A DNA stretch of 64,000 nt from a virus. Made by a program: the position numbers and the translations under genes. Positions 1 through 64,000 of the stretch are shown here, in pieces (position 1 is the stretch's first letter; every line of letters starts with the position of its first letter). Below the pieces are notes generated by a model. The model was given only the letters and a program-made list of their open reading frames with translations. It was not told the origin of the DNA and made no database searches. The stretch spans positions 64,001 through 128,000 of IMG/VR virus record IMGVR_UViG_3300046787_000438; one strand, 5' to 3'.

Positions 1-1220
1 GTGCCCCTGGGGTGATTGCTGTTGGTTCTGTAGACAATGGTGATACAAAATCTCCGTTCTCTAACTGGGGCATATGCGTAGACATCTTTGCGCCAGGGTC
101 ACGTATCGCTTCTAATACCCCCTCTAATCACTCAGGTTCGGTACAAAAGAGTGGTACTTCTCAAGCCAGCCCCTTTGTCTCTGGAATTATTGCCACCTAC
201 ATTTCTAGTGGATTTGCATCTACAGCTACATCGGCTGAAGCAATGTTGCATGCCTTATCTGATAAATCTGTAGTAGTCGGAGGCAAATCTACATACAACG
301 ACATAGCTATGGTGTCTAGGGTAGTTGCAGGAGTGCCTGTGACGACACCCTCAGCCCCAATGTTAGACAGGTCTTCTGTATCTCAGGACGTGTTTATTAT
401 GAACGTCACGGCCAAGTCCGTGTCGTTAGCTTGGACTCCCAAGGATAATGTCAACTACTACTCGGTAAAAATTGGACGTAGGGGGCAAGCTGGCTACATC
501 TACACCGCTAACACCTCTTACACGGAGCTGAGGGTGGATAACTTATATAGCAACACGGACTACGTAGTCAAGGTAGTTCCATACGGTAGAGGCGGGGTGA
601 AACTCTCTGAAGGGACTTTAACCTCTTTCTACGCTCCTTATGGACTTCCTAGTGCTCCGCAAAACTTCCAGATTAAAAACTACACGCTTACTTGGGGTGT
701 GCCTAACTATAACGGTGGTGCCACTGTCCCGTCGTATATCGTTCAAATTCTCAGGGGTGGGAGCTGGGCCAACCTCAGTGAGACTACAAATACCTACTAC
801 GCAATAGTTCAGCCAGGGGCTGGATCCTTAGATACCTATAGAGTAGTTTCGAAAACTAGTGCTGGCCTGGGAGCCCCTACAAACGAATTATCTACAGTTG
901 GAACTGGAATACCTAACGGATTTGAGCCAGTCCCTAACCTGCCTACTAAACTGCAGGGCACCGTTGTAGCATCTCAGCGGAGAGCTGGATCTGGAGCTGT
1001 AAATGTGTCTTGGAGTGTGATGGCAGGAGCTATTGGCTATGACATATATACCGCACCGCTGGGTACTGACCTCTGGTATATGGCTGGATCTGTATCATCT
1101 AGTGCTACCTCTAGAGTAGTTGCTATTCGACTTGGCCAAGACACTATGGTCAAGGTGGTGGCTAAGCTTAGCTCTGATACTACAAAAGATTTAGGTACTG
1201 TCCAATATCGCGGAAACTAA
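1..1220 (+). CDS. S8 subtilisin-like serine protease C-terminal part with fibronectin type III repeats (5' truncated by window edge)
   Basis: FSNWG..VDIFAPG and catalytic Ser motif SGTSQASPFVSG, followed by FN3-like segments; frame open to window start. Confidence 0.85.
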   Translation, partial: APGVIAVGSVDNGDTKSPFSNWGICVDIFAPGSRIASNTPSNHSGSVQKSGTSQASPFVSGIIATYISSGFASTATSAEAMLHALSDKSVVVGGKSTYNDIAMVSRVVAGVPVTTPSAPMLDRSSVSQDVFIMNVTAKSVSLAWTPKDNVNYYSVKIGRRGQAGYIYTANTSYTELRVDNLYSNTDYVVKVVPYGRGGVKLSEGTLTSFYAPYGLPSAPQNFQIKNYTLTWGVPNYNGGATVPSYIVQILRGGSWANLSETTNTYYAIVQPGAGSLDTYRVVSKTSAGLGAPTNELSTVGTGIPNGFEPVPNLPTKLQGTVVASQRRAGSGAVNVSWSVMAGAIGYDIYTAPLGTDLWYMAGSVSSSATSRVVAIRLGQDTMVKVVAKLSSDTTKDLGTVQYRGN

Positions 1221-1352
1221 GGTATTAAATATAACATACTAAACACCGCTATTTGCATAGTTAATGTACAAAACATAATATGCATAAAGTCACGCAAACT
1301 TAGATTTTAAATTGTGTAAATCTAGGTTATATGGCGTTGATATACTTCTTAT

Positions 1353-1919
1353 ATGCCTCTTAAAGAACTTGTCAAAGATAGACTCTGGGAGTACGAAAAC
1401 TTCCTAACTGATGATGAAGTAGATACTCTTCTACGCATAGCTGAATCTACCGATGAGGAGGGGTGGAGGGTCGATAATTTGAACCCTCATGATGGCCACT
1501 ATGCTGGTAAGTCTCTACATGTCGCTAAAATGCGCGAAGCAAAATATAAAATACAAGACATAAATTACAGAATTTCCTTGCTTTTTACAGGCACTAATCG
1601 GATGGTTCCGACTGGAACAATTGTTAGAAACTCTGAAACTTTGCACCCAGTCGGTCTTCATCGCGATAACGAAGATGAAAATATGATCGATAACAGGAAT
1701 GCTGAGTGTCGGTTTGGGATACTTGTATACCTCAATAGTGACTTCGATGGGGGCGAAATCTGCTATCCAGAATATGGAATTGAATATAAGCCTAAGCGAG
1801 GTGTCTTACTTATTCACCATGCTGGAAATTTGCACGGGGTAAATCCTGTCAGTAACGGTACTCGCTACTCCATGACTTCTTTTGCTTGGGGTTCGGAAGC
1901 TAAACTACTAGGTATATAG
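1353..1919 (+). CDS. 2OG-Fe(II) oxygenase (prolyl 4-hydroxylase-like)
   Basis: HRD ... YLNSDFDGGEI ... HGVNPV..G.RY facial-triad pattern. Confidence 0.85.
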   Translation: MPLKELVKDRLWEYENFLTDDEVDTLLRIAESTDEEGWRVDNLNPHDGHYAGKSLHVAKMREAKYKIQDINYRISLLFTGTNRMVPTGTIVRNSETLHPVGLHRDNEDENMIDNRNAECRFGILVYLNSDFDGGEICYPEYGIEYKPKRGVLLIHHAGNLHGVNPVSNGTRYSMTSFAWGSEAKLLGI

Positions 1920-2455
1920 TCTCTAAAGAAGAATATAAAGTTGAATCGACGTCCCTCTTTGACTGTGTGGACTCCATGTAAGTTCTCGGCGTTACCTCTA
2001 AACATGATGAGGTCCCCCTCCTCTAACTTAACTTCTAATCCATGGTGTTGGAAATAGAGTTCTCCGCCCTCGTAATCGCTATTCAACATAAGGATAGATG
2101 AATAGTGTAGCTCTACGCTTGGCTTACCATCGTAATGGTCGCCATCATCATCGTGCGCTGGATTGTGAGCACCAGTGTCCATGATATTTCCGTATAGACG
2201 CTTCATATCAAAGGTGTGCTTTATGTCGTAGTTACTTCTAAAGTGACTTTCTACCTTATTCAGAAGCACTCTTAATGGTTGTAGAAATGAATTATTTTCA
2301 TTGTAAAGCTCCGAGATACCAACAGTAGATAGTCGATACCCTGGTCTAAAAGCATCCGCTACTGCATATGTCTCTATCCAAGTTCTATATGCCGCGCATT
2401 GAGAAGGGGTTAGAACGCCCTTTACCAGGGTGTAAGGTAGCTTGGAGTCTGTCAT
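1865..2455 (-). CDS. 2OG-Fe(II) oxygenase (prolyl 4-hydroxylase-like)
   Basis: HDD ... LNSDYEGGELYF ... HGVHTVKEGRR. Confidence 0.85.
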   Translation of the reverse strand: MTDSKLPYTLVKGVLTPSQCAAYRTWIETYAVADAFRPGYRLSTVGISELYNENNSFLQPLRVLLNKVESHFRSNYDIKHTFDMKRLYGNIMDTGAHNPAHDDDGDHYDGKPSVELHYSSILMLNSDYEGGELYFQHHGLEVKLEEGDLIMFRGNAENLHGVHTVKEGRRFNFIFFFRDYIPSSLASEPQAKEVME

Positions 2456-2480
2456 GCATATAGTCTACTATAATATTCAT

Positions 2481-3392
2481 ATGAGTGACGAATCTAGTGT
2501 AATGCTCTCGTTGGGAGAAAACTCTACAATAGTAGCAAAGTCTGTAGCAGACTATGTCCTGAAACTTGAGCTACCTCCAGTAGATACCTCTCATATATAT
2601 ACCGACTTTGAAGATACCGTTTACACGGATAAAAACTCTTTTGGGTACCGTTCGCCTGAATTTTTGGACGCCGATATTGTCTATGCTGGCTGCTCCCAGA
2701 CCTGGGGAATTGGTATTCCTGATAGAGAGTATTTATGGGGGTCCATCATTGCCAATAAATTAGGCTTGAGCTATGCGAACCTGTCTGGGCCAGGGTGGTC
2801 AACTGAGAAAATAGTTAGGATGATATTTGCATACCTGGCAACTAATAAAAAACCTAAATATATTTTATGTCTATTTCCTAATATAACTAGATCGGAAATA
2901 CTAATAGATGAGCGATATCTAAAAATAGATAGAGGATACGTGCCATCATTCTTGGCCTCGGAAAGAGTTCGAGGTGTATATCCAGCTACTTATGAAGCAT
3001 ATGATTCAGAGCATAGAGCGTCGATATCAAAGCGTCCTCATGGTGTGGAGCATGTTAACACTGCTCTTGATGCTGTGAGATCTGGCATGCAATCAATAAA
3101 TATACTCAAAATCTACTGCAGCTCCCTTGGAATAGATTTCCATTGGTCATCCTGGGATGGTGTCTTTAGAGATCTAGCCTCGACTTTGGGTACTACAGAC
3201 TATATACCCGTAGATGTGGATAAAGAAGATGGTGGCCTATTCACTAAAGATTGCCATCAGGACTACAAACTAACCTGCGAGGAATTTTTTACTGTAGCTA
3301 ATGATAGAAAACTTGGCAATTTCCATGCTCATATGGGTGCTCACGAGCATCTCCACTACGCCAGTGCATTTTTAGATAAACTTCAAGTATGA
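2481..3392 (+). CDS. SGNH/GDSL-like acyl-hydrolase/transferase family phage protein (paralog 1)
   Basis: NSFGYR..AGCSQTWGIG, NLSGPG, C-terminal D...HMGAHEH; start moved to the ATG at 2481. Confidence 0.6.
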   Translation: MSDESSVMLSLGENSTIVAKSVADYVLKLELPPVDTSHIYTDFEDTVYTDKNSFGYRSPEFLDADIVYAGCSQTWGIGIPDREYLWGSIIANKLGLSYANLSGPGWSTEKIVRMIFAYLATNKKPKYILCLFPNITRSEILIDERYLKIDRGYVPSFLASERVRGVYPATYEAYDSEHRASISKRPHGVEHVNTALDAVRSGMQSINILKIYCSSLGIDFHWSSWDGVFRDLASTLGTTDYIPVDVDKEDGGLFTKDCHQDYKLTCEEFFTVANDRKLGNFHAHMGAHEHLHYASAFLDKLQV

Positions 3393-4825
3393 GAATACTT
3401 GGTATAAATGAAACAACACACGATGCGGCTGTCTCTGTTGTTGAAAATGGCCAAATACTTTTTGCTGCGCATGCTGAACGGTATTCCAAGAAGAAAAATG
3501 ATTGGTACACCAATAGAAAGCTGCTTTTAGAGGCACTATCATATGGCAAACCTGATCAAATTGCCTACTATGAGGACAGATGGCTAAAGAAGTGGCGCAT
3601 ATTCTCGCGCGGTGGGCTTGGTGGCGGTAAGCCTTTCTATAAGAGCATGCCAGAATTGCGTGATATTCCTACTTACACCGCATACCACCATCACTCACAT
3701 GCGGCAGCGGGGTACTACACTTCACCATTTGATGATGCAGTTGTTGTTGTCCTAGACGCTATTGGTGAATTCACTACCAGCTCGATCTGGATGGGTCAGG
3801 GAGACGAGCTTAGGCAAGTCAAGCGTTGGAAGTACCCATTTAGTTATGGTCTGTTCTACTCCGCCTTCACCGACCTTATTGGGTTAAAACCTAATGAGGA
3901 GGAGTACATCATGATGGGTATGGCTGCCTATGGCGACTGGACTAAGTACTACTACAAGGTTCTCCACTACTTCCCTAGATTTAATTATCAAACGTACAAC
4001 TTTCATAAAGGTATAGATAACTGGGGTCAGGGAATAACAGAGCAGGATCGGTTCGACATAGCTGCTGCTGTTCAGAAAGTCTATGAGCTCAGGCTTTGGG
4101 ACTTTATGCTCTATGCAAAGAAGAAAACTGGTAAGTCTAATCTTGTATTCATGGGTGGTTGCGCTTTAAATAGTAAGGCCAATACTGAGCTATGGGATCT
4201 ATTTGATGATATCTGGATTATGCCTAACCCAGGGGATGCTGGATCGTCTCTTGGAGCAGCAGCAATTGTTTACGGCAAAAAGCTAGACTGGCAAGGGCCA
4301 TATCTTGGAACAGACATCTCTGGAGAGTATCCAGTGGATAAGATAATAGAAGCACTTATTAAAGATAAGATAGCTCCAGTAGCTAGTGGAAGAGCAGAAT
4401 ATGGACCAAGAGCTCTCGGGAATCGTAGTATTCTCGCTGATCCTCGTGATCCTGACATCAAGGACAAGGTAAATAAAATTAAGCAGCGTGAGCTGTTTAG
4501 GCCGTTTGCTCCTGTAGTAATGGAGGAGTATGCAAGTGAGTGGTTTGATATGACCTATGCCTCGCCATATATGCAATTCACTCCTAGATGCCTAAAGCCA
4601 GAGCTTATACCTAGCGTTGTGCATGCTGACGGCACTTCTAGGGTTCAAACAATAAATAAAGAGCAGCACCCAGGGTTGTATGCTGTACTAAGTGCTTTCT
4701 ATCAAAAAACTGGAGTTCCAATTCTATTGAATACTAGTTTGAATATAAAAGGTCAACCAGTTTTAAATGATGACGTAGATGTTTTTGCCTGGGAATCCTA
4801 CTACGAGAAGGGTGTCATATCGTGA
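3389..4825 (+). CDS. Carbamoyltransferase (NodU/CmcH family)
   Basis: HDAA, HHHSHAA, DAIGE, GGCALN, GDAGSSLGAA, GRAEYGPRALGNRSILADP, RPFAP, DGTSRVQT, LNTSLN. Confidence 0.95.
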   Translation: MRILGINETTHDAAVSVVENGQILFAAHAERYSKKKNDWYTNRKLLLEALSYGKPDQIAYYEDRWLKKWRIFSRGGLGGGKPFYKSMPELRDIPTYTAYHHHSHAAAGYYTSPFDDAVVVVLDAIGEFTTSSIWMGQGDELRQVKRWKYPFSYGLFYSAFTDLIGLKPNEEEYIMMGMAAYGDWTKYYYKVLHYFPRFNYQTYNFHKGIDNWGQGITEQDRFDIAAAVQKVYELRLWDFMLYAKKKTGKSNLVFMGGCALNSKANTELWDLFDDIWIMPNPGDAGSSLGAAAIVYGKKLDWQGPYLGTDISGEYPVDKIIEALIKDKIAPVASGRAEYGPRALGNRSILADPRDPDIKDKVNKIKQRELFRPFAPVVMEEYASEWFDMTYASPYMQFTPRCLKPELIPSVVHADGTSRVQTINKEQHPGLYAVLSAFYQKTGVPILLNTSLNIKGQPVLNDDVDVFAWESYYEKGVIS

Positions 4826-4917
4826 TGAAGATTGCATACTACATAGAACGTGCATACCTGAAAATTAAATATTGCTTATTTCCTAAGAAAAAGCCAAAGA
4901 GAGACTTTATATACTGA
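4825..4917 (+). CDS. Small basic protein (30 aa, MKIAYYIERAYLKIKYCLFPKKKPKRDFIY)
   Basis: Translated by hand; TGATG coupling to both neighbours. Confidence 0.5.
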   Translation: MKIAYYIERAYLKIKYCLFPKKKPKRDFIY

Positions 4918-5579
4918 TGAGATCCGAACCTAAACTAAATCCTGAAAGCTCTAAAGAAGAGTTCTATGAAGATCCTATTTTTACAAAAGAAAATAGATAC
5001 CTGGAGAAAAAATTTGACACCTTATCTGGAGTTATCTCCCCTGAAGAGAGTACTGCATTAGAAAATTTTATTAACTCTAAGCTTTCAGCTAATACTACTG
5101 ACTTAGATATTAGTCAAGTGCGCACCCTACAATACCGACCTGATGAATGGGATTCTATGGGAGTAGTGCAGAAAGTTCAAGATATTGCTAGGGACCATAT
5201 CTATAAGACTTATGCAGTCTGTGGCCAACTAGAACCTAGGAGTTTTTCTATTCTGCGCACGGAAGACGTGCAAACATATAAAGAAGAGTACGGGCTGTAC
5301 AATCAGAATAACGAAATTCTATACACTGCAATAGTCACTGCCTCCCACCCTGATGACTACTATTCTGGGGAGACCCTCTACTTAAATAACGGAGAGGGGT
5401 TCAGGCCTGCCAGATCCGATGTAGTTATTCATAGAAATGAAAGGCTAAACGACTGGGAGATAGTTGAAGTTGTGACGGGGGTAAGGCTGGATCTAATTAT
5501 TGTCTTTCAAGAAATAGATCGCAAGGTCTCGTACGACTACCCTATAGATCAATTAGATGAAGCATCTGTTAATTTTTAA
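4917..5579 (+). CDS. Degenerate 2OG-Fe(II) oxygenase-like protein
   Basis: DDYYSGET..., EIVEVVTGVR resemble the oxygenase fold; HxD/H ligands not evident. Confidence 0.45.
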   Translation: MRSEPKLNPESSKEEFYEDPIFTKENRYLEKKFDTLSGVISPEESTALENFINSKLSANTTDLDISQVRTLQYRPDEWDSMGVVQKVQDIARDHIYKTYAVCGQLEPRSFSILRTEDVQTYKEEYGLYNQNNEILYTAIVTASHPDDYYSGETLYLNNGEGFRPARSDVVIHRNERLNDWEIVEVVTGVRLDLIIVFQEIDRKVSYDYPIDQLDEASVNF

Positions 5580-5582
5580 TTC

Positions 5583-6236
5583 TTAGTTATTAGCCCTATG
5601 AGCGGCCCAGGCATCATCCTGCGCCGAGAAAAAGTTGGTTAGGCTACATCTAAAGCCATCAGTCACTTCGTATACTTCATGCGGCATATCAGATGGTGAG
5701 ATGACTAAAGCGCCTCTAGAAGGTGTAACTCTCGGTCCAGCATCGTATACAAGATCTCCACCAACAAACTGGTCTGGGTTGCTCACGTAGAAAACGAGTG
5801 CAAACTCATGGCAGTCAACATGATTATTGAAGCTGTGCCCTGCTGAATAGACGTGGATTGGATCAAACTTAATTGCACCTGGATCGACAAACTTTTTAGG
5901 ATTGTTAATTAGTCTTAAATATTCCTCAATTACTGGGATCAGGTTATGCTGCAACTTTTCGATAATGTCCTGGATATGCTTTGGTCCAAGCTTGGTGTGG
6001 ACATTCTTAGACCCCCAGAAGTCCTTAAGTCGGCCAACATCTCTAGTGATAGTGTGATCTAGCTGAATGAATGCTGACTCACCATATTTACTATCTATTT
6101 CCATCTGTGCCCGAGATTCTTCAGTCTCTGCAAGCTTAGTCTCCACTGCATAGTTGTGTAGAAGAATGCACTCTTCATCGGTCAAGATGTCTCGAGTAAT
6201 GGCTATAGGGGTTTCATCGAAAAATTCAAAGTTCAT
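5583..6236 (-). CDS. 2OG-Fe(II) oxygenase
   Basis: HVD, FVGGDL, HEVYEVTDGFR. Confidence 0.8.
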   Translation of the reverse strand: MNFEFFDETPIAITRDILTDEECILLHNYAVETKLAETEESRAQMEIDSKYGESAFIQLDHTITRDVGRLKDFWGSKNVHTKLGPKHIQDIIEKLQHNLIPVIEEYLRLINNPKKFVDPGAIKFDPIHVYSAGHSFNNHVDCHEFALVFYVSNPDQFVGGDLVYDAGPRVTPSRGALVISPSDMPHEVYEVTDGFRCSLTNFFSAQDDAWAAHRANN

Positions 6237-6325
6237 GCCCTTATTTTACCAGAGTCCTAGGCACCGTATAATGGTATCCTTCTAGTATTAAAATGTACTA
6301 TACGCCACTATTGTAGGGACTACAG

Positions 6326-6721
6326 ATGGGGACTCCGAAGAAGGTTAAAATTGGCGGTCAGATCTTCAAGATTGAAGAGCGCACGATCAAGTCTGACGGC
6401 ACCCTAAATGACAATTCTTATGGCTACACTATTGATCAGGGTAACCTAATAGTGATAGATGCCAATATTGCTTTCACTAAAAAACAACAAACTCTTCTAC
6501 ATGAAATCATCCATGTCATAACTATGGTGTACTCTGGTCAAGTTCAGCCAAAGCCAAAAGATGATTATGATGTTTGGGAACATCATTTCATTGGAATTTG
6601 GGAAGCACCTATGCTATCGTTCATAAAAGACAATCCCGATATTATCGAATGGTTACAGTTGGAAGAGGATTTTAATGGGGCGCAAGAAAAAGCCAAGCCT
6701 ACCCGTGGGGCCAAAGCCTAA
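6326..6721 (+). CDS. Putative Zn metallopeptidase-like phage protein
   Basis: TLLHEIIH (HExxH). Confidence 0.55.
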   Translation: MGTPKKVKIGGQIFKIEERTIKSDGTLNDNSYGYTIDQGNLIVIDANIAFTKKQQTLLHEIIHVITMVYSGQVQPKPKDDYDVWEHHFIGIWEAPMLSFIKDNPDIIEWLQLEEDFNGAQEKAKPTRGAKA

Positions 6722-7025
6722 TGATGGTTGGGTGTATCTCACTGAGATACAGATAAATGGACGTCACGTTTCCAAAGGCACTGAGTTGAAAATCTCTGGC
6801 GAACGTGGTAGATTTCGATTTGTACAACATGTAACTACATCTGATGGCAAAGTCTGGGTGGACGTCTATGGCGGACCTAGGCATATGGAAACTATGAGAA
6901 GTTTCTATCCTGACCGTATTAAGCGAGTTCATTATAAAAATCAAACGGTAGCCAATTTGGCCATTGAACATAAAGAAAAGATGGCTGCTAAGAGAGCCGA
7001 ACTGGAAGTAAACGATAATGAGTAA
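6675..7025 (+). CDS. Hypothetical phage protein
   Basis: ORF with GAGGA RBS, 116 aa. Confidence 0.6.
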   Translation: MGRKKKPSLPVGPKPNDGWVYLTEIQINGRHVSKGTELKISGERGRFRFVQHVTTSDGKVWVDVYGGPRHMETMRSFYPDRIKRVHYKNQTVANLAIEHKEKMAAKRAELEVNDNE

Positions 7026-7133
7026 TGATAAGGATTGCTGCCATAAATGCGGTGCCTGGTATAAACTAGAATTTCTATTTAGTGGCCTGTGTCCATTTTG
7101 TAGAGGAACCCTAAAAAATGAAGGAGTACATCG

Positions 7134-7562
7134 GTGGGCGTGAAGATTAAAGTTGTTGGGGATATCCTGCCTAAGTACGCTACTCGCGGTGATGCTGGAG
7201 CTGATCTAGTTTCATCGGAAGATGTACGCATTGCTGCCCGCCAACGAGTTTTAGTTAAGACTGGCATTAAGATTGCAATCCCTGAGGGATATGTTGGATT
7301 GGTACACCCTAGAAGTGGTTTGGCGTTAAAGCATGGAATTACTGTGCTCAATGCTCCAGGAACTATCGATGCTGGATATCGTGGAGAAGTTGGTGTCATC
7401 TTGTTGAATACTGGGTCGCTCGACTTTGAAGTTAAAGCTGGCGACCGCATTGCCCAGCTGGTAATCCAAAAGGTTGAATATGCTGAGTTTGAAATTGTAG
7501 ACGCCCTAACTGAAACCGATAGAGGCGATGGTGGATTTGGATCTACTGGAGTTACTAGCTAA
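7134..7562 (+). CDS. dut: dUTPase (trimeric)
   Basis: [38 protein letters not shown]. Confidence 0.97.
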
Positions 7563-8590
7563 TGGGACACTCTTATCCAAAAAATCCTAATAGAGATTAT
7601 AGTGAAGACCTAAAGTTAGAACTCGACCCCTCTCTTTGGGAAGATACTGGAATCTACACTAAAGAGCAACTTCTATCTATATTTGGTATTTATGCCCTGC
7701 GTACGCGTAATTCCGAGGATATGCCCGACTGGTCAGAAACTGTAGACTCAGTGCACATATATAATCAGAACTCTTATGGATATAGGGACCGTGAGTACTC
7801 TGGCCCCTCTGAGTTGATTGCTGCTGGGTGCTCGCATACTTTTGGTCAAGGTGTACATGAAGATGGGAGATGGTCAACTCTTCTAGGCGAGCAATTAGGG
7901 CTGACTACTGCGACTCTTGCAGTCCCTGGGTGGGGGACTAAAACTGCCATTAGTGCAGTCATGCATCATATTAAACGATATGGCAAGCCTAAAGTAGTTG
8001 CGCTACTACTCCCTGACTTTTCTAGATTCGACACTATTACTAACTCTAGGTATTGCGTAGAAGAAAAATTTAATACTGGCAGCATCAACCCAGTTAGATT
8101 AACCCACACGAATAGGTCTATGAAGAATGCTGATACTCCTAAGTACGCTAAGCGCCCTTTCCCTATTGATAAAGTATTAAATGCTGAAGCTGCATATTTT
8201 GCATCTGGTCAGGCCTTGGCTCATTTCTCTGAATACTGTAAAGAGGCTGGAATTAATCTAGTCTGGGCTACATGGGACTTTAGATTAGATTACCTGACTC
8301 GATATGTCAGAGACTTAACTACTACTGCAGAAGACGAGAGGGATTTTAGCGACTTGAAGTTATCTGAGACCCATCTTCCGTACACTAACTTTGATAACTA
8401 TATAGATATGGAATTTTTCTATCTGGAGGGTAGCTGTGTAGATGACTTCTCTAAACTTGATTGCCACCAAGAATTGAGAGACAAGCACGGTAACTGCTGC
8501 TTTGATGAGGCAACCGATAAGCAAGAGCATATGGGAGTGCATATGCATGCTCATATTGCTGATAAATTCTACTCTAGGCTAGACCACTGA
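7562..8590 (+). CDS. SGNH-like family protein (paralog 2)
   Basis: NSYGYR, AGCSHTFGQG, D..HMGVHMH. Confidence 0.6.
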   Translation: MGHSYPKNPNRDYSEDLKLELDPSLWEDTGIYTKEQLLSIFGIYALRTRNSEDMPDWSETVDSVHIYNQNSYGYRDREYSGPSELIAAGCSHTFGQGVHEDGRWSTLLGEQLGLTTATLAVPGWGTKTAISAVMHHIKRYGKPKVVALLLPDFSRFDTITNSRYCVEEKFNTGSINPVRLTHTNRSMKNADTPKYAKRPFPIDKVLNAEAAYFASGQALAHFSEYCKEAGINLVWATWDFRLDYLTRYVRDLTTTAEDERDFSDLKLSETHLPYTNFDNYIDMEFFYLEGSCVDDFSKLDCHQELRDKHGNCCFDEATDKQEHMGVHMHAHIADKFYSRLDH

Positions 8591-9354
8591 GTCTGCCCCC
8601 CCCCCTCCCCGTAGACGGGTGGCACGGATAGTCTTTCTCGGATGGCATCTAAAATTGCAGGATCATCCTGCTGATCTTTAGATGGGGCAAACATGGCTCG
8701 AGTTCTATGGCCCTCTACTGTACTATCATCTTTTATGTAATAGAAGAGAGCGATACTTTTTCTATTCTGCCCCCTTGTTGCAGACAGTTTTTCTGGCAGC
8801 CCATGCCATGAATTTTGCGTGGTGTCAAAAATTATAGCTCTATTGAAGCTAGGTTCTATCTCCTTGACTAATTCTCCAGGACTACCACTCTCATCTGCTG
8901 ACCACAGTTGGAGGTTACCTCCCCAGGTGGGCTGCCAGTGGGGGTTTAAGTAGATTACTATATTTAGTTTACGCTTTAGTCCTAATTTAGGATGAAGCTC
9001 TGCATCTTGATGTAAGTTCAGCTTTCCAGTGGTTCCACTGTGTATATGCATCCCTCCACCATGAAGTCCATAGTCCGATACTAGCCCCTCTATTCCTGTA
9101 AGTGTCTCTAGCTGATTTATGAACTTTTGGGAGCATAGATAGAAAAAAGCTGCATATATGCTTTTTGGATATCCGTCCCAGTGCGTTGAGATCCTCTTAT
9201 CCTCTAATTCGTTTGAGTGTCGGGTTAGCCATCTAGGATCGTCATACTCATAGAAATCGGAGGCAAGCTGCACTGCGGTGGCGGTATCAAAGAAATCATC
9301 TATCACCCAGTGATCAAATGGAGTAGAGTTGTGTGCGGCATCTTGCATAGCCAA
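8569..9354 (-). CDS. 2OG-Fe(II) oxygenase
   Basis: LHGGGMH, LNLHQD, YLNPHWQPTWGGNLQLW, SWHG, RKS. Confidence 0.88.
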   Translation of the reverse strand: MAMQDAAHNSTPFDHWVIDDFFDTATAVQLASDFYEYDDPRWLTRHSNELEDKRISTHWDGYPKSIYAAFFYLCSQKFINQLETLTGIEGLVSDYGLHGGGMHIHSGTTGKLNLHQDAELHPKLGLKRKLNIVIYLNPHWQPTWGGNLQLWSADESGSPGELVKEIEPSFNRAIIFDTTQNSWHGLPEKLSATRGQNRKSIALFYYIKDDSTVEGHRTRAMFAPSKDQQDDPAILDAIRERLSVPPVYGEGGGQTQWSSLE

Positions 9355-9744
9355 ATTATATCAATTAATATAGTTAAATTAGGATTAAGTATGAAAGATG
9401 ATCTGGTTGAGAAGCGGACTTTATTTGGTTGGTGCATAACTGGCCATCACAAGATCTGTATACTTGAATTCCCTGGACACCGCTGCGGTTGCCAGTGCCA
9501 TGTGGCAGAGGAGATTGAAAATGTCAGTAGTTAGTGAATATCAAAGTAGCGGAACTGCTGGAATGTGGGCAGTCATTATTTTGGAAGATGGCTTAGTATT
9601 TGAAGGGGTCGTCAAAAATGAGCTGTCGCAGGGCATATACCTAGCGATCGGAGGGGATCCAAGTCGACTGACCTTGTTTCCTTGGGGCAGAGTCGCTAGG
9701 GTCAGCTATAAATTAACTGACTAACTGAGTGATAAGATAGCCGC

Positions 9745-10209
9745 ATGGGTATTAATATGTTGGCAAATTATTTGTCCAGAAGCCAGATTAGAGAATATCT
9801 CTCCTACATTCTAGAAAATGGGACTGACCTTATTGTAGAGAGTCCTGATGGTGTGCACGTCGCTGAGCCCCTTAACATCAGAATTGGCTCTTCAATCAAC
9901 TCCATAAACCTATTTCACGTAGGGCGACACGACGATGATCGAACTAAACTAACTCAACAGCAAGTAGTACTTAGTGCTAACGATATTAAGCCATCTCTAC
10001 CCGATGAGGCGCTTGTTATCGGAGTCATTTACATGTCCAAGCTTGGACGCGACTACAGCGGAGATCGAGATATTCTAGGTGAAGATTCCTATAACGGAGA
10101 TATCGGGGATGTTATCTGGTTTGATAGAGCTAGCTGGAATGAGTTCTCGCTCGGTAAAACCGTGGACGGTGTCAACTGTAGACTTTTTGTCTTTTGGAGG
10201 GTAGCCTAG
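9745..10209 (+). CDS. Hypothetical protein
   Basis: 154-aa ORF in co-oriented run. Confidence 0.5.
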   Translation: MGINMLANYLSRSQIREYLSYILENGTDLIVESPDGVHVAEPLNIRIGSSINSINLFHVGRHDDDRTKLTQQQVVLSANDIKPSLPDEALVIGVIYMSKLGRDYSGDRDILGEDSYNGDIGDVIWFDRASWNEFSLGKTVDGVNCRLFVFWRVA

Positions 10210-10922
10210 TGTTTTTTGATCCAGTACCTCTAAAGAACATATTTACCGAAAACCAGCGGATTGAGCTGTTAGGGGTTGTTGATGAGTACCTGAGTCCCGA
10301 TAAGAAATACTACTTCGATGACATCAGCGATAGGGAAGTACGACGAGCTAAAGGCCTAGCTAAATTTAATGAAATTCTTGAGCCGATTGCCAAGGAAGTT
10401 TTTGATGATGAGACACTAAAGGCAACTTACAGTATCCTGCTTAGCTATGACGCTAAATCACATTTGGTAGGTCATCATGACACTAATGCAAACATTTACA
10501 CGATTAACTATTGCGTTAAGTCTAACGTCGAGTGGCCTATCTGGTTTGGTACTGATGAAGATCGAATTGGATTAGACATACCAGAAGGCGAAGCATTAGC
10601 ATTTATGGGCTGCGATGATTTCCATTACAGGGAGCATACAGATCGGGAGGATGCAGAGCTTGTACTAGTCATGTTCCACTTCTGTCCATCAGATCATTGG
10701 TATTTCACTAAAGGGGAGGCGCACTTCAAGGACGTGCAGGACCACTTCGAGGTAGTTGGCAAAGTTCGTAAAGAAGCTGAAGATTTAGAGTGGTCTAGAG
10801 ATAATAACCCTAATGTATCTGAAGAAGATCTAGAAATTTTAAACGTCGCTATTGAAAATATGAGGAGCGAGCTAGTAAGACTAGAGGCGATGCATGATCG
10901 AATCAATGGGCTCATTGGATAA
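10194..10922 (+). CDS. 2OG-Fe(II) oxygenase-like protein
   Basis: HHD, WPIW, GEALAFMG...HYRE pattern. Confidence 0.65.
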   Translation: MEGSLVFFDPVPLKNIFTENQRIELLGVVDEYLSPDKKYYFDDISDREVRRAKGLAKFNEILEPIAKEVFDDETLKATYSILLSYDAKSHLVGHHDTNANIYTINYCVKSNVEWPIWFGTDEDRIGLDIPEGEALAFMGCDDFHYREHTDREDAELVLVMFHFCPSDHWYFTKGEAHFKDVQDHFEVVGKVRKEAEDLEWSRDNNPNVSEEDLEILNVAIENMRSELVRLEAMHDRINGLIG

Positions 10923-11998
10923 TGAGAATCCTTGTAGTTGGATTTGGACCTCTTGCTAGGAAAATTACTGATCAAATAAAGAGATTCCCTGAGTACGGGC
11001 TAAATAATAAAGTATTTATATATCACATCTTTACTCGTAGAAACTCACTTAGCTATGGTAAAAATCTTGTTGTAGAAATTCCAGATCCTCACGGTGATGG
11101 GTATAGAACATACAATGATGGGCTACAAAGCTTGGATGAGTATGCCACTACAATAAGCAACTATAAACCTTGGCTATTGAGTGAGGCAGAAGCTGGATCT
11201 TTCCAACTTGTCATTGACTGCACTAATAGGACTAGGGAGTCGTACTCTTTACTGGCTGAACTACTTAACTCAGCGGGTGGAAGTCTTAAGATACTTCCAG
11301 CTAGTGTCGTCGGGGCAGAGGCTACAATCTCTAAAATTAGAATGATGCTAGATGGTGGGGAACCTTGGGAGCTAGTAGACTTTAATAGCGAGATGCTTAA
11401 AAGGGCCTCTCAGCTGAATGCCGAGGCTGAAGTTAAAATGGCCAGATATCATCAAATTAATCGGCAAAATCAAATAATCCATAGGGGCAATCCCAGCGGC
11501 GCTACGGCTGTCGACCATTACTCTATTTTTGCTGCGATACCTGATTTTGATAGAGATTTGGTAAATAGATTTGTTATAAATGGAGAAGATGGTGAAGCAT
11601 ATTCTAGAGTTGAAATCTATGATGCCGAGCATGACTGTCTAGTAATTACTCATGGGCTTCTTGAATACTTTTTTGGGTGGCACCACACGGAGCAGTTGGC
11701 TGCTAAAGAGTTCCTAGACCCTGAGTTGGAGATTGACTCTGCTCGATACTATAAATATCTATCTAACGAGTCCACCCCGATGCCAGAACTTGATAGTGAC
11801 TACGTAATAGAGTACATACATGCTGGCACTCTAGCTGTTACCACTAACGATGGGCTGTCGTCTATAGACTTAGTTGGTGGCACTGAATATTCTTCTTTTG
11901 CTTACAGACCTAACACAAATCCTCCAGCTAAAAAAGAGATACATGCGGGGCTGGAGACAATTGTATTTACGTATAGAAAGATGAAAAATGCTAATTAG
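10922..11998 (+). CDS. Rossmann-like NAD(P)-binding N-domain protein
   Basis: MRILVVGFGPLAR glycine-rich start. Confidence 0.45.
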   Translation: MRILVVGFGPLARKITDQIKRFPEYGLNNKVFIYHIFTRRNSLSYGKNLVVEIPDPHGDGYRTYNDGLQSLDEYATTISNYKPWLLSEAEAGSFQLVIDCTNRTRESYSLLAELLNSAGGSLKILPASVVGAEATISKIRMMLDGGEPWELVDFNSEMLKRASQLNAEAEVKMARYHQINRQNQIIHRGNPSGATAVDHYSIFAAIPDFDRDLVNRFVINGEDGEAYSRVEIYDAEHDCLVITHGLLEYFFGWHHTEQLAAKEFLDPELEIDSARYYKYLSNESTPMPELDSDYVIEYIHAGTLAVTTNDGLSSIDLVGGTEYSSFAYRPNTNPPAKKEIHAGLETIVFTYRKMKNAN

Positions 11999-12554
11999 TG
12001 TCTGTGTACTCGGAGGAACTGAACTGGCTAGATCTTTTACGTCAGAATTTAAGCAACTTCCTTACTATAAGAGAAGAGATTCGGACACTGAAGGTGTTCG
12101 AATCCACACCACTTACATTGATGAGCTCTCGTTATTAAGTAGTGACCTAGTTTATCGATACCAACTTGCTAATGGTAATTACGCAAATGTCTTAAATGAT
12201 GGATATCAAAAAACTAAAAAAGAGTCCAGTATAGGTAACGATAGAGATTGGCTACTTGACTCCAATGGTCATGATACTATTGTCGAAGCTGTAGATGATG
12301 CAGATAAGTATCTAGAAACTCTAGTCCATCTGATTAAGAAGGGCTATCGTACTTATATAACAAGTAGGGCATATGCAGAAAGATATGCCAAAATACTTGA
12401 AGAAGCAGCTGCCGAGGGGGAAACTGTCGTAACTTACTGCGATACGATACGCGAAGTCGTCGGGTTACTAGATAAATGGTATGTAGTTAAGCTAGCATCT
12501 CAGAGAAAAAACATCCTAGAGGATTCATATAATGCACCACAGTGCGGTCTTTAG
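11988..12554 (+). CDS. Paralog of the N-terminal domain of 10922..11998
   Basis: Shared NDG..Q, DWLL/PWLL and IVE/VID segments. Confidence 0.45.
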   Translation: MLISVCVLGGTELARSFTSEFKQLPYYKRRDSDTEGVRIHTTYIDELSLLSSDLVYRYQLANGNYANVLNDGYQKTKKESSIGNDRDWLLDSNGHDTIVEAVDDADKYLETLVHLIKKGYRTYITSRAYAERYAKILEEAAAEGETVVTYCDTIREVVGLLDKWYVVKLASQRKNILEDSYNAPQCGL

Positions 12555-12571
12555 TGAGTTAGGATATTCCT

Positions 12572-13282
12572 ATGACTACTGGAATTACATTTAGATCTGA
12601 CGTTACCGTCGAACTTATTCAATCAATGGGTGGAGATGATGCAGTTGTTCGCAGTGCTCGTGTGTCTACTAGCAGTAATAGTCGCAATGTTGATATGGGA
12701 ACCAAAGAAGAAGGACTAATCAACTACCTGATGCGCGACCGTCACGGTTCGCCATTCGAGCACAATGCCTTTACCTTCTATGTTGAAGCGCCAATCTTTG
12801 TGTTCCGCGAGTTCATGCGCCACCGCATTGCTTCTTACAACGAGGAATCGGGTCGTTACAAGGAGCTAAGCCCAGTATTTTATGTTCCAGGACCTGAGCG
12901 CAAGCTGATTCAGGTTGGTAAGCCAGGCGCTTACACTTTCGAAGACGGGGACTATTCCCAGCGGATGATGGTTCCTGCTGAAGTCATGCGATCAAATGAC
13001 GATGCATACAATGCGTATAAGCGTATGTTGGATTCTGGAATTGCCCGCGAGGTTGCTCGTGCTGTGCTTCCAGTCAATATTTACTCTTCTATGTATGTGA
13101 CCATGAATGCTCGCGCTATGATGAATTTCCTATCCCTACGCACTACACGCGAAGGTACTCACTTTCCTAGTTTCCCTCAGCGGGAGATTGAAATGGTCGC
13201 TGAAAAAATGGAAGAATTCTTCGCTGAGAAGATGCCTGTTACTTATGCTGCCTTCAATAAGAATGGACGAGTAGCTCCATAA
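12572..13282 (+). CDS. thyX: Flavin-dependent thymidylate synthase
   Basis: HGSPFEH, RHRIASYNEESGRY (RHRx7S), AREVARAVLP. Confidence 0.97.
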   Translation: MTTGITFRSDVTVELIQSMGGDDAVVRSARVSTSSNSRNVDMGTKEEGLINYLMRDRHGSPFEHNAFTFYVEAPIFVFREFMRHRIASYNEESGRYKELSPVFYVPGPERKLIQVGKPGAYTFEDGDYSQRMMVPAEVMRSNDDAYNAYKRMLDSGIAREVARAVLPVNIYSSMYVTMNARAMMNFLSLRTTREGTHFPSFPQREIEMVAEKMEEFFAEKMPVTYAAFNKNGRVAP

Positions 13283-14313
13283 TGCTATCTACAGAGTTTG
13301 ATCGATACGATGACTACTTGATGTACCTGTATGGGGGTAAGTTTTTTAGTAGCTCTACGGCTAAAGATCAGGGGCCGCTGCATACCTACAACTCTGAACC
13401 TAAAACTAAACGTAATTCTTTAGGATACAGATCTAATGAATTTTCTGATGGCACTGAACTATTAATTGCTGGGTGTTCATATACAAGTGCAATAGGAGTG
13501 CCAAACGATGGTAGATGGGGGGACCTGCTTGCTCGGCAGCTAGGGACTGAATCCTTTTCTACGCTGGCATCTCCTGGAATAGCTATTGACAGATTAGTGG
13601 ACGAGCTATTTATTTATTTTTCTAGGTATGGAAATCCTAAATATCTTGCTACTGTATTTCCTGATCCTTATAGGATTACGATACCTATCGATGGCAATAT
13701 TATTGCATCGCGAATAGGTGGTGAAGATGGGATCTTATCTACTAGGTCTTATAAGGCAAGCAAATACTTTAAGACTCTATACACTAACCATAATTACGAT
13801 CTAGTCACTTCTACAAAAATAGTTAAGAAACCTATATCCCCCGAGGAAGCAGTGAGCATAGACGCAGCTCTCTATGCAAGTATTAGAGCAATAAGACATC
13901 TAGAACAGTACTGTAAATCCTCGGATATAAAATTTATCTGGGGAACCTGGGCTCATGGGTTGGTGGAACTTATGGAACACTTAGAGAGCTATGAATTTTT
14001 AAAGTTTGATAGCTATTCCAAAAAAATTAGTAATTCTTTAGCATCTTCGGTATCAACTAAACTATCTAGATATATCTGCTACCCAGACTGGGAGGCTAGA
14101 AATTCATGCCTAGCGTCCCATGCGGAGGGGACCTGCTATGATTGCGCATTAAGTGAGTGCCATCAGTCTTTATTAGATGCCTATCCAGATCATTTCTATA
14201 TAGGAGATGACAAACACCCTGAGGGGATAGAGTACTCCCACCCTGGTGTACACGTGCATGCGCACTGCGCTGATGCTTTTTATGCAGAGTTGGAAAGTAT
14301 CTATGTTAAATAG
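13282..14313 (+). CDS. SGNH-like family protein (paralog 3)
   Basis: NSLGYRS, AGCSYT, HPGVHVH. Confidence 0.6.
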   Translation: MLSTEFDRYDDYLMYLYGGKFFSSSTAKDQGPLHTYNSEPKTKRNSLGYRSNEFSDGTELLIAGCSYTSAIGVPNDGRWGDLLARQLGTESFSTLASPGIAIDRLVDELFIYFSRYGNPKYLATVFPDPYRITIPIDGNIIASRIGGEDGILSTRSYKASKYFKTLYTNHNYDLVTSTKIVKKPISPEEAVSIDAALYASIRAIRHLEQYCKSSDIKFIWGTWAHGLVELMEHLESYEFLKFDSYSKKISNSLASSVSTKLSRYICYPDWEARNSCLASHAEGTCYDCALSECHQSLLDAYPDHFYIGDDKHPEGIEYSHPGVHVHAHCADAFYAELESIYVK

Positions 14314-14724
14314 CCATGAGCCATATGTTATAAATATCTCTGGTGTCATAGATGCCATACAAACTGAAGATATAAACCTAGCTGTAGATAGAGCCTGTGA
14401 ATTTGGATTTACGCTAGGCGAAATATCTGAAAAAGATCGTTGGGTCGAAATACTTGACAAATTAGAATCTAGTCTGGTATCCTCGGAAGAGGACGCCAAA
14501 CTGACGATCCACATAATTAGAAAGTTAGCTGGAGTATCTGAAGACGACTAGTCTTTAGTGGCTCGGCTGGGAGGAACCCATGGAAGAGCAAAACGGATTT
14601 AGCTATTCAACAGACCAAGTTGCCGAAATCTATGCGAAGCTAGAGGTTGCAAAACTTCTTGTGAAGATGGGCACTGAAATGGCAAAGCAAGCCGAGACTG
14701 ACATCAAGTTCTTTAGGATCTCTA

Positions 14725-14997
14725 ATGGCATCGAAGACTAGTTACGAAGATAAGTGCGGTATTCTCGCTGACCTATGGCTTAACTATCGTTCAGACGAGG
14801 ACTTTGCTGATTTTATCGAATACAACGATCTTGGACTACCCCTTGCTTATGCACTAGCTAATGAAATTGTAGAGTCTACCGAAGTTGCCCAGCGATTTGT
14901 AGAAGAGACCTTCGACCTCCTACTTGATGGTTTAGATGTAGAAGACACTGGGTTCGAAGAACTAGATGAAATACTTGCAGAAAGCTATGATACCTAA
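14725..14997 (+). CDS. Acidic hypothetical phage protein
   Basis: ORF track; TAATG coupling to next gene. Confidence 0.6.
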   Translation: MASKTSYEDKCGILADLWLNYRSDEDFADFIEYNDLGLPLAYALANEIVESTEVAQRFVEETFDLLLDGLDVEDTGFEELDEILAESYDT

Positions 14998-15437
14998 TGA
15001 TCTCTCTTGAAGATATGTCAAAAATTAAAGAAATTACTAGACTTCATGATGAGGCTTTTTGGTATTTACATCAATTTGACGGTCACGCTAAAAGTAGTGA
15101 TGGCCATGTAAGTATTAATTTCCATATGGGCACTGTCTGGGATAGGGAAAGTGGCGACATATCTCCACGTACCGAGGTGTCTATATACTCATACGTTGTC
15201 TCGACTGATAGCGGTAGGAGTCATAAATTTGAATCTATTGATGCTGCGCTTCAAGCGGTAACTCTATGGCATTCAAAAGCAATGTCATATAAACCGACTA
15301 CTGAAGAGCTAGAAGAGCTGGATTCTTTTGCTGCTGAAATGTGGGATGTCATTAAAGATAAAGTTACAATTATTGACCTAACTAAAGATTCAAAAAATCT
15401 CCCAGAAAAATTTAGAGATATAGCTAACGGAGAGTAG
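14997..15437 (+). CDS. Hypothetical protein
   Basis: ORF track, coupled start. Confidence 0.55.
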   Translation: MISLEDMSKIKEITRLHDEAFWYLHQFDGHAKSSDGHVSINFHMGTVWDRESGDISPRTEVSIYSYVVSTDSGRSHKFESIDAALQAVTLWHSKAMSYKPTTEELEELDSFAAEMWDVIKDKVTIIDLTKDSKNLPEKFRDIANGE

Positions 15438-15459
15438 ATCTTAGTTGTAAACTAAATAT

Positions 15460-15547
15460 GGAAACGTGGCCGAGTGGCCTAAGGCGGCAGTCTTGAAAAC
15501 TGTTGGGTGTAATAGCCCCGTGGGTTCAAATCCTACCGTTTCCGCCA
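15460..15547 (+). tRNA. tRNA-Ser(UGA)
   Basis: GGAAACG/CGTTTCC acceptor, CT-TGA-AA loop, long variable arm, GTTCAAAT, encoded CCA. Confidence 0.93.
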
Positions 15548-15593
15548 ACAGGCAGAGAAACTGTCACGGAGGCATCTGTGGCAAGTCAAACCT

Positions 15594-15676
15594 GGAGCTA
15601 TAGTGTCAGTGGCAGCACGCGGAGGTCTGAATGCAGGGCATAATCCGAAGCCCTGGTTCGAATCCAGGTAGCTCAT
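15594..15676 (+). ncRNA. tRNA-like element with expanded (~20 nt) anticodon loop
   Basis: GAGCTA/TAGCTC acceptor, GTGT/GCAC D stem, CGGA/TCCG stem, CCTGG-TTCGAAT-CCAGG T arm. Confidence 0.7.
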
Positions 15677-15679
15677 TTA

Positions 15680-15753
15680 CGAGACTTAGCTCAGCTGGTT
15701 AGAGCAGCGGACTCATAATCCGTCGGTCGTCGGTTCAAGTCCGACAGTCTCGA
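15680..15753 (+). tRNA. tRNA with CAU anticodon (Ile2/lysidine-type or elongator Met)
   Basis: CGAGACT/AGTCTCG acceptor, GCGGA-CTCATAA-TCCGT. Confidence 0.9.
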
Positions 15754-15754
15754 C

Positions 15755-15828
15755 TCTGCGATATCCTAATAGGTCAAGGAACCACTCTTATAAGGTGGAA
15801 TATCTGGGTTCAAGTCCCAGTCGCAGTA
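15755..15828 (+). tRNA. tRNA-Ile(UAU)
   Basis: CTGCGA/TCGCAG acceptor (1:72 mismatch), CCACT-CTTATAA-GGTGG, CTGGG-TTCAAGT-CCCAG. Confidence 0.8.
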
Positions 15829-15829
15829 C

Positions 15830-15906
15830 GCTCCTATATCCCAATCGGCAGAGGAAGTTGACTTAAAATCAATTCAGTGTGGGTTCGAGTCCCACTGGGA
15901 GTACCA
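15830..15906 (+). tRNA. tRNA-Leu(UAA), short variable arm
   Basis: GTTGA-CTTAAAA-TCAAT, T arm GTGGG-TTCGAGT-CCCAC, CCA. Confidence 0.9.
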
Positions 15907-15907
15907 A

Positions 15908-15980
15908 CCGTCTATGGCGCAACGGATAGCGCAGGAAGTTTCTACCTTCAAGGTTGTAGGTTCGAGTCCTACTAGGCGGA
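15908..15980 (+). tRNA. tRNA-Arg(UCU)
   Basis: CCGTCTA/TAGGCGG acceptor, TT-TCT-AC loop. Confidence 0.88.
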
Positions 15981-16004
15981 CTGTATAATAGAATAAAGAA
16001 GTAA

Positions 16005-16078
16005 GGTCCTGTGGCGCAGTTGGTTAGCGCGTCTCCCTGTCACGGAGAAGGTCGCCAGTTCAAGTCTGGTCAGGATCG
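16005..16078 (+). tRNA. tRNA-Asp(GUC)
   Basis: GGTCCTG/CAGGATC, TCTCC-CTGTCAC-GGAGA. Confidence 0.93.
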
Positions 16079-16084
16079 CGCGAA

Positions 16085-16249
16085 GCATAAGTCTGAATAA
16101 CTTATGTGGAGATAGGTGCATCCGAAAATTACGTTGTCTCAGCCGCGGAGTGAAAGTATTCAGACTCATGGACTCTGTGTTGAAGCGAAGACTAGGATGT
16201 ACAGCTAGTAGCAATAGTTTTCCTTAACCAAAAGGTGAGCATGACTAGC
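16085..16249 (+). ncRNA. Candidate structured ncRNA with kissing-loop pseudoknot
   Basis: Several nested stems plus 8-bp loop-loop complement (16092-16099 with 16157-16164); sits between two tRNAs. Confidence 0.6.
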
Positions 16250-16252
16250 AAC

Positions 16253-16328
16253 GCCACCTTAGCTCCAATGGTAGAGCGCCGCCTTTGTAACGCGGATGTT
16301 ATCGGTTCGAGTCCGATAGGTGGCTCCA
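16253..16328 (+). tRNA. tRNA-Thr(UGU)
   Basis: GCCACCT/AGGTGGC, TT-TGT-AA loop, CCA. Confidence 0.92.
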
Positions 16329-16591
16329 TACTTTGGTAAAATTAGTTAATGGAAGCCAAAGATTTACCTGGCGAGCTTGAATCGGATCTGATGATTCTTG
16401 GCACACGTGCTGAGATGCTAGTTAGATCGTCAGTAAAGCTTGGCGAGATGAAAGCCCGTATAGAGCTGTTTCAACTTATACGTGAGGCAATGGCTGATAA
16501 ATATGCTCAGGGCGACGAGATTGCTGGAGCAATCCTAGAATGGCTCTGGCTAGAGCTCTCTGAAAAATATCAAATTAATTTATCTGAATAG

Positions 16592-16620
16592 TTGACATAT
16601 TAGCTTTTTAGTTCTATAGT
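16592..16620 (+). promoter_or_regulatory. Sigma70/SigA-type promoter
   Basis: TTGACA-17 nt-TATAGT. Confidence 0.7.
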
Positions 16621-17046
16621 TTGACTATGACAGTTACATTGCATCGAGGAGTCGATCTCCCGAGTACAAAAATAGAGCCTGAGTTTTCCTGGGCAGATAA
16701 GCTTATCCCTCATGAGGGGGAGATGGTTTATGTGCGCCGTAAAGAAGGAAAACTATATTGGCTAAAAGCTAATGATATGAGTAACCCTAATTGGGTTGAA
16801 ATCGCTGGAACTGGCAAAATTACTACCTATGGCGGTAATGGAAATAAAAAGCCAGACGGTCCTACGGCTAGTGAAGAGGGCATCGAAGAGCAGGAGTTAT
16901 CTCATATTCCTAGTGGCTGGTATCAAGATGATACTGCCAATCTCCATCAATATGTAAGTGGCTCTGGCTGGAAAGATGTATCGCATGCTAAGGCAAAAAG
17001 CTTAACTAAACTAGCCGAGGCTGGAAGTATGGAGTACTTGGGGTAA
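16621..17046 (+). CDS. Hypothetical protein with C-terminal DUF2510-like GWY..W motif
   Basis: SGWYQDD....QY....W; paralog of 36357..36644. Confidence 0.5.
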   Translation: MTMTVTLHRGVDLPSTKIEPEFSWADKLIPHEGEMVYVRRKEGKLYWLKANDMSNPNWVEIAGTGKITTYGGNGNKKPDGPTASEEGIEEQELSHIPSGWYQDDTANLHQYVSGSGWKDVSHAKAKSLTKLAEAGSMEYLG

Positions 17047-17321
17047 TGAGCTACCAACTAAGTCACATAAAAGAGATTCGTGAGTTCGCTAAGCTTGTTG
17101 AAAAACAAGGATGGACTGTAATTAAAACTAAAGGTGACCATCTAAAATGGGTATCTCCCAGCGGGCAGTTCATAATCTCGGCTTCGACTCCATCTGATCG
17201 AAAAAGATTCTTTCAACATATAGTTAAAGATATGGCTAAGATTGGCTACATCTTTAATAAACAAACTCGAACGATTACAGAAAAAGAAAGTGATTTAAAT
17301 GCAAACCTTCTTGCCATATAA
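17046..17321 (+). CDS. HicA-like mRNA interferase-fold protein
   Basis: GWTVIKTKGDHLKW..P.G pattern. Confidence 0.6.
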   Translation: MSYQLSHIKEIREFAKLVEKQGWTVIKTKGDHLKWVSPSGQFIISASTPSDRKRFFQHIVKDMAKIGYIFNKQTRTITEKESDLNANLLAI

Positions 17322-17781
17322 GGACTTCGACAGGACTGCAAGTGCCCTTGACTCTAAGCGTTTGAATAAGCAAATTCTAGAGTGCTACCAGATTCTCAAG
17401 GTGCTTAATAATCCTGACCCTAAGGCTGGATGGCGTAATCACCCAGCAGTGAAGATGTGGCGGGGTCACGAGAATGCGCTATTCGATTACACTCTTGCGA
17501 TGCTTCGCGAGGCCGATCGACGTGGCATCAAGACTGACAAGAACAAGGAGAACCTTATGGTTCTTCGTGTAGCAACTATTGCTAACTGGGGTAGTGGACT
17601 ACCTGGTTGGTTTAATGACCGAGCTGTCATGAGTCGCGTGACTACTACACACAAAGCAAACTTGTACCGCAAGGATGATGCTTACTATCACAACTTTAAG
17701 TCTGCAGTGATTGATGAAAACAATGAGCCTTGCTGTGAGCGATGTAACTACTTTTGGGTAACTCATCAGGAAATTGCATGA
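17299..17781 (+). CDS. Pyrimidine-dimer DNA glycosylase / MSMEG_6728 family
   Basis: MQTFLPY, LDSKRLNKQILEC.QI, GWRNHPAVKMWRG, HKANLYRKD. Confidence 0.88.
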   Translation: MQTFLPYKDFDRTASALDSKRLNKQILECYQILKVLNNPDPKAGWRNHPAVKMWRGHENALFDYTLAMLREADRRGIKTDKNKENLMVLRVATIANWGSGLPGWFNDRAVMSRVTTTHKANLYRKDDAYYHNFKSAVIDENNEPCCERCNYFWVTHQEIA

Positions 17782-18059
17782 TTAAGTTTAAGCACTATCC
17801 TTCGGATTCTTTAGGCGTAAGGTATGTATTTGGAATCACCTTGTCTGACTTAAAGACTCAACCGACTTTAGATGTAATTATTGGTAAGCATATATTCGTA
17901 ATACTTTGGAAGAAATACAGTGATTAGATATAAGCATCGTATAGATAGGCTAGACCCTGCTAAGCTTTTTGGTTTTGCTATTGAGATACACCCTAAATAT
18001 AAAACTGTTATGTTTTTTATTGGTCACCATACTTTTGACTTTTGGACAGGATACAGAAA

Positions 18060-18617
18060 ATGAGCTTCATATTTGTAGGACTTGACGGTGAGATGTCAAG
18101 TAGCGAGTTAGACCGAGGTGGACGTCTGCTCCAAATTGGTCTTGCGCTAGCAAATGGTGCGTCCTACTCGGCGATGATTAACCCTGGTGAAATGTTGTGG
18201 GATGAGAAAGCCGTTGCTGTACCTGGCTTCACTCGTGAGATGCTACCCTCCTCGGTTAACTTTGAAGAAGTCGATCAGAATGGGTACGACTTCCTAGTGA
18301 GTCAAGGTGCCAACCCTAAGCGTCGTACTAAGACTGTCCCAGTTGGTTGGAATGTTGGCGCGTTTGATATGCCATTTGTGCGTGAGACACTGCCACTAAC
18401 GTACTCTTTGTTCTCTCGCAGGACTGTTGATCTCAATGCTCTCTGCTTTGCGCTTGACGGTAAAGACAGCCTAAACTTTGAGTCTTGGAAGAGACTCTCT
18501 AAAGAGTATGCAATTGAAAAGATTGGCTATGAGGATGCCCATGATGCTGGCTGGGATGCCAAGATGGGTTTATATTGCTTCGAGTATTTACAAAATGTAG
18601 TTAAAGGAGGAAAGTAG
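18060..18617 (+). CDS. DEDDh-type 3'-5' exonuclease
   Basis: LDGEM, GWNVGAFD, HDAGWDA. Confidence 0.75.
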   Translation: MSFIFVGLDGEMSSSELDRGGRLLQIGLALANGASYSAMINPGEMLWDEKAVAVPGFTREMLPSSVNFEEVDQNGYDFLVSQGANPKRRTKTVPVGWNVGAFDMPFVRETLPLTYSLFSRRTVDLNALCFALDGKDSLNFESWKRLSKEYAIEKIGYEDAHDAGWDAKMGLYCFEYLQNVVKGGK

Positions 18618-19499
18618 ATGAACACGCCAACAGATAAAGAAGTTCGTGACTGGTATATGGGCTATGGAGTAGAGGGTCGTGCAGAACTTGCCGAAGTTGA
18701 AGGTATAGCTTTTGACCGCTACTTGCTAGAGCGAGATGTAGAAACCCAAAAAGTTGCCTTGTCTTGGGAGCGTGAACGCTTTGATCGACTATGGCAGATT
18801 GAGAGGGGCTGTAAATGTAAGGAATCAATGCAGCATCTAAAAATTCGTATGGAGCGCTCTCAGAGCGGAATTAACTATGACCTTGAGTTAGGAGATAAGT
18901 AAATGAGTAATGATCTACCGTATGTAGAGTTTAGGTTTAAGCGCGATTGGGAGACTAGACGCGCTGGTTGGGTTCAGGGTAGGTCACATGTTAGTGGCGG
19001 CTGGTTCCCTATGAAATACTGTAGGAATGTTAAAGCTGCCGATCGATACGTACGTAGGGTTATTACTCGCCGAGGAGAGCCTGTCATGTATATCGAGCTT
19101 CCTATCCAAACAGGCATTAAGTAAATGAGTTGGGAAGAAGACTGGGATAACTCGGACGATGCTGTATATGATGGTCCCGATGAAGAGCAGCTCAAGGCTA
19201 AGAAGCGTCGCGAAGCTTTTAATGAGCTACGTAAAATTGATGAAGAAATCTATAACTCTTATGAAGATAAAGAACTCTATTGGGCGAACGAACATTGGAT
19301 CAATAACCCATTGATTAAGCCCAAGAGCAAGGTTTATTTATTTGAGCAGTGGGAAGAGCGTATTCGTAAGGAACAGAATGAACGCATTATCAAGTTGCTA
19401 GACATTTGGGATTGTAATAATGACCGATGCGATTGCGACTCTATCAATGAATGCGTCTACCGTCAGGAATTTATCGCTCTTATCAAAGGAGAGAAGTAA
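18618..19499 (+). other. Run of three short coupled hypothetical genes (18618-18902, 18903-19124, 19125-19499)
   Basis: TAG/TAA directly followed by ATG at each junction. Confidence 0.6.
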
Positions 19500-19613
19500 A
19501 TGACGCACACTCATGTGACTTACTCATCGGGAGTAAACGCTGAGCAGTATTGGTGGTGTTGGTGTGGCAAGCGTTACACCAATCCGCTATTTATCAAAGG
19601 AGAGAAGTAAATG
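19480..19613 (+). repeat. 23-bp direct repeat TTATCAAAGGAGAGAAGTAAATG (19480-19502, 19591-19613) flanking a 36-aa mini-gene (19500-19610)
   Basis: Exact repeat read from the sequence; encodes IKGEK*, RBS and next ATG. Confidence 0.85.
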
Positions 19614-19892
19614 GGTAAGAAAGAACCAATTCATAAGCTGACTCTTGACGAGTACGATGAGCTGACTATGGAAAATCAAATTCTTGGTGCTCAGTCCGAA
19701 CGTGGCAAGATTATTGCCGAGCTTGAGCGTCGCGCTGGGCAAATGATGGATTTTGCTGAGTGTATGGAATCTACTAAAGATAAAAATTCCTACTCTCGTT
19801 ATGCATTTGGTCTTCAGATGGCAGTACGTATTGTAAATGAGTTACGTCCATATGAGGAAAATGTTGGCTGCCCTGAATGCGAGGCTTTCTAG
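19611..19892 (+). CDS. Hypothetical protein with C-terminal CxxC
   Basis: RBS within repeat; CPEC. Confidence 0.6.
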   Translation: MGKKEPIHKLTLDEYDELTMENQILGAQSERGKIIAELERRAGQMMDFAECMESTKDKNSYSRYAFGLQMAVRIVNELRPYEENVGCPECEAF

Positions 19893-20086
19893 TGTCAGAC
19901 AACGTAAAGGTCTTTATTAACCCTAAGTCGGGATCTATCAAGATGATAGGGACTATTGATCTAGTCGATATCGAAGGCAATGTGCTTGAAACGGTAACTA
20001 ATATTAAGCTCTGTGGATGTGGTCTAACTAAAGAAAAGCCAATCTGTGATGGGGCTCATAAGCTACGTAAGTCTGAAAGTAAGTAA
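19877..20086 (+). CDS. CDGSH iron-sulfur (NEET) domain protein
   Basis: LCGCGLTKEKPICDGAH = C-x-C-x2-(S/T)-x3-P-x-CDG-A-H. Confidence 0.85.
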   Translation: MRGFLVSDNVKVFINPKSGSIKMIGTIDLVDIEGNVLETVTNIKLCGCGLTKEKPICDGAHKLRKSESK

Positions 20087-20259
20087 TATCTGATGCCTAT
20101 ATGGGCTATATACGTCACTGCCACTGGTATGCCAATGTGGAACGGTGGGTCCCTCGAGTCCTTAGAGGGGCAACTCTCTATCTTGGAGGCGCACTTTGGG
20201 ATTGGGTCATACTATATAAATAGCATGATAGACTAAGTCTGCCTAAGATAGGAGATATT

Positions 20260-20538
20260 ATGAAGGTACTAATCAACCGTTGCCCTCACGGCTTCACCTT
20301 GTCAGAGGCTCAGAAAGAGCTTTTCCCTGAGCTAAAGACTAACCCAAACATGCAGGTGTCGGATGTAAGCCGAACTGATCCACGTCTTATTGCTTCATTT
20401 GAAGCAGGAGATAACCGTGGTGATGGTGGTTCTACTCTAACTATTGTAGAGATTCCAGATGGTGCGCAGTTCAAGGTTGCCCCTCGTGGTGGCTATGAAG
20501 AGCTTGCTTGGACGACTGGTGAACTAAACGTTATCTAA
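20260..20538 (+). CDS. Hypothetical phage protein
   Basis: GGAG RBS; INRC..GF.LS and R.DP.L motifs. Confidence 0.6.
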   Translation: MKVLINRCPHGFTLSEAQKELFPELKTNPNMQVSDVSRTDPRLIASFEAGDNRGDGGSTLTIVEIPDGAQFKVAPRGGYEELAWTTGELNVI

Positions 20539-20549
20539 AGAGGTCTACC

Positions 20550-20816
20550 ATGAGTGTTCAGCATGTAAAAGGTGATACTTGGGTTGATGACTATAATCAA
20601 GTGATTGTAAACATACATAAACCTAATCAGTGTAGGCATGACTACTGCACCATACATAATCAGTCTGAGCACCACATGGTAGGCTTCCCACAGAAGTGGC
20701 GGCAAGACAGACACTTCATGGAACGGGTATGCCCTCACGGTATAGGGCACCCAGATCCAGATGAAATTATTCAGAATTTAGTACATGCGTGTGATAGGTG
20801 TTGCATAAATGAGTAA
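20550..20816 (+). CDS. Cys/His-rich phage protein
   Basis: C.IH, MERVCPHGIGHPDPD. Confidence 0.6.
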   Translation: MSVQHVKGDTWVDDYNQVIVNIHKPNQCRHDYCTIHNQSEHHMVGFPQKWRQDRHFMERVCPHGIGHPDPDEIIQNLVHACDRCCINE

Positions 20817-21009
20817 AAATGTATTTGCTGAAGGTACCCCTGAGTACGAAGCATTCGAGGCTGGGATCCAAGCAGAGCGGCTAAGGCTGCGAAAGATTCT
20901 TGAAAAGTACCACACTACATTTGGGTCTGGCGACATAAATCAGTCGTCGACAAAGATGGAAATTAGATATATGTATGACTATGTCAATGAATCTAGGTCT
21001 TTGAAGTAG

Positions 21010-22071
21010 ATGGGCAGTAGTCGTAGGGTAGAGGTTTTTGCAAGATCGGACTATCTTGGTAGGCCAGATAGTGATAAAGATACGACTATTTTTTCTGGTG
21101 AACTAGCCGATGCTGTTTTTTCTAACAAACTAATTAAGGTTCCGCTGCCTTATGGATGGGGACCAGGTGATGTTAAAGAAAAATATGACTCGTACAACTC
21201 TTATACCTTAAATTCATATAACTGCAGGGGACCAGAATTTTCTTCTGGAGTAGATTTTATTTTTGCTGGCTGCTCTCAAACTTTTGGTATCGGAGTTCCA
21301 GATGACGGGGTGTGGCCAAAATTTGTTGCTGAGAATCTAAATTCAACTTATGCAAATCTATCTATGCTTGGAGCTGGTATGGAATGGATAACTGACTCTA
21401 TCTATAGGTATGTAAATACTTTTGGTAAGCCTAATAGAGGAATTATTGTACTAGCGCCTGACTACTATAGAGTAGATGTTCTTGTAGATAATATTTTAAA
21501 TAGCTGCGATAGACATAGAGTTACCGACTATGTTCCTCAGTATTATGACGATAATAACCTGGATTTTCGACTAGTTACTTGTCATTTAGATAATAGCTAT
21601 CCAGTTTCTTATATGAAAAAACCTTTTTCTGTGAGCCAGACTATGCTAGAAGCCGAAGCTCTTAGAAGATCTATAAAGGCTGTAAGAGACCTAGAAATCT
21701 TTTGCGAACAAGCTGGTATACCTCTTATATGGTCAACTTGGCATGAGGGGTTAGATAGATTAGCTACTAATCTTACAGATGAATATAGGTTTAAAAATTA
21801 CCTACCTACAAATAATCTTAGGTGGCAATCAAAAATGAGTGACCTACCACTGCCCGACACTGATGAATATGATATATGTTATTACTTAGTGGATCGTAAT
21901 GGAGAATCAATTTCATGCCACTCTGATTTAGAAAGTGAATTTGGCTTAGCTTTTCACAAAGGTACCGACCGATTTAAATTTGAAAAACGTGACCAGTCTC
22001 ACATGGGTGTTCATGAGCATATACATCTTGCAGAAGCTTTTACTCAAAAAGCGCTAGAAATTGGTATGTAG
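21010..22071 (+). CDS. SGNH-like family protein (paralog 4)
   Basis: NSYNCRG, AGCSQTFGIG, NLS..G, HMGVHEH. Confidence 0.6.
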   Translation: MGSSRRVEVFARSDYLGRPDSDKDTTIFSGELADAVFSNKLIKVPLPYGWGPGDVKEKYDSYNSYTLNSYNCRGPEFSSGVDFIFAGCSQTFGIGVPDDGVWPKFVAENLNSTYANLSMLGAGMEWITDSIYRYVNTFGKPNRGIIVLAPDYYRVDVLVDNILNSCDRHRVTDYVPQYYDDNNLDFRLVTCHLDNSYPVSYMKKPFSVSQTMLEAEALRRSIKAVRDLEIFCEQAGIPLIWSTWHEGLDRLATNLTDEYRFKNYLPTNNLRWQSKMSDLPLPDTDEYDICYYLVDRNGESISCHSDLESEFGLAFHKGTDRFKFEKRDQSHMGVHEHIHLAEAFTQKALEIGM

Positions 22072-22075
22072 AGAT

Positions 22076-23161
22076 ATGCCTGAACAGCCAGTAATAGTTA
22101 TACCGCCTAAAAATTATCGTAGGGAGCTAAAGTTCTCTGGTGATTTTAAGGAATCAATATTTGGTAAAACTATTATGCCTATGCCTACTCCCATATCCTG
22201 GGCAGACTCCGACATTCAACTAAACCATGATAGTTACAATAAATACACTTTAAATAACTATAATTATCGGGGGCCTGACTTCTCCAGTAACTATGATGTA
22301 TTGACTGCTGGATGTTCTCAGACATTTGGGATAGGTGTGCCTGATGATGGACCATGGCCAGTACATGTATCTGAGATGCTGAATGCATCCTATGTAAATG
22401 TCTCTATGCCAGGGGCTAGCATTGAGTGGATTATTGATTCTATATACAGATACATAGATACTTTTGGTAAACCTATCCGTGGGATTATTGCACTATTCCC
22501 TGACATTCTTAGACATGATGTGGTTATTAACTCTGAAATAAATGACACGATAGAAACTAGTGATAATGATTTTATCCCTCAGTATAGAAGCAACGATGGG
22601 AAGCTTAAGCTCCTCTCATATAGCCCAGCGGGATATCCTGCACCTAACTACCTAAAAAAGCCGTATCCTATAGAGAACACAATGGTCCTAGAAGAATCTG
22701 TAAAAGCTTCTATTACAAAAATAAAAGACTTAGAGAGATTCTGCAAGGCTGCTGGTGTAAACCTAGTCTGGTCCAGTTGGGCTGACAGTTTAGTGTGGTT
22801 AGTTAGAGGACTACCTGAAAAGTATCAGTTTGAAAATTACGTAAAGTTAGATGGATTATCTCTTTGGAAGTCACATCTATATGCCCTGGAACGCACAGAA
22901 AAAGATCCAGAGGGTATCGCGGACATCAAGTTGGCCCATATGGAAAACACAATGGCAGATTTTGGCTGCTCTAATGAGTTAGCTGAAGCTCAGGAGTGCA
23001 TATGTTTCTGGCCTTGTCACCAAAATTTAGTAGAAAAGTATGGCCTATCTTTTCATGAAGGAACTGATAGATTTACTAGAGAAGGATCTCACTATGGGGT
23101 TCACAAGCATATTCATATAGCTGAAGATTTTTCAGCAAGGGCGCTAGAGATTGGGATGTGA
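22076..23161 (+). CDS. SGNH-like family protein (paralog 5, tandem duplicate of paralog 4)
   Basis: AGCSQTFGIGVPDDG, DSIYRY..TFGKP.RGII, identical ALEIGM C-terminus. Confidence 0.65.
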   Translation: MPEQPVIVIPPKNYRRELKFSGDFKESIFGKTIMPMPTPISWADSDIQLNHDSYNKYTLNNYNYRGPDFSSNYDVLTAGCSQTFGIGVPDDGPWPVHVSEMLNASYVNVSMPGASIEWIIDSIYRYIDTFGKPIRGIIALFPDILRHDVVINSEINDTIETSDNDFIPQYRSNDGKLKLLSYSPAGYPAPNYLKKPYPIENTMVLEESVKASITKIKDLERFCKAAGVNLVWSSWADSLVWLVRGLPEKYQFENYVKLDGLSLWKSHLYALERTEKDPEGIADIKLAHMENTMADFGCSNELAEAQECICFWPCHQNLVEKYGLSFHEGTDRFTREGSHYGVHKHIHIAEDFSARALEIGM

Positions 23162-23746
23162 TGGCCTATAAAGATAAATTCTCCGAGAGAATAGAGCTAG
23201 ACCTAGACACTACTGCGGTACAACTAGCGGTTAAGATCGTAATGCAGGAGGGAGAGCTACGTTTCAGGGAAAAGTTTGCTGAGGTCCTAGCCTTACAAGT
23301 CATCTCGGCTCAAAAGTCCTCGCCAGATACGGAGCTTCGTTGGGAAGACGGGGTCAATTATGTAATACATCTTTTGAAGGAGATTGATCTACGTGAGTCA
23401 GAATAGTAGTCAGCCAGCTAATTATCATGATGGACACCCTAGGGATCCATATGAAGATAGATTCCGTGATGGGTTTATAGATGGGTTCACGAGAGCCCGA
23501 GAAATATTTTGGCGCGACCTTATGCGTAAAGCTGGTGAGTGCAGATTAATGGGTGAGTCTACCGACAGCCCCTCCCTCAAAGAGCATATGGCTGCTATGG
23601 AAGTGGCTTATCGAGTCTCTGCTGACTTAATTTCTAGGTCACACACTGTATATCCAGGGGCACTTACAATAGATGCTGACCCTAATGATCCAAGATACAC
23701 CATTAAATTTGATGAAGATTTATATAAATACTGATACATTTTATAT

Positions 23747-24208
23747 ATGGAATCATCTAGTGAAGAAGTAAAGCACCTCTACAAGTTTGACTACTATGAG
23801 GCAGATGACAATTGCACCTATGTCGATTGGGTCTGGCTCGAGCACTCTGAGGTAGAAGACTACAAAAGTAGCTATGCTCAGGTGAAAATGCGTGTTGCTA
23901 CGCAGGATGAGGAAAACCTCTACGAAGAAGCATATGAAGATGGCTATGGCATTGCCATGATTATGGAGATGAGAAGCATCGACAACGGTGTCACCTTCAG
24001 GGTAGAGCTCTCTAAGGATGGCGATTTTGATATGGGCCACAAGATGTTTAGATGCGCCCTATGCGATAAGCATAAAGACTTCGAGGAACATGCTGCTACT
24101 GCAGGTGCTTACTACATAACTCAGTTGGTTGATGATGTCCTATGGCATGTGTGCGAAGAGTGTGTGGTCCTGGGCGAGCAGATCGATGAGATAAATCTTG
24201 ACGATTAA
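23747..24208 (+). CDS. Acidic protein with two CxxC motifs
   Basis: CALC...CEEC. Confidence 0.5.
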   Translation: MESSSEEVKHLYKFDYYEADDNCTYVDWVWLEHSEVEDYKSSYAQVKMRVATQDEENLYEEAYEDGYGIAMIMEMRSIDNGVTFRVELSKDGDFDMGHKMFRCALCDKHKDFEEHAATAGAYYITQLVDDVLWHVCEECVVLGEQIDEINLDD

Positions 24209-24479
24209 AAAACGTGTGAAGGATATCGCTGAGAGGTACACCCAGAACTATAAGAGATGCCCTTGGTGGGTTAAAGCTTCTACTTGGCTGCTCATAGGAT
24301 TGATACTTCTACCTGATCCATTTGATTGGATCCCTGGATTAACTTTTATGGATGAAGTGCTGTATGCTTCTATATTGTTACATCTTCTACACAAGTACGG
24401 TGCTCTGCCCGACGAGGATAAGAAGAGCGCAAAAGACCTAGTTAAAGAGATCCTTGGAAAGGATAGTCATGGACATTGA
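24198..24479 (+). CDS. DUF1232/YkvA-like small membrane protein
   Basis: LLPDPFDWIPGLTFMDE. Confidence 0.6.
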   Translation: MTIKKRVKDIAERYTQNYKRCPWWVKASTWLLIGLILLPDPFDWIPGLTFMDEVLYASILLHLLHKYGALPDEDKKSAKDLVKEILGKDSHGH

Positions 24480-24756
24480 GGAATTCAAAGAAGTATCAAA
24501 GCCATATTACGGTGAGACATATCAAGTACTTGTAAAAAAGCAGATGGACTATGGGCCATTCAACATTGCTCGCTCGCCTGGTGGCCCGCTTAATGGTCTC
24601 CGTGTTCGTATGCATGACAAGCTAGCTCGTATCAATCACCTGATTGATAGCGGTGCAACCCCTGAAAATGAGAGTTTGCGTGACTCGTTCCTGGATCTAG
24701 CTAACTACAGCATGATTGCAATGATGGTTATTGATGACAAGTGGCCAACTGAGTAA
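24469..24756 (+). CDS. Nucleotide-modification-associated (DUF1599-like) domain protein
   Basis: KQMDYG, RMHDKLAR, ESLRDSFLDLANYS. Confidence 0.75.
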   Translation: MDIEEFKEVSKPYYGETYQVLVKKQMDYGPFNIARSPGGPLNGLRVRMHDKLARINHLIDSGATPENESLRDSFLDLANYSMIAMMVIDDKWPTE

Positions 24757-25249
24757 CGAAGAGGCAGAGAATTTTCGCCAAGAAGGTCGCGAAGAAGTCC
24801 TGGACTATTTAGTTGCTAGAGAGATTTTAAACTACAGCAGCTATGATAATGAGTACTTCAAGTATGACTGGAAGTCCGAGCGATTGACTCTATTCCCTTG
24901 GCGGAAAGCCGCTAATAAAGATTAGCTCTCCAAGGTAAAATTAGTTATAAAGCATCCATTATTGCTACCATGTAGTAGAAAAGATAGAGGAACATGAGCA
25001 GCATTAGAGCCACGGAAAAGCAGCTTCGTAAGCTTCAGAAGCAACGCCATATGTATGACATTCAGCAGATGATTTTGGCTAATCCTCTACTAAAAAACCT
25101 AACTAGTCATGACCAGAAGGTACTCCAGAAGTTACTATATAAAGCTGAAATGATTGAAGTCTTCATGAGAGATAAGCAGATTGTTCGCGTCAATGAGTCT
25201 TTCGATGATATTATCAATAGCTTCAATGACATGATCAATGATGCCCTAG

Positions 25250-25837
25250 ATGGAGACATTCGTGGCGAAGAAGATGATGACTTTAGGCCTTAACTACAGT
25301 GTGCTAGCAGATAGAGTAGTTCTATTTCATAATGCACTTGGTGATTCTTTATTAGTCACTACTATGGCTGACGAGGGAGAATGGCGTAGTAATCAGCGAG
25401 ACAACTATGATGATGGTGTGACTCGCAGATATGAGCAGGATATCGAAATCACTAAGTCTCTTCCTTTTGGAAAATCTGTACTAGAGGACCTAAATATAGT
25501 CCTAAAGACCTATGCATCCCTAATCAACTCGCCTGCGCATGATGGGCGCGATACCATTGTTGGCGAAATGTGGTTAGCGCACGTATCAAAATATGTTTTG
25601 GGAGGGTACATAGTACCTCATAGAGATGAAGACTACACGTCTGACAATGGTATCTATACCTGTATTGTCTACTTAAATGAAGACTATACTGGAGGACATG
25701 TTGGCTTCACTGATTTTAATGTAGAGATAAAACCATCTATTGGGGATATACTAATGTTCCCTAGCTACTACATGCACTATGGCACTCCCGTAACGTCAGG
25801 AAGTAAATACATGGCAATCTCTAGACTTGAATTTTAA
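25250..25837 (+). CDS. 2OG-Fe(II) oxygenase
   Basis: HRD, YLNEDYTGG, FPSYYMH..PV.SG.KY. Confidence 0.85.
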   Translation: METFVAKKMMTLGLNYSVLADRVVLFHNALGDSLLVTTMADEGEWRSNQRDNYDDGVTRRYEQDIEITKSLPFGKSVLEDLNIVLKTYASLINSPAHDGRDTIVGEMWLAHVSKYVLGGYIVPHRDEDYTSDNGIYTCIVYLNEDYTGGHVGFTDFNVEIKPSIGDILMFPSYYMHYGTPVTSGSKYMAISRLEF

Positions 25838-25902
25838 CTAAGTACTTGACAAATAGTTTTAAGTGTAGTACTTTCTAAATAAGCCTTTAGAAAGGAAACT
25901 AA

Positions 25903-27054
25903 ATGAACAAGGCAATCGCAACACTCTCTGCGGTACTTATTGCCGCTACAACCCTAGTATCTGGCGGAGCTGCTTCGGCAGCACCTATCCAAGAAGCATC
26001 TGGGGTTAGCGCGTACTATCGAGCTGACCTGGGTTACAAAGTGGCTTGGCAGCTACCTTCTGACAAGACTGGCATCACTGGATATGTGGTAACCGCTAAC
26101 AGCGGGCAGACCTGTGCCGTAGTTGGTGGCCTGACTAATACCTGTACTTTTAAAGCCATTCAGCTAGGGTATTCGGGAAGTTTTAACTTTACAGTGTCTA
26201 CTAAGAGTGGCGCTAATACTCTAGCAGTCTCTTCAGTATCTAATACCGTGGGGCCTGCTTCTACCCCTACTGCTCCAATTCTACTAACCTCTGAAGCAGC
26301 TTCTAGCACCATAATCAATGTTGCATGGATTCCTAGCCCTGGTACTGGAAACCTAGACCTGTATGGCTACAAGGTGACTTATTGGAAGTCGGACTTGGTT
26401 GGCACCCCTGTAAATGCGACCAAGATTGTAAAGGTTGTTAGTGAAACTTCTACATCTTTGTCGGTCTCGCCTAAGACGATGTACATCATCGATGTAGCTG
26501 CCTGTAACGCGCTCGGATGTAACTCGACCAACTACTGGTCATACGTGGCTACGGACCCTGCATCTGCTGAAGTTAAGGCTGTAAAGCTCCCTACCATCAT
26601 TAGTGGTGGCTCTGCTTCTACTACGTGCTTCGACTCTATCTATGATGCAAACACTGGTGAATCGGCCACTGGTAACTGCGGTTCTGTAGTGGCTAACCCT
26701 AGTACTTATCCAGTGATTAATTCAAGTGCTACTGAGCTAGTGCTCCCTAACCTAGCTACTAAGCTTGCTAACCAGGCTGTACTATCTAACTTCTTGAAGT
26801 CTTACTCGCTCAGGACCTGGGCACCAATTGGTATCCCGTGGTTCGCTAACTTGACTAGTACGAGCAAGTCAACAACTCTAGGCTTCACTACTACTGCCAC
26901 GGTTAGCTCCTCTACCCCTGCAATATGTTCTGTGGTTGGAGAAAAGATTATGCTTACTGCAATCGGAACCTGTAAACTTGCTGGGTACGTAGATGGCAAT
27001 AGTGTATTTAAACCAAGCAATACTGCTAGCGCTTCATTTACTGTCACTAATTAG
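25903..27054 (+). CDS. Secreted/surface fibronectin type III repeat protein
   Basis: Signal peptide (..AASA), W..P...G..ITGY.V FN3 pattern twice. Confidence 0.7.
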   Translation: MNKAIATLSAVLIAATTLVSGGAASAAPIQEASGVSAYYRADLGYKVAWQLPSDKTGITGYVVTANSGQTCAVVGGLTNTCTFKAIQLGYSGSFNFTVSTKSGANTLAVSSVSNTVGPASTPTAPILLTSEAASSTIINVAWIPSPGTGNLDLYGYKVTYWKSDLVGTPVNATKIVKVVSETSTSLSVSPKTMYIIDVAACNALGCNSTNYWSYVATDPASAEVKAVKLPTIISGGSASTTCFDSIYDANTGESATGNCGSVVANPSTYPVINSSATELVLPNLATKLANQAVLSNFLKSYSLRTWAPIGIPWFANLTSTSKSTTLGFTTTATVSSSTPAICSVVGEKIMLTAIGTCKLAGYVDGNSVFKPSNTASASFTVTN

Positions 27055-27063
27055 TACGACAAA

Positions 27064-27100
27064 AGAAATCCCCCTAGATTAAAACCTAGGGGGTTTCTCT
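27064..27100. terminator. Bidirectional intrinsic terminator
   Basis: GAAATCCCCCTAG/CTAGGGGGTTTC stem between convergent genes. Confidence 0.75.
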
Positions 27101-27114
27101 TTATCTTGTCGGGA

Positions 27115-27960
27115 TTAGTCTAGGAAAGCCCAAGTCTTAGGACCAACGATACCGTCAACCTTTAGACCATGCTTACTCTGCAGTGCTTCGACTGCTACGT
27201 GGGTTTTCTCACCAAAGGTTCCATCAACAACAACCTTAAGCTGCTGCTGAATGAACTTAACTGAGTTACCTGTTGCACCTTTCTGAACATAGTGTCCAGG
27301 GTATCCAGGGTTAGAGATAACTACAGGAGCCACTACAGTAGGAGCTGCTGGTGTAGCTTTAGACACTGCCTTCTTCTGTGCAATAACTGCATCGACCTTA
27401 GCTGCCTGTGCTTCGTTGTGCTCTGGTGCATCCTCTACTGGATCGTCATCAGTCGCAACAACTGCAGCTGAAGCGATAGCTTTCTCCTTAGCAATAAGAG
27501 CCTTAAAGAATGCGATTGGTTCGATGTAGTTCTTACCCATTGCATCCCATGTATGAACCTTGCCGAGACGTAGCTCCCAGTGGAGGTGCTTGCCAGTTGA
27601 CATACCAGTTGTGCCCATCTTGCCTAGCATCTGACCTGCTGTGACCTTGTCGCCCTTCTTAACTTTAAGAGAGCCGTCCTTCATGTGAGCATAAAGTGTG
27701 GTGTAGAACTTGCCATCAATCTTGTGTAGAAGGATAACGTAGTTACCGAAGCCACCGCCTGGACTGGTTGACTTCTTTGCCTCTAAAACCTTACCGTCAT
27801 ATGGAGCCTCGATGATGCATGGTTCGTGTGGCGACCAGATGTCGGTACCATTGTGGTGCTTCTTTTGCTTGGTGACTGGGTGGATGCGCATACCCATGAG
27901 GCTGGTTGCCTTAAAGTCTTTACCAAGTTTTCCGTCGATTGGATATTGGGCCTTAGCCAT
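27115..27960 (-). CDS. M23 peptidase endolysin with C-terminal peptidoglycan-binding domain
   Basis: HNGTD, YAH, TGMSTGKHLHWE; DGIVGPKTW. Confidence 0.9.
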   Translation of the reverse strand: MAKAQYPIDGKLGKDFKATSLMGMRIHPVTKQKKHHNGTDIWSPHEPCIIEAPYDGKVLEAKKSTSPGGGFGNYVILLHKIDGKFYTTLYAHMKDGSLKVKKGDKVTAGQMLGKMGTTGMSTGKHLHWELRLGKVHTWDAMGKNYIEPIAFFKALIAKEKAIASAAVVATDDDPVEDAPEHNEAQAAKVDAVIAQKKAVSKATPAAPTVVAPVVISNPGYPGHYVQKGATGNSVKFIQQQLKVVVDGTFGEKTHVAVEALQSKHGLKVDGIVGPKTWAFLD

Positions 27961-28218
27961 TTTGGCTCCTTTGTATTAGTTTGTTCTTAGCTGTTACGTG
28001 GCAAAACTCCCTCATGTAGGCTCCCGTGAAAGCCGTGAAGTTGATCCTGTACGCATCAGTAGATCGTTGTAATTGTTGGCCCATGCACCATTCTCGGGCT
28101 GCCTTTGTAGCCTGTGCACGAACCTCTTTAGTGTCTGCCTCGAAGCTATACTTCAGGTAGAAAAAAAGGCGGGAGAGTCCTCTCATACGGTAATTTTACC
28201 GCAGAGTTAGATAGGTGA

Positions 28219-29256
28219 TTAGATTCCTAGCCAGTACTTGCGCTCTAAGGTCCAGTTGACTGTATTCTTCAAAGACTCATCAAATGGCACTACAGGCAGC
28301 CATCCCCACTCTTCTAGGGTTCCGCGCTCTAATCCGTAACGTAGATCGTGGCCAGGGCGTGTATTCCCGACGTCATTGTATTCCACCCAGTCGCCATCTA
28401 GCCCCATGAATGACGCAATCAGATTAGCCATCTCGTCATTAGATACTTCGCGCTCGCCACCTACGTGGAAGCGGAGTGGGCGGGAAACCCCTTCAGACTT
28501 TCTAAGACTATGGCTAGAGGCATTCTTAATTATGTAAGTCAATGCGTCAGCTTGATTGCGAGCGTGTAGGTAAAATCTACTGCCAGATTTCCAGACTCCG
28601 TCAATCATCTGGCCGTGTACTGGCATTTTCTCGCCAGCTAAAAGTTTCTTTATAGTCTTTGGGACGAACTTCTCTGGGTCTTGGCGCTCGCCGATGATGT
28701 TCATTGTATTGGTGATAACAACTGGGACATCGTAGCTTCGCCAGTATGCAATGGAAATTGCTTCCTGAGCTGCCTTAGATGCAGAGTACGGATTAGATGG
28801 AAGAATCGAATCATACTCTGGATGAGCTGTGCCATTTATTGCTGGACCATATACTTCATCAGTGCTAATTTGAATGAATAAGTCTAGATTTGGTAGTGTG
28901 CGTGCATAGTCAAGCATTGTCGTGACTAGCATTATGTTATTTTCTATGAAATGTCTAGGCTCTTCTAAGCTTCTGTCGACATGAGACTCGGAGGCCATGT
29001 TGATAATCACATCTACATGACCGATTTCTCTAGCTGTTATAGGGTCTATTGGTGCCACAATATTGTGAGTCAAGATTAATACTCGGTGGCGCTCTGTTGG
29101 ATTAGCATCTAGGACTTCGCGTAATCGGGAACTAATGCCCTTATGTCTAAAGCTCTCTAAGCAGACTACCTCCCAGTCTGTAGTCTTTAGGATATGCTCG
29201 AGCGTGTGATGGCCAATAAATCCGCCAGCACCTGTTAGTAGAATTCGCTTCGACAT
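28219..29256 (-). CDS. dTDP-glucose 4,6-dehydratase (RmlB-like)
   Basis: GAGGFIG, ASESHVDRS, STDEVYG, PYSASK, RPGHDLRY. Confidence 0.9.
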   Translation of the reverse strand: MSKRILLTGAGGFIGHHTLEHILKTTDWEVVCLESFRHKGISSRLREVLDANPTERHRVLILTHNIVAPIDPITAREIGHVDVIINMASESHVDRSLEEPRHFIENNIMLVTTMLDYARTLPNLDLFIQISTDEVYGPAINGTAHPEYDSILPSNPYSASKAAQEAISIAYWRSYDVPVVITNTMNIIGERQDPEKFVPKTIKKLLAGEKMPVHGQMIDGVWKSGSRFYLHARNQADALTYIIKNASSHSLRKSEGVSRPLRFHVGGEREVSNDEMANLIASFMGLDGDWVEYNDVGNTRPGHDLRYGLERGTLEEWGWLPVVPFDESLKNTVNWTLERKYWLGI

Positions 29257-29273
29257 GGTAGGATAAGCCTATC

Positions 29274-30116
29274 ATGAAGACTGCTATTGCCATAGTGTTT
29301 GACGCTAACTATATAGAGAAAGCGGCAATATTCATTGACTCCCTGTCAGAGAACTATCATGGCAGCGAGAAGCTCGATATTACATGTGTAGTGCCAGAGT
29401 ATGAATCTAAAGCTTTTGATGATCTAAAGAAGTTAGTATCAATTACCCCTCGTATTCACTTGATAAAAGTTGTATATCCTAAAGACTTGTCTGACTGGAT
29501 ATCAGGAGCAGTTAAACAAAGATTCTCTTGGGTACCGTCTATGACCTGGTACCGTCTATTCCTAGGCACGGTATTGCCTGACTATGACAAGGTTATCTAC
29601 TTTGACGTAGATGCCTTGGTTGTGGATAACATTCAACCAATACTTGATCACAAGATGTATAGCCCCTTCATGGCAACGGTTGATGTAACTGGCTTTGAAA
29701 TTATGTTTCTAAAATCTCGTGGTGAGCTGCCTAGGCTACATGCTGGAACTCTAATAGCTGATCTTAACTGGTGGAGAGACTCTGGTATTGAGGATGAATT
29801 TAGAGCTGCCATGGAAGAGTGGGATTTGACACTCGGATCGGATGAGGATCTTCTAAATAGGAATGAAACTATTAGATCTAATTGGACGCTAATCCCTTTC
29901 ACGTTCAACTTTCTATTCTTTACGCGAGATGCTTACGGTATTCCAGACTTCGATAGCTCTGAGTCATTACCCTTGTACTACAAACATGCAATCATGATTC
30001 ACTTTGCTAGTCAGATAAAACCATGGAACTATAAAAAGATTGTTGGTAAAGAGGATCCTTCTCGTATAGGCGCTGAGTGGCGTAGGCGAGAAGCTTTAAT
30101 TAAGGCTAGAAAATAG
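29274..30116 (+). CDS. Glycosyltransferase family 8
   Basis: DANY, YRLF, KVIYFDVD, D.DLLN, IHF...KPW. Confidence 0.88.
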   Translation: MKTAIAIVFDANYIEKAAIFIDSLSENYHGSEKLDITCVVPEYESKAFDDLKKLVSITPRIHLIKVVYPKDLSDWISGAVKQRFSWVPSMTWYRLFLGTVLPDYDKVIYFDVDALVVDNIQPILDHKMYSPFMATVDVTGFEIMFLKSRGELPRLHAGTLIADLNWWRDSGIEDEFRAAMEEWDLTLGSDEDLLNRNETIRSNWTLIPFTFNFLFFTRDAYGIPDFDSSESLPLYYKHAIMIHFASQIKPWNYKKIVGKEDPSRIGAEWRRREALIKARK

Positions 30117-30155
30117 CTACTTGACATAATATCTTGACTATGTTAGGTTAAACCT

Positions 30156-30689
30156 ATGACAGTTAAGACAAGAGCCGTTTCGGCAATAATGACAGACATA
30201 ACTACAATGGGCGTTGACGCGATTGTAAATGCTGCTAATGAAGATATGGCTGGTGGTGGTGGAGTTGATGGTGCTATCCATCGTGCTGCAGGCCCACTAC
30301 TTAAGTTAGAGACAATCAAACATGCTCCTCTCTATGTAGCTAAGACTGCTATAACTGATGGCTACAATCTAAAGGCGAAGTTTATTGTCCACACGGTTGG
30401 ACCTAAATATGGTCATGGTGGTTCTGGTGAGTACCTAGCACTGGAGACTTGCTACCAAAGAGCTATTGTTGCTGCCCACTACAAAGGTGCTAAAAGTGTT
30501 GCAATCCCAGCTATCAGTGCTGGTGTTTATGGATTCCCTAGAGAGCGAGCTGCAAAGATTGCAGTTGAGGCTTCTATTAGGACCGTTGAGTCGCTTGAAG
30601 AATTATATGAAGGTAATGGCCTAGAGGTAATACTTGTTGCATATGACAAAGAAACCCTCGACCTATACCTTAAATATCTAAAGGCATAA
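30156..30689 (+). CDS. Macrodomain ADP-ribose hydrolase (YmdB/MacroD type)
   Basis: DIT, IVNAAN, GGGGVDGAIHRAAG, HTVGP, AISAGVYGFP. Confidence 0.93.
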   Translation: MTVKTRAVSAIMTDITTMGVDAIVNAANEDMAGGGGVDGAIHRAAGPLLKLETIKHAPLYVAKTAITDGYNLKAKFIVHTVGPKYGHGGSGEYLALETCYQRAIVAAHYKGAKSVAIPAISAGVYGFPRERAAKIAVEASIRTVESLEELYEGNGLEVILVAYDKETLDLYLKYLKA

Positions 30690-30714
30690 GCCGAGGGCTT
30701 AGTTGTTAGATGGT

Positions 30715-30903
30715 TTAGTCGTCTTCTGGCTTCTCGTAACGAAGTGGGAAGGTGATTACCCAAATCGAAAGTACTACGAGAATAAGGGTTCCAGTTAGTT
30801 CTTTGGCTGAGCCTTCAAGAACGAGCCATGCAACAACCATACCTAGTAAGGTCCATGCCTGGTCAATGATGTCCTTGAATAGGGCTACGAGGAAATTCTT
30901 CAT
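30715..30903 (-). CDS. Small two-TM membrane protein
   Basis: Two hydrophobic segments; coupled to upstream gene. Confidence 0.6.
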   Translation of the reverse strand: MKNFLVALFKDIIDQAWTLLGMVVAWLVLEGSAKELTGTLILVVLSIWVITFPLRYEKPEDD

Positions 30904-31139
30904 TAGTCTTCTTCTTTCTTGTTATTATTGTTAGTTGCTTTTGCTCCAAAGTAGCCACCGAGAATACCGATGATTCCACCGAGAGCTGTCTGTACTAGGG
31001 TCATAACATCTGATGAAACTTCTACTGGCTCTCTTGTTGTCTGAGTTTCGATTGCAGCAACCACGTAATCACCAACGATTGCAAATAGAATTGCAAGCAT
31101 TACGCCAGCTGCTAGAATCAGCATTGTTTTTTCTTTCAT
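30903..31139 (-). CDS. Small two-TM membrane protein (holin-like)
   Basis: Two TM segments, GGYFG, charged tail. Confidence 0.55.
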   Translation of the reverse strand: MKEKTMLILAAGVMLAILFAIVGDYVVAAIETQTTREPVEVSSDVMTLVQTALGGIIGILGGYFGAKATNNNNKKEED

Positions 31140-33055
31140 TACTTAATCTTTCTTGTTGAGGTATTTTCTGAGCGTCGTGAGCCGCCTGATGCGCCTCCGC
31201 CTCCGCCCGAGCTAGCTGCTGCTGAAGTTGCTGCGCCTGCTGCTCCTGTTGCTGCTGCGATAGCTGCGTTACCTGCAACAACTGCTGCAACAACTACCTT
31301 CTCTGACTCTTCACGAACCGCGGGTGCCATGTCAGCGCCAACGTTTGACATGAAGTTAATTGCATCAACGAGGGCTGCAGCACCTGGGATTGCTGCAAGC
31401 TCTGGAGAGATAACGATGTCATCGGCAGCAGCTGCAATATACAAAGCATCGAGTGCTTGCTCGTATGCTGCTGAGCCCTTCTCTGCTGTCTCGAAGGTTT
31501 CGAGTGCTGCATCCTTCAAGGCTTCTGCTTGCTTAGGTGATAGGTCAGTGGCTACAATCTCGGTGAGGTCGATCTTCGTTAGAAGTTCGGCGCTGATGAT
31601 TTCTGGAAGTTGTTCAGCAGAAGTAATCTCTTCTTCTTTTACAACTGGCGGTTCTGGTTCCACTGGTGTAGGCTCTGGAGTAGGTTCAGGTTCCACGGCT
31701 GGTGGTTCTGGTGCAACGACGGGAGGTTCAGGTGTCGGTTCAACAACAGGTGGTTCAGGTACTACTACTGGCGGTTCTGGTTCCGCTGGTACCGTTGGTT
31801 CTGGTGTTGGCGCTACTGGTGGCTCTGGAGTGGGAGTCGGTGCTGGTGTTGGCTCTGGTTGCGGTTCTGGCGACGGACTTGGTGCTGGAGGCAAAGTTGG
31901 CTCTGGCTGTGGAGTCGGAGTCGGAGTCGGGGTTGGAGTAGGAGTAGGTTCTGGTACTACAACTGGTGGAACTGTAGGGGTAGGTTCTGGAGTTGGAGTA
32001 GGTACTGGCACTGGTTCATATGCAACTACAAATATAAGAACTTTAACTGTGCCACCTGCTGGATCGCCGTAAATGTTTGACGACTCAATTGTTACAGAAG
32101 TCTGCCCACTAGCTAACTGAGTTAGTTGTGATGAAACTTCAACGCCTCGGGATCCATCATTAGGGTCACCATACCAAGCAGTAATGCTCAAGATACGTTG
32201 ACCTTCAGGAGCTACTACTTGAACACTTGAGCCCTCTCCTAGAAGTGTTGCGCCTTCAGGAATATACGGAGCTGAGATAGGTGGAACAGTTGGTTCAGGT
32301 GTTGGCTCTGGAGTTACTACAGGTTCTGGTGTTACAACTGGTTCAGGAGTAGGAGTAGTGGTAGGAGTAGGCTCTACAGTTGGAGTCGGGGTTGGGGTCG
32401 GGTCAACTGTGGGTGCTGGGGTTGGTTCTAGTGTCGGTTCAGGTGTTGGCACAACGGGTTCTGGTGTTAGCACGGGCGGAGTCTCGACCTGAATGACACC
32501 ATATTCTTCCAGAGTAACTACCTGACCACTAGTTAAAGTAACGCCAGTTCTTGTCTGACCTTCATAGGTGGGTCCAACAATTGAATAGGAGATAGCAACT
32601 GTTCCATCAACATTGATTGCGGCAACAATGTTAATGTTTGTCGGTTCTGTGGCGTTTTGTAGCCAGATAGGTCTGGCGGATATGTCTACTTGGAATCCGC
32701 CATCAGAGGCTGCAATAGTTAAGTGTTCGTCTGCTCGCGCCCAAGGGAACACAACCCAGTCCATCGAGTAGAGCGAGATCGACGGGGTTTGCGGGTAAGT
32801 CCAGTATGTTCCATCGGGACGTCCGAAGGTAATTACAGAGTTTGTTGTAGCAAAAACGTCAGTGTATTGAACTCCGTCAAAAGTTACAGTGGTTGTCAGA
32901 GGGATCTGATACGAAGAATCATCTCCACCAGGTGTAGTTACTACTACCACTACGGGCTCTACTATGCTATCATCTGCAAAAGCAGTGGTTGCAGCTAGTA
33001 AAGGCCACCCTAGCGCTAACATTAAACTAAGGTATAGTCTGAAATATTTACGCAT
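31139..33055 (-). CDS. Secreted/membrane-anchored Pro/Thr/Glu-rich surface protein
   Basis: Signal peptide, two long (PT/PE)n linkers, Ala-rich C-terminus. Confidence 0.75.
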   Translation of the reverse strand: MRKYFRLYLSLMLALGWPLLAATTAFADDSIVEPVVVVVTTPGGDDSSYQIPLTTTVTFDGVQYTDVFATTNSVITFGRPDGTYWTYPQTPSISLYSMDWVVFPWARADEHLTIAASDGGFQVDISARPIWLQNATEPTNINIVAAINVDGTVAISYSIVGPTYEGQTRTGVTLTSGQVVTLEEYGVIQVETPPVLTPEPVVPTPEPTLEPTPAPTVDPTPTPTPTVEPTPTTTPTPEPVVTPEPVVTPEPTPEPTVPPISAPYIPEGATLLGEGSSVQVVAPEGQRILSITAWYGDPNDGSRGVEVSSQLTQLASGQTSVTIESSNIYGDPAGGTVKVLIFVVAYEPVPVPTPTPEPTPTVPPVVVPEPTPTPTPTPTPTPQPEPTLPPAPSPSPEPQPEPTPAPTPTPEPPVAPTPEPTVPAEPEPPVVVPEPPVVEPTPEPPVVAPEPPAVEPEPTPEPTPVEPEPPVVKEEEITSAEQLPEIISAELLTKIDLTEIVATDLSPKQAEALKDAALETFETAEKGSAAYEQALDALYIAAAADDIVISPELAAIPGAAALVDAINFMSNVGADMAPAVREESEKVVVAAVVAGNAAIAAATGAAGAATSAAASSGGGGGASGGSRRSENTSTRKIK

Positions 33056-33056
33056 A

Positions 33057-33359
33057 TTACTTGTCCCCTAACTCTTCAGCGTTCTTTAGGCGGACAACCT
33101 GAGAGAAAATAGCGTTAACTTCGTCCTGATCGATCTTTCCATCTTCAAGAAATGCGAGTGCAAGTTTCTCTACAACCTTGGCTACCGCTAGTAATCCTCC
33201 AAGGGATGCGGACAGCCAGACGTCGATACCAATAATAGATCCAGCACCGATAACGGATAGGGCAGACGCGATAAACGTAGCTATAACTCTGTACGAGATG
33301 TCAAGAGTTAGCTTGGCTTTTTTGGTTTTGCTTTTAGGCTTTGATTTAGTGCTAGACAC
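33057..33359 (-). CDS. Two-TM membrane protein (holin-like)
   Basis: Hydrophobic helices, DGKID..E.N tail. Confidence 0.55.
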   Translation of the reverse strand: MSSTKSKPKSKTKKAKLTLDISYRVIATFIASALSVIGAGSIIGIDVWLSASLGGLLAVAKVVEKLALAFLEDGKIDQDEVNAIFSQVVRLKNAEELGDK

Positions 33360-33414
33360 TAGAGGCTCCTGTGTGCTGGATGGCCTCTCCCTGTAACTAT
33401 TTTACCAGAAATGC

Positions 33415-33570
33415 TTGTAAATGACTGTGATTGGGTATATACTGTAAGTGGTTCATTAAGTGCTCCAATCCATTTTGTGAACTCCTTTCTATTGTGTGCG
33501 GAAAGGCGGTCCAGGAACTTTAGGGTTTATTCATTCCCCTTCTTTCCGCCTGGGCCGCCTTTCTATTTTT
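33415..33570 (+). ncRNA. Candidate small RNA with own promoter and terminator carrying anti-RBS/anti-AUG sequence
   Basis: TTGTAA-17-TATACT (33415-33443); 15-bp stem 33501-33515/33549-33563 plus T run; 33470-33494 complementary to early-gene leaders. Confidence 0.65.
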
Positions 33571-33925
33571 GGGGGTATACTCTAAAACTATGGATGAAGA
33601 GTATGAAATAGAGGTTCCTATTGAGCGGGAGCCTGTCGAGGGCTACGCTACCCCTAGTGACATCCAAAGGATTAGAGCTGAGTTCCTATCTGAATGGCTT
33701 AAGAGATGGGAAGGTATCTATATCTCTGAACGTAAGATACTTGAAGTATTTGGGGCTATGGGAATGACTATTGAGCTAGATGATCGTAATGGGGCTACTG
33801 CAATGGAAGCTCTTAAATACCTTGACTATGAGATAGATTCTGATAGTATCGATCCTATAAGCTTGGCTAGATATAAAATTAGCCGAGACAAAAAGAAGTA
33901 CTAGGAAAGAATAAAAGGAGAGAAC

Positions 33926-34216
33926 ATGACGACTTCAGTTCCAGCTATAGCTCTACTACTTGGCACTCTTGAAAAGGGCTACGTACTAGACATCTATGTT
34001 GAAGGCGAAGACAAGCGAGCCTACGATGGCGGCTTGAATAAGGATGAAATAATTCACGTTGCGGAAGACGGAATTATCTATAGGACCGATGCGGACAATG
34101 AAGTAGTCTACATCCCTATGTCACGAATCAATCACCTGTCAGTGAATAAGATGTTTGACTTTGAAAATGATATTGACTTTATTGATGTAAAAAACAAAAG
34201 AGAGGTTAGCTTCTAA
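33926..34216 (+). CDS. Hypothetical protein
   Basis: AAGGAG RBS. Confidence 0.6.
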   Translation: MTTSVPAIALLLGTLEKGYVLDIYVEGEDKRAYDGGLNKDEIIHVAEDGIIYRTDADNEVVYIPMSRINHLSVNKMFDFENDIDFIDVKNKREVSF

Positions 34217-34670
34217 TGACTATTGACTGGAGTTGGTGGGCGTTCGTTGCTGGAGTACTGGCAACGCTAACCGTTGAGTTCTGGGTAGTAATTGCTATTG
34301 CTTGGAAGCAGTGGAAGAAGCAGCAGAAGAAGGCTACGTCATTCGCTGATGACTGGACTGTAGATAGAATGTTCGGTTCAGGTAATAAGTAAAGCTTGAT
34401 ACCCTTGCCATGTGTTAGCATGTTATTATGACAAGCTTTCAGGTGGCCCTAATAACCCTCGCTGCCCTTTGGGTAGTGGGGGTTGTTTCTTTTATGCTAT
34501 GGCTAACCTTTAAGGTCATCCCTAAGATCCATAATGAGTTGGATGAGATGGGTATGAGTGAGGGCGAAAAGCGTAAGACGCTAACTAAGGTTGCCTATCC
34601 ACCTAGGTTCTTTAAGTAATACTTAATACTTAATACTTGACAAATAAACGTAATGCTGTACTATTGAAGT

Positions 34671-35045
34671 ATGGATTACGAAACTTATGCAGCTTATACA
34701 ACTCCTAAGGCCTACAAAGCTTGGGCGCTTGGGGCTCTTGTAGCGGGGGCTATAGCCTTCTTTGGTGGAGTAGTGGGGGTGCTGGCATCTATCCCTGTCG
34801 GAATAGCGGTGGCTTTGGCGTTATATCGCTGGGTATTCTGCAACGCTGAGGAGCGTGCCTTTTTCGATAGTGAAGAATATTCGACATTACAGGCCTCATA
34901 CAGAAGACGTCAGAGTGTTGCGTTGGACGCCCGTATTTATTACGAGTCGTTAATCCCTAAGGCAAAAGAGGACAGGTATGTGGCCGAAGTGCTAGAGGAA
35001 GTTGTACAGATTGCTAAGACAACTGCTAAGTCTGGCAGACGCTAG
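34671..35045 (+). CDS. Membrane protein
   Basis: TTGACA promoter upstream; two TM segments. Confidence 0.55.
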   Translation: MDYETYAAYTTPKAYKAWALGALVAGAIAFFGGVVGVLASIPVGIAVALALYRWVFCNAEERAFFDSEEYSTLQASYRRRQSVALDARIYYESLIPKAKEDRYVAEVLEEVVQIAKTTAKSGRR

Positions 35046-35674
35046 AGGGTCCCTAGAGAATCCCTAAATGCATTGACTTCGTCAAAGATGGGTAGGGATG
35101 GGTCTAGCTGACTTAGGTGTGAGAAGTCTGAGTGTGGATGCTGAACGAACCTAAAAAACATAACGCGAATATATTCGTTGTCTTTGAAAGTCTTGCGTGG
35201 CCTCCAATGGACGTTCCTATTTGGGTGAAATAGTAGGGCGGAGTTATCTTCTAAAGTGTAGAGATCCATATCGATACCTAATGGCCAATAGGTGTTTGGA
35301 CTGGAACTTAGCTGGAAGTCAATGATGTAGTCTGTGAAATCGCCATCATAGTGTGGACGTAACTTAGGGACGCCGTACTTACTACTGTATTCAACGCAAA
35401 GTGGTGGGTTCATAACTTCAAGCTCTAAGTTGGGGAAGAGCTCTTTAATTAGCTTATTGAGCTTAAGTTCGATCTCTGGTGGTAACGTACCGTTCTCTAG
35501 GTGAACCCTACCTAGCTCCTGATATGTGTAGACGTCACTATCTGGAAGAGTAGCTAACGCGTGGTTTATGGCAACTAGCTCTTCTGAAGTGAATAGGTTG
35601 GGTAAAAGTATTGGAGTGGGTGGGCTAATCTTCATCTTCGTCTGGCCCCCAAACGTAACGCCTAACGGTTCCAT
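35042..35674 (-). CDS. 2OG-Fe(II) oxygenase-like protein (10194-type)
   Basis: L.PHYD, WPLGID, HWRP. Confidence 0.65.
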   Translation of the reverse strand: MEPLGVTFGGQTKMKISPPTPILLPNLFTSEELVAINHALATLPDSDVYTYQELGRVHLENGTLPPEIELKLNKLIKELFPNLELEVMNPPLCVEYSSKYGVPKLRPHYDGDFTDYIIDFQLSSSPNTYWPLGIDMDLYTLEDNSALLFHPNRNVHWRPRKTFKDNEYIRVMFFRFVQHPHSDFSHLSQLDPSLPIFDEVNAFRDSLGTL

Positions 35675-35869
35675 ATAGATCGATTACTTCGGATACTAGC
35701 TTCTCTGTTGCGATTAGAAGGTCTGCCTTTGATTCGGCATCTATTGGTTCGTCAACCTCTGTGTGGATCTCCTGAACTGCATACGCGCATAAATCTAAAC
35801 GCCGTAGTGCATTAACTAGGGATGCGTGTGGGAGTCGATCTGTGGACATGGTTTCTATTGTAGCCGAGG

Positions 35870-36345
35870 GATTTAGGGGTGTTATTTGAGGTTAGAGGGG
35901 GGTTGGGAGGGAGTTGGAGAGGGGGAGCCTGTGGATAACTTTCAGAGATGGAGGGTGAATTTTGTGATAATAGACGCCAATATTGACAGAAGAAGAGTCG
36001 GAATGGGAGAGGAAGTTATTATCGAGAAAAGTTTGGAGTAGAGGGGAAAGTTGATAATAAAAGGAGGGAGTTATTATCAGAGAAAGTTTGTAAGGAAGGG
36101 AAGATTTTTGATAATAAACAGGGTTTAATAGACCTTAGTTTATATTGCTAACAATTATTTCCAATACGCGTATAGAGTTCTCTTAGGGCCTTAGGTAAAA
36201 AATTGTTGCATATATAAAATAACGTCTATAGAACATATATACTGGTAACCTGTGGATAACTTTGTGGAAAGCAGGGGAGGTTGGCAGGGAAAATTTAATA
36301 TTGAATATTGATTAATTACTATTGACTAATAACTATTGAAGGTGT
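35870..36345. other. Putative replication origin
   Basis: Non-coding ~480 bp, strong purine strand bias, two perfect DnaA boxes (TGTGGATAA 35930-35938, 36251-36259), iteron-like repeats, AT-rich end. Confidence 0.55.
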
Positions 36346-36356
36346 AGGGTGTAGAT

Positions 36357-36644
36357 ATGAAACCTGAGAGTGCAGAGAGTGCAGATTGGATACTTGAAGA
36401 ACTTTCAAACGCTCGAGCCTTTGGAGAGTCAGAGGAAATACTCAAGCTGTTGGATCTTTATGTAGCTACTAGTCAAGAGTTGAAGTATGTATCTACTAAT
36501 CAAGAGTTAAAACCTGCTAGGCAGATAAAAGTTTCTGATGCTGGTTGGTATCAGAATTCAGATGGAAAGTTATTTCATTATGACGGTGTCGTATGGGATG
36601 AAGTTCCTTCTGAGAAACAAGGCGACCTAGAGTTCCTTGGCTAA
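36357..36644 (+). CDS. Hypothetical protein with DUF2510-like motif
   Basis: AGWYQNSDG...YDGVVW. Confidence 0.5.
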   Translation: MKPESAESADWILEELSNARAFGESEEILKLLDLYVATSQELKYVSTNQELKPARQIKVSDAGWYQNSDGKLFHYDGVVWDEVPSEKQGDLEFLG

Positions 36645-37021
36645 TAGAGAGATAGAGAGAAGCAAATGATTAAAGCAAATGCTGGAAAGATGCGAGGAGT
36701 TCGTGTAATGCGAGACCCTGATGGCATCCTGATTGATCCTTTCACTGATGTGGATGGTTCAAAGTATGGCTACGTTGTTGTTTACGGTGAGGGTGAGCCT
36801 GCTGTATTCGATGGTGAAGTATGGCACCCAGTTATCACTGGGTCAGCTGACGAGTGGGAAAACTCACTTCAGCAGGTTATTTATGACCAGGGAACTGCCA
36901 TTGCACAAGCTGCGATTAGTAGCCCTGTTTATGCTGAACTGGCAAAGGTTATGAATATTATGGTTGGTGCTGGAGTAAATGCTCCGACTGACACTGTGTT
37001 TACGTTTGGAGCAACTTCCTA

Positions 37022-37558
37022 ATGTCTTTCATGGATGCGTTTGATATTGACGAGCACAAGCTCGAGTTGATTGATAAGACTCTAGCTAAGAACCCTCGTA
37101 AGAATGACAAGCGTATCTGCGCATGTGGACACCCAATGTCCAGACACGATGCAGATAACGAGATGCACTGCAAGCCTGCTAGGTTTGACTGTCCATGTCG
37201 TATCCCAACCGCTGTACTTGAAGTACCAGACAACCGATACTTCCTAGCAAGGAATGAAGGATCTGGGGAGAAGCATGCATTGATGCGTGGAATCTTCATG
37301 GCTCGTAAAGGTATGCAAGAGAAGTTTGACCAAGAAGCCAACTGGCTGATTGATTTCAAATGTCAGAACCCAACCTGCGGCAAAGACACAAAAGCATATC
37401 CAGTCCGATGCGATGTGGATTTCTACCGAATCTATGACTCTAATAAAGATCAAGGCATCACCATGTTCTACTGTGAAACATGCCGAGAAGTTTATTACGA
37501 CTCCGATGAAGCAATCGCTGCAAAGCGAGCAATGCTGATTCAAAGAAACACAAAGTAG
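37022..37558 (+). CDS. Cys-rich (Zn-binding) phage protein
   Basis: CACGH..H, C..C.C, CxxxxC, CxxC. Confidence 0.55.
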   Translation: MSFMDAFDIDEHKLELIDKTLAKNPRKNDKRICACGHPMSRHDADNEMHCKPARFDCPCRIPTAVLEVPDNRYFLARNEGSGEKHALMRGIFMARKGMQEKFDQEANWLIDFKCQNPTCGKDTKAYPVRCDVDFYRIYDSNKDQGITMFYCETCREVYYDSDEAIAAKRAMLIQRNTK

Positions 37559-37613
37559 CAAAACTGGCACAAACTGTGCTAGCATAATAAATCGATAAGT
37601 TAGGAGCCATAAC

Positions 37614-37964
37614 ATGGCAAAGATCACCACTTGGGACAAGGTACGTAACTCACTAGGTCTCGGATTCTCAAAGGGAACTGAAGCAGAGCTAGCTCGTGAA
37701 GCTGCAGAGTTTGTTGCAACTTTGGCTGAGGCAGCCGAGGAGCGTAAGGCAGCTCTTGCAAAGAAGGCTACTGAAGAGAAGAAGGCAGCTGAATCAGTAA
37801 AGCCAGTTGCAAAGAAGCCAGTTGAAAAGGCTGCCCCAGCAAAGAAGCCAGTTGCAAAGACCACTGCAAAGAAGGATGCCATCAAGAAGGATCTTGCTGA
37901 CACTCCTGTTGCAAAGAAGACTCCTGCTGCAAAGAAGCCAACTCCAAAGAAGCCTTCAAAGTAG
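37614..37964 (+). CDS. Histone-like Lys/Ala/Pro-rich protein
   Basis: Repeated (V/A)AKKP units; AGGAG RBS. Confidence 0.65.
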   Translation: MAKITTWDKVRNSLGLGFSKGTEAELAREAAEFVATLAEAAEERKAALAKKATEEKKAAESVKPVAKKPVEKAAPAKKPVAKTTAKKDAIKKDLADTPVAKKTPAAKKPTPKKPSK

Positions 37965-38157
37965 TAGTAGAATAAAATTCTCCACTGGGAGTTAGCGAGC
38001 GGGAAGCTCGGGAAGAACTAACTCCTAGTGGGGAACATAACTTAAAAGTTTTTTGTCTCTGCGGGAGAGGTAGGGACAAAAATAAACCCAGCTAGGGTTG
38101 GAAAAACCGTCTCGTCATGTTAAAGTGATGAGGCGGTTATTTCTTTCTGGAGGACAT

Positions 38158-38394
38158 ATGAGTGATGGTTTAGTCAAGATACCCTTGATGGCTGAAGAAC
38201 TTGGCATTACTACCAAAACCTTGTACAATTGGATTAACTCTGGAAAGCTAGTCATGCCCACCCCTGGGTTCGTCAATCAGACCTCCGCCTACGAAGTGTG
38301 GCTCCAACAGAAGTCCCTGAAGAGTATCCAGTCCTACTTCATGGCTATAAAGATTCCCCGCGACTCCTCTGGGAAGTTCTTCCCTAAAGACTAA
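38158..38394 (+). CDS. Small HTH DNA-binding protein
   Basis: AEELGITTKTLYNWINSGKL. Confidence 0.75.
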   Translation: MSDGLVKIPLMAEELGITTKTLYNWINSGKLVMPTPGFVNQTSAYEVWLQQKSLKSIQSYFMAIKIPRDSSGKFFPKD

Positions 38395-38447
38395 GTTCTT
38401 AATTTAATAAGAAAATCAATAAGAAAAAATAATGCTATTCTAAAGTC

Positions 38448-39125
38448 ATGTGTCAAAAATGTATTGATGAAGTTGTAGACCTGAAGCCTAAGGTTAAGTT
38501 TAGGATGTCGAAAGAAGATAAGGCTAAACTCCCAGGTAAGCTGATTCCTAATAAGCTAGTTTCCGATATGTCTCCCGAGGAGTATCAAGAGCATCGTCTA
38601 TACGCTAGAGCCTACAAAAAAGCGTACAATGACTTCCATGCAGCAAACGGTAACGGCACCAAAATATATCAGGATGCCTATCAAAAAGCATACAAGCGTA
38701 ATCACTATGCCCAATATATGGAGTACTTGAATCGGTATCGCAAAGAGAATCCAGAGTGGGGAAATAGAAGTCACCGCCGCCGCAGAGCTAGACACGCTGC
38801 TGTTGATTCCGAGGTTTATTATCCTAATCAAATCATCGAGTTGTGGGGGACGGATTGTTACCTCTGTGGTGAGGCCATAGATCTTGAAGCTAATCGCGGC
38901 GTCGGACAGATCGGATGGGAGCGAGGGCTACACTTAGACCATGTAATTCCCATTTCGGCGGGGGGACCAGATACGGTAGATAACGTGAGACCAACCCACG
39001 GGCAATGTAATTTAAGGAAGCAATCATCAATTGTAGTTACCTTAAACGATGAAGCAGAACGAGTTAAGGTACTATTTCAAGAGCGTTATGGTGCACCCAA
39101 AAAAGGTAGACCGAGACTTGACTAA
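38448..39125 (+). CDS. HNH homing endonuclease
   Basis: RRRRAR, CYLC, HLDHVIP..GG...N....H..CN..K. Confidence 0.88.
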   Translation: MCQKCIDEVVDLKPKVKFRMSKEDKAKLPGKLIPNKLVSDMSPEEYQEHRLYARAYKKAYNDFHAANGNGTKIYQDAYQKAYKRNHYAQYMEYLNRYRKENPEWGNRSHRRRRARHAAVDSEVYYPNQIIELWGTDCYLCGEAIDLEANRGVGQIGWERGLHLDHVIPISAGGPDTVDNVRPTHGQCNLRKQSSIVVTLNDEAERVKVLFQERYGAPKKGRPRLD

Positions 39126-39401
39126 CTGGTTGAAATCAAATAATGCTTAATGAAGGGCAAAACCCCTGCGTTTACCCTCACCTCGTCCAAAAAATTCGTC
39201 CAACGAATAATCAACAACTTTTCATGATTGTACAATTGTTGCTATGTTTACTGCAGCTAAAACTAGTGGCGTCCACAATACCCTACAATTGATGGAGAAG
39301 GCGGCCTTACCACAGTCCTCTCCCCAGTTGGTAGGGTCGCTTTCGCCTTCCTGTCTAAGTTGCATCATCATTAAGAAGTTGCTTGACATTAGGGACGTAC
39401 A

Positions 39402-40358
39402 TTGTTAGAATTAAACGGCGAGTCAAAAGAGACCGATCCACTGGATTATGTCCTCGAAGATCCAACCGCGATCCTCGCTGACCTTTCAGCCCTCGGTATT
39501 GAAGAAGTCGATAAAGGCGTTTGCGAGGACTCATTCGAGAACCGTGCTATATTACGGCGAGCGCACCTAATCTGGGAACCTGTTTACTCGAGCACGGGCG
39601 GATCAACGGGCCTGTTAAAAGTACGGTCAGCTGAATCAACTCGCGAACGTCGCATCCAATCTCTAGCCGAGAAACGGCCTGTTCTCGTTAACCCCTCAGA
39701 TAATAACTCCGACTACCTAACGGGTCTAGATCTAATAGCTGAAGAAGCTTCCGACTACCTAGTACCGCCTTGGGTTATTGGTGCCACCCGTAAGTGGTTG
39801 AAAGAGCAAGAAGCTGGTGGACCCCCAACCGCTAAGCGCCAGCCAGTTCCACTACCTCACCGTTGTCGCCAGGTAAAGTTTGACGGGATCCGATGCATGC
39901 TCTGGGGATCAGGGCGTCCAGTTGATGACGGCCTGTGTCGAGTACATTTGCGTACACTGAAGTCGAAGACATCTGATGACATCGAACGAGCCCGTGAAAA
40001 GTTAATGCAAGCTGCACCGTATGCTGTAGACAAACTTGAAGATCTTATGGAAAACGCCGAGTCGGAGCCTGTAAGATTAAAAGCAGCAACAGAAATTCTT
40101 GACCGTGCTGGTGTACGTGGTGGTGTTGAAATTGATACCAACGTCAATATCGACGTGCGGCCTGCTGCGTCTATCATTGCCGAACGTTTGGAACGGTTGG
40201 CCATGGGAGCTGCAACCGCTGCGTCTCTTCTACAAGAGAGCGGCGCGGATGTAGTAGATGCTGAAGTTGTAATTGAAGAGACCGCGAGCGCGACCGATCC
40301 TAACCAGGAGCGGCCTGCGTCTACTACTAAAGAAGAAACCGAGATAACGAATGAGTAA
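39402..40358 (+). CDS. Phage protein, possibly terminase small subunit-like
   Basis: C..C..CRVH zinc motif followed by AVDKLEDLM...ESEPVRLKAATEILDRAG helical motif. Confidence 0.45.
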   Translation: MLELNGESKETDPLDYVLEDPTAILADLSALGIEEVDKGVCEDSFENRAILRRAHLIWEPVYSSTGGSTGLLKVRSAESTRERRIQSLAEKRPVLVNPSDNNSDYLTGLDLIAEEASDYLVPPWVIGATRKWLKEQEAGGPPTAKRQPVPLPHRCRQVKFDGIRCMLWGSGRPVDDGLCRVHLRTLKSKTSDDIERAREKLMQAAPYAVDKLEDLMENAESEPVRLKAATEILDRAGVRGGVEIDTNVNIDVRPAASIIAERLERLAMGAATAASLLQESGADVVDAEVVIEETASATDPNQERPASTTKEETEITNE

Positions 40359-40655
40359 CGGACACGACTACGGTCAGATTCTTAAAGCGGCCCGCGATCA
40401 CTACAATAACCTGAAGACGGATATCGCAAACGCGTCTAACCGTATAGAGCACATCCGACTAAGCGCTCTAGCTCAGGAAGCTCATAATCTTTTAACGGAG
40501 CTTCAGATGTTCGAGATCGGACTCGTCTACACTCACACTGGATCAACCGAAGCATATTTCGCTAAGCTCCAGGAAGAGGGACGTTCGTCAACCGATGAAT
40601 CAGATCTCACTCTGGACCTTCCAGAATTCAAGAGCCCCTTCAATCCAGACGTAAA

Positions 40656-41327
40656 ATGAAACAGCTAACCCTCGAAGACATTCAGGGCCTAGGTTTTGAC
40701 GTCGAGGAAATCCTGCCGCGGGTTTTCAAGATACGTAACTTTTTATCAATCGAAGAGACTGCAGCTGTTCTAGCTGAAGCTCGAAGCTACACTGAAGAAG
40801 ACTGGCGATTCAGGTACATGTCTGAGATGCGTCGAAGCTGTCTTGAAAAGTTTGGCCGCGATGACATCGAAGCTTTGGTTGAAGAGGGCCTGCTTGAGGT
40901 AACCTGGAATTTTGCAGACAAGAACTGCGGGTACCACAACGAAGAGTTCGCTGAAACTTTGCGCTTGCGTGCGCAGCAGATGTTTGATATAGTTGGCGGG
41001 ATACAGCTGAATGGGTTCCTTGTTGTGCACAGACTCTATGAAGGATCTGACCTCAAGTCTCACTACGACCAGTACTCTGACAAGCTGATTGAATATGCTG
41101 CAGTACTTTACATCAACGATGACTACACTGATGGTGAGCTCTTCTTCCCAAAGTTTGATTTCAAATTGCGGCCAGAGCCTGGTACATTGATGGTCTTCCC
41201 TGGAACTGAGGAGTATGAACATGGCGTTCATCCAGTGGGACCAGGACCAGTACGTTATAACTTGCCAACGTTCATCAAACGTCAACACCCAGATGGTGAC
41301 ATGGCAGGGTGGGCAAGCTTCGGCTAG
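40656..41327 (+). CDS. 2OG-Fe(II) oxygenase
   Basis: HYD, YINDDYTDGELFF, HGVHPV..G.VRY. Confidence 0.85.
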   Translation: MKQLTLEDIQGLGFDVEEILPRVFKIRNFLSIEETAAVLAEARSYTEEDWRFRYMSEMRRSCLEKFGRDDIEALVEEGLLEVTWNFADKNCGYHNEEFAETLRLRAQQMFDIVGGIQLNGFLVVHRLYEGSDLKSHYDQYSDKLIEYAAVLYINDDYTDGELFFPKFDFKLRPEPGTLMVFPGTEEYEHGVHPVGPGPVRYNLPTFIKRQHPDGDMAGWASFG

Positions 41328-41357
41328 CAGCAGCAATGCATGCGATAGGATGAACTT

Positions 41358-42209
41358 ATGAGATTCCGTAAACGCCAAGATCCTGCTGCAGCAGCTGAAC
41401 TTTTCATCAGCAAAGCTCAGCAATACCTGGGCTACACAGCTGAGATGCTTGGCCGTAACATGTTCGGCCAGAAGGTTGGCTATGACTCAACCCCATGGAG
41501 CGGCGCGTTTATTGACGTAGTCGCCCGTGAGGCAGGCCTCCACCTACCAAGCTTTGTCTACACTCCTGCCGCGCTCGCAGAATTCATTCGCCAGGGAAAC
41601 TTTTCACGGGTACCGCAGCTTGGCAGCGTAGCGATCTATAACTTTTCATCAGAAGTTGGAGCTGCGGCGAGCGCCTTCTCAATGCCCCATTGCGGAATCG
41701 TGACCGACGTCCGCGAGTTCGAGACCACGGGACGGTTTATAACCGTTGAGGGAAACACCGAAGGTTCAACAACTCATACCAAGAAGGATGGCGTGCATCA
41801 ACGGATCCGCACAATTAACGATGTAGTTATTTTTTGTCAGCTGCCTGCAGCACGGATCTCAACTTTTAACGGAAGATTGATTAAGCTCCTGGATCGCGGC
41901 CGCACAACTTTTAACGGCGAGGATCTTAAAGCTATAGACGACGCGGCCCGCATTCCTTCAATACTTCGCATCAACAACGAGATCAAGCACGGATCACGTA
42001 ACCGCGATATCGAGATCCTGCAGCTAGCGCTTGCAACTGTTACTGACTTACGTGGCTGCGTACCTGGTAAGTGGGACACAATAACCGCGTCTGCTTGCGC
42101 AAGATATCAACGTATGATAGGATTCGTTGGAGCAGATGCAAACGGCCTGCCTAACCTAAACACGCTGAAGCGCTTAGCTAAAGAGACGGGACTCTTCACA
42201 ATTGCCTAA
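41358..42209 (+). CDS. CHAP-domain protein with peptidoglycan-binding C-terminus
   Basis: PWSGAF, HCGIV, TVEGNT; LQLAL...G.WD..T. Confidence 0.7.
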   Translation: MRFRKRQDPAAAAELFISKAQQYLGYTAEMLGRNMFGQKVGYDSTPWSGAFIDVVAREAGLHLPSFVYTPAALAEFIRQGNFSRVPQLGSVAIYNFSSEVGAAASAFSMPHCGIVTDVREFETTGRFITVEGNTEGSTTHTKKDGVHQRIRTINDVVIFCQLPAARISTFNGRLIKLLDRGRTTFNGEDLKAIDDAARIPSILRINNEIKHGSRNRDIEILQLALATVTDLRGCVPGKWDTITASACARYQRMIGFVGADANGLPNLNTLKRLAKETGLFTIA

Positions 42210-42849
42210 AGAATTTAATCTGGATGACTACCAGTACTCTGAAGAGCACATAACTTTTGATGAGTTCCTCAGGTACCAGCCGCTGAAGAACGATCTAGAT
42301 CCAGCTGCATCTTTTGACGGAGCATTGTTTCGTCATGAAGGAGATCAGTGGGTCCACATTGCGAAACTATCTGCTGCCAATATCTGGACACTTTTCACGG
42401 ACCGAGACGGCTCGCTGCGCATTCGAAACGGATACCAGGTAGACGGACGGCTCGGGTACTTCCACTGTGCTCAGATGCACAACGCTCACAGGACCATCAT
42501 TGTTGACGGCCTGGATCTGAACAACTTTTAACGGAGAGTTTGATGAAGCTATTCACCTTCAGCATTATGCATCCTGCAGCAGAAGACGGACCGCTCACTG
42601 CGATCGTCCCAGCGGCTAGCGAAAGCGCGGCGAGGAAACTCCTAGCAACCGAGTTCTTCTTCAACCAAGACTTGGTCAACGGATACATGTTCGACGTCAA
42701 GCTGGTCCGATCAGCTGAGCTGCCACTTTCCATGAAAAGATTGAATGTCATCACAGTGCAGCTGCCTGACGGACGGATGATGGAGAAAGCTTTCTAACTG
42801 CGGCGAGCGCTGATTTGCATCGACGGCCTGCTGTAGGTAAACTAGCGGC

Positions 42850-43281
42850 ATGCCCACACTAGTCACGCAAGATGAAGCAGCACGGATCCTCCACGTCTCA
42901 CGGGGAATGATTCAGTACTGGGTCCGCAAGGGAGCTACGCGGTACCCTAAACCGAGAAAGCCTGGAGCACGCTATGCCCCGTCGACTCGCGAGAGACTTG
43001 GACCGACATGTAACCGCAACTACCTCCTGGACCTGGAAGAGCTGCAGCTCAAACTTTTCACGAATGCTGTAAAGAATCTGGAGCAGCAGAATCCTGAGGC
43101 CCATCTCATGACCGTTCGCGAGGCAGCCAAGCGAACTAATAGAAAACACGAGACCATTGCCACGTACGTAAAGAAATTCCAACTGAAGAAGTATTTCCTT
43201 CACGAAGGCACCTCCCACTACTTGATAGATGGCGAGGAACTGGCGGACGCAATGGAATCCAGGGGCCTAGCGCTTACTTGA
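42850..43281 (+). CDS. Double HTH (excisionase/MerR-like) protein
   Basis: VTQDEAARILHVS...W and MTVREAAKR. Confidence 0.65.
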   Translation: MPTLVTQDEAARILHVSRGMIQYWVRKGATRYPKPRKPGARYAPSTRERLGPTCNRNYLLDLEELQLKLFTNAVKNLEQQNPEAHLMTVREAAKRTNRKHETIATYVKKFQLKKYFLHEGTSHYLIDGEELADAMESRGLALT

Positions 43282-43312
43282 CTTATTAGCGCTGCAGTGG
43301 TACATTTGACCC

Positions 43313-43609
43313 ATGACTACTAAATGTGATTGCAACAAAGTGAATGCCATGGCGTTCAGGTGCTGGGACTGCAACATGTGTACTCTCTGTAACGATGAGT
43401 ACTACATGGTTGATGATGGCGTATGGGAAGTTGCCACTGAAGACTTCGGGGGCCATGGCATGTTATGCATTGGCTGCCTTGAGGCACGCCTTGGTGGAAA
43501 GCTTGTAGCTAGCGACTTCCCTGATTACCCAATCAATATGGGCGTCTTCCCGCAATCAACACGCCTACGAAATCGTTTGACAAATAGCGCAGATGCTGCT
43601 AACTTTTAA
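43313..43609 (+). CDS. Cys-rich phage protein
   Basis: C.DC, EYYMV...VW, LCIGCLE.RLG. Confidence 0.6.
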   Translation: MTTKCDCNKVNAMAFRCWDCNMCTLCNDEYYMVDDGVWEVATEDFGGHGMLCIGCLEARLGGKLVASDFPDYPINMGVFPQSTRLRNRLTNSADAANF

Positions 43610-43796
43610 TTACACATAGAAAGGGGTTCCAAATGTATGGTTTGGACTTGACAGACCCAATGGTTAAGAAGGCTTACCAATTGGGATTTAACGATGGCCT
43701 GACCTGCGCGGTAGATAACGCGAAGGAGTTCGAGTACATCGACGAAGAGCAGGCAGATGACCTGCTTACTGAACTAGTAGAGATTGAGGCCTAGTC

Positions 43797-44279
43797 ATGG
43801 GATTAGATATGTACCTTGAGGCACGCCGCTTTGTTAGCGGGTACGCGCACTCGGATGCAGCAGAGCGACAAATTTACGATACCGTTCTCGATGCAATCGG
43901 CCAGAGCGGTAAGGGTGATGAGCGGTTCGTCTATGTCAACTTCAACGTTGCGTACTGGCGCAAGACCAACCACATTCATAACTGGTTTGTGGCCAACGTT
44001 CAGGGCGGCGAGGATGACTGTAAGTCTTACTACGTCTCTCGCGAGAAGTTGCTGGAACTCGAGCAGTTGTGTAGGGACGTTGCTTCTAACGGAACCGAGG
44101 AGTACGCGCAAGAACATCTACCTACGGGTTCAGGTTTTTTCTTTGGCGGTACAGACTACGACGAGTACTACTTTGAGCAAACCGACTGGACAGCAAAGCG
44201 GCTTGCCGAGATACTGGTAAGCATCCCAGAGAAGCCGAGCCTCACAGGTATCGACTTCTACTATTCAGCAAGTTGGTAG
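43797..44279 (+). CDS. Phage protein (MGLDMYL...YWRK.N.IH.WF type)
   Basis: Recognisable phage motif, GFFFG, YY.SW end. Confidence 0.7.
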   Translation: MGLDMYLEARRFVSGYAHSDAAERQIYDTVLDAIGQSGKGDERFVYVNFNVAYWRKTNHIHNWFVANVQGGEDDCKSYYVSREKLLELEQLCRDVASNGTEEYAQEHLPTGSGFFFGGTDYDEYYFEQTDWTAKRLAEILVSIPEKPSLTGIDFYYSASW

Positions 44280-44740
44280 AAGCGGCATGCGGCGAGCGCG
44301 TTCCAAATCAAGGGCGTGCGCTCGTTGTATGCTACTATCATGCGCTCACTAGAAGTACACCTGTTCGAAACCGACTCTGACCTAGACTCTGCTATCGCTA
44401 GCGGAGCTGTACTACCAGAGCAACTCATCCGAACCGTATGCATCGATTGCCAAGGACCAGTAGGTTTTGCTGGACTGGAGTTCGAACCCTTCGTTGTAGT
44501 CATAGACGAGAATGACCAAGACTGGTTAGCATGCACCGATTGCGCAAAAGCTATCCTCAACTACGTGGACACATTCTTTCCGCCAGTCACAAAAAGTCAC
44601 TTCGCTCATCACCTCACAGATGACGAAGAATTCGACGCCTTCTAACTGTATTTATTTTTTGTCCAACACGCCGTAGTTCGTGTTGCGTAATGTTATACCC
44701 TTTGCTATAGTTGGATTACCAATAGAAAGGGGTTTCCCAA

Positions 44741-45259
44741 ATGGGAATGGATGTTTATGGCAAGAACCCAGTAAATGAAACTGGGCAATACTTCCGCCGA
44801 AATGTGTGGGGCTGGCATCCTCTATGGGGTTATGTGGAAGACACTTACCCAGAGATTGCCGAACTGGTCGAACACGCACACAGCAACGATGGCGATGGCT
44901 TGGGTGCGAGAAATGCTAAGAAGTTAGCGAAACTTTTGATGAGCGATTACGAAACTGGCAAAGCCAAGGAGTATGTCGAGGAACGCAACAAGGCTATTTC
45001 AGAGTTGCCTTTTGATGAGTGCCGTCTATGTGCTGGCACAGGTATTCGCACAGACGAGATTGCGGTAAATGCTGGTATGCCAACTCAAGAGTTGCGACCA
45101 GACATTGCGATTATCGTTGGTCGAACTCACGGAACTTGTAATGCTTGTAGTGGCCTAGGTAAGACAGAGCCTTGGGCAAGCAACTACTACCTAGAGCCAG
45201 ACGACATAAAAGAGTTTGCCGAGTTCCTAGTGAACTCTGGTGGATTTGAGATTTGCTAG
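44741..45259 (+). CDS. Early phage protein with DnaJ-type CxxCxGxG zinc motifs
   Basis: CRLCAGTG ... CNACSGLG; AGAAAGGGG RBS. Confidence 0.65.
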   Translation: MGMDVYGKNPVNETGQYFRRNVWGWHPLWGYVEDTYPEIAELVEHAHSNDGDGLGARNAKKLAKLLMSDYETGKAKEYVEERNKAISELPFDECRLCAGTGIRTDEIAVNAGMPTQELRPDIAIIVGRTHGTCNACSGLGKTEPWASNYYLEPDDIKEFAEFLVNSGGFEIC

Positions 45260-45466
45260 ACCCTGACTAAAAGTCAAACACCTGAGCCAAGTGTCTAAAC
45301 TGGCTCATCTTTTTGATTGGAAGTTGTATTTATTTTTTGTCTACCCCCGAGGGGCGACACGCCGAAAAAGATTTTCATAGATAGATTTGACATTCCGTAA
45401 AAAGTTTGCTTTACTTTACTTACTGACCAAAAGGGCAGACACGACACACGAAAGGGGCTAGTCGAA

Positions 45467-46081
45467 ATGACTACCACAGCAACAGCAACACCAAAGATTG
45501 TAGGCAACGCACTCTACCTAGAGTTGGTTGGCGACACTACTATGCCCGAGGACAAACTACGCCAAATGCTCGGGTGGCAACACAAGGGAACTAAGCAGGT
45601 TCTCATGTTCCCCGAGTATCAGGACGACATGGGCAAGACCCACAGCGCAGTCATTATGACCAGAGTTATCACAGAGAACTCCCCACGCGCTCAATGGGAC
45701 ATGAACTACATGGCTCGCAATCGTCCGAAGCCACAGTTGGCAGATAACGATTCTTACTACGCCAACTACCCAGAATACAGCAACGCCGAGTGGGACGCAC
45801 TAACAAGTCGTGAGCAGTTTGAGGCTCGTAAGCGTGCCATAGCAATCCTGCTCAAGAATGTAGTGCTTGACACTTACTACTCCGAGCCAGACGCAGAGGG
45901 CAATCGCACAACGCTCGCAGGGCAGGGTTGGGTTGTTCGTGAGGGAAAACCAATCGCAGTTGAGATTACTGACCAAGACATGACAGAACTTCACAGCGAC
46001 AGCAAAACTCCACAGGCAGTTATTCGCCGAATCAACAAAGTTCGCACGACACTTGACAAGTTCCCAGCAAAACTTGTATAG
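45467..46081 (+). CDS. Hypothetical early protein
   Basis: GAAAGGGG RBS, 204 aa. Confidence 0.7.
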   Translation: MTTTATATPKIVGNALYLELVGDTTMPEDKLRQMLGWQHKGTKQVLMFPEYQDDMGKTHSAVIMTRVITENSPRAQWDMNYMARNRPKPQLADNDSYYANYPEYSNAEWDALTSREQFEARKRAIAILLKNVVLDTYYSEPDAEGNRTTLAGQGWVVREGKPIAVEITDQDMTELHSDSKTPQAVIRRINKVRTTLDKFPAKLV

Positions 46082-46125
46082 TTTCTAATAGATACACACG
46101 ACACGACACGAAAGGGGCGAAAGCC

Positions 46126-47190
46126 ATGTATCAGCAAAAAGTAGTAGCAGAACACACGAACCCAGACCTAGCAGGATTGGACTTCGACAAACTGGCAGAG
46201 GCGGTTTCTAGCGCAGTATCAAGCAAGGCGTTTGGAATCACAACTTCGGTGATTGACGACTTGCTAACTCCAGCAGGACGAGCAACTATCAGAGTAAAGA
46301 CAGGGGCAAAGCCTACTTCACCTATCTCACTTGATTCTCTTGTAGAATCGAAAGAGGAAAAGGCAGAGGTAAGCATGGAACTTGGTGAAACACTTGAGGG
46401 CGCAGAATCATACGCTCGTCCAAATGGCGACTTGTATTATGGTCGCAAGTGGGGCGAAAATGTAGATGTCGAAGTTCTACGCAAAGCACGAGAAGCAGGT
46501 GCTTATGTCATGTTGTATGGAGTCCCTGGAACTGGTAAGACCGCTATGGTCGAAGCCGCTTTTCCAGATGAACTTTACACAATCTTGGGTTCGGGCGACA
46601 CAGAGGTTTCTGACTTGGTGGGTGGCTATGTCCAGACCCCGAGTGGCGGTTTTGAGTGGGTGGACGGAGTTTTGACTCGTTCGGCACTTGAGGGCAAAGT
46701 TCTACTGATTGACGAGATTGGTCTGATTGACCCAAAGGTTCTTTCGGTGGTCTATGGTCTAATGGACGGCAGACGAGAACTGACCATTAGCGCAAACCCA
46801 GAGCGAGGCACTATCAAAGCACAAGAGGGTTTTTATGTCGTGTCAGCGACTAACCCAAATGTCGCAGGTGTTCGCTTGTCAGAGGCACTTCTATCTCGCT
46901 TCGCCATTCAGGTCGAAATGACAACTGACTGGGCGTTGGCAAAGAAGTTGGGTGTTCCGCAGAGTGCCGTTGTCGCTTCACAGAACTTGGCAAAGAAAAT
47001 GGAGAATGGCGAAACTTCATGGTCGCCACAGTTCCGAGAGTTGCTTGCGTTCAGGGACTTGTCAAAGTTGTTCGGAACGAAGTGGGCGGTTCAGAACTTG
47101 CTCGCTTCTGCCCCAGAGATTGACAGACCAGTTGCGTCAGATGTATTCACCCGAGTATTCGGAGAGGCGATTCTGCCAGCCAAGATTTAG
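46126..47190 (+). CDS. MoxR/CbbQ/CobS-like AAA+ ATPase
   Basis: GVPGTGKT Walker A, DLVG, LLIDE Walker B, ATNP, ALLSRF. Confidence 0.9.
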   Translation: MYQQKVVAEHTNPDLAGLDFDKLAEAVSSAVSSKAFGITTSVIDDLLTPAGRATIRVKTGAKPTSPISLDSLVESKEEKAEVSMELGETLEGAESYARPNGDLYYGRKWGENVDVEVLRKAREAGAYVMLYGVPGTGKTAMVEAAFPDELYTILGSGDTEVSDLVGGYVQTPSGGFEWVDGVLTRSALEGKVLLIDEIGLIDPKVLSVVYGLMDGRRELTISANPERGTIKAQEGFYVVSATNPNVAGVRLSEALLSRFAIQVEMTTDWALAKKLGVPQSAVVASQNLAKKMENGETSWSPQFRELLAFRDLSKLFGTKWAVQNLLASAPEIDRPVASDVFTRVFGEAILPAKI

Positions 47191-47319
47191 TAGGTGGTCG
47201 TGTCCCTACTGAAACCCCGAGAGTAGCGCAAGAAAAATGTTTGCGAAAACACTTGCGCTACTCTCAAAAGGGTGTATAGTTAGACATACAACAACAAAGC
47301 CAGATGAAAGGGAAAGCAA

Positions 47320-49185
47320 ATGGCACACTACAGTTCTAAGGGAAAATCAAGACTTACCAAGCGCACTAGCGCAACTCCGTCAGAGTGGTATCGTGTTTGC
47401 TCACAGATTGGTCGTCTAGTAAACGACTGGTCATGGAGAAGCGACCTTGCCGTTTATGGTGGCGAGGATTCATGCGAGGGTCGTGCGATAGCAGGATACT
47501 ACGCCGAGATTGCCGAGATTGAGATAGATGTTCGCAAGGCGTTTGGAGAGGGCGTTAGCCCAGACTTCGTTGGCGACCTAAACGAAAAGGCAACTCGCTA
47601 CGAGTTCCCAATGGTTTCAGGAATCCTATTCCATGAGGCACTTCACGCTCGCCACACAGGCTGGGACACAGCCTACTTGTCAGAGCAGTTTGAGAACATA
47701 GAAGCACAGGCGTTCATGGCACTTGAGGAATCTCGTATCGAATCTCGTGGCGTGAAAGAGCGACCAGAGAATCGTTTGTTCCTACGCACTTCGGCGTTGG
47801 ACATGGCACTTGAGGGCGTAAACGAATCAGCACTCGCAAAACTTGGTGGCGACAAATGGATTACAGCGAATCTCGCAACTCTATCTATCGCACGAGTGGA
47901 CGCAGGTGTTCTTGAGGTTTCAGACATCAGCGAGATTTACAAAGAGGTTGTCAGCGTTCTTGGTCAAGACTTGTTTGACGAACTACGCAAAGTTTGGATT
48001 GCGTTTCAGGCACTAGGCGTTCCACAGATTGACGAGGCGATTGCGCTCGCTAAGAAGTGGGTCGAACTTTTGCGTGAGGCAGACCCAGAGGGCGAGCCAA
48101 ACAAGGACGAAGTTGGCGACCCATTCGCAGAGGAATCTGGCGAGGGTGAGGGCGAGGGCGAAAGCGAATCTGGCGAGGGCAAGGGCGAAATGTCAGAAGC
48201 CATGAAGCAGTTGGTTTCTAAACTTTCAGATTCAGCGAGCAAGACAGAAGCAAACGCAGAGCAAGCACTTGGCGACCAAGAGCGCAAAGAGAAGTGGGAC
48301 GAGGAATCAAAGGCACGCCAGAGCGAAGCGCAGAAAAACAATCAGCGCAAGCAGGAAGCCAAAAAGATTTTCGACAAGAGCCACAACGAAAGTGGTTCTG
48401 GTTCTAACTCACGAGTAAGCGAACGCCGAGTGCCAACTGGCGCAGAGCGAGCCAGCGCAGTCCAGATTGCTAAGGCGTTGGAAAAGGCGAAGTATCGTGA
48501 GCGTTCTGTCCATGTTCGCAAGCACCAAGCACCACAGGGTCGCTTGATTGCTCGCAACGCAGTCCAGAACAAGGCTATGGAATCTATGGGATTGCGTGGC
48601 GAGTTGCCAGCGTGGAAGTCAAAGACACGCAAGCACACAGACGACCCAACTCTCAAGATTGGTGTCATGGTGGACATCTCTGGTTCTATGGGTTCGGCTA
48701 TGGAATCTATGGGAACTACGGCTTGGGTTCTATCGGAAGCAGGTCGCCGAATCCAAGCGGAAACCGCTATGATTTACTACGGCTCGGGTGTCTTTTCAAC
48801 TCTACGCCGAGGTCAGCGATTGAGCGAGGTTTCTATCTACACCGCACCAGACGGAACGGAAAAGTTTGCCGAGGCGTGGGAAGCACTTGACGGCGAACTC
48901 GGATTGACTTTCACAGACGGCGTGCGTTTGTTGGTAATCGTGTCGGACGGAAACTACACACCGAAGCAGACCGAGAGTGCCAAGCAGATTCTCCAAGAGT
49001 GTAAACGGAACGGCGTGGCAGTCTTGTGGATTACCCCGAAAGATTGCTACTCGCTTGGGGCAAGGCACATCATCAACGGCTCGGGTTGGGGAATCCACTT
49101 GGATAACCTTGACACGAATGAGATTGCTTCACTTGTCGGCAAGACGGCAAGCGAAGCGTTGGGTAAGGTCGGCTCGCTCATGTGA
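47320..49185 (+). CDS. VWA domain protein with N-terminal HExxH and acidic linker (CobT-like AAA+ partner)
   Basis: HEALH, EESRIE, E/G-rich linker, MIDAS DISGSM...T...VSDG. Confidence 0.85.
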   Translation: MAHYSSKGKSRLTKRTSATPSEWYRVCSQIGRLVNDWSWRSDLAVYGGEDSCEGRAIAGYYAEIAEIEIDVRKAFGEGVSPDFVGDLNEKATRYEFPMVSGILFHEALHARHTGWDTAYLSEQFENIEAQAFMALEESRIESRGVKERPENRLFLRTSALDMALEGVNESALAKLGGDKWITANLATLSIARVDAGVLEVSDISEIYKEVVSVLGQDLFDELRKVWIAFQALGVPQIDEAIALAKKWVELLREADPEGEPNKDEVGDPFAEESGEGEGEGESESGEGKGEMSEAMKQLVSKLSDSASKTEANAEQALGDQERKEKWDEESKARQSEAQKNNQRKQEAKKIFDKSHNESGSGSNSRVSERRVPTGAERASAVQIAKALEKAKYRERSVHVRKHQAPQGRLIARNAVQNKAMESMGLRGELPAWKSKTRKHTDDPTLKIGVMVDISGSMGSAMESMGTTAWVLSEAGRRIQAETAMIYYGSGVFSTLRRGQRLSEVSIYTAPDGTEKFAEAWEALDGELGLTFTDGVRLLVIVSDGNYTPKQTESAKQILQECKRNGVAVLWITPKDCYSLGARHIINGSGWGIHLDNLDTNEIASLVGKTASEALGKVGSLM

Positions 49186-49553
49186 GTCCCTTGCCCTAAC
49201 GGAGTGCCTAACCGATTGGATTGAGCATAGTGCCAGACCCCCCTTACTGGTCGCTCTCCTAACGGACGGGACACTAGAAGCCCCTATCAACTCTTTCCCC
49301 CATTGGTTGGTAGGGGTTTCGCCATACCCAAGACGGATAGGTGCTTGCGTGGTATTAGCGTGCTAGGGATTGACGGCTCGTCAGAAGTTCTCGTGAAAAG
49401 CAGGTGACAGACTTTTCTGATTTTCGAGCCAGAGGTTGTATTTATTTTTTGTCGAAAACTTCGTATCTTGATTTGACATGACTAAAAAAGTCAGGTAAGT
49501 TTGGAACTACCAAACAGGGACGAACAAGAAGTAGTCCCAAAGGGGGTGTCAGA

Positions 49554-49892
49554 ATGGCAACAGCCACTAAGACCCAAGACCAGACCCAGACGAAAGTCTT
49601 GGTCAAAGTTTCACGCAAGTTCGTTGCTATGTTGGACGAACTCAAAGATGTTCGTGCTACTTACAATCAGGCAGACAAGCGTATTGCCGAACTGCGTAAG
49701 GACATCTTTGCCGTAGTTGGCGAACAAGCCCAGACTCTAACCCACAATGGGGTTGAGGTCGCCGTAATCGTTGCCCAGACCAAAGAGGTTGTGGACATGG
49801 ACTTGCTGAAAGCCAACTTCCCAGAGGTGTATCAGGCTTGCCTAGTGAGCAAGACCCAATACCCTATTCGTGCGGTATCTCGCTCGAAGTAG
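49554..49892 (+). CDS. Early protein, paralog of 57810..58154
   Basis: TLTHNGVE, DLLKANFPEVYQAC. Confidence 0.7.
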   Translation: MATATKTQDQTQTKVLVKVSRKFVAMLDELKDVRATYNQADKRIAELRKDIFAVVGEQAQTLTHNGVEVAVIVAQTKEVVDMDLLKANFPEVYQACLVSKTQYPIRAVSRSK

Positions 49893-50040
49893 TCGAGAGG
49901 GGCAGGGGGAAATCCTTGCCCCTTTTTTCTGAAGCGAGTATGTATTTATTTTTTGTCTGCGATTCCGACCCGCCGTCAAAAGTTGTGGCGAATGTCGCAA
50001 CGCCGTAGTAAGTTAGAACTATAAGAAAGGGGAGTTCACA

Positions 50041-50376
50041 ATGAGTGAGCCATTAGAACTACAAGACATAGCAGGACTTAGCCTGACGATTATTGGCGTG
50101 TTGATTGAGAGTTATGTGAACGAGGGATACGCCGACCCAACAATGTATAAGGCGTTGTCTGCGACTGCCGAACTAGCAGAGCAGTTTCAGGCACGAGCAA
50201 AGTATGACAACGCACCTAGCGATGTTGTCGAATCTATCGCCGACTTGCTAGTGAATCTCAAACTCACAGCGATTGAGTGCGGAGAAGTTGTAGAGCGAAT
50301 CATCAAAGAGCAGGGAATCGAAGTCAAGGGCGATTGGTCTGCCCACACTTGCGACGACCCAGAACACGACCACTAG
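50041..50376 (+). CDS. Hypothetical early protein
   Basis: AGAAAGGGGAG RBS. Confidence 0.65.
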   Translation: MSEPLELQDIAGLSLTIIGVLIESYVNEGYADPTMYKALSATAELAEQFQARAKYDNAPSDVVESIADLLVNLKLTAIECGEVVERIIKEQGIEVKGDWSAHTCDDPEHDH

Positions 50377-50385
50377 GAGAGAATC

Positions 50386-50688
50386 GTGAATCTAAACTTT
50401 AGAACTGCCCTCGGAGAAATCTTGCGAGAGAAGCGACACGAGTTAGGTCTGAACTTGCGTCAGGTTTCCAGCAAAGGTTTCGTGGCACTCGGATACTTGA
50501 GTGAAGTTGAGCGTGGACAGAAAGACGCTTCATCAGAAACTCTAGAAGCGATTGCTCAAGGCTTGGGCGTAGAAGTTTACGAACTTGTCGTAGAAGCAGG
50601 GTTGCGGATGGCAAATGCCCCAGACAGCCCAGAAAGTCTTTTCACTCGGAACGCCGATTGGTCAAAGCAATACGCCGACCTCTCATAG
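50386..50688 (+). CDS. XRE-family HTH regulator, ClgR-like
   Basis: GEILR..R...G..LR.VS....V.LGYLSEVERGQK.ASSE.L.AI. Confidence 0.85.
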   Translation: MNLNFRTALGEILREKRHELGLNLRQVSSKGFVALGYLSEVERGQKDASSETLEAIAQGLGVEVYELVVEAGLRMANAPDSPESLFTRNADWSKQYADLS

Positions 50689-50868
50689 CCCCGATAGCCA
50701 CAACTCAAAGCCCCTAAGCAGATTGCTTGGGGGTTTTGTTTTGCCCGATTATTTTGCGCCGTGCGTCTGTATTTATTTTTTGTCGCAGAGTTTTCGCCAC
50801 GAACGATTTTGGTTTGCCAAATGTCGGTAGCAGGGTATAGTATCGAACTATCAAAGAAAGGGGACAGA

Positions 50869-51123
50869 ATGTCCAGCAACTATCCAGAGGGGTCAATGCG
50901 TGGTTCGGGTATCTATGCCGAGGACTACACAGGAACTTTTTATTGCTCGGCTTGTGATGATGAATACTCGCTAGATGGAACTACTGACGATTGGGGCTAC
51001 AACGCTTCAGCCGAATGTCCAGACTGCGGTGCGACTTTGGAGGTAGAACTTCCAAGCCGAGAAGAACGAGATGAGGACGCTGATTACGATTCTTATCGTG
51101 ATAGCCAAATGGATTGGAACTAA
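50869..51123 (+). CDS. Zn-ribbon acidic early protein
   Basis: CSAC...CPDC; start set by RBS. Confidence 0.6.
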   Translation: MSSNYPEGSMRGSGIYAEDYTGTFYCSACDDEYSLDGTTDDWGYNASAECPDCGATLEVELPSREERDEDADYDSYRDSQMDWN

Positions 51124-51560
51124 AATGAGTCGTATCGCAAGAGAAAACCCAGAAGCAACATACGAAGAACTTTTTGATTTAGGACTGCGTGGAAGCGTGC
51201 GGGTCAGAGAGGGAGAGCAACTCCACCAATACGATTGCCGTCAATGCGGAGAGATTGTAATGGTAGACCAAGAGCAACACGAACGCTTACAGTATTTCCG
51301 TAGCCACCCAAAAGAGTTTGGGACTAGAACGCCAAAGTGCGGAGATTGTTGGGTGAACTAGCCCACCAAAGTCTTCCCCCGAATAATCAGGAACAGAGAT
51401 TCCGATTCGGGGGATTTTCTTTTGTCTGGTGCGTTTTTATTTTTTAGGTTTGGGTGTATTTATTTTTTGTCCAGCTTCGACACACGCTCGCGGGATTGGT
51501 TTGCGGTTTGCTAGCGCTCGCCGTATGATTAGATTGTTCACAAAAGGAAGGGGTTCCCAA

Positions 51561-51950
51561 ATGGGTTCACGAACAGAATGGATTATCAAGACGAACACTA
51601 GCGATAGTGCGCTTCACCTATACAGCCACTATGGTGGAGAGTCAAAGTTTGAGGATACACAGCAAGCGCTATTCAAGGCTCAGCCTCGCTGGAACGACAT
51701 TAGTTATGGCGCTCGTATCTTCACTAGCCAAATTATTGGCAACGATTGGGGCAGCGAAACTGGATTCGGCATTGCCATTGGTAATGACACAGACAACATG
51801 TTTGAGGAGAGTTACTTTCACGCCGTCATTGACTTTCCAAATCAGTTAGTTACTTTCGGTTCTATGACTTGGACTTTTGATGAGTTCGTGGTTGCCGACA
51901 ACTTTCAAGAGATTCTGGTTGAGGAGTATTGGGCAGAGGTGAGCGTCTAA
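51561..51950 (+). CDS. Phage protein (MG.R...LY.H..G type)
   Basis: AAGGGG RBS. Confidence 0.6.
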   Translation: MGSRTEWIIKTNTSDSALHLYSHYGGESKFEDTQQALFKAQPRWNDISYGARIFTSQIIGNDWGSETGFGIAIGNDTDNMFEESYFHAVIDFPNQLVTFGSMTWTFDEFVVADNFQEILVEEYWAEVSV

Positions 51951-52240
51951 TGGGCGCACTTCACGCTAACGCCATTGCCGCCGATACAGCGATTCCACTA
52001 GAGAAACAACTGGAGTGGCACTTACAAGGTAATCACTTTCCGCCGATTCCAAAATCTATGGTCATTCCATGCGAGGAAGCGATTCAGGCTTTCTGGGAAG
52101 ATGACTTAGAGAGGTTGATTAGTCTTCCAGATGGAGTTGGATACAAAGGTTTGACAGTTGCCCCTGCGAGGGCGATTATTATCGAACACCACCTAGACGC
52201 CTGGTGCGTTGAGTATGACGAAGAGGATTCAGACTTCTAG
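51950..52240 (+). CDS. Phage protein (HLQGNHFPP)
   Basis: TAATG coupling. Confidence 0.6.
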   Translation: MGALHANAIAADTAIPLEKQLEWHLQGNHFPPIPKSMVIPCEEAIQAFWEDDLERLISLPDGVGYKGLTVAPARAIIIEHHLDAWCVEYDEEDSDF

Positions 52241-52262
52241 TCAATAAGAGATAGACCCCGTC

Positions 52263-52370
52263 AGCGATTAGCATTGACGCTAATCGCTTTCGGCTTGCTA
52301 GGGTTTATCCCCCTTTTCCCTAGCATGCGGGTAGCAGATTCCCCCCTTTTCTGCTACCCGCTTTTCTTTT
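52263..52370 (+). ncRNA. Triple-hairpin element with C-rich loops ending in terminator
   Basis: Three perfect stems (10, 8, 12 bp); loops ATTGAC, TTTATCCCCCTTTT, TTCCCCCCTTT. Confidence 0.65.
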
Positions 52371-52518
52371 TGCCGTTTTGTTTTTCTTTTTTTTTGTTTT
52401 ACAAAGTGTATTTATTTTTTGTCTGTCAGATCAAAGCGCCGTTCGCAAAGGTGGAAAATGTCAGAGGATTTTAGTAAAGTTGTAGTAGTTGGAAGTTCCA
52501 ACAGATAAGGGGGCAGAG

Positions 52519-52881
52519 ATGCCAAAGACAGCAGTCATTGTGACTACCAAGGCGGAGGTCAGCATTATTGACATTGCCGAAGGTTCACTAAAGAAATTAC
52601 AAAGCGCCGTAGATGGCTTGATTCAGCCAATCGACCTAGACGCAAATGTGACTATGTGGGTGAACGAAGAGGGCTTGCTACGCAGTGACCTTGAGATGAA
52701 CGACATTGCCACAAGCCTTTACGCTCAAATGTATGACATCACTAACCCACTAATGGGAGATGTTGTCTTCACTGGTGGCACAGATGGAGAGGGCGAAACG
52801 CTCGGACTAGGCGACGACTATGTGAACGCAATCTACGCCCTAGTCGATAACTACAAACAGGTTATGTCGCAGTTCGCATAA
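52519..52881 (+). CDS. DUF3846-like protein
   Basis: LQSAVDGLIQ, MWVNEEG, N..AT, GDVVF.G. Confidence 0.7.
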   Translation: MPKTAVIVTTKAEVSIIDIAEGSLKKLQSAVDGLIQPIDLDANVTMWVNEEGLLRSDLEMNDIATSLYAQMYDITNPLMGDVVFTGGTDGEGETLGLGDDYVNAIYALVDNYKQVMSQFA

Positions 52882-53057
52882 CTAACAAAGACACAGCCCC
52901 TCGCAGAAATGCGGGGGGTTTCTTTTTACCCTAAACAAAAACTTTACGCGCTCGCGGGGTGTATTTATTTTTTGTCAAGCTGCCGTATTATGCGCCGTGA
53001 AAAGTTTGCGCTTGTCAGAGGTTGGTGGTAGGTTTGGAACAAGGAAAGGGGACAGAG

Positions 53058-54111
53058 ATGTCAATGCTAAAGACTAAGAACTACAACGCAGAGTTTGCGT
53101 TCGAGCAAGTCATTCGCCTAGTAGGTGGCGCAAGCGAGTATGGCGACAGCACCAAGGCTAGTATCTGGGCAGAGTGCCACAACAACGAAACTATCGAGAT
53201 GTTGGCGGGTATGTATCTGGTTGGTTCATCAGAGCGTGCGGAACGCAACCTTGCTCGTCTAAACGATAAGTTGCGACAGGTATTCGGTATCTAATGGCTA
53301 TGACTTATCAAGAGCGTAAAGCCAAGGGCTTGCGACAGCGTGCGGAGTATCGTAATCGTCTACACCACGCAGAACACCTTGCCGTAATGTTTCGTGGGTT
53401 CGGTATTGGATTTAGTTTTATTACAGTAATGACAGCCGTTGCTGGAGTTCACGGAACTTTAGCGATTGCGTTGTTCATTATGTTTATGTTGATTGCTGGT
53501 TCAGGTTTTATTGGCGCAGAACACATTATGTTTTGGGCAGAGCAAAGCCGTTATCCAAAGAGTCGCCGTAGAACTTTACGAAGCGAGTTCGCAGATGAGT
53601 GGCGTAGATTTAGACAGTACCGAAAAGTAGAAAAGGGTTAGAAGTGAAAATGGTAACGATAGGTGACTCGGTTGCCTCGCTAGAAGTTAGAAATAACGCA
53701 GACAATACTGGACTAGAACTAGAAGTTTGGGTCACTAAGCGTGTTGGCTCGTTCTATGCTCTATTGGGCTACGGAGTATTCGGAGTGCCATTAGGCATGA
53801 GTGAAGTAGATTTCTACACAGATACCCTATACCCGATTATGAAGAGCGCACCCCTCACCACAAGTCAGCCAAGCCGAATGGCGTTGGATTTTGATGGCTC
53901 TATGAAAAGAGCAGAGGCACACATAATCAGCCATAGAAACAACCACCCATTCTCAAATAAAACTCGGTCTGTATCCCCTGAAGAGGGCTTAGCAAAAATG
54001 CTAGGCGCAGGGGCAAAATACTTGACTATTTTGGCGGAGATAAATGGAGTTACGCCACGCACTATGGAAACTATGCGTAAGAGGTCAAAAGAGTATTACG
54101 CAAAACAATAA
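53058..54111 (+). other. Cassette of three hypothetical genes (53058-53294, 53294-53641 membrane, 53644-54111)
   Basis: RBS and coupled junctions. Confidence 0.6.
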
Positions 54112-54313
54112 GAGTTAGCCCCCCACTAACAAAAGCCCCCATTATGTTCATTCATAGTGGGGGTTTTGTTTTGCTCGAAGCGTTTTGTGTTTTTTTACAC
54201 TCGCCGTGTATTTATTTTTTGTCTATATGTGGGGCAACTTTTTACGGAGCGCCGTAAGATGTTTGATTTATTTGGTTTATAGGATACGATTGAACTACAT
54301 AGAAGGGGAGCAA

Positions 54314-55000
54314 ATGCTAGTAAACAACAAAATGATGTCTTATAGGACTACACCGACTGAAAAATTGCTGGGCACAGTAAACAAGTATGCCGTGATTGGC
54401 TACCTAGAGGGAATAAAGACTTTAGTTTCAGATAGCGAAACACTAATCAAGGCGCAGGAGCAGAAGTTCACTGACGCAATAGTAAAAGCGGAGGCGCAAG
54501 TTTCTGAGTGGGAAGCCGAGTATATTCAACTACATACAAAGGCATTGCGAGCAGAACTTAAGCGTAAACTCGAAGCACCGACCAGCGCTACTCATTGGCT
54601 GAGTGCCGAGGAGATTCGTCTGCCTATCAGAGATGAAGTAATCTCTAACGAGATTGCTGAACTTTTAAAGCGCCGCCCTGATTATCGAACTTATCAGATT
54701 GCTAGGGGAGATGTCGGAGCGCCTCATGACATTCAGTATTCTAGAGCGTGGAGCAAAGGCAATAAGACTTTGGTAGGTATAAATAGACTCACCACGCGCC
54801 GTGTGGAGCAGTGGCAAGCCTCACTAGATAGTCTGATTTCTGACCTAAAGGATAGAAACAAGCAAGAAGTTTACATAGCGCAGGTTATGGAACTCAAGCG
54901 CACCACAGCAACTATTCTTGCGAACTGGGGTATAGATACCACCAAGACTGAGCGCAAGGACAGGGATAAACCAAAGCCACGAAGCAAAACTAAAAAGTAA
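54314..55000 (+). CDS. Hypothetical early protein
   Basis: GAAGGGGAG RBS. Confidence 0.6.
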   Translation: MLVNNKMMSYRTTPTEKLLGTVNKYAVIGYLEGIKTLVSDSETLIKAQEQKFTDAIVKAEAQVSEWEAEYIQLHTKALRAELKRKLEAPTSATHWLSAEEIRLPIRDEVISNEIAELLKRRPDYRTYQIARGDVGAPHDIQYSRAWSKGNKTLVGINRLTTRRVEQWQASLDSLISDLKDRNKQEVYIAQVMELKRTTATILANWGIDTTKTERKDRDKPKPRSKTKK

Positions 55001-55163
55001 CAACCAAAGACCCAAGCCCCGCTAGATTTCTGGCGGGGTTTCTTTTTATCGTGCTATTCGTGTATTTATTTTTTGTCTGAAGCCCGCCGCAACTTTTGAT
55101 GAGAGTTGCGAAGTGTCACAGACCTAGGGTAAGATTTAAGTATCAAAGAAAGGGGAAGCGATT

Positions 55164-55892
55164 ATGGCAAAGCCAAGCGTTTCAGCAGTAAAAGAATGGG
55201 ACACAGTTTACGAGAGTGACCTAGTCGAACTCGCAGTAGGGACAGCAGTATTTGCCGAGGACTACTGGCGTATGACGAATGTTGTTACTGGCAAGAAGAA
55301 GTATTTCTATGGCGAACTTGCGTGGGCAGATTCACGCCGAGAAGCAAGCGACCTAGACTTTGAGGCGTGGAACGTATGAACGAGTTGAAGCGTTGCCCAA
55401 AGTGCGCTGGACACATTCCGAACAACAAGACCCCTGGGGCATACCCTGGTGCGATTTCACGCCGAGACAACACGACAGAGATTTGTTCAGCGTGCGGAAC
55501 AATGGAAGCGCTGGAAGATTTCTTTGAGCGTGAAAAGGTTGGTGCGTAATGGCAACAACCTTAGAGCAGACAACTTGCTACAAGTGCGAAGCCGAGATTG
55601 AGGCAGAGGTTGGGCAGGTTCACCCTTTGTGTTCAGAGTGCCAAGACGATTTCGATAGTTGGTTCAATAGCCAGTTAGGAATGTTCAAGTGAGCAAGCAA
55701 GTATTTTTTGTTATTGGCGTTGATTTAGATGACAAAGAGGTTTTTATCGCAGATGACACTTATTCAGCGCGGTTCAGCGAAGACGAGCAAGTCTGGGACA
55801 CCGACATAAACGAATGGGTTGAAGATGAAGATAGGAAACACTATCTTGACGCATTAGACCTTTTGAACAATAAAAAGTTAGCAAGAGATTAG
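55164..55892 (+). other. Cassette of four small genes, including two Zn-finger mini-proteins
   Basis: 55164-55379, ~55376-55549 (CPKC..CSAC), ~55549-55692, 55689-55892. Confidence 0.55.
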
Positions 55893-56098
55893 ATTTCTGC
55901 CCCCCCCCCCTAAAAGAAAAAGCGCTCGCCGAAAGGGGGGCGTTTTTTTTTGCGTGCGGGAGATTTATTCGAGTCCCGTGTGTATTTATTTTTTGTCGAA
56001 GTTTAGGGGAGCGCCGTTGAGGAGTTTGCGTTTATCGTTGGTTGCTTGTATAGTTATAGATGTCAGGAAAACTTGACACTAAGTAGGGAGATAGAAAA

Positions 56099-56323
56099 AT
56101 GAAGTTTTACATTCGCAGAGCAGTAGTCGGAGTTATCGCAGTTCCAGTTGTCGCAGGTCTTTACACTTTTGCTTACCTATGGTTGGTAATCGCAGGGGGA
56201 GAGCCTAACGTTTCAAGTGAAGAAGTATTCAACAATGGGTTGTGGCTAGGCGCGTTGATTGCCGTAATGCTTACATTCTCACCGCAGGTTTCTAAGTTGC
56301 TAAACAGAATTGTGGGTGCGTAA
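56099..56323 (+). CDS. Small membrane protein
   Basis: Two TM segments, GGGAG RBS. Confidence 0.6.
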   Translation: MKFYIRRAVVGVIAVPVVAGLYTFAYLWLVIAGGEPNVSSEEVFNNGLWLGALIAVMLTFSPQVSKLLNRIVGA

Positions 56324-56694
56324 TGAGCAACGCCGATTGGGCATTATTGTTTGGAGTAGTGAGCCTATCAGTTGGTTCATTCCTATTAGGTTTCGTGATT
56401 AGCGGATTGCCAAAGCGTGAGGGTCGTAATGGTCGCCACGCAAATGGCAGGGGTCGCCACACGAGTTAGAGTTGTCCCCCTACAACAAAATAAGAAACCT
56501 CACGAGTGTTCATTCCTCGTGGGTTTTCTTTTTGTTTGGGTTGGCGTTCGTTGTTTTTTTCTGCCGAGTGTATTTATTTTTTGTCGCGCTCGCTGCGGGC
56601 AACAACTCGCCGTTCGTGAAAAGTTTGGGAATGTCGTAGGTAGTTAGTAAAATAGAACTATCCCAAAAGGGACAAAAGGAAAAGGGGAAACAGA

Positions 56695-57027
56695 ATGTCA
56701 AGAGTTGCTAACTATCAGATAAATGGTTTGATTCAAAAGTTTCAAGAGTTTGTGAACTACAACGGAACTATTACTGCCGAGATAGATGACAAGGGGATTT
56801 ACCGTATTACGCATTGGCGAACTACTATCCTCGAATACGATGTCTACAACCACCAGATTGTTTCGCTAACATACGGATACATTAGCCAGACAACCAGCAC
56901 ACTAGTCGGTCGTATCTTGCGCTCGCTACCGCAACCAGCCGTTGAGAACTATCTAGGCTATTTCTCACCGTCAGCCGAGAAGCGTCGCTTAGTGAAGATG
57001 TTGAACACTAGGGCTTACGCCTACTAA
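56695..57027 (+). CDS. Hypothetical early protein
   Basis: AAAGGGG RBS; YISQTTS motif. Confidence 0.65.
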   Translation: MSRVANYQINGLIQKFQEFVNYNGTITAEIDDKGIYRITHWRTTILEYDVYNHQIVSLTYGYISQTTSTLVGRILRSLPQPAVENYLGYFSPSAEKRRLVKMLNTRAYAY

Positions 57028-57236
57028 CCACCAATACAAAGAAGCACCCGTCAGAAGTGGCGGGTGTTTTTTTATTTGTGCGGGAGATTTGTTTGCCGCA
57101 GCGTGTATTTATTTTTTGTCTGAGGTGCGACACGGTTCGTGAAAAGTTTGGAATACGATTTGACTTTTGGTTCGATAGCGATAAACTTGAGTTATCAAGT
57201 AAACCGCTTGATAGAGAAAGATAAAGGGGATACAAA

Positions 57237-57488
57237 ATGTCAGCAGTTCTAACCACCCAGAACATCGTTACCGTAGTTGCTAAGGTCGTAGACATCAACA
57301 CAGGCGAAACCATTGAGCCAGTTTACGAAGCATACGGATACGAGAAGTTTCAGGAGTTCGTGGACTTTTACCGCAAGCAGAACTACATCAACAAGATTGT
57401 TTGGGTTCGTGGCTTTGGATACAACGACGAGAACGGCGCAAGCCAAGTTCTAGCAACCGAGTTCGTTGGCGTTGGAAGTTTCGAGTAA
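57237..57488 (+). CDS. Hypothetical early protein
   Basis: AAAGGGG RBS. Confidence 0.6.
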   Translation: MSAVLTTQNIVTVVAKVVDINTGETIEPVYEAYGYEKFQEFVDFYRKQNYINKIVWVRGFGYNDENGASQVLATEFVGVGSFE

Positions 57489-57809
57489 TGGAGACCCTAG
57501 AGAGCCTACTAGAGGGGGTAGCGTTTGAGATTGAGAACGAAACAGGAATACCGATAGAGGTTATCTTTGAGGGAAACCTAATCACCATCAAGCAAGGCTA
57601 ACCACAGAGAGAAGCCCCCAAGCCGAAAGGCTAGGGGGTCTTTCTTTTGCCGTAGTTGGCTTTGGCGTTTTTTGTTCCCGTGCCTGTATTTATTTTTTGT
57701 CGAAACCGACACGCCCAGCCGTAAAAAGATTTGACTTATTTTGGAATAGCGTTTAGGCTGATTACATCAGCAAAAGTTGATACACACAAAAAGAAAAAGG
57801 GGCTACAAA

Positions 57810-58154
57810 ATGACCACCACCACCACCCAGAACGCAACCACCACCAAGGCAACCAAGGTTGTTCTTGAGCAGGTAAAGCAGTTGGTCGAAGTTCGTGCCG
57901 AGATTGCTCGCCTAGAGAAGATGAAGGTCGCATTGACCTCCCAGATTGAGGGCGTGTTTGGTGTAGACAAGGAAGCCAAGACTGCCGAGTTCACTACCTT
58001 GACCCACAACGGCATTGAGTTTGCTCGCATTGACCTACGCACTCGCAAGGGTGTAGATACCGAGAAACTTGCCGTAGAGTTCCCAGAAGCCTACGAGGCT
58101 TGCTTTGACCCAGAGATGACCAAGTATTTCCAGATTGTGAGCCTCTACAAGTAA
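57810..58154 (+). CDS. Early protein, paralog of 49554..49892
   Basis: TLTHNGIE, EKLAVEFPEAYEAC. Confidence 0.7.
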   Translation: MTTTTTQNATTTKATKVVLEQVKQLVEVRAEIARLEKMKVALTSQIEGVFGVDKEAKTAEFTTLTHNGIEFARIDLRTRKGVDTEKLAVEFPEAYEACFDPEMTKYFQIVSLYK

Positions 58155-58528
58155 GCCACTAGCCAAGAAGCCCCTGCCGTTAGTTCGGTAGGGGTTTTTT
58201 GCTTGCCGAGGCACTTGATTGGTGTCAAGGGGGGCTAGACAGAAAATAAATACACAGGGCAGGGCTCTATTCACTCATAGGGCTTGCCCGTAGAGAGTTC
58301 CACCAGATAGAGCAGGGGCAGGACATACATAGACCACACAAGACCCATCAAGATAGTCGCCCACCATTCTTTAGCCCCTAGAAGCCTCATAGAAGCCACA
58401 GGCATAGCCTTAGCCACCAGATACCCACCAAGACCCCTAGAAGTCCACAGAGGCACTCATAGCCCAGAGCAGGGAGATAGCCACACAGAGGGGGGGGGTG
58501 TCTATTAGTTCACAGTCATAGACATACA

Positions 58529-58598
58529 ACACATCACACATCACAGCCCAGAGCAAGAGAGCAACACACATCACACATCACACATCACACATCACACA
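58529..58598 (+). repeat. Tandem heptamer CACACAT (about 5 copies 58565-58598, about 2 copies 58529-58545)
   Basis: Read directly from sequence. Confidence 0.9.
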
Positions 58599-58893
58599 AG
58601 CACTCAGGTAGAAGCACAGAGAAACTTTTTTATTGCTAGTGAAATGTTTGAAGCACATCAGTAATGAACGCAGACCCCTTCCGTTTTTGGAAACAAATCA
58701 ACACGCACCGAAAATATACCGCTGCCTTCTCACCCGCCAAAAGCAGTAGACGTTAAGGTACTAAATCTTCCGTTACCGTACACTCCCCCTCTTTTAATAA
58801 ACGCCCCTACCCCCCTTCTTTTTGGAGGACAAAAAATTTCCAAAAAATTTTTTAAAAAATTTACGTAAAGGTGCCTAGTGGTAGGATTAGCTC

Positions 58894-59844
58894 ATGCATG
58901 ACACTAGAAAAGACGCGTTATCCATCGCAAAAAACGTCTTAACTGATCCCATCACATATAGAGATATGACTGAGTTCATCATAAATGGGGTAAACACTGA
59001 GTTCATGCATAAAGAGGATCCGCACAATGACTACATACCAAATAATAAAGGTTTGCGTGGCCCCGATATAGCCTTAGCCGATATTGTGACCATAGGATGC
59101 TCGCAAACCTTCGGAGTCGGGGTACAAGAAGAGCAGACCTGGCCAGCTGTCTTATCCAAGATGACAAATAAGTCTTATGTCAACCTGGGAACACCAGGGA
59201 TATCTCCACAAGCTATGGTGAACTCGGCGATAGCGTACGTCCGTGATTTTGGTATGCCAAAATATGTATGCGCAAATTTTCCTAGCTTATTTAGATTCAC
59301 TCTGCCAACAAAGTCAGATCTACTCATCTACCAAGATCCAGGGAATTACGCAACAGACACCCCCCGTACCGACGTCTATAACATGAATCTGCTACCAGAC
59401 GGGGGGTTCTCTCGCGGATATGCGCAGGAGTGGCCGAGCTACTCTAAGAGACCTCACAAGATTCGAGAGGTACTCCCAAATGAGGTAGCGCTCTATCTAT
59501 CTATGATGGCAATCAATCATCTAATAGAATTCTGCAGCGCCGCTGGGATACAACTGCTATTCACAACTTGGTACCTAGAGACTCAAGAATTCTTAGATGA
59601 GAAGGCGAGGCGGTCAGCGGACCCATACCTACACGACGACAAGCTAGACATGTCCTCTTACATGCCACTACCCGAACTTGAGAGATTCCCCGCTCATGCG
59701 CGGGAGCTTCTTTGCCATTCCGATCACCCTAAAACCATCTCTTGGCATGAAGGTACCGATATAAGCCAGCATATGGGCGTTCATCAGCACCTACACTATG
59801 CAGAACTATTCGCAGCTAGAATAAACGCCCCTACTAGCTACTAA
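58894..59844 (+). CDS. SGNH-like family protein (paralog 6)
   Basis: NNKGLRG, IGCSQTFGVG, NLGTPG, D..QHMGVHQH. Confidence 0.6.
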   Translation: MHDTRKDALSIAKNVLTDPITYRDMTEFIINGVNTEFMHKEDPHNDYIPNNKGLRGPDIALADIVTIGCSQTFGVGVQEEQTWPAVLSKMTNKSYVNLGTPGISPQAMVNSAIAYVRDFGMPKYVCANFPSLFRFTLPTKSDLLIYQDPGNYATDTPRTDVYNMNLLPDGGFSRGYAQEWPSYSKRPHKIREVLPNEVALYLSMMAINHLIEFCSAAGIQLLFTTWYLETQEFLDEKARRSADPYLHDDKLDMSSYMPLPELERFPAHARELLCHSDHPKTISWHEGTDISQHMGVHQHLHYAELFAARINAPTSY

Positions 59845-59854
59845 AATAACTACT

Positions 59855-60361
59855 ATGCCTAGAAGATCAGCGCGTGGCCAGAAGCTCCCTCCTCAGGAGG
59901 TTGAGCTACTCAATTCAATTACTATGGATGCCCTTATTGTTCGAGTAAATGACCTTTACCAAGCTGGATGGTCTCTACAAAGTATCGGCGAGGCACTCTC
60001 TCCCCAACGTCCAAGAACTACCATCCGCAGTTGGGTATTGAAGGCCCCTTCACAGACTCCAGCAAGCAAAGTAGTAGACGCCCCTATTCCATCCCCCGCT
60101 CTGAGAACAGAAGAGAGCGGTTATCAGAAGAAGCGTGTCTCTCCAGGCATCCCTCAGGACATTTACGAAGATATCCAGCGACTTGCCCCCCTTGCACGTA
60201 CTTTCCGCTCTAGGATGTCATCGACTTCGGCACCATCAGTTGCTAACGGGCGTCTAACTGATCTATGTAAGAATCTCAATACTAAGGGCGTTTCCGTTAA
60301 AGAGCTCGCTGAGGCAGCAGGAGTAACCTACCGAGCTATGTACAAGAGAATTAAGCTTTAA
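59855..60361 (+). CDS. Double-HTH DNA-binding protein (paralog of 62662..63258)
   Basis: GWSLQSIGEAL...; GVSVKELAEAAGVTYRAM. Confidence 0.7.
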   Translation: MPRRSARGQKLPPQEVELLNSITMDALIVRVNDLYQAGWSLQSIGEALSPQRPRTTIRSWVLKAPSQTPASKVVDAPIPSPALRTEESGYQKKRVSPGIPQDIYEDIQRLAPLARTFRSRMSSTSAPSVANGRLTDLCKNLNTKGVSVKELAEAAGVTYRAMYKRIKL

Positions 60362-60657
60362 GCTTTACCTGTCTAGCTTTATGGTATCTAGTCTGCCCCA
60401 TATATCCCAGTAATCCACTGGTTTTCTCGATTTGACAAGCGTAATTTGACCTACTAGGGTTTTTTCTATGCTATTCTGTTTAGACGGAGGGCACATTCTT
60501 TCACTAAAAGAAAGGGTGTGCTTTTTGGCATCTCTAGGACCCATGTGCTAGGGTGAACACCACAACTTAATATCAAATACTAAACCGAAAGATAACAACC
60601 CCCAAACAATAAACGACCGAGTACTAAAGTATTCACTTCTGAAAGGTAGGTCGCTAA

Positions 60658-61428
60658 ATGCATAAAAGGTTCATTTCAATAGGTGTAATCGCACTGATAA
60701 TGACTACGTCGAACGCAGCACTTGCAAATATGGACGGGAATCAAAACCCAGACAGCAATCAAGCTTTGGCACAGGTAACACGAGTAACACAAGTAACAAT
60801 CCCGCCAACAATTGTTGGAGGCGCACCAGTAAGAGTTCAAAACGCAGTTTCAGGTCCAGTTAAGACCGCGGAGCTGGCATCTGGACCAGTGGTAATGACC
60901 GAGACCCCCGAAGTGGGTTCGGTAGAGTGGCTAGCTCAAGAAAAAGCAGACAGAGATAAGATCCAATCGGACGCTGAGCGCAAGCAGGCGGAACTCGAAG
61001 CAGAGATCGCTCGTCTAGAAAAAATCGCTAAAGATACCAGGAACCTGAATAAGGCCGTTGCCGCTACTAAAAAGTATGTTGGTAGAACCTGGTACGCCCT
61101 TAGTGGCTCAACTCCAGATGCATGGGACTGCTCGGGTCTTGTTATGTGGATGTATGGACAAATTGGGTACTCACTGGAACACCGAGCTTCTTTACAAAAG
61201 AATGCAGGAGAACTGGTAGAAGATCCAAAAATCGGAGATATCGTAGCCTTTACATATAAGGGTTCGAACTCTGCATACCACGTTGGCGTATACGTGGGTC
61301 CAAACGAGATGATACACGCTGGTGGAAAACGAGGAGATAGGACAGAAATCGTGTCCGTAAGCCAGTGGGCAAAAGGCAACGGCAACACCGTTGTAACATA
61401 CACTCGCATCATTGAGACCAATAACTAA
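60658..61428 (+). CDS. Secreted NlpC/P60 peptidoglycan endopeptidase
   Basis: Signal peptide, coiled coil, DCSGLV, HVGVY, IHA. Confidence 0.9.
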   Translation: MHKRFISIGVIALIMTTSNAALANMDGNQNPDSNQALAQVTRVTQVTIPPTIVGGAPVRVQNAVSGPVKTAELASGPVVMTETPEVGSVEWLAQEKADRDKIQSDAERKQAELEAEIARLEKIAKDTRNLNKAVAATKKYVGRTWYALSGSTPDAWDCSGLVMWMYGQIGYSLEHRASLQKNAGELVEDPKIGDIVAFTYKGSNSAYHVGVYVGPNEMIHAGGKRGDRTEIVSVSQWAKGNGNTVVTYTRIIETNN

Positions 61429-61446
61429 AACAAGTTATAGTCGGAA

Positions 61447-61480
61447 AAGCCCCTCCAGAGACGGAGGGGTTTTTCTTTTT
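61447..61480 (+). terminator. Intrinsic terminator
   Basis: GCCCCTCC-loop-GGAGGGGT plus T tract. Confidence 0.75.
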
Positions 61481-62661
61481 TTATTTTGGATTTGACAAAA
61501 GAAAACATAACACGCTAATGTGTAGCTACAGCTAATTATTTAGCCCAACGAAAGAGATTAAAATGAAAGACATATACAGAAGCCTCGTTATCGCGGTTGT
61601 ATTTGGAAATGCCATCGCATTTCCGATCGTTGCATTCAACTTCCCTTGGAACACCTACCTAATTGACCCGACTCCGTACTACATCATTCAATCAGAGTCT
61701 CTAGGATTCCTAATTGCCGCCTGTGTGTTTACATACGAGTGGGTAAAGTACGCAGACCACCGAGTTGTTCGCCGTTTGGTTGATAAACTAAAAACTACAA
61801 AGAAGAAGGGATAATATCCCAGTTGTTCTTGTTGACAACTATGATATGCTGACATTATGAGCATCCTAAATATTCCCCCTGTAGTTGGCTGGTTACTCCT
61901 CACTGCGATCTTTATTGGACCGTCCGCGTATAGGCTTGTCAAAAGACTTTACCGCCACTGGCGTATTCGCCGTCACATGAAGACCATTCCTGGCCCCCTA
62001 CTGGGCGTCATCTTCCCAGAAATGAAGAAGAAATGAAATTCTATCTTTTCCTACGCTCAATCATTTGGACTTCAGTCCTTTCGGTTGTTACTGCTATTGC
62101 CGCTCTAATAACGGCGTTCATTAATTTACCCCTAGCTACTCCACTAGGCCTAGTTGCAATTACTTTTGCACTACTAGCTCCTCGGACTCAGTGACCCATG
62201 ACGCCTTTTCACTGGACAGCGCTTCTTATTATTCTTGGAGCAATATCCGCGTCTCTTATTTTTCTATCTCTGATACTTTTCTTCGGACCTCCAGATAGCT
62301 TTGATATCGAGCTAGAGACAGAGAAATTAGAGAAAGACCACACTAGAAAGACAGGTACAAATACATGGCAGTAAATGCCCACACGCTTTTAGTTAAAACT
62401 TACGATGACTTTAGAGATGCCCTACCAACCAGCGGCCTCTTCGAGATGACAGACTGTGAAGTGGAGATCTGGTGTCCAGAGCTCTCTGACGTAGCCGAGG
62501 TAGAGCGCATGGTAAGCCTGATAGAGTCCATGGTTCACGTCAAGGACATGAAGATTGGCTCTACCATTCAGGATCTACTTTCCGAAGACTACCGAGTTGT
62601 AATAACCGAAGTACCCAACGACATCAGAAAGAAATATGCCCGCTAGGGCTAAGAGGATTTT

Positions 62662-63258
62662 ATGAGCGACGAAAAGACCTACATCACAAAGAATCAACAG
62701 CTACCTGAATACATTCGCATTGAGTTCAGCGCCTCGAGTGGAAATAACCCACGCCGTGATCGACTAATCAAAGAGCTTGTTGACGCTAAGTGGACTTACG
62801 AAGCAATCTCCAATGCTTCAGGATTAACTCGCGAGCGCGTTCGCCAGATTTCAAATGCTATTGGTAAGCTCCCAGCGGACTTACTAGGTGCCCTGGATAT
62901 CGACATCCCGTCTCCTCCCCTAAAGCCAGAGAAAGTCGGACCGAAGTACGTAGAGCCGAGCCCAGAGATTTTGAAGCGCCTATTAGAGCTTCAGCCATAT
63001 GCCCAGCAGGTTCGTGCTAATGGCGCAAAGTATCGCAAGGAAGCTGAAGAATACACTGCCCTACTAAACCAGGCGCATACCGTTGACGGTGTAACCCTCT
63101 ATCGCTTGGCAAAGCGTCTCGGTGTAACTCACGGTGCCCTTCGTTTCCGTCTTGTACGCTACGGCTACAAGAAGCCAGTTACAGCAACATCAAAGGTTTA
63201 TGCTCCAATCGTTAGAGACAACCGAGCCCTAGAGGAGAATAATGCAAAGCTTGATTGA
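62662..63258 (+). CDS. Double-HTH DNA-binding protein (sigma-70 region 4-like first HTH)
   Basis: WTYEAISNASGLTRERVRQI; VTLYRLAKRLGVTHGAL. Confidence 0.75.
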   Translation: MSDEKTYITKNQQLPEYIRIEFSASSGNNPRRDRLIKELVDAKWTYEAISNASGLTRERVRQISNAIGKLPADLLGALDIDIPSPPLKPEKVGPKYVEPSPEILKRLLELQPYAQQVRANGAKYRKEAEEYTALLNQAHTVDGVTLYRLAKRLGVTHGALRFRLVRYGYKKPVTATSKVYAPIVRDNRALEENNAKLD

Positions 63259-63690
63259 GCAGTACGACGTAGAGCTACAGGAGCAGAACTTCACTGATCT
63301 TGTTGCACGTATCTACACACTGAAGGTGCAAAACAACTACTCGAACATCGAGATTCAGCCAACTGGTGGTTGGTACGTATCTCGAGAGGACCAACTAACC
63401 CAGAAGGCAGAGCGTATTGCTGATGCCATCATTGCAACAGGACTTTAAGGAATAAAAACATGGCCGATTTGGATGAACTATACGAGGTAGTACAGAAGCA
63501 GGAACGCTTCGCTTATCTAGTAGCTGCTCGTGTAGTAGACTATCAAAACAAGACCGCTCAGCCGCTGGCAATTCACACTGCTGCAGGGCAATTTCAAACA
63601 TTTGAAGAAGAACAGCTAATGTTTGCTGACCGTGTTGCACAGAGAGTGCACCAGGCGCTTACAAAGCTGGAGACTGAAGAGAAGGCATAA

Positions 63691-64000
63691 ATGCTAACAA
63701 TTGGCGACAAGGTAGAAGATTTTAAAGTTATTGGAGTTTTTCCAGAGGTTCTAGAAGATGGAACCTATTTCCAGGAAATCACCGATAAGTCATTCGAGGG
63801 TCAGTGGAAGGTTATTGTCTTCTACCCTAAGGACTTTACTTTTGTCTGTCCTACCGAGATCATCGAGTATGACAAGTTGAATACCGAGTTCCTATTGCGT
63901 AACACGATTCTTATGTCTGGTTCAACAGACAACGAGTTCTGCAAGCTTGCATGGAAAGAGTCACACCCAGATCTAGCAAAGCTAACTAGTATTATGTTTG
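63691..64000 (+). CDS. ahpC: Peroxiredoxin AhpC (3' truncated)
   Basis: Hand translation: MLTIGD...WKVIVFYPKDFTFVCPTEI...STDNEF. Confidence 0.92.
   Translation, partial: MLTIGDKVEDFKVIGVFPEVLEDGTYFQEITDKSFEGQWKVIVFYPKDFTFVCPTEIIEYDKLNTEFLLRNTILMSGSTDNEFCKLAWKESHPDLAKLTSIMF

What the first reader, a model, noticed from the sequence alone, without database searches (positions are those of the whole stretch)
47186..47213. 3' hairpin whose loop is complementary to both leaders of its own operon
A 9-bp stem overlaps the AAA+ stop codon, with loop TGGTCGTGTC. GACACGAC occurs just upstream of the RBS of both operon genes (45438-45445 and 46100-46107). This suggests a long-range or trans loop-leader pairing, i.e. 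feedback on translation or mRNA circularisation. No U-tract follows, so it is not a typical terminator.
Basis: seen in the sequence. Interest (0 to 1): 0.7.

Follow-up and report, generated by a model that had tools for sequence, protein, structure and literature searches.

The report
Phage mRNA tail pairs own leader
The small hairpin at the end of an early phage ATPase gene has a loop that base-pairs with the ribosome-landing region at the start of the same message; the two sites have changed together in dozens of related phages, so this is very probably a built-in control, most likely a brake, on the gene's own translation.

Summary
A 9-bp hairpin (47186-47213, one G.U pair) encloses the AAA+ stop codon. 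Eight of its ten loop bases (47197-47204) are the exact complement of GACACGAC in the leaders of both operon genes (45438-45445, 46100-46107).

One 8-mer match proves little. The case rests on 70 related phage contigs:
- In 46 of 59 distinct relatives, a 7-10 nt complement of the AAA+ leader, usually over the Shine-Dalgarno, sits in a hairpin loop at or just after the stop codon.
- About 20 different sequences are used, and loop and leader switch together. No permutation of 20,000 reached the observed fit. In 27 independent sister pairs, own beat cross in 12 and lost in 1.
- The neighbouring VWA gene has its own private version (up to 15 nt). 400 other genes in the same loci do not.

Best reading: a selected RNA-RNA pairing between the 3' hairpin loop and the 5' leader, probably within one molecule, that limits translation initiation. 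This resembles icaR and hok-type 5'-3' mRNA closure. No transcript or functional data exist, so the sign of the effect and cis versus trans action are inferred.

The scan has reported similar anti-leader hairpins behind early ATPase genes of other phage genomes. No paper describing this element was found in the held library.

The parts
45387..45415 (+). Promoter-like site of the 204-aa gene: -35 hexamer 45387-45392, 17-nt spacer, -10 hexamer 45410-45415
   Evidence: Read from the sequence. The consensus scan does not list it because the -10 lacks A at position 2. Inferred.
45438..45445 (+). Leader target 1: 8 nt complementary to the 3' hairpin loop, -29..-22 of the 204-aa gene's ATG, 4 nt upstream of its SD (45450-45457)
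   Evidence: In relatives of the window clade the same position carries the variant that matches their own loop.
45467..46081 (+). 204-aa protein gene with no known family, first gene of the unit. tblastn finds a homolog in 22 of 70 loci; an upstream ORF with a similar C-terminal motif precedes the AAA+ gene in most others.
46053..46082 (+). Promoter of the AAA+ gene (11 of 12 consensus matches, 18-nt spacer), overlapping the end of the upstream gene. It predicts a leader of about 37 nt starting near 46089.
   Evidence: The same arrangement is seen in relatives. The transcription start is inferred.
46100..46107 (+). Leader target 2: 8 nt complementary to the loop, -26..-19 of the AAA+ ATG. An overlapping 7-nt second register lies at 46105-46111, next to the SD at 46110-46117.
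   Evidence: Duplex -13.5 kcal/mol.
46126..47190 (+). MoxR-like AAA+ ATPase gene (354 aa; Pfam AAA_5)
47186..47213 (+). Stop-codon hairpin: 9-bp stem and 10-nt loop. The anti-leader segment 47197-47204 fills the 3' part of the loop (2-nt spacer on the 5' side, none on the 3' side).
   Evidence: The hairpin is conserved in relatives with changed stem sequences.
47219..47265 (+). Second, 14-bp hairpin with no T-tract. Its 3' arm carries the -35 hexamer of the VWA gene's promoter (47253-47258; -10 at 47275-47280). It may be a 3'-end or processing structure.
   Evidence: Relatives have the same hairpin-with-promoter arrangement, and some have a canonical terminator here. Function inferred.
47320..49185 (+). 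VWA-domain partner gene (621 aa). Its leader segment 47310-47316 is complementary to a loop in its own 3' UTR.
49277..49320 (+). Long-stem hairpin in the VWA 3' UTR. Its 12-nt loop (49292-49303) contains a 7-nt complement (49293-49299) of the VWA leader/SD. This is the second instance of the same design.
   Evidence: Relatives show 8-15 nt gene-specific complements.

Best explanation
The hairpin is the 3' half of a selected RNA-RNA pairing. Its loop pairs with the leader of every transcript that ends at this 3' end, namely the 204-aa gene's leader and the AAA+ gene's own leader.

The pairing most likely forms within one mRNA molecule once the 3' end has been transcribed. It closes the message into a 5'-3' loop-linear (pseudoknot-like) complex at or next to the ribosome-binding site.

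The expected result is fewer new translation initiations, and probably altered mRNA decay. Each message would then give a short co-transcriptional burst of AAA+ protein and shut itself down. The VWA partner gene has its own private copy of the device.

Because the stem contains the stop codon, every terminating ribosome must melt the hairpin, which could couple the switch to ongoing translation.

Shown here: the complementarity, its position in a hairpin loop, its covariation and its gene specificity.
Inferred: the transcript ends, action in cis, and repression as the outcome.
For: 1. Conservation with change. In 46 of 59 distinct relatives the longest leader/tail complement is 7-10 nt. It maps to -28..-3 of the AAA+ ATG, mostly over the SD. 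About 20 different sequences are used across the tree.

2. Matching. The matched-genome sum of longest complements is 429; the maximum in 20,000 permutations is 339. Duplex energies give -1127 against a best permuted value of -923 kcal/mol. In 27 phylogenetically independent sister pairs, own beats cross in 12, ties in 14 and loses in 1 (sign test p = 0.0017).

3. Window clade. Both leaders and the loop carry the same one of three variants in each genome.

4. Uniqueness. In two complete relatives (160 kb and 136 kb) the 9-mer occurs exactly once per strand: in the leader and in the loop.

5. Gene specificity. Each leader fits its own 3' tail better than the neighbouring gene's tail (41 to 9 and 39 to 9; Wilcoxon about 7.5e-5). 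Among 400 other genes with a 3' UTR in the same loci, the mean is 5.4 nt and 4% reach 8 nt. For the AAA+ and VWA genes, 55% and 57% reach 8 nt.

6. Anatomy. All 46 complements are flanked by a helix of 5 bp or more. The 3' spacer is 0 nt in 25 and at most 1 nt in 40. The 5' spacer is 1-3 nt in 32. In 36 the stem includes the stop or the last codons. This geometry allows the loop-leader helix to stack on the stem (inference).

7. Thermodynamics. In a pseudoknot-free ensemble of the 1182-nt modelled AAA+ mRNA, the eight leader:loop pairs sum to a probability of 6.87 of 8. Six of 12 relatives tested also give 0.44-0.99.

8. Cultured relatives. In Microbacterium phage Pumpernickel the AAA+ gene is translationally coupled to the gene before it. 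There the 3' hairpin matches 11 nt of that first gene's SD leader. Phage Cece shows 8 nt.

9. Precedent. SD-complementary sequences far downstream do pair with the RBS in vivo and lower translation and stability (PMC12697547; icaR, PMC3868564).
Against: - There are no transcript, structure-probing or expression data. The 5' and 3' ends of the mRNA are inferred from promoter-like and hairpin features.
- In the window the duplex is only 8 bp. It lies just 5' of the SD rather than over it.
- Pairing 8 of 10 loop bases is sterically tight.
- Some clades lack a convincing match for the AAA+ gene: L039/L044, L023-L026, L053 and phage DSL-LC01.
- In the L020/L021 clade the leader motif is shared by at least 12 early leaders, so exclusive action in cis is not general.
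- In 6 of 12 relatives the nested folding model prefers the local hairpin. A loop-linear pseudoknot cannot be scored with these tools.
- Repression versus stabilisation or activation is not decided by any result here.
Confidence: 0.6

Rival explanations
1. The hairpin acts in trans. Either it is released as a 3'UTR-derived small RNA, or it stays in the mRNA and pairs with leaders on other molecules. It would then regulate the operon's leaders and, in some phages, a whole class of early leaders.
For: - In the L020/L021 clade the 9-nt leader motif is present in at least 12 sense-strand early leaders, and the AAA+ 3' UTR carries two hairpins with the complementary loop.
- In Cece the loop also matches the downstream gene's leader over 9 nt.
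- In L016/L018 a canonical terminator follows the hairpin, as in 3'UTR-derived sRNAs.
- The loop-displayed seed resembles antisense and sRNA kissing loops (general knowledge).
Against: - In the window genome the motif is present in only the two operon leaders. The other two + strand copies are not at conserved sites.
- In two complete relatives the 9-mer is unique to one leader and one loop.
- The AAA+ and VWA genes each have a private sequence.
- No promoter or processing signal for a separate small RNA was identified.
Confidence: 0.2
2. The same pairing is real but acts positively. Closing the mRNA would protect its 5' end from 5'-end-dependent or leader-cleaving RNases (as in hbs). Alternatively it would bring terminating ribosomes back to the start site and raise output.
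For: - In the window clade the duplex lies beside the SD, not on it. A ribosome could therefore bind while the mRNA is closed.
- The stop codon inside the stem places terminating ribosomes at the junction.
- Precedents: the hbs 5'/3' UTR interaction protects against RNase Y (PMC5737220). The 3' translation elements of plant RNA viruses kiss the 5' UTR (general knowledge).
Against: - In most clades the complement covers the SD core itself, e.g. positions -17..-4. That is incompatible with simultaneous 30S binding.
- Experimental placement of SD-complementary 8-mers downstream lowers expression (PMC12697547).
Confidence: 0.13
3. The complementarity is not an RNA feature. It is either a pair of inverted DNA repeats used by a DNA-binding or recombination protein, or a chance or compositional match between a purine- or C/A-rich leader and a pyrimidine- or G/U-rich loop.
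For: - Short inverted repeats flank many mobile cassettes (general knowledge).
- Trivial matches between A-rich SDs and terminator T-tracts do occur in this genome.
Against: - Gene order is fixed in all 70 loci.
- The sequence changes about 20 times while the partner follows.
- The 3' copy always lies in a hairpin loop with a fixed asymmetric position.
- The 5' copy tracks the SD.
- 400 neighbouring genes lack the feature.
- The permutation tests control for composition.
Confidence: 0.04

Closest known systems
icaR mRNA 5'UTR-3'UTR interaction, Staphylococcus aureus (PMC3868564; review PMC7821165)
   Same: A short pyrimidine-rich motif in the 3' UTR pairs with the SD region of the same mRNA. 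In icaR this blocks the initiation complex and creates an RNase III substrate.
   Different: - icaR's motif lies in a 3' UTR of about 390 nt and is not conserved even in S. epidermidis (PMC7821165).
- Here the motif is displayed in the loop of a hairpin that contains the stop codon.
- It is conserved with covariation across a large phage group and occurs separately on two neighbouring genes.
- In the window the target is beside the SD, not on it.
- No experiment exists for the phage element.
5'-3' long-distance interaction of type I toxin mRNAs (hok fbi/tac; aapA of Helicobacter; PMC6733600 and references there)
   Same: The 3' end pairs with the 5' leader/SD of the full-length mRNA and makes it translationally inert. 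In those systems the pairing was likewise first supported by coupled covariations.
   Different: - Those mRNAs encode small toxic peptides, have an antisense RNA partner, and are activated by 3' trimming.
- Here the genes are a 354-aa AAA+ ATPase and a 621-aa VWA protein of a lytic-type phage early region.
- No antisense partner or trimming is known.
hbs mRNA 5'/3'-UTR interaction, Bacillus subtilis (PMC5737220)
   Same: Pairing between the two UTRs of one mRNA that couples stability to translation.
   Different: The hbs pairing (14 nt) hides an RNase Y site and is protective. It does not target the SD and is not conserved among close relatives (PMC7821165).
Downstream anti-SD-like 8-mers pairing with the RBS (Gill et al. 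2025 preprint, PMC12697547)
   Same: Shows in vivo that an 8-nt RBS complement placed hundreds of nucleotides downstream pairs with the RBS, blocks initiation and speeds decay.
   Different: Those are synthetic substitutions, and natural genes are depleted of them. Here the complement is retained by selection, is gene-specific and is presented in a hairpin loop.
3'UTR-derived small RNAs and loop-seed antisense RNAs (general knowledge)
   Same: A conserved seed at the 3' end of an mRNA, next to a terminal hairpin.
   Different: No evidence of a separate RNA species. In the window the targets are only the leaders of the same transcription unit.

Membership tests
Own-mRNA 5'UTR-3'UTR anti-RBS interaction (icaR type) | The 3' UTR carries a sequence complementary to the SD region of the same mRNA | tested here: met
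   Window: 8 nt at -26..-19, plus a 7-nt register abutting the SD. Relatives: 7-10 nt, mostly over the SD.
Own-mRNA 5'UTR-3'UTR anti-RBS interaction (icaR type) | The pairing is under selection, shown by compensatory change | tested here: met
Own-mRNA 5'UTR-3'UTR anti-RBS interaction (icaR type) | The pairing prevents 30S initiation-complex formation and lowers protein output | not testable with these tools
   Needs toeprinting and reporters with compensatory mutations.
Own-mRNA 5'UTR-3'UTR anti-RBS interaction (icaR type) | The duplex is cleaved by RNase III | not testable with these tools
   Stem plus loop-leader helix would give 17-24 stacked bp. This is inference only.
Type I toxin mRNA 5'-3' long-distance interaction (hok/aapA) | Small toxic peptide ORF with a cis-encoded antisense RNA | tested here: not met
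   The ORFs are 354 aa (AAA_5) and 621 aa. All genes here run on the + strand. No antisense unit was seen, though none was searched for exhaustively.
3'UTR-derived small RNA | A discrete stable RNA ending at an intrinsic terminator, with several trans targets | tested here: inconclusive
   The window has no T-tract terminator, and the only leader targets are the two operon leaders. Some relatives have a terminator or many leaders with the motif. No RNA data.
Intrinsic (Rho-independent) terminator | G+C-rich stem followed by a T-tract | tested here: not met
   The sequence after 47213 has no T run. The scan lists no terminator at 47186-47265.
Any curated RNA family (Rfam 15) | Match reaching the family's gathering score | tested here: not met
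   The best hits lie far below gathering scores, with E of 0.49 or more.

The most novel reading that the evidence does not exclude
The stop-codon hairpin is a termination-coupled switch. The loop-leader complex keeps the ribosome-binding site shut. Only a ribosome that reaches the stop codon and melts the stem releases the leader. Each message would then admit a new ribosome roughly when one leaves, or shut for good once the last ribosome has gone. This would be a gene-private, protein-free closed-loop control of ribosome load. It would be used on both subunits of a phage MoxR-VWA machine to fix their dose.
Probability: 0.12. Interest if true: 0.9.

Novelty: new variant of a known kind. Interest (0 to 1): 0.76.

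Why it matters
Natural cases in which the two ends of a bacterial-type mRNA pair to control its own translation are few (icaR, hbs, hok/aapA-type toxin mRNAs). Those in housekeeping-type genes are poorly conserved, so their generality is debated.

Here the same device is kept across a large group of uncultured and cultured actinobacterial-type phages. It survives about twenty changes of sequence, occurs on two adjacent genes with private sequences, and has a fixed loop geometry at the stop codon.

That provides three things:
- a natural covariation series for studying how far-apart mRNA ends find each other;
- a test of whether terminating ribosomes reset such a switch;
- cultured phages in which to do the experiments (Microbacterium phages Pumpernickel and Cece, Actinomycetia phage DSL-LC01).

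It also suggests that the dose of the phage MoxR-VWA pair is critical early in infection. Finally, it offers a compact, programmable part for self-limiting expression.

Tried and rejected
- RNAalifold on a MAFFT alignment of 19 stop-codon hairpins gave no consensus structure, because variable loop and stem lengths misaligned the 3' arms. I used per-sequence helix detection instead.
- Rfam: nothing.
- A possible third target: the other + strand copies of the 8-mer (9926, and 40361 at codons 4-6 of a 102-aa ORF). Similarly spaced copies in two relatives lie in unrelated contexts, so these are treated as chance.
- A general feature of all early cassettes? No. Other cassettes of the window give 3-8 nt with their own leaders (mostly 5-6). 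Their best hits are trivial terminator-tail versus A-rich SD matches. 400 other genes in related loci are at background.
- Stop-codon read-through was rejected because a second in-frame TAG follows directly.
- PADLOC found nothing. NCBIfam gave only sub-threshold AAA+ matches for the ATPase. Pfam and PHROGs found nothing for the 204-aa protein.
Alignment A2 covers only the window clade. It showed that WIN and L003 share a leader holding both registers, so that particular loop change is not strictly compensatory.

Full report
CONTEXT. The window is bases 64001-128000 of a complete 152,411-bp phage record with direct terminal repeats. The finding lies in a + strand early region. This part holds three genes:
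- a 204-aa gene of no known family (45467-46081);
- a MoxR-like AAA+ ATPase (46126-47190; Pfam AAA_5, E = 3.6e-21);
- a 621-aa VWA-type partner (47320-49185).

The closest cultured relatives of the ATPase are Actinomycetia phage DSL-LC01 and large Microbacterium and Gordonia phages. An actinobacterial host is therefore likely (inference).

THE OBSERVATION.
- The hairpin has a 9-bp stem (47186-47194 with 47205-47213, one G.U pair) and a 10-nt loop. It appears in the MFE fold of the region, and alone it is worth -9.2 kcal/mol.
- The TAG stop lies in the 5' arm and is followed by a second in-frame TAG.
- Loop bases 47197-47204 are the exact complement of GACACGAC at 45438-45445 and 46100-46107 (6 hits on both strands against 0.93 expected).
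- In the whole genome the word occurs four times on the + strand, two of them in these leaders.
- The AAA+ leader also offers a 7-nt second register (46105-46111) that abuts the SD.
- A strong promoter match (46053-46082, 11 of 12) sits just upstream. The AAA+ gene therefore probably has its own leader of about 37 nt that contains the motif.
- No T-tract follows the hairpin, and no terminator is called there.

By itself an 8-nt match means little. It is seen in about 4% of unrelated gene/tail pairs.

COMPARATIVE TEST. A scan of viral contigs returned 70 loci encoding the ATPase at 49-84% identity, and 69 of them have the VWA gene next to it. Reading the 3' ends and leaders side by side shows the hairpin at the stop codon in most loci. 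Its loop is complementary to the gene's own leader, but the sequences differ between clades. For example, one pair of sister contigs differs by a single leader base (GGACGAA versus GGACTAA), and their loops differ by the matching base.

Quantitatively:
- Of 59 non-identical relatives, 46 have a perfect complement of 7-10 nt between leader and 3' tail. It maps to -28..-3 of the ATG, mostly over the SD.
- The sum of longest complements for matched genomes is 429; the maximum in 20,000 permutations of leader-tail assignment is 339.
- Duplex energies give the same result (-1127 against a best permuted -923 kcal/mol).
- On a protein tree the pairs fall into about 20 sequence classes.
- In 27 phylogenetically independent sister pairs, each leader fits its own tail better than its sister's in 12, equally in 14 (motif unchanged) and worse in 1 (sign test p = 0.0017).
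- In the window's own clade three variants of the 8-mer occur. In every genome the upstream gene's leader, the AAA+ leader and the loop carry the same variant. One caveat: the window and L003 share a leader that holds two registers, so that single loop difference is not strictly compensatory.
- In two complete genomes of another clade, the 9-mer occurs once per strand in 136-160 kb, in the leader and in the loop.

ANATOMY.
- All 46 complements are flanked by a helix of 5-15 bp, so they lie in hairpin loops.
- The complement is pushed against the 3' arm: the 3' spacer is 0 nt in 25 cases and at most 1 nt in 40.
- A spacer of 1-3 nt lies on the 5' side in 32 cases.
- In 36 cases the stem includes the stop codon or the last codons.
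- Stem sequences differ while pairing is kept, including changes in the last codons that are matched in the 3' arm.

This asymmetric placement is what a loop-linear helix stacked coaxially on the stem would need (inference from pseudoknot geometry).

Even a nested model of the whole 1182-nt AAA+ message pairs leader and loop, with summed pair probability 6.87 of 8. The same holds in 6 of 12 relatives. In the rest the long local stem wins, and there the contact would have to be a pseudoknot, which these tools cannot score.

SPECIFICITY.
- The VWA gene shows the same design with different sequences. Complements of 8-15 nt link its SD leader to large loops of long-stem hairpins in its own 3' UTR. 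The matched sum is 422, against a permuted maximum of 357.
- In the window the VWA version is a 7-nt match between 47310-47316 and the loop at 49292-49303.
- Within genomes, each leader fits its own tail better than the neighbour's (41 to 9 and 39 to 9).
- 400 other genes with a 3' UTR in the same loci are at background: mean 5.4 nt and 4% at 8 nt or more, against 55% and 57% for the two genes.
- Other cassettes of the window also lack the feature.

CULTURED PHAGES.
- In Pumpernickel the ATPase is translationally coupled to the preceding gene. Its 3' hairpin is complementary over 11 nt to that first gene's SD leader.
- Cece shows 8 nt.
- DSL-LC01 lacks a match for the ATPase but has a 12-nt match for its VWA-like gene.

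In these phages and in the window clade, the target is the leader or leaders of the transcripts that end at the hairpin. This favours pairing within one molecule.

EXCEPTIONS AND LIMITS.
- Some clades show no convincing match for the ATPase.
- In the L020/L021 clade the leader motif is shared by at least 12 early leaders, and two loops carry its complement. Action in trans is plausible there.
- No RNA data could be obtained, so transcript ends, cis action and the direction of the effect are inferred.

COMPARISON WITH KNOWN SYSTEMS. The mechanism resembles three known cases:
- the icaR 5'-3' UTR pairing (PMC3868564);
- the 5'-3' closure of hok/aapA toxin mRNAs (PMC6733600);
- less closely, the hbs interaction (PMC5737220).

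A 2025 preprint shows that 8-nt RBS complements far downstream do pair with the RBS and repress in vivo, and that natural genes avoid them (PMC12697547). Retention here therefore implies function.

The element is not homologous to any of these systems and matches no Rfam family. It differs in four ways: the complement is displayed in a stop-codon hairpin loop, it is broadly conserved with covariation, it occurs privately on two partner genes, and it lies in phage early genes. Library searches found no description of it.

EARLIER NOTES OF THIS SCAN. An overlapping window of the same genome carries the same observation. Follow-up reports on other phage genomes describe comparable anti-leader hairpins behind early ATPase genes. 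These are unchecked AI notes and were not used as evidence. My results agree with them and add four things: the VWA case, the within-genome and 400-gene controls, the loop geometry and the cultured examples.

VERDICT. The element is best seen as a new, well-conserved variant of own-mRNA 5'-3' pairing, most likely self-limiting translation. Experimental proof is outstanding.

Noticed in passing
window 49186-49440 (hairpin about 49277-49320, loop 49292-49303); related loci L014, L016, L017, L027, L054, L058 and others: The VWA gene's 3' UTR holds long-stem hairpins whose large pyrimidine-rich loops are complementary to the VWA gene's own SD leader. The match is 7 nt in the window and up to 15 nt in relatives, with gene-specific sequences. 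The whole spacer of about 250 nt folds into a long closed structure (-91 kcal/mol, z = -2.1).
   Followed up: partly
window 47219-47265 and 47275-47280: A 14-bp hairpin without a T-tract carries the -35 hexamer of the VWA promoter in its 3' arm. Relatives keep the same hairpin-with-promoter arrangement, with TTGACA in the 3' arm, and in some a canonical terminator replaces it.
   Followed up: partly
L077/L078 (G001 contig 84000-107000; clade of L020/L021): At least 12 sense-strand early leaders share the same 9-nt word. It is placed right after a TATAAT box and a small hairpin, and just before the SD. Four more copies serve divergently oriented genes. The only complementary loops in 23 kb are the two hairpins after the AAA+ gene.
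   Followed up: partly
window 46837-46844: A second copy of the loop's 8-mer (the complement of the leaders) lies inside the AAA+ coding sequence. Whether it is conserved, or also pairs with the leaders, was not examined.
   Followed up: no
window 45467-46081 and 46053-46082: The 204-aa protein has no Pfam, PHROG, NCBIfam or PADLOC match. It is conserved upstream of the ATPase in many relatives and has a recurring C-terminal motif. The AAA+ promoter is embedded in its last codons, and its stop codon lies inside the -10 hexamer.
   Followed up: no
window 45430-45460 and 46090-46117: The two leaders are near-duplicates: a C/A-rich short tandem (CGACA-like) repeat followed by the same extended SD. 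No other leader of the 152-kb genome carries this block.
   Followed up: partly
L045, L048, L051 (about 60 nt after the AAA+ stop): In this clade a tRNA-like sequence follows directly after the second hairpin behind the AAA+ gene. It was not checked with a tRNA finder.
   Followed up: no
L075 (Microbacterium phage Cece, genes 213-214): The homolog of the VWA partner is annotated 'rIIA-like protein' and the next gene 'rIIB-like protein' in the public record. In DSL-LC01 the same partner is annotated 'cobalamin biosynthesis protein'. The function of the pair is evidently unsettled.
   Followed up: no
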